DNA of 19,614 bases from assembly GCA_016839585.1 (NCBI GenBank), contig JAEOTZ010000051.1:1-19614 (forward strand). The letters run 5' to 3'. The stretch comes from Promethearchaeota archaeon (GTDB taxonomy: Archaea; Asgardarchaeota; Lokiarchaeia; Sigyniarchaeales; SOKP01). Below, piece by piece: positions 1-19,614 of the stretch. Below the pieces are notes generated by a model. The model made no database searches. It was not told where the DNA came from and saw only the letters and a list, made by a program, of their open reading frames with translations. Each line of letters starts with the position of its first letter. Position 1 is the first letter of the stretch. The position numbers were made by a program, and so were the translations under genes.

Positions 1-722
1 ATATTTCCTTTCTCATCTAACACAATATTAAATTCTCCTAAATCTCCATGAATTATATTAGCTTTTTGATAAATTATTTCCATTTGTTTTATGATTCTAT
101 TAAAAATTTTATCAGGATTTTTAATACTTTTATAATAAACTAACTCTTTACCCCTTAAATATGACATTACCACAATGTGTCTATTATATCCTATTGGTTT
201 GGGAGTATTTAAATTAAGCTTATATATCATTTCTAAAACTTCAAATTCTTTTTTAGCAGCAAGTCTATTTATATATAACCAAGAAAGATGGCTTCTTTCA
301 CCTGTTAGATCTCTAAAACGCTTAATACTTTTAAAACTCGTTCTTCCCATTCGATAAATTTTTAATGCATATATATTTTCATTATCATCCATACAACTGT
401 ATACGTCTGATTCTTTTCCTTTCCCTATAAGGGGTCCTAACTGACTAATAATATTCTTTTCTACTAATGTATGTAGAGCTAATAAATCATAGGCTATTGA
501 ATTGAGTGTATATCCTATTTCATACTTTGAGGAATCTCTAATAATTAAATCAAGTTTATGAATTTTATTCAAGCGAAATAGCGTTTCTTCCATTTTATAT
601 CTTGAATAAAATTTAATATTGTTGATTTTTACATATTCAGATCTTTTCATCCCAATTTCAATTGCCATTAAGATTCTTAGATCCTCTTTTTCAAGGTCAG
701 GGAGAAGTTTTGCTGCTTCCAC
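1..722 (-). CDS. rio2: RIO2-family serine/threonine kinase/ATPase (N-terminal winged helix + RIO kinase domain); 3' end runs off the window
   Basis: Absent from the ORF track. Manual translation from GTG at 722, just after an in-frame TAG: (M)EAAKLLPDLEKEDLRILMAIEIGMKRSEYV...GYTLNSIAYDLLALHTL...IGKGKESDVY...ALKIYRMGRTSFK...SWLYINRLAAKKEF...IIHGDLGEFNI. These are the RIO2 P-loop (GxGKESxVY), GRTSF and HGDLxEFN motifs. Confidence 0.93.
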   Translation of the reverse strand, partial: MEAAKLLPDLEKEDLRILMAIEIGMKRSEYVKINNIKFYSRYKMEETLFRLNKIHKLDLIIRDSSKYEIGYTLNSIAYDLLALHTLVEKNIISQLGPLIGKGKESDVYSCMDDNENIYALKIYRMGRTSFKSIKRFRDLTGERSHLSWLYINRLAAKKEFEVLEMIYKLNLNTPKPIGYNRHIVVMSYLRGKELVYYKSIKNPDKIFNRIIKQMEIIYQKANIIHGDLGEFNIVLDEKGN

Positions 723-858
723 ATACTAAATTTCTTTTTTTTAACTTAAAAGATTTATTAATTTACAATAATAAATCGCTTATCTTTGGTATTATACAAT
801 TATTTTTCTCTGCTGTTATATCCAATGTAATAGGAGTTGGAGCTATTTCACATTTATT

Positions 859-1641
859 CTAAAATATGAATTTTCCATAGGTCTTTAGAAAAGTAATGAA
901 TTTATATAAATTTGGGATTTCGAACAAGAGAATTGCGATTAAGTTTGAAATTAAAAATATCAAAACATCTTTTTTAAGTATTAAATAATTAGTCAAGGTG
1001 GACCCTTCTTGAAATTTGAATAAGAATATCCCTTGATTTAAAAATAAAAATATTCCTATGCAAATGATAAAGCCAGAAATGTTAAAAATTATAACTTGAT
1101 GTTCTTGTTCAAAAATTCCAATTGTTACATTAATGCCTAGGATTATTAAGGTAATGATTACAATAGTTCTAGAGAACATCATCATATAATCATATATACT
1201 TGCGCTTACTTTACAAATATTACCTGAAATATGCCAAAATAGGGAAGAATATAAATTTAATATTAAAAAAATAGGTAGAATAACCGAGATCATAGAAAAA
1301 GTGAAAAATAATTTTATGGTTATTAATCTACTAAAAAGTAGTTTACCTTTCTCTTCTCCTTTTCTTACAGATTCCAACATTGTATTAATTTTAATATGGA
1401 TTTCTTCTGGAATTTCCTTTTTAAGCACTTTTAATTGAAAAGTTGAATCGGGATAATTTGAGATCAAATTTTCAACCGAATTATAACCATTCTTGAATTT
1501 TCGTTTAGAACCCTTTGGACCCTTCCATATATAGATAATCTTGTTTTCATCATCTAAAAATGCGCAAATATCGTGTAATAATAAATTTGTTTCTTCAATC
1601 CATGCATATTTATCTTCATAAAACACATAGCTTCTAAGCAT
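859..1641 (-). CDS. Membrane protein with an N-terminal gelsolin-like domain and about 4 C-terminal transmembrane helices
   Basis: N-terminal LLLHDICAFLDDENKIIYIWKGPKGSKRKF matches the gelsolin repeat core (D-x-h-h-h-D...IYIWxG..S). Four hydrophobic segments at about aa 109-136, 154-177, 183-208 and 226-246. The ORF itself is well supported; the gelsolin call is by motif only. Confidence 0.62.
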   Translation of the reverse strand: MLRSYVFYEDKYAWIEETNLLLHDICAFLDDENKIIYIWKGPKGSKRKFKNGYNSVENLISNYPDSTFQLKVLKKEIPEEIHIKINTMLESVRKGEEKGKLLFSRLITIKLFFTFSMISVILPIFLILNLYSSLFWHISGNICKVSASIYDYMMMFSRTIVIITLIILGINVTIGIFEQEHQVIIFNISGFIICIGIFLFLNQGIFLFKFQEGSTLTNYLILKKDVLIFLISNLIAILLFEIPNLYKFITFLKTYGKFIF

Positions 1642-1748
1642 AATCTCTCATTTAATCTTAAATATCATTGATTTTTATTTTTTCCTAAATTTTTTAGAAA
1701 AGAGATAAATTTATTTAAAAGTATGAAAAAAACTTATTGCTTTTAATA

Positions 1749-2651
1749 TTATTCTTGGCTTTCAATTCTTTTCTTTATTTCTTGCCACATATCATTGATG
1801 TAAGTTTTATAAATTTCAATTTCTTGGGCACTTAGAGTTTTAAATCTTTTCTGTACACTTAGATATTCCTCTATAGGTTTTCTTTTAGAAGGATCTAGAT
1901 ACTTACTGCTTGGTTTTGATAAAATAAATTTACCGTTAATCACTTCATATAAAGGCCAGAATCCAGTCTGCACGGCAAGTCTACCTATCAGTATTGTATC
2001 CTTAGGTTCATATCCCCAACCAGGTGGGCAGGGTGAAAGGATATGGAAATATTTCGTTCCAAATATATCTCTTGCCTTTTTAAATTTTTCAAATAAATCA
2101 AGTGGATAAGATGAAATACCCGTAGTCACATAAGGAATACCATGAGCTTCTAAAATCTTTGGCATATTTTTCTTATGCCCTAATTTACCTTCAGGTGTAG
2201 TTGTAGTTCTTACTCCTAATGGTGTAGAACCACTTCGTTGAACACCTGTATTCATATAAGCTTCATTATCATAACATGCAAAGATAAAATTTGTACCTCT
2301 TTCAGCAGCACCACTTAATGCCTGTATTCCTATATCAGTTGTCCCACCATCTCCTGCGAATGCAAGTACACATATTTCTTCATCCAATCCCTTATCTTCT
2401 AGTGAAGCTCTTATTCCAGAGGCAGAGGCACCTGTTGTTGCAAAGGGTGTGTGATAAACGGATATTTTTGTTGAACAAAACCCTTGCATCCCATGTAGCA
2501 CTGTTAGGCAAGAGGCGGGTACTGTTACTATAGTTTTTGAACCTAGTGCTTTTAGAGCAATTCTGTAAATTAGAGCCATCCCACATCCAGCACAAGCACG
2601 TGTGCCAGGATAAATATATTCTTCTTCAGGAAGATCCATAACATTTACCAT
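1749..2651 (-). CDS. porB: Pyruvate/2-oxoacid:ferredoxin oxidoreductase beta subunit (TPP-binding)
   Basis: ACAGCG motif, TPP-binding motif GDGGTTDIG...YDNEAYMNTG, SPCPPGWG. Directly downstream of the alpha subunit. Substrate (pyruvate vs 2-ketoisovalerate) cannot be resolved. Confidence 0.92.
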   Translation of the reverse strand: MVNVMDLPEEEYIYPGTRACAGCGMALIYRIALKALGSKTIVTVPASCLTVLHGMQGFCSTKISVYHTPFATTGASASGIRASLEDKGLDEEICVLAFAGDGGTTDIGIQALSGAAERGTNFIFACYDNEAYMNTGVQRSGSTPLGVRTTTTPEGKLGHKKNMPKILEAHGIPYVTTGISSYPLDLFEKFKKARDIFGTKYFHILSPCPPGWGYEPKDTILIGRLAVQTGFWPLYEVINGKFILSKPSSKYLDPSKRKPIEEYLSVQKRFKTLSAQEIEIYKTYINDMWQEIKKRIESQE

Positions 2652-2657
2652 TTTTTC

Positions 2658-3950
2658 TCATCCTCCTTTGAAATAAGTTGATTCATCATAATCTTTTAAT
2701 TCTTCTAAATTTAACCCTAAAAAGTCTGTTTTATTGGTAAATATTCCTTTTTTAAATGCATCTAAAGCTTTATGAACCCCAGATATGATATGTTCTGTTT
2801 TAACGTCTCTTCCACCCAATCCAACAATAAATCCTTTAATATTTGGTCGATTTTTTAATCCATAAAGTGCAGCTTTTAGTTCATAAGATAAAACACCTTC
2901 ATAACCATAACCTATATCTCTGTCAAATACAATGATATTTTCTTTATCTTTAAAGAATTCTCTCAAATCTTCGGCAGGATAGGGTCTAAATAACTTTAAA
3001 CTCACTAATCCAACTTTAAGTCCTTCAGTTCTAAGTTTTTTAATTGCAATCCTTGCTTGAGATGCCACCGAACCCATCGTAAAGATTATGGTATTAGCAT
3101 CATTAGTATCAACTGTTTTATAAATTCCATTTCCATAAGATCTCCCAAATTTCTTGAAAAATTCATCATGAACTTCTTTAATTATATTAATTGAATTTTC
3201 TAATGCTTTTTGTAATGCATATCGATATTCATAATATCCTGGCGCCGTTCCTTCCGCTCGTTTGATAATATTAGGAGTTGTAACGGGATCAATCCCCTTT
3301 ACATTTGATATATCAGATAAATTGATATGATGTTTAAGAGGCGGTAAGAACCCATCAATCTCTTCTTGATTCTCTAATTTAACAGGCATCATTGTATGAC
3401 TAAGTATATATCCATCATACGCAACTATAGCGGGTAGAAAAATACGAGGATCCTCAGCAATTTTAAAAGCTTGGAGATTGGTGTCATAGATTTCTTGATT
3501 ATTTTCGCATATAAATTGTATCCATCCAACATCTCTTATCGTTATAAAATCTTGATGATCAGTCCAAACACTCCAAGGGGCGCCTAAGGATCTAGTTGCT
3601 AGATTAATAATTATAGGTAATCTATTTCCTGAAGCCCAAGGTAGCATTTCATACATATATTCTAACCCATGAGCAGACGTTGCTGTGCCAACTCTAGAGC
3701 CTGTAGCAGAAGCAGCACAACATACTGCAAGTGCGGAATGCTCAGACTCGACTTTTACAAACCTAGCTTTCAATTTTCCTTCTGAAATAAATTCAGCGAT
3801 TTTTTCAACTACAGGACTTTGAGGTGTTATTGGATATGCTGAGATAACGCCGACTTTTGCTTGCCTAAAAGCATGCGCAGCGGCATGATTACCTGTTAAA
3901 ATCATTATATTTTCATTAGTAACTTTTTCTTTCTCATTAGATACAGTCAC
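2658..3950 (-). CDS. porA: Pyruvate/2-oxoacid:ferredoxin oxidoreductase alpha subunit
   Basis: TGNHAAA, AYPITPQS, VESEHSA, TATSAHGL, DGYILSHT, LFRPYP and GLGGRD motifs. Start overlaps the delta-subunit stop (ATGA). Confidence 0.92.
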   Translation of the reverse strand: MTVSNEKEKVTNENIMILTGNHAAAHAFRQAKVGVISAYPITPQSPVVEKIAEFISEGKLKARFVKVESEHSALAVCCAASATGSRVGTATSAHGLEYMYEMLPWASGNRLPIIINLATRSLGAPWSVWTDHQDFITIRDVGWIQFICENNQEIYDTNLQAFKIAEDPRIFLPAIVAYDGYILSHTMMPVKLENQEEIDGFLPPLKHHINLSDISNVKGIDPVTTPNIIKRAEGTAPGYYEYRYALQKALENSINIIKEVHDEFFKKFGRSYGNGIYKTVDTNDANTIIFTMGSVASQARIAIKKLRTEGLKVGLVSLKLFRPYPAEDLREFFKDKENIIVFDRDIGYGYEGVLSYELKAALYGLKNRPNIKGFIVGLGGRDVKTEHIISGVHKALDAFKKGIFTNKTDFLGLNLEELKDYDESTYFKGG

Positions 3951-4246
3951 TCATATTTCACCTCTTCCATTGAAATAGCTTTTACTGGACATTCCTCCAT
4001 ACAGATTCCGCATCCCTTACAATAATCTAAGTCAATTTTAGGAGGAATTGTTCTTGATATCACAGCTTCAGGGCAATACAACCAACAATTAAAACAACTG
4101 GGTTTTCCAGATTTTGCGGGGATACATTTACTTATATCGATTACAGGTATCCATTTTGCCCATGAACCAGTTTTACCAGCTTCTCCTTTAACTGGTTTTT
4201 GAACAGAACCAAGAATTTTTTGATAGTCTTTTTTTGATTCATTCAT
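3947..4246 (-). CDS. porD: Pyruvate/2-oxoacid:ferredoxin oxidoreductase delta subunit (2x[4Fe-4S] ferredoxin-like)
   Basis: KTGSW motif, C-x9-CFNCWLYCP and DYCKGCGICMEECP. Overlaps the porA start. Confidence 0.9.
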   Translation of the reverse strand: MNESKKDYQKILGSVQKPVKGEAGKTGSWAKWIPVIDISKCIPAKSGKPSCFNCWLYCPEAVISRTIPPKIDLDYCKGCGICMEECPVKAISMEEVKYE

Positions 4247-4534
4247 AAAAACACCAAATTTAGATTAAATTTAAAGCCTTGTATAAAATCAAACGCACAT
4301 AAATTTTTAATTCTTACCATTTAGAATAAAATGAATAAGGCTAAATTTTAATTAAAATATTAGTTTTTCGGTTAACATACGATTAATTTTCTTATGGGAA
4401 AAATAAAGACATAAATATTACTTATTTTATTATTCACTTTAGATAACGTATTAGGCTCCTAAAATAGTAGTATAATTTTTTAAATTTTTAACAAATGTAG
4501 TAACATTTAAAAATAACAGAAGTTGAGGTTAACG

Positions 4535-6841
4535 TTGGACACTTCACCCGATACGCTTAAATTAATTACTGAAATGGAAAAATATAAGAGTATAATTGAT
4601 AACATAAAAGAATGCTATTTCGAAGTTGATCTAAAAGGTAATTTTACATTTTTCAATGACTCTGTATTGAAACTTTTGGGTTATTCACGAGATGAACTTT
4701 TAGGATTAAATTATAAGTATCTTGCAGATGAAGAAACTAGAAGTAAAGTCTTTAAAGGATTTAATATGGTTTATGAAACTGGTAAGCCACTATCAGATTT
4801 TCAATACCAATTTAGAAACAAAAAAGGAGAGAAAATAGTTGGTGAAACATCTGTATATTTAAAATATGATGCGAAAGGAAATAAAATTGGTTTCTGTGGC
4901 TTATTTCGCGATATAACTAAAAGAAAGGAAGAAGAGCAAAGATTTAAAGAAGAATTAGAAAATAAAGTACGTTTAAGGACTAAAGAATTAAGAGAATCCG
5001 AAGAAAAGTATAGTAATCTTTTCCACCATTCTAATGATGCGATTTTTTTACATGATTTGGAAGGAAATATTATAGATGTTAATCAAAGAGTATTGGAACA
5101 ATTCGGATATACTAGATCAGAGATTCTAAAACTTAAAATTCCAGACCTTCATCCAATAGAAGAACTTGAATCATCTAAGAAAGCATTCGAAGAAGTTTCA
5201 AATAAAGGAGTTATAAGATTTGAAATAAGTTTTAAAAAGAAAAACGGGGAGATTTTTTTAGCTGAAGTGTCATCTAGTTTATTTAATATAAGTGGTAATC
5301 AAGTTATTCAAGGAATTGTAAGAGATATAAGCGAACGTAGATTAGCTGAGCAGAAATTAAAGGATTCTGAAAAGAAACACCGAAACATGATTAATAACCT
5401 TGATTTAGGATTTTATCAGTTAAGTTGGGACGGAATATTATTAAATCATAATCCTGCTTTTAGCAAAATATTAGGGTTCGATCCATCTGAAAATTTAATC
5501 AATAAGAACATCCATGATTTTTGGCAAAAACCTGAAGAACGGATAACATATTTAGATGAATTAAAAAAGTTAGGCTATGTTAAGAATTATTTAGTTCATG
5601 CAAAAAAGAAAAACGGTGAAAAAATTGTTTTACACCTTAATTCTCATATTTTAGAAAAAAGGAAGGGGAACCCAAATATAATTCAAGGATTAATAACAGA
5701 TATCACTGAAAAATTCAAATTAGAACAAAAATTAAAAGAATCTGAGGAAAGATTTCGAAATCTTTTTGAATCTATGCCTTTTTCTATAGCACTTCTTGAT
5801 CAAAAAGGAAGGGTGGTTTATTGTAATCCTGCTACTGAAAAATTACTTGGATATAGTATGGAAGATTTAATTGGTGAAGAATTTAGAAATCTTTCAATCA
5901 TTCATCCTCAATATTTACCTCTAATTATGAAAAGATTTAAAAAGGTAATAAAAGGTGAAAATTTATCGCCAATAGATATTCAGATATATAAGAAAAATGG
6001 TAATTTAACTTGGATAAACTATCAGACCTCCTTAGTAAATCTAGGTAATGAATCATTGTTGCAAGCAATTATAAATGATATTTCAGAAAAAAAAAAAGCT
6101 GAACTTCTTATCATAGAAGAAGTGAAAAAGTTGAAAGAATTAGATCAAATCAGGAAAGATCTTATTTCTAGAGTCTCACATGAGTTAAAAACACCACTCG
6201 TTTCTGTATGTGGAGGATCTGAACTTCTTTTGCAACTATATAAACCTAATTTGGATGCAGATGTTTTAGAGTTATTAGAACTCATAGAAAAGGGTGGAAA
6301 AAGGTTAAAGTATTTAGTTGATAATTTACTTGATATTACTCGAATAGAATATAATAAACTCAAACTAAATAAAGAATTAAGCGATTTAAGCAAAATTATT
6401 AAAGATTGCGCGAAAGAATTACTCTATTTAGCTAGAGTTAGAGAATTAGATTTGGATTTAAAATTAGCAGATAACTTATATTTAGAGATAGATAAAATTA
6501 GATTAGAACAAGTAATTATTAATTTATTATCGAATGCTATAAAGAATACCCAACCTAAAGGAAAAATTGAAATTCTTTTACAGAAAAAAGAAGATTGGGC
6601 TGAAATTTCAGTAATTGATACAGGGATTGGATTAACGAAAGGAGAAATGGATATCCTATTCACAAGATTTGGCAAAATTGAAAGATATGGAGAAGGGTTA
6701 GAATATATAGATATTCAAGGTTCTGGATTAGGGTTATATATCTCTAAAGAAATTGTTGATTTACATGGGGGTCAAATAAGAGCTGAATCAGCAGGAAGGA
6801 ATAAGGGAAGTACATTTATTGTGAAATTACCAATTAATTGA
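4535..6841 (+). CDS. Cytoplasmic multi-PAS (4 PAS/PAC) sensor histidine kinase
   Basis: Four PAS repeats ending in RDIT/RDIS/TDIT/NDIS; H-box SHELKTPL, N-box NLLSNAIK, DTGIG, GSGLGL; no TM segment. Start is uncertain: TTG 4523 (track) or TTG 4535, which follows a GAGGT Shine-Dalgarno-like sequence at 4525-4529. Confidence 0.93.
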   Translation: MDTSPDTLKLITEMEKYKSIIDNIKECYFEVDLKGNFTFFNDSVLKLLGYSRDELLGLNYKYLADEETRSKVFKGFNMVYETGKPLSDFQYQFRNKKGEKIVGETSVYLKYDAKGNKIGFCGLFRDITKRKEEEQRFKEELENKVRLRTKELRESEEKYSNLFHHSNDAIFLHDLEGNIIDVNQRVLEQFGYTRSEILKLKIPDLHPIEELESSKKAFEEVSNKGVIRFEISFKKKNGEIFLAEVSSSLFNISGNQVIQGIVRDISERRLAEQKLKDSEKKHRNMINNLDLGFYQLSWDGILLNHNPAFSKILGFDPSENLINKNIHDFWQKPEERITYLDELKKLGYVKNYLVHAKKKNGEKIVLHLNSHILEKRKGNPNIIQGLITDITEKFKLEQKLKESEERFRNLFESMPFSIALLDQKGRVVYCNPATEKLLGYSMEDLIGEEFRNLSIIHPQYLPLIMKRFKKVIKGENLSPIDIQIYKKNGNLTWINYQTSLVNLGNESLLQAIINDISEKKKAELLIIEEVKKLKELDQIRKDLISRVSHELKTPLVSVCGGSELLLQLYKPNLDADVLELLELIEKGGKRLKYLVDNLLDITRIEYNKLKLNKELSDLSKIIKDCAKELLYLARVRELDLDLKLADNLYLEIDKIRLEQVIINLLSNAIKNTQPKGKIEILLQKKEDWAEISVIDTGIGLTKGEMDILFTRFGKIERYGEGLEYIDIQGSGLGLYISKEIVDLHGGQIRAESAGRNKGSTFIVKLPIN
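6131..6177 (+). repeat. 47-bp exact direct repeat, copy 1 (H-box region of kinase 1)
   Basis: TTGAAAGAATTAGATCAAATCAGGAAAGATCTTATTTCTAGAGTCTC is identical to 8427-8473, then one mismatch and 20 further identical bases. Confidence 0.9.
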
Positions 6842-6893
6842 TTTATAATAAATAATTAAAAATTTTTTTATTTAAGTACAATTTATAAAAAAA

Positions 6894-9134
6894 ATGAAGT
6901 ATAATAAGGAAGAAATAAGAAAAAAGTATAAGGATCTATTTGAAAATTCTTTAGATTTAATTTATGTTAATGATCTAAAAGGTAATATTCTTGATGCTAA
7001 TGATATTGCTTTAAAATCTCTTGGATATAAAAAGGAAGAAATATCAAACATTTCTTTCATAAATTTAGTTGATCAAGAGAATTTGCTTAAAGCAATAAAG
7101 GTTACCAAAGAAATAGTGGAAAAAGGAAGGCAAACAGAACGTAGTGAATATAAACTAAAAAAAAAGGACGGGAATTTTATTTATATTGAGACATATGCAA
7201 TTCCTTTAAAAAAGAATGATAAAATTTATGCGATTTTAGGAATTGGAACTAATATTACTGAACGTAAAATTGCTGAGCAAAAACTAAAAGAATCCAAAGA
7301 AAAGTATCGACACCTATTTGAAAATTCTCCTGATTTTGTAGGGTTAGTAGATTTAAAAGGAAATTTGATAGATTGTAATAATCGAGTTGAACATTTTCTT
7401 TCAATCCATAAGAAAGAAGATATTATTGGAAAAAATTTTAGAGATATTTTCTCAATTAATGAAAAAAACAAGTATGTTATACCTCTATTTGAAGAATTTT
7501 ATAAAAATATACTTAAAGGTGAAATTCCAGAGCCTATTGAATTTAAATTATATAGAACAATAGGGAGATTTTTATGGCTAAATCTCCGAGGTTCTTTAAT
7601 AGATATTGAAGGAAAAAAATTAATTCAATTTATAATTCAAAATATTACAGAGAAAAAAGAAGCAGTCCAAAAATTAAAAGAATCTGAAGAAAAGTACAAG
7701 AACTTAGTAGAAAATGGTCAAGAAGGGGTCTGGGCAGTGGATGAAAATGATGATACAATCTTTGTAAATCCAAAAATATGTGAAATGCTTGGATATAATA
7801 AAGATGAAATGATGGGTAAAAATTTAGATTTATTTTTAGAGGACTCAATGATGGAATTGATCAATAGTTATCGAAAACGTAGAGAAAAAGGTTTGAAAGA
7901 TACTTATGAACTTGAATTCTTAAAAAAGGATGGAACTATAATACATACAAGTGTAAAAGCTGCTCCAATCTTAAAAGAAAATGGACGGTTTAAAGGTTCA
8001 TTTGCATATATTAATGATATTACAAATAAAAAAATAGCGGAAAAAAAATTAAAAGAATCTGAAAAAAAATTCAGATCAATTTTTGAAGCTATACCAGATC
8101 TCTATTTTCTCGTTGATAATAATACAACAATCTTAGATTATAGAGGGAAAGAGGAAGATTTATATTTACCTCCAGAACTATTTCTTCGAAAAAAATTAAC
8201 AGATCTTATACCCATAGAAATAAAAGATTTATCAGTAAATGCTGTAAAGAACACTATAAAAACACAAAAACCACAATTGATGGAATATGCGCTTCTTATA
8301 AAAAATGAAACTCGACATTTTGAAGCTCGCTTTCTTTTTTTCTCTGAAGAACGTGTTGCTATATTTATACGGGAAATTACTGATCGGAAAAAAGCTGATC
8401 TTATCATCAAAGAAGAAATTAATAAATTGAAAGAATTAGATCAAATCAGGAAAGATCTTATTTCTAGAGTCTCCCATGAGTTAAAAACACCACTTGTTTC
8501 TGTTATCGGCGGATCCGAACTTCTTCTTAATAATTTTAAAGAAAAAATAAAGGGTGAAGAATTAGAGCTATTAGAGATTATTCAAAAAGGAGGGAAAAGA
8601 TTAAAACACCTTATTGAAAATCTACTTGATACTACTCGAATAGAATATAATAAATTTAAATTAGAAAAGGAGGAAGAGGATCTAAGTGAAATTATTAATG
8701 AGATATCAAATGAAATGATGTATTTAATAAAGGAACGAAAGCTTATATTAAACTTAGAACAACCTGAGAGCTTGCGTTTATATATAGATAGAATTAGAAT
8801 TGAACAAGTTATTACAAACTTATTGTTAAATGCTATAAAAAATACACCACCTATGGGACATATAACGATAAAGTTACAGAAAAAGGAAGATTGGGCAGAA
8901 ATTTCTGTTAGTGATACTGGAGTTGGATTAACTAAGGAAGAAATGAACATTATTTTTACTAGATTTGGAAAGATAGAAAGATATGGACAAGGGTTAGAAT
9001 ATATAGATATTCAAGGTTCTGGACTTGGATTATTTATATCTAAAGAAATTGTGGATTTACATAGTGGTTATATTAGAGCAGAATCAGAAGGTAGAAATAA
9101 AGGAAGCACATTTATAGTACAACTGCCAATTTAA
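6894..9134 (+). CDS. Cytoplasmic multi-PAS (4 PAS/PAC) sensor histidine kinase, paralog of the upstream kinase
   Basis: Four PAS repeats ending in TNIT/QNIT/NDIT/REIT; SHELKTPL, NLLLNAIK, DTGVG, GSGLGL. Kinase core very similar to the upstream gene. Confidence 0.93.
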   Translation: MKYNKEEIRKKYKDLFENSLDLIYVNDLKGNILDANDIALKSLGYKKEEISNISFINLVDQENLLKAIKVTKEIVEKGRQTERSEYKLKKKDGNFIYIETYAIPLKKNDKIYAILGIGTNITERKIAEQKLKESKEKYRHLFENSPDFVGLVDLKGNLIDCNNRVEHFLSIHKKEDIIGKNFRDIFSINEKNKYVIPLFEEFYKNILKGEIPEPIEFKLYRTIGRFLWLNLRGSLIDIEGKKLIQFIIQNITEKKEAVQKLKESEEKYKNLVENGQEGVWAVDENDDTIFVNPKICEMLGYNKDEMMGKNLDLFLEDSMMELINSYRKRREKGLKDTYELEFLKKDGTIIHTSVKAAPILKENGRFKGSFAYINDITNKKIAEKKLKESEKKFRSIFEAIPDLYFLVDNNTTILDYRGKEEDLYLPPELFLRKKLTDLIPIEIKDLSVNAVKNTIKTQKPQLMEYALLIKNETRHFEARFLFFSEERVAIFIREITDRKKADLIIKEEINKLKELDQIRKDLISRVSHELKTPLVSVIGGSELLLNNFKEKIKGEELELLEIIQKGGKRLKHLIENLLDTTRIEYNKFKLEKEEEDLSEIINEISNEMMYLIKERKLILNLEQPESLRLYIDRIRIEQVITNLLLNAIKNTPPMGHITIKLQKKEDWAEISVSDTGVGLTKEEMNIIFTRFGKIERYGQGLEYIDIQGSGLGLFISKEIVDLHSGYIRAESEGRNKGSTFIVQLPI
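8427..8473 (+). repeat. 47-bp exact direct repeat, copy 2 (H-box region of kinase 2)
   Basis: Identical to 6131-6177. Confidence 0.9.
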
Positions 9135-9150
9135 AATAGATATAAGTGAA

Positions 9151-9158
9151 TTTTTTTT
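9151..9158 (+). terminator. Possible archaeal oligo-T terminator after kinase 2
   Basis: T8 tract in the 26-bp gap between the convergent kinase 2 and porG stops. Such tracts are common in AT-rich DNA. Confidence 0.3.
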
Positions 9159-9160
9159 CG

Positions 9161-9745
9161 TTATAAAATCTTAGCAAGGTTAAATCCTTGTTCAATCAAT
9201 TCAATATTTTGGTGTGCTAAATACTCCCCCATTCTTTTTGAAATTACCTTTTTAAAGTTTTCTAAACTTAATTCTGGAAGAGCTTTTGATAGTAAACCCA
9301 AGATTGGAGTATTAATTACAGGAACTCCATCAATGGTAAGATTTTTTTCCAGAGCTAATTTACTTATATCAGCTAAAACTAATTTAACATTTTTAAGGGT
9401 AAATTTACTAATGAAATAATCGGGATCCTTTTCGGAGTTTATTATAAAAATTCCCCCTTTTTTAAGAGATGAAGCAATTTCTTGATTTAGAACTGTCTCA
9501 TCAAAAATAATTAAAACATTTGGGTGTTCGATCTGCGCGCGATCCCATATTGTTTCGGTTCTAGAGAGTTTAGCATATGCCTGAACAGGCGCTCCTCTTC
9601 TTTCTGCCCCAAAGGAAGGATAGGCATGAACATCAACAAAATTACCACTCATATATGCTGCTTCTGCAATTATTTCGCAGGCAGTAACAGCACCTTGACC
9701 TCCTCTCCCATGGATAATAATATCTACATTCTCTTTTTCAATCAT
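9161..9745 (-). CDS. porG: Pyruvate/2-oxoacid:ferredoxin oxidoreductase gamma subunit
   Basis: IIIHGRGGQGAVT, YPSFGAERRGAPV and NTPILG motifs. Start placed at ATG 9745 (MIEKENVDIIIHGRGG) rather than 9811, because the GRGGQG motif is normally near the N-terminus. Confidence 0.91.
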   Translation of the reverse strand: MIEKENVDIIIHGRGGQGAVTACEIIAEAAYMSGNFVDVHAYPSFGAERRGAPVQAYAKLSRTETIWDRAQIEHPNVLIIFDETVLNQEIASSLKKGGIFIINSEKDPDYFISKFTLKNVKLVLADISKLALEKNLTIDGVPVINTPILGLLSKALPELSLENFKKVISKRMGEYLAHQNIELIEQGFNLAKIL

Positions 9746-9967
9746 AGAAAAACCTAAAAATTGATTACTAGAATAACAGAATTGATATTTTTTAATATAA
9801 ATTATATGCAAAAATTAAAAACTTTACCTTGTTCTAAATAATATGAACTAAATTTTTTTTCCCCTATTTATTCTTCGAAATTTTTGACTAAATATTAATA
9901 ATGATAAAAAATCAAATGATATTATAATTAATTTGCATAAAAAACAAAACTTCACATTGTGATAAAC

Positions 9968-10816
9968 ATGAAAAATGATACTGGTTATTTTGAAGGAAGG
10001 GAAACTAAAAAATTATTCTACCAATATTGGTTACCAGATTCGGGAGAAATTAAAGCATATATCGTAGCTATCCACGGATGGGGGACACATTCAGATAGAA
10101 TGATGATTCCTGCAGAATATTTCACAGATAAAGGATATGCCATTTATTCCTTTGATTTAAGAGGACATTGGAGAAATGCTGGTGAGATTTCCGGGCATAT
10201 TGATAGTATGGATCATATACAAAAAGATATAGTGCTTTTTATGGATCTTATCCGAGAAGTAGCAGATGATAAAAAGATCTTTCTTATGGGACACTCGTTT
10301 GGAGGATTAATAAGTTTAATTTATGCTATAAATCATCCTGGTTTACCAAGTGTGCTTGTTTCCTCACCATTATTAGGTATATTTTTGAAACTATCAATTG
10401 GTAAAAAAGTTATTAAAACAGTATCAAAAACAATAGCAAAATTATCACCTAATAAAATTTTAAATAATAATATTGACCAAAACCAATTAACTAGCGATTT
10501 GAAAATATTAAAACAGCATATTGCAGATAAGAAGAAAATAGATGTAATTTCAGTTAAATCAACGTCAGAAATAGATAAATACTCTAAATGGGCTATGGAG
10601 AATGCTTCCAGCTTAATATGCCCTACATTCATCATGCAAGCGGGTAACGATAAAATAGTTGATAAAAATAAGACTAAAGATTTCTTTAATAAAGTAAGAA
10701 GTGAAGATAAAATGTATAAAGAGTACCCTGGCTTTTTGCATGAGTTATGGAATGAAAAAGGAAGAGCTCAAGTATATCAAGATATGTTTGTATGGCTTGA
10801 AAAGCATTTAAAATAA
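9968..10816 (+). CDS. Alpha/beta hydrolase, lysophospholipase/monoacylglycerol lipase-like
   Basis: IHGWGTH oxyanion region, FDLRGH, nucleophile elbow GHSFGG, catalytic Asp (DKIV) and His (HEL). Start is ATG 9968 or GTG 9959. Confidence 0.88.
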   Translation: MKNDTGYFEGRETKKLFYQYWLPDSGEIKAYIVAIHGWGTHSDRMMIPAEYFTDKGYAIYSFDLRGHWRNAGEISGHIDSMDHIQKDIVLFMDLIREVADDKKIFLMGHSFGGLISLIYAINHPGLPSVLVSSPLLGIFLKLSIGKKVIKTVSKTIAKLSPNKILNNNIDQNQLTSDLKILKQHIADKKKIDVISVKSTSEIDKYSKWAMENASSLICPTFIMQAGNDKIVDKNKTKDFFNKVRSEDKMYKEYPGFLHELWNEKGRAQVYQDMFVWLEKHLK

Positions 10817-10991
10817 ATATTAATTATTTAAAATGAAAAAATATAATTGCTAGTTTTAACAATCTCTAGATATTACTCCTTGGATTTAAAAAGAGAATGC
10901 GAATTATTAATTTTATAATAAATAGAATTAATTTCTATTAAAAACTAATACTCTTGTAGTATTTAATTCTAAATTAAGACTCTATTTCATA

Positions 10992-13883
10992 ATGCCTCAA
11001 AAAAAACCTTTTGAAGAGATCAAATTTAAGGATCTTACTCCAATGATGAAACATTGGTATTCTGTTAAAAAGAAATATCCTAAATACATCCTCGCGTACC
11101 GAATGGGGGATTTTTTCGAGTTCTTCTATGATGATGCTGAAAAAATCTCAAAACTCTTAGGTATAACACTTACCAAACGAAAAATAGGCAATGATGCCTA
11201 TCCTTTAGCTGGAATTCCACATCACTCCGGTCATAATTATTTTAATAATCTCATGAATCTTGGTGAAACTTTGGTAATAGTCGATCAATTAGAAGACCCT
11301 GCAACTGTGAAAGGTAGGATTGTCAAGCGAGGTGTAACTCGAATATTATCTCCAGGCACGATTATTGAACCAAATATGTTGAAATATAATGAAAATAACT
11401 ATATTGCTTCGATGGTAAAGGAGAGAAAAGGTTTTGGTGTCGCGTTTGCCGATATATCTACCGGTGAATTTGTAGCAACTGAATTTTCAATAAAAGACCA
11501 AGATCCTCAAGAAAAAATACTGAGTCTGTTTTCTCAGTATGATCCTGTAGAATTAATAATTCCTCCTGAAATAAAAAAAGATGAGAGGTTATTTATTTTA
11601 TTAACTGATTTAACAGAAGCCATAATTAAATCATATGAGGAACATGTATTTTACTATGATGAAGCATACGCTTTACTTACTCGACATTTTAATATTTCTA
11701 ATTTAAAAAGCTTTGGATTAGAGAATAATCAAATGGCTATTCAAGCAGCTGGAGGTTTAATAGCCTTTTTGAAAGATACTCAACGAGATATAATTCCTAA
11801 TATCTTTAAAATCAACATACTTCAGGAAAAGAATATTCTACACTTAGATTATGTTACACAAAGAAATTTAGAGTTAATTAATTCTTTATGGGAAAAAGGA
11901 AAGGATGCTACATTATATTCTATTTTTAACCTTACCCATACACCTATGGGAGCACGTTTGTTAAAAAAATTTATTCTACAACCATTAACTAACATTGAAG
12001 AAATAAATCAAAGACTAAATATTGTTCAAAAATTCAAAGATGATGTCTTTTTAAGATCTGATTTAAGGGAAGAATTAAAGGTTGTAGGCGATCTTGAGAG
12101 ATTTATTAACAGAATTAATTATATTGGCCGTACAAATGCCAGAGATTTAATAAATATCAAAAATTCTTTAGGTAAAATCCCTAGGATTAAACAACTATTA
12201 GAAAAAGCAAATATTCCCGAAATTTCTGAGTTTGTCGAAAATATTAATACATTTGATAAAATTAAACTCCTAATTGAAGTAGCAATTAAAGATAATCCAC
12301 CAACAACAGTTAAAGAAGGTAATATTATTAAGGATAATTACAATGATGAAGTTGATGAGCTTAGAGATATTATACATAATGGAAAGGAATATATGTTGCA
12401 ATATGAACAAAAGCAGAAAAAAAGGTGGAATTTAACTACAGGATTAAAAGTTGGGCATAACAATATCCTTGGATATTATATCGAAATTACCTTACGAACT
12501 CTTAAAATCATCAGAAATGTGCCAGAGGAGTATGTAGAAAGAGCAACTCTTAAAAATGCTAAAAGATATACAACTGAAAAATTAAAAGAACTCGAAGAAA
12601 AAATAGTTAATGCGGAAGAAAAAATTAATGATTTAGAATATGAAATTTTTAATACTATTCGTGAAAGTGTCGAAAAAGAGACTAAAAAAATTCTTGGAAC
12701 TGCAAAAAATATTGCTATGGTTGATGTTCTCGCATGTTTTGCGGAAATCGCAGAACAATACAATTATTGCAGGCCAATTATTAATAATAACAATAAAATC
12801 ATAATCAAAGAAGGTAGACATCCTGTAGTTGAACAGATAAACTTAGATGAGCAATTTATTCCAAATGATTGCTATTTAGATAATAAAAAAGCCCAAATAT
12901 TAATTATAACTGGTCCTAATATGGCAGGAAAAAGCACTTATCTACGGCAAGTGGCTTTAATATGCATTATTGCTCAAATGGGATGTTTTGTTCCAGCAAA
13001 ATCCGCTACACTCGGAATAATTGATCACATTTTCACTCGAATCGGTGCCTCAGATGACCTTGCTAGAAAATTGAGTACTTTTATGATAGAAATGACAGAA
13101 ACTGCTAAAATTCTTAATTATGCTACACTAAATAGTCTTGTTATAATAGATGAGTTAGGAAGAGGCACCAGTACCAGTGATGGCCAAAGCATAGCAATGG
13201 CAACTTTAGAAAAACTTCATGAAGTACAAGTTAAAACTCTTTTTAGTACACATTATCATCAATTAACAGAAATTAGATTACCGCGAGTAAATAATTATCA
13301 CTTAGACATTATCGAAAATGACGATGGAAGTATTAATTTTGTTAGAAAATTAAGTCTTGGAAGCACAGATAAATCTTATGGTATTCATGTTGCTAAGTTA
13401 GCAGGAATTCCGGATGATGTAATTATAAGAGCGTTTGAGATTTTAGAACAAATAGAAGAGAAAGATCCTTTTAAAAAAACTGTTCAAGAAAATGGGAATA
13501 ATTTTGGACCTATAAAACACCATGATAAGATAATCGGCGAAAAAAGAAAAATATTAGAAAAATTAAACAAGGAATTAGAGAATAAAAAGGATGAATTAAC
13601 TAAACGTGAAGCAGCGTTAAGCGAAAAAGAAAAATTAATCAAGAGTAAGAGTTTTGAAATAGAGAAGTTGAAAACAAATCAAGAGAAATACATAGATAAA
13701 AAACAAGGTACTACGAAAAAACTTGTTCAGACTACTTTCTTTAAACCAACAGTATTAAAAGAAGAAGTTATAGATGAGAATTTAAAAGAGGTAATTTATT
13801 TATTAAGAGAACTTGATATATATTCTCTTACTCCTATTGAGGCGCTTAAAAAATTAAGTGATCTTAAAGATAAGCTAATGTAA
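10992..13883 (+). CDS. mutS: DNA mismatch repair protein MutS (MutS1 type)
   Basis: TPMM...RMGDFFEFF (Phe-x-Glu mismatch motif), AGIP, Walker A TGPNMAGKSTYLRQ, STFMIEM, Walker B DELGRGT, STHY, SYGIHVAKLAG, and C-terminal LTPIEAL. Confidence 0.96.
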   Translation: MPQKKPFEEIKFKDLTPMMKHWYSVKKKYPKYILAYRMGDFFEFFYDDAEKISKLLGITLTKRKIGNDAYPLAGIPHHSGHNYFNNLMNLGETLVIVDQLEDPATVKGRIVKRGVTRILSPGTIIEPNMLKYNENNYIASMVKERKGFGVAFADISTGEFVATEFSIKDQDPQEKILSLFSQYDPVELIIPPEIKKDERLFILLTDLTEAIIKSYEEHVFYYDEAYALLTRHFNISNLKSFGLENNQMAIQAAGGLIAFLKDTQRDIIPNIFKINILQEKNILHLDYVTQRNLELINSLWEKGKDATLYSIFNLTHTPMGARLLKKFILQPLTNIEEINQRLNIVQKFKDDVFLRSDLREELKVVGDLERFINRINYIGRTNARDLINIKNSLGKIPRIKQLLEKANIPEISEFVENINTFDKIKLLIEVAIKDNPPTTVKEGNIIKDNYNDEVDELRDIIHNGKEYMLQYEQKQKKRWNLTTGLKVGHNNILGYYIEITLRTLKIIRNVPEEYVERATLKNAKRYTTEKLKELEEKIVNAEEKINDLEYEIFNTIRESVEKETKKILGTAKNIAMVDVLACFAEIAEQYNYCRPIINNNNKIIIKEGRHPVVEQINLDEQFIPNDCYLDNKKAQILIITGPNMAGKSTYLRQVALICIIAQMGCFVPAKSATLGIIDHIFTRIGASDDLARKLSTFMIEMTETAKILNYATLNSLVIIDELGRGTSTSDGQSIAMATLEKLHEVQVKTLFSTHYHQLTEIRLPRVNNYHLDIIENDDGSINFVRKLSLGSTDKSYGIHVAKLAGIPDDVIIRAFEILEQIEEKDPFKKTVQENGNNFGPIKHHDKIIGEKRKILEKLNKELENKKDELTKREAALSEKEKLIKSKSFEIEKLKTNQEKYIDKKQGTTKKLVQTTFFKPTVLKEEVIDENLKEVIYLLRELDIYSLTPIEALKKLSDLKDKLM

Positions 13884-13889
13884 GTTAAA

Positions 13890-14813
13890 TCAAGCTAAGA
13901 CAACAGGTATAACATAAACTATAATTGTGAGATAAACATAATATACAGTTATTATTGATACAAAAATTGTTCTATAAACGCTTTTCCTCTTTTCATCTTT
14001 AATATTTTCAATAAAGATTATTAATAACAATCCTATAAACATCAAATGGGATGGCTGTAAAGCTTTCCACAAAATTGAATCAATTATTAATAATCCTTTT
14101 ATTTCAGTATCGCTATGACCCCAATTATTCACCATTTGAAAAAAATAGTCAGGGAAAATTATATATGGAATAAACATAAGAGCAAAAGGAATTAAAAAAT
14201 ATAAAAGATCCTTTAGTTTTACCTTTTTGATTATTAGTAATAAAGGAAGAAATAGTATAGCAGTTATTTTAAATGTCGCAAGTACGAATAAAATTCCTGC
14301 ATTCCATTTTTTATCTTTTTCTAGGTAATAATAGGACATAAACAAGAAAAAAGCTATTAAAAAATTTACATTGTGGTAGTAAGCATCTATGCTATAGCCA
14401 ATTGTACCAAGAATGTAAAAAATTAGTAAATCCTTTTTTTCCTTGAATAATTTCGGGGATTCTTTTATTATTACTATTGATAATATCAGCCTTAAAATAT
14501 CCCATAGATACACTCCAACAATAAAAGGAAGTATATAAATTGGGAAAAATAGGAAATACCAAAAATAAAGATAATAAGGAGGCCAATCAGAAATTTCAAC
14601 TGGATCATAAAAATTATTCAATCCATTATCCATTCCTTCTAAAAGAATTTTGAAATCGATATCCTTTGTCTCTTTAATCCAAGCAGAAATATCAACAAAG
14701 TATAACAGAATTCTTAAAATGATTAGCGAACATGTAATAATTATTAGGATATAAATAAAATATGTATGTAATGGATAGCTTTTCTGGTTATTCATTGTAG
14801 GGTAATGGTTCAT
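13890..14813 (-). CDS. Polytopic membrane protein, glycosyltransferase family 87 (GT-C/DUF2029)-like
   Basis: Many hydrophobic helices; DF motif after TM1, PYYLYFWYFLFFPIYILPF segment, and a Lys in LATFKITAILF resemble GT87/DUF2029 proteins. Confidence 0.6.
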   Translation of the reverse strand: MNHYPTMNNQKSYPLHTYFIYILIIITCSLIILRILLYFVDISAWIKETKDIDFKILLEGMDNGLNNFYDPVEISDWPPYYLYFWYFLFFPIYILPFIVGVYLWDILRLILSIVIIKESPKLFKEKKDLLIFYILGTIGYSIDAYYHNVNFLIAFFLFMSYYYLEKDKKWNAGILFVLATFKITAILFLPLLLIIKKVKLKDLLYFLIPFALMFIPYIIFPDYFFQMVNNWGHSDTEIKGLLIIDSILWKALQPSHLMFIGLLLIIFIENIKDEKRKSVYRTIFVSIITVYYVYLTIIVYVIPVVLA

Positions 14814-15112
14814 AATTCACATTATAAAATAGATTAATATTAAGTATTAAAGGAACTTTAAAAGAGTTTCTTAGGTAAAATTAAATAAAAGTTAAATGAA
14901 TAGGCTTTTTTTAAAAATCTACTAAAATAAAATTTAATATAAGATTAATAATAATTTTCAAAATTTTAGCATTTATTTTTAATTTTTAATTGAAAATTTA
15001 ATTATTAGGACTATACTTTTAAAATTATATTTTTATAACAGAGTTTTAATTTTTAAATTCAAGTTGATGAAAAATATATATATTTAATAAAACTATGAAG
15101 TTTTGAAAACAA

Positions 15113-17002
15113 TTGAATAGAGACAACGAAAAAATCAATAAAATTAAGGATTATGAAAAAATAGCTGCTGGAGAGGTTATTGAAAGACCTGCGAATGTTG
15201 TGAAAGAGTTAATAGAAAATAGTATAGATGCTGGAGCTAAAGAAATAAGAATTATCATTAAAAAAGCAGGAAAAACATTAATCCAAGTTATAGATGATGG
15301 TAAAGGTATTCCTCCAGATGATATGGAACTCGCCTTTGAAAGATATACCAGTAGTAAAATTAATAGTTTTGATGATTTGGAAAAGCTTTCAACTTTAGGA
15401 TTTAGAGGAGAAGCATTAGCTAGTATATCAGCAGTAAGTCAGATTGAAATTATTTCAAGAATTAAAAAGAACGAGAGAGGATTACAATTATTTATAGAAG
15501 GGGGGAAAGTTTTAAGAAAGAAAGAAATGTCATGTCCCATTGGAACAAATATTAAAGTTAAGAATTTATTCTATAATATTCCAGCTAGGAAAAAATTCCT
15601 TAAAAAAGATTACACAGAGTTAGGACATATCACAGATATTATACAAAGATATTCATTAGCGTATCCTGATTTTCAATTCATTTATCAACATAATGAGTTA
15701 ACCATTTTAAATTGCCCTGCATCTAATGATTTAAAAACGACTGTTTTCCATATTTATGGGAAAAATATTGCTAAATTTATGGAATATATTGATTATTCTG
15801 AAAAAGGAGAACTATTTAAAATATATGGATTAGTAGGTCAACCTCAAATTTCTAAAAAAGATAGAACAAAATCTAGTTTTTTTCTTAATCGTAGATATGT
15901 TATAAGTGATATTATATTTCGAGCAATTAAAGAAGCATATAAAGGAACATTGATGATAAATAAGCATCCATTTTTCATATTATTCTTAGAGTTAAATCCA
16001 TCATCCATAGATTTTAATATTCATCCGAAAAAGCTTTATATTAAGTTTGAAAGAGAAGATTATGTGTATAATAGGGTTTATACCATTATCCGAGATTTTG
16101 TAGAAGAAAAATTTATGAAACAGGAGCCGAAGTATTTAGATATTGAACTTGAAGATTTCATTCCGAAAGAAGAATTAGTCGAGGAATTAAGTTCCAAAAC
16201 TCAACAATCAGAAACAGAAAATCTTGAAACTGAAAAAGCTATATTAAAAACTGATGCAATAGTAGAGACTGAAGAAAATATTATTGATGAGTCTGTCCAA
16301 TTACATCTTTCTGAAGATATCATTAATCATAAACCCTTTAAAAAACAAATACCAGAAACCTTTTTACGAGAAAAATTTATAAAAAAGGAAGATTTTCCTA
16401 AAGTTCGCCTAATCTCTTCAACTGGCCAATTAAGTAATAAGATATATATTGTATTAGAAGGTTTTAATGAAACTAATGAACCGGGATTATATATTCTAGA
16501 TCAGCATGCTGCTTCTGAAAGAATAAATAAAGAAAAGCTACTAGAATCATATAAATCTTCAAAAACTAGCAAACAAAAACTTATCTCTCCATTAAAAATT
16601 GATGTTTCTCATAGTGAAAAATTCTTTTTGAGTGACCATTTAGGTGAAATTAAAAAACTTGGATTTGATTTTGAGCATTTTGGTGGAAATACTTTCATTT
16701 TGCGAGAACTACCTACAATTATAGGAAAAGTTCCAGATATAAATGTAATAAAAGATATAATTGCAGATATAACAAAAATAGGTAAAGATAAAAGTTTTTC
16801 AGAGGTAAAAGAAGAGATCATTAATTATTTGGCTTGTCATAAAAGTATTCGAGGAGGAGATGATCTTTCTTTAGAAAATATTAGGGATCTCATAATTGAA
16901 TTAGCTGATTGTAAGGATTCCTACCATTGTGCACATGGAAGACCTACATTGAGATTTCTCTCATTTAAAGAATTAGATAAGTTGTTTAAAAGAAAAGTTT
17001 AA
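15113..17002 (+). CDS. mutL: DNA mismatch repair endonuclease MutL
   Basis: KIAAGEVIERPANVVKELIENSIDAGA, DDGKGI, TLGFRGEALASI, LFYNIPARKKFL, DFNIHPKK; endonuclease motifs DQHAASERINKE, ACH, CAHGRP and FKR. TTG start. Confidence 0.96.
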   Translation: MNRDNEKINKIKDYEKIAAGEVIERPANVVKELIENSIDAGAKEIRIIIKKAGKTLIQVIDDGKGIPPDDMELAFERYTSSKINSFDDLEKLSTLGFRGEALASISAVSQIEIISRIKKNERGLQLFIEGGKVLRKKEMSCPIGTNIKVKNLFYNIPARKKFLKKDYTELGHITDIIQRYSLAYPDFQFIYQHNELTILNCPASNDLKTTVFHIYGKNIAKFMEYIDYSEKGELFKIYGLVGQPQISKKDRTKSSFFLNRRYVISDIIFRAIKEAYKGTLMINKHPFFILFLELNPSSIDFNIHPKKLYIKFEREDYVYNRVYTIIRDFVEEKFMKQEPKYLDIELEDFIPKEELVEELSSKTQQSETENLETEKAILKTDAIVETEENIIDESVQLHLSEDIINHKPFKKQIPETFLREKFIKKEDFPKVRLISSTGQLSNKIYIVLEGFNETNEPGLYILDQHAASERINKEKLLESYKSSKTSKQKLISPLKIDVSHSEKFFLSDHLGEIKKLGFDFEHFGGNTFILRELPTIIGKVPDINVIKDIIADITKIGKDKSFSEVKEEIINYLACHKSIRGGDDLSLENIRDLIIELADCKDSYHCAHGRPTLRFLSFKELDKLFKRKV

Positions 17003-17028
17003 TGCATAAAAACAAGAAATTTTATTAT

Positions 17029-17295
17029 TTATGCTTTTGAAAAAGCAATACCCTCAATTCCTTGTAAACCATCAACTTGTCCAAACAGTTCTTCAATTCT
17101 ATCTGTACCACCCCATTCTTCTGGATATCGGACTCGAACTCTTGCTTTTTTTAGACCAAAAGCAACAGGTAAAACATCATACATCTCAATTGAACATGTG
17201 TTTGGTAAGACACTTCTTAAATCTTTGATTAATTTTTCAAAATCTGCATCTGTATCTTCTGGAATAACATCTACTAAAGCAATAAACTCTCCCAT
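17029..17295 (-). CDS. ef1b: Archaeal translation elongation factor 1-beta
   Basis: MGEFIALVDVIPED...PVAFGLK...GGTDRIEE. Lies directly downstream of the Zn-finger gene, a gene pair common in archaea. ATG 17295 preferred over GTG 17304. Confidence 0.92.
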   Translation of the reverse strand: MGEFIALVDVIPEDTDADFEKLIKDLRSVLPNTCSIEMYDVLPVAFGLKKARVRVRYPEEWGGTDRIEELFGQVDGLQGIEGIAFSKA

Positions 17296-17325
17296 ATTAA
17301 TCACTTAATTTTTTTCTAAGAACTT

Positions 17326-17502
17326 TTAAGGTCCCTCAAATTCACATTTTAAACATCTATAGGTTTTTCCCATCTCTCTACAGCGTTCACATCTCCAGAT
17401 TGTAACATCTCCGCACTCTGGACATGGAAAATGTACTGCTGCCTCGAATGGGGCAATCGGTCGCCCACATCCAGAACAAGTATTTTTCCTTAAACTTGAC
17501 AT
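17326..17502 (-). CDS. Small Zn-finger protein, DUF1610/HVO_2753 family (58 aa)
   Basis: Absent from the ORF track. Manual translation: MSSLRKNTCSGCGRPIAPFEAAVHFPCPECGDVTIWRCERCREMGKTYRCLKCEFEGP*. Four CxxC motifs, FxCPxCG and terminal FEGP. Confidence 0.93.
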   Translation of the reverse strand: MSSLRKNTCSGCGRPIAPFEAAVHFPCPECGDVTIWRCERCREMGKTYRCLKCEFEGP

Positions 17503-17757
17503 CGTATTTTATTATAAGCCTTGTAAAATATAATGGTTAAGAAAATAACTTATAACTTTAATTGTTTTCGATTTAAAAACCTAGCTTTAAACTAATTAAA
17601 TTATGATTTTTTCAATAAATCTCTCAATTATTTTAAGTAAAACATTTTAATCTTGCATAGTTAATTAAAATTTAAATTGAAAAACAACATAATTTACATA
17701 TAAATTATCTAATTAATTTTAAAATAATCTTTAAAAAATTGGTTCAAATATTGTAAA

Positions 17758-17763
17758 AGGTGA
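17758..17763 (+). promoter_or_regulatory. Shine-Dalgarno-like site AGGTGA
   Basis: Matches the archaeal GGAGGTGA consensus and lies 6 nt before an in-frame ATA at 17770. Confidence 0.55.
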
Positions 17764-17769
17764 AAAGCG

Positions 17770-18297
17770 ATACCAGAAAACAAGGTAAAGAAGTATTTCT
17801 CATTAATAGAGGCGTGGGCGTGGTGTGATATATGTGAGGATATGGTTGCTTTAAAGCTTGATAAGAAGGAAATTATTAATGGACTTCAAATGGGAATATA
17901 TACAAAAGAATTTAAACATGCTAACCAATATCCTGATGCTGAAGATCCAGATGATTTATCTGGACAAGAGCATACGATCTATGTCTATATTAATGATAAT
18001 TATGATATAACGGGCGTAAAGAGTTTCTTTGGAGAATCTCCGAGTACAGAGGAAATCGGAGCCTCAGTGCAAGCAGGAGGTGAAGTGAGGATACCTATTG
18101 TCGTTAAAGATATTCCTCCAATGAGTGTACAGTTAGGGATGATTACTAAAGAGGAGTTTAAAGTTTTAAAAATTTGTGATGGGATGAGTACAATTGAAAC
18201 GGTCGCGGAGATTGCTCAGAAAAGTGTAGAAAAAATAGAAAAAATGATGGAAAAGCTCAGAAGTAAAGGATTGGTAAAAGTTATAAAAAGAACGTAA
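17770..18297 (+). CDS. Hypothetical protein: N-terminal CxxC/His putative metal-binding domain + C-terminal winged helix-turn-helix
   Basis: The frame is open upstream of the track ATG (17842): IPENKVKKYFSLIEAWAWCDICEDM. The C-terminus EEFKVLKICDGMSTIETVAEIAQKSVEKIEKMMEKLRSKGLVKV is wHTH-like. The gene is likely real; the start (ATA 17770 vs ATG 17842) is inferred. Confidence 0.7.
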   Translation: MPENKVKKYFSLIEAWAWCDICEDMVALKLDKKEIINGLQMGIYTKEFKHANQYPDAEDPDDLSGQEHTIYVYINDNYDITGVKSFFGESPSTEEIGASVQAGGEVRIPIVVKDIPPMSVQLGMITKEEFKVLKICDGMSTIETVAEIAQKSVEKIEKMMEKLRSKGLVKVIKRT

Positions 18298-18361
18298 AGA
18301 AATACATTCAACCTTTTGCTATTTTTAAATAGAAATTTTACTATTCAATTTTCTCTTAATT

Positions 18362-19129
18362 TTATAATTTTTCCCCATATAAAACTAAGTGTCTTGATAA
18401 CCCTTTTATTGATGGTTCTTTACTCAATTTTAAAACCATCTTTATTGTTTGCTTAAAGAATTTTTCATCCCAGGTATGAGAATCTAAAATTTTTTTTGGA
18501 ATATGGAGCACATCTGTCCAGCCACAAACTCCATATATATCGATAACTTTAATTCCTTCTTCCTCAAACCAATTTTTTACTTCTTCAGGGCTTAAAACGA
18601 TATACCTTCCTTCTGGATCTTCTAAGCAACTTGGTATAGACTCGATTGAAGATAATATTTTATCTGGATTTTTATTAAAGCTACTAATAACTGCCGCCCA
18701 TTTATTTACAAGGAATATTGAGATTATTCCACCCTTTTTAGTTACTCGTATTAGTTCTTTTGGTGCTAACCCTTCTGTATCATCAATATTACCGTCCCAA
18801 GAAATAACAAAATCAAACGTTTCGTCTTTAAAATGGAGATTACGAGTATCGCACTTACAAATTTTCACTTTATCTAATAAACCTTCTCTTTGCATTTTTA
18901 GTTCTGCCACCTCCAACATTTTAGGAGAAATGTCACATAAAGTAACTGAATACCCCATTTTGGCTAATGGTAAAGAAATTCTTCCCGTTCCTCCCGCAGC
19001 ATCTAAAATTTTTATTTTTTTATTTTTTGGTAAAAAATTCTTTAAGATCTCCCAATCAACATAATGTTCAATAGCACCCTGAAAAGTCTTATAATACTCA
19101 TCATATCTACAAGCACGATTATTCCACAT
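18362..19129 (-). CDS. Class I SAM-dependent methyltransferase
   Basis: Motif I ILDAAGGTG, CDISPKML, LHFKDETFDFVIS, ELIRVTKKGG. Confidence 0.9.
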   Translation of the reverse strand: MWNNRACRYDEYYKTFQGAIEHYVDWEILKNFLPKNKKIKILDAAGGTGRISLPLAKMGYSVTLCDISPKMLEVAELKMQREGLLDKVKICKCDTRNLHFKDETFDFVISWDGNIDDTEGLAPKELIRVTKKGGIISIFLVNKWAAVISSFNKNPDKILSSIESIPSCLEDPEGRYIVLSPEEVKNWFEEEGIKVIDIYGVCGWTDVLHIPKKILDSHTWDEKFFKQTIKMVLKLSKEPSIKGLSRHLVLYGEKL

Positions 19130-19269
19130 TAAATTAATCCTTTCACCCTTTTTTAATTAAGTTTCAAATCAAAAAATTATTCTAAAAGATATTTTTAAAA
19201 TTAATCTATAAATAAAAAGCCAAATAAAAAGAAAAAAGTTATGAATGTTAAGTTGAAAATTTTGATTAA

Positions 19270-19614
19270 TTAAACCTTTCCTACATTTTCCATCATTTTG
19301 CGTGTAATAAGTTCAAATACTTCATCAACATTATCACCAGTTTTGGATGAACATTCAATATATCCATCTAAGTTACGAGATTTTGATAACTCAATAGCAT
19401 CTTCAGCAGGCACAGAACGTTTTTCATTTAAATCTAATTTTCCCCCCACCATAATAAGTGGTATCTGAAGTTGTGTTTTTGATGAGCCCTGCTTAAAAAA
19501 AGAGAGCCAATCATCTATATTTTTCATACTGGTATATCTTGTTATGTCAAACATAAAAATACCTCCATCTGCTCCCTTAGCAAAGCTAGGTAAAAGAACT
19601 CTAAAGCGATCTTC
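19270..19614 (-). CDS. Rab/Ras-like small GTPase; 5' part lies outside the window
   Basis: Frame open to the window edge: EDRFRVLLPSFAKGADGGIFMFDITRYTSMKNIDDWL...IPLIMVGGKLDL...YIECSSKTGDNVDEVF. Shows the switch II region, G4 (GKLD) and G5 (SSK). Confidence 0.92.
   Translation of the reverse strand, partial: EDRFRVLLPSFAKGADGGIFMFDITRYTSMKNIDDWLSFFKQGSSKTQLQIPLIMVGGKLDLNEKRSVPAEDAIELSKSRNLDGYIECSSKTGDNVDEVFELITRKMMENVGKV

Follow-up and report, generated by a model that had tools for sequence, protein, structure and literature searches.

The window analyzed here, a stretch of 19,614 nucleotides from a Promethearchaeota archaeon (contig JAEOTZ010000051.1), is AT-rich, with a GC content of about 26–35%. 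Its minus strand carries, at positions 859 to 1641, an ATG-to-stop open reading frame of 260 codons plus stop, and the 260-aa product, a membrane-embedded gelsolin-fold protein, is referred to here as TM-Gel. The gene lies between two others on the same strand, with the PFOR beta gene on its upstream side and the gene for a RIO2 kinase 136 bp downstream. The 107 bp that separate the start codon of TM-Gel from the PFOR beta gene are AT-rich and probably contain a promoter for TM-Gel itself. The features of the locus and of the encoded protein are collected in Table 1.

Table 1. Features of the TM-Gel locus, in positions of the window, with the residues of the protein to which they correspond.
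Feature	Positions	Strand	Basis or remark
TM-Gel, whole ORF	859..1641	(-)	homologs, dN/dS
AT-rich spacer of 107 bp, from PFOR beta gene to TM-Gel start codon	1642..1748	(-)	sequence only
Gelsolin fold core, residues 1-78	1408..1641	(-)	AF2 models, fold matches, conservation
Long helix, residues 46-62	1456..1506	(-)	least conserved part of the head
Second gelsolin-fold helix, lengthened to a charged stalk that enters TM1, residues 79-102	1336..1407	(-)	
Membrane helix 1, in to out, residues 106-135	1237..1326	(-)	preceded by conserved R105
Outer loop 1, residues 136-146	1204..1236	(-)	modeled as a short beta hairpin; W136 81% conserved
Membrane helix 2, out to in, residues 147-178	1108..1203	(-)	ends at the acidic cytoplasmic turn E178-Q182
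Membrane helix 3, residues 181-209	1015..1101	(-)	most conserved membrane segment: G196, Y200, G204, L207, F208
Outer loop 3, residues 210-222	976..1014	(-)	F210, G213, Y219, I221; conserved like helix 3
Membrane helix 4 and basic cytoplasmic C-terminal end, residues 223-259	865..975	(-)	D225, P243

Eight genera of the family to which the window belongs share the order PFOR delta-alpha-beta, TM-Gel, RIO2. In the family of Lokiarchaeum and Promethearchaeum the gene has other neighbors, namely TFB, an Eco57I-type methylase, a hydrolase and RtcB. The neighborhood was considered as a clue to function and was rejected, since the neighbors differ between families and what is kept is an inherited order, not a functional operon. 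The rest of the window holds several genes of separate interest. Two tandem multi-PAS histidine kinases of 772 and 746 aa (4523-6841 and 6894-9134, both on the plus strand) adjoin the PFOR genes, and the gene for the PFOR gamma subunit is set apart from the others (9161-9811, minus strand). Further along there are a bacterial-type MutS with all five MutS domains (10992-13883, plus strand) and a MutL (15113-17002, plus strand), with the gene for a GT87-like glycosyltransferase between them on the opposite strand, and a gene for a Ras-family small GTPase is cut by the end of the window (19270-19614, minus strand).

In sequence of such composition it is reasonable to ask whether an open reading frame is a gene. 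A word-indexed search returned 93 full-length homologs of TM-Gel, nearly all of 259–262 aa and all annotated as “hypothetical” or left unnamed; those with a named source stem from Asgard metagenome bins. When 1.84 billion representative proteins were scanned exhaustively with HMMER, 68 relatives emerged. More distant members of the family (20–30% identity, 280–320 aa) are built alike, with an additional basic tail at the C-terminus. The dN/dS ratio, calculated from 15 close pairs, is 0.17 overall, and in the same pairs it is 0.065 for the strands of the head and reaches 0.21 in the long helix and 0.22 in the membrane domain, so TM-Gel is under purifying selection. Furthermore, the ortholog of strain MK-D1, DSAG12_00505, is transcribed with an RPKM of 157, which can be compared with values of 177 and 388 for its neighbors and 390 for a recognized gelsolin gene of the same organism (PMC7015854, Supplementary Table 3). 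The notion that TM-Gel is a chance reading frame or a mis-annotated pseudogene has one point in its favor, the AT-rich sequence (GC about 26%), and is refuted by the 93 homologs of the same length, the purifying selection, the confident structure models and the transcription of the ortholog; the probability left to it is negligible. TM-Gel is a real gene.

The scan of 1.84 billion representative proteins contained no longer protein with only part of the TM-Gel architecture, and none with the membrane module alone; the short matches resemble fragments at contig ends. One exception to this absence of fused or split forms was seen, in an Asgard genome of another family (G058, contig C98, 1826-2962, minus strand). 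It is a 378-aa reading frame that opens with the second half of the TM-Gel head and runs from the Y-I-W-x-G-P-K motif across the stalk helix into the beginning of membrane helix 1, continuing in frame into an EamA/DMT-type transporter. The transporter part resembles the adjoining gene, and the first half of the head is absent from the upstream frame. This reading frame is probably the remnant of a rearrangement or an assembly chimera.

The earlier note on this DNA had placed a gelsolin domain in the first ~85 residues, on the strength of a motif (LHDICAFLDDENKIIYIWKGPKGS) that corresponds to residues 22–45 of TM-Gel. The domain is indeed there, and the fold extends over ~100 residues. AlphaFold2 (AF2) models have a pLDDT of 87.4 for the whole protein and 85.7 for the head alone. 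In them the core strands occupy residues 2–8, 13–16, 25–30, 35–40 and 69–72, and their order along the chain is four strands, the long helix (46–62), the fifth strand and a second helix (79–100). The result is the five-stranded mixed sheet between a long and a shorter helix that defines the gelsolin superfamily. The charged linker that the earlier note had seen after the head takes the form of a stalk helix, continuous with the second helix of the fold.

The assignment is reinforced by both sequence and structure comparisons. A family profile built from 30 members and run with hmmsearch against PDB sequences matches villin (1e-06), gelsolin (1.4e-05) and ProGel of Thorarchaeota (2.8e-04), as well as CapG and adseverin, and the matches always span strand C, strand D and the segment of the long helix. 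When the family is aligned by hhalign with the canonical two-domain gelsolin of the same order, the probability is 92.9% and the E-value 3.6e-07. At the level of structure, a Foldseek comparison, of the kind that the earlier note had suggested, gave 50 best matches among solved structures that are all gelsolin-family domains, led by ProGel 7c2f (E 2.9e-04, TM 0.68), and the best 21 VIA-align matches are domains of gelsolin, villin, severin, fragmin and Asgard gelsolins, except for one row that corresponds to Sec23a. The latter search, an independent all-against-all comparison with the head alone, is again headed by ProGel 7c2f (Z 10.0, rmsd 2.6, 84/88 residues), which is followed by adseverin, the 2DGel proteins of Loki, Thor and Heimdall, gelsolin and villin (Z 8–9) and, at lower ranks, by Sec23a (Z 7.4) and then by ADF/cofilins (Z 5–6). 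Residues 1 to ~100 of TM-Gel thus have the gelsolin fold, with a similarity that goes well beyond chance.

The hallmark residues of the head are W14, E16, H23, D24, D30, Y37, W39 and G41. Four of them belong to the pattern LD...(Y/F)xWxG, which is kept at D30 in 54 of 59 members, at Y37 in 51, at W39 in 56 and at G41 in all 59; a “DWG” motif has been described as a hallmark of gelsolin domains (PMC7444086). A Pfam search of the TM-Gel protein does not match PF00626, whose gathering score is not reached, and its sole match is PF25466, with 15 bits, below the cut-off of 27. Just 4 of the 59 members match PF00626 at E<=0.01. The “hypothetical protein” labels follow from this, and it is because the domain goes undetected by Pfam that TM-Gel was missed by the catalogs of ESPs; the MK-D1 ortholog, for instance, bears no ESP label in Supplementary Table 3 of Imachi et al., 2020 (PMC7015854).

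Among the ligands of the type II calcium site of gelsolins are the Asp of a “GD” pair before strand C and a Glu nine residues after the conserved Trp. This residue pattern is only half preserved in TM-Gel: the Asp, D24, is invariant and is preceded by H23 in 53 of 59 members, and the Glu position (residue 48) is occupied by Lys or Arg in 38 of 59 and by Glu in 3 of 59. In the 2DGel proteins of the same genomes, the D and the E of the type II site are both kept at 96%. Since the type II Glu is replaced by Lys or Arg, calcium control of TM-Gel appears unlikely, as in ProGel and 1DGelX. The earlier note had also hinted at calcium independence, based on the apparent replacement of an acidic “EGxE” segment. 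The conclusion stands by virtue of the lost type II Glu, and the landmark does not: it is the wrong motif, and its P78 is conserved in 93% of the family.

The second half of the protein contains four hydrophobic stretches with Kyte-Doolittle means (19-residue windows) of 2.0–2.3, centered near residues 120, 165, 190–200 and 235. The AF2 model turns them into the four helices listed in Table 1 and packs these as a bundle, in which a strand of loop 3 pairs with the hairpin of loop 1. According to the hydropathy profile, the N-terminus is not hydrophobic and there is no signal peptide. The mean number of Lys and Arg residues across the alignment is 4.0 before helix 1 and 3.3 in the C-terminal tail, compared with 0.3 in loop 1 and 1.0 in loop 3. 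From this positive-inside distribution and the absence of a signal peptide we infer a cytoplasmic head and C-terminus, with loops 1 and 3 on the outer side. The earlier note's reading of four membrane helices, no signal peptide and a cytoplasmic head is therefore borne out, in its last point by the charge distribution. Within the membrane domain, conservation is highest at the outward end, in helix 3 and loop 3, with D225 included.

No known membrane family could be named for the bundle: the fold searches with the whole model list generic soluble or designed four-helix bundles, with Z up to 17, a kind of match that is common for helical bundles in structural searches. The ESM Atlas, queried by features and by shape, returned the cluster of the TM-Gel family itself and nothing else. 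The membrane module is thus without recognizable relatives. Its predicted four-helix, N-in/C-in layout would fit that of the tetraspan types (claudin/PMP22, MARVEL, tetraspanin), and small strands are modeled in both outer loops of TM-Gel.

The distribution of the family is narrow. A survey of 400 genomes of the phylum gave full-length matches exclusively in a single Asgard order, where the gene is present in 113 of 134 genomes of the family of the window, in 13 of 14 of a second family and in 3 of 4 of a third; the search of Asgard genomes for the same architecture, which the earlier note had recommended, therefore locates it in three families. The second family includes Lokiarchaeum ossiferum, “Harpocratesius repetitus” and Promethearchaeum syntrophicum MK-D1. 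In the cultured species, the orthologs are UYP46179.1 (NEF87_002464) of L. ossiferum and QEE14692.1 (DSAG12_00505) of P. syntrophicum. By gene order, the former should be GNAMCCOK_02484, given that RtcB (54.8 kDa) is 02486. The remaining Asgard families give weak matches alone, confined to the gelsolin segment. Within the family of the window, genus g6 (four genomes, G158–G161, 89–100% complete) has TM-Gel in none of its members, and three of these genomes (G159–G161) keep Lokiactin, 2DGel and a single-domain gelsolin of 197 aa. This absence looks like a lineage-specific loss, and because the gene is lacking in all four genomes of the genus, it is not indispensable.

Three architectures of Asgard gelsolins have been described, all of them soluble: ProGel, 1DGelX and 2DGel (PMC7444086, PMC9433394). 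The five gelsolin-homology proteins reported for L. ossiferum are soluble as well (bioRxiv 10.1101/2025.11.30.690169). Solubility is a trait of the Asgard single-domain gelsolins that TM-Gel, with its four hydrophobic helices, does not have. A literature search for membrane-anchored Asgard or archaeal gelsolins, and for the accessions and locus tags of the orthologs, found no membrane-embedded form in the searchable papers; these describe soluble forms alone, in agreement with what the earlier note had said of the characterized proteins.

ProGel, the best structural match of the head in spite of an identity of just ~20%, consists of one domain of the gelsolin/cofilin type, ~90 aa long, which shows the D...W.G pattern and has no calcium sites (7c2f chain B/D; Akil et al., 2020, PMC7444086). 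It is free and soluble, whereas TM-Gel adds to the domain a stalk, drawn out of its last helix, and four membrane helices; in the alignment, the invariant His-Asp of TM-Gel stands opposite a Glu-Lys in ProGel. The 1DGelX or GelX type resembles TM-Gel in joining a single calcium-independent gelsolin head to a body of another kind, but this body is a soluble charged coiled coil, called “X”, instead of a membrane bundle (PMC7444086; B35_GelX, bioRxiv 10.1101/2025.11.30.690169). Purified 1DGelX severs actin (PMC7444086), an activity that TM-Gel is not known to have. The 2DGel proteins and the eukaryotic gelsolins and villins (PF00626) have the fold and a homologous core in common with TM-Gel (profile E 1e-06 to 1e-03); unlike it, they consist of two to six repeats, keep the calcium ligands (GD...E), have a highly conserved long helix and are soluble. 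Sec23 and Sec24 of the COPII coat also place a gelsolin fold at a membrane, and Sec23a is not known to bind actin. Their match to TM-Gel is weaker (Z 7.4 and 5.5) and does not extend to the sequence, and the domain is one of five in a large soluble coat protein.

It is proposed that the head of TM-Gel derives from the single-domain class of Asgard gelsolins (ProGel / GelX type). TM-Gel has the traits of this class, namely one gelsolin domain, no calcium ligands and a Lys-rich start of the long helix (K43, K46, K48 and K50), and hhalign aligns its head with the 197-aa single-domain gelsolin of the same genome (E 2.4e-06) and with a 422-aa GelX-type protein of genome G279 (E 8.8e-06). The latter (contig C1, 8861-10126, plus strand) has a gelsolin-like head and a long Glu/Lys-rich coiled coil, with no membrane segment, and its gene lies 1.3 kb from that of TM-Gel (6808-7566, minus strand) in divergent orientation. 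This arrangement hints that the two heads are paralogs.

Whether such a head would bind actin is the central question. Besides a Lokiactin (443 bits to PF00022), the genome encodes three more members of the actin family and several soluble proteins with gelsolin domains. Every Asgard gelsolin-domain protein characterized so far binds actin: 1DGelX of Thor does so in the absence of calcium, with a Kd of 7.7 uM, and ProGel, likewise without calcium, binds weakly, yet it was crystallized on actin (PMC7444086). In L. ossiferum, five gelsolin-homology proteins co-precipitate with Lokiactin. The TM-Gel homolog is not among them, and the authors point out that the assay under-represents membrane proteins (bioRxiv 10.1101/2025.11.30.690169).

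ProGel, gelsolin G1 and cofilin all reach into the actin cleft with the long helix (PMC7444086). In the 24 genomes that have both proteins, the pairwise identity of this helix is 0.71 in domain 1 of 2DGel vs. 0.28 in TM-Gel, and that of the whole domain is 0.64 vs. 0.40, while actin itself is 88–99% identical across the order. A loss of the grip on actin could be read into these values. The reading holds against 2DGel and fails when the soluble 197-aa single-domain gelsolin is taken as control: in 15 genomes, the identity of the strands is 0.58 for the control and 0.61 for TM-Gel, and that of the long helix is 0.45 and 0.42, respectively. Because the soluble protein is equally variable, the variable helix characterizes the class instead of marking a loss peculiar to TM-Gel, so that as evidence it is weak. 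Both proteins begin the helix with a conserved run of lysines. The residue of TM-Gel that we take to occupy the position of Ile103 of gelsolin G1, from the structure of G1 with actin, is polar and variable.

Taken together, these observations suggest that TM-Gel is an integral membrane protein with a single calcium-independent gelsolin-fold head in the cytoplasm, held by a short helical stalk above an antiparallel four-helix membrane bundle, and that it could work as a membrane-fixed docking site for the Lokiactin cytoskeleton. The head would bind monomers or filaments of actin weakly, driven by charge, and its concentration in the two dimensions of the membrane would make weak binding effective. 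By analogy with the related proteins, we give this candidate role of a membrane-fixed, calcium-independent docking site an even chance. It is the most likely interpretation, favored by the homology to gelsolin, the actin-binding relatives, the N-in/C-in topology (which places head and actin on the same side of the membrane), the retention of the gene, the purifying selection and the transcription. What argues against it is the poor conservation of the long helix relative to domain 1 of 2DGel next to a well-conserved actin, together with the existence of gelsolin-like domains without actin binding (Sec23/24), the polar residue at the Ile103 position, the homolog not being named in the Lokiactin co-precipitation, and genus g6, which retains actin and soluble gelsolins and lacks TM-Gel. 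In addition, the stalk is short and the modeled head lies near the lipid surface, so its basic helix could face lipids. A more far-reaching version, in which TM-Gel attaches Lokiactin filaments directly and its outer face couples contacts on the outside (surface layer, substrate, partner cells) to the cytoskeleton, is tentative and somewhat doubtful.

A different possibility, which we consider unlikely, is that the gelsolin fold was re-used to dock a cytoplasmic partner that is not actin, as in Sec23/24, and that TM-Gel is a membrane receptor or adaptor whose conserved outer face, made up of helix 3, loop 3 and the loop 1 hairpin, would detect or bind something on the outside. The membrane segment with the highest conservation, helix 3 with loop 3, faces outward, a feature that would be superfluous in a mere anchor; conservation of the long helix is low in comparison with the canonical gelsolin domain 1 of the same genomes; Sec23/24 provide a precedent for a fold that loses actin binding; and in the same genome pairs TM-Gel evolves faster (34–52% identity) than the genes that flank it (3-722 and 1749-3950, 70–86%) or actin (96–99%). 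However, the homology detected in the sequence is to gelsolin proper and to the Asgard single-domain gelsolins, not to Sec23/24, the soluble single-domain control takes most of the weight off the argument from the helix, and the gene neighborhood yields no candidate partner. It could also be that the four-helix domain is the working part, as an oligomeric channel or a membrane-shaping unit, and that the head regulates it or uses its basic helix to bind anionic lipid head groups. Conserved polar and glycine residues do lie within the helices (N129, E178, Q182, G196, Q203, G204 and D225), head and membrane domain are conserved to a similar degree, and the start of the long helix and the stalk, both rich in Lys and Arg, are near the membrane; eukaryotic gelsolins, moreover, bind phosphoinositides. 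Nonetheless, the bundle matches no membrane protein family and purifying selection is strongest on the strands of the head, by the ratios given above, which makes this explanation quite improbable.

Cultured Lokiarchaeia crawl and form actin-filled protrusions (bioRxiv 10.1101/2025.11.30.690169), and no protein that joins Lokiactin to the membrane is named in the searchable papers. With a gelsolin-type head permanently fused to a membrane bundle, and present across the order and in both cultured species, TM-Gel is an obvious candidate for this link. If it binds actin, the coupling of membrane and cytoskeleton would predate eukaryotes, by means of a design that eukaryotes dropped. If the attachment is direct, TM-Gel would be the first integral-membrane actin-binding protein outside eukaryotes, with a connection to protrusions and crawling. 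If it does not bind actin, it would represent an Asgard case of a gelsolin fold re-used at the membrane, like Sec23/24.

A last observation concerns the soluble gelsolins of the same genome. The canonical two-domain gelsolin of the order (in this genome on contig C5, 712-1725, minus strand) ends in a conserved four-cysteine module that resembles a zinc ribbon (CPxCG ... CGxCG), and the same module, of ~60 aa, is found in these genomes in many small stand-alone reading frames and in other proteins.
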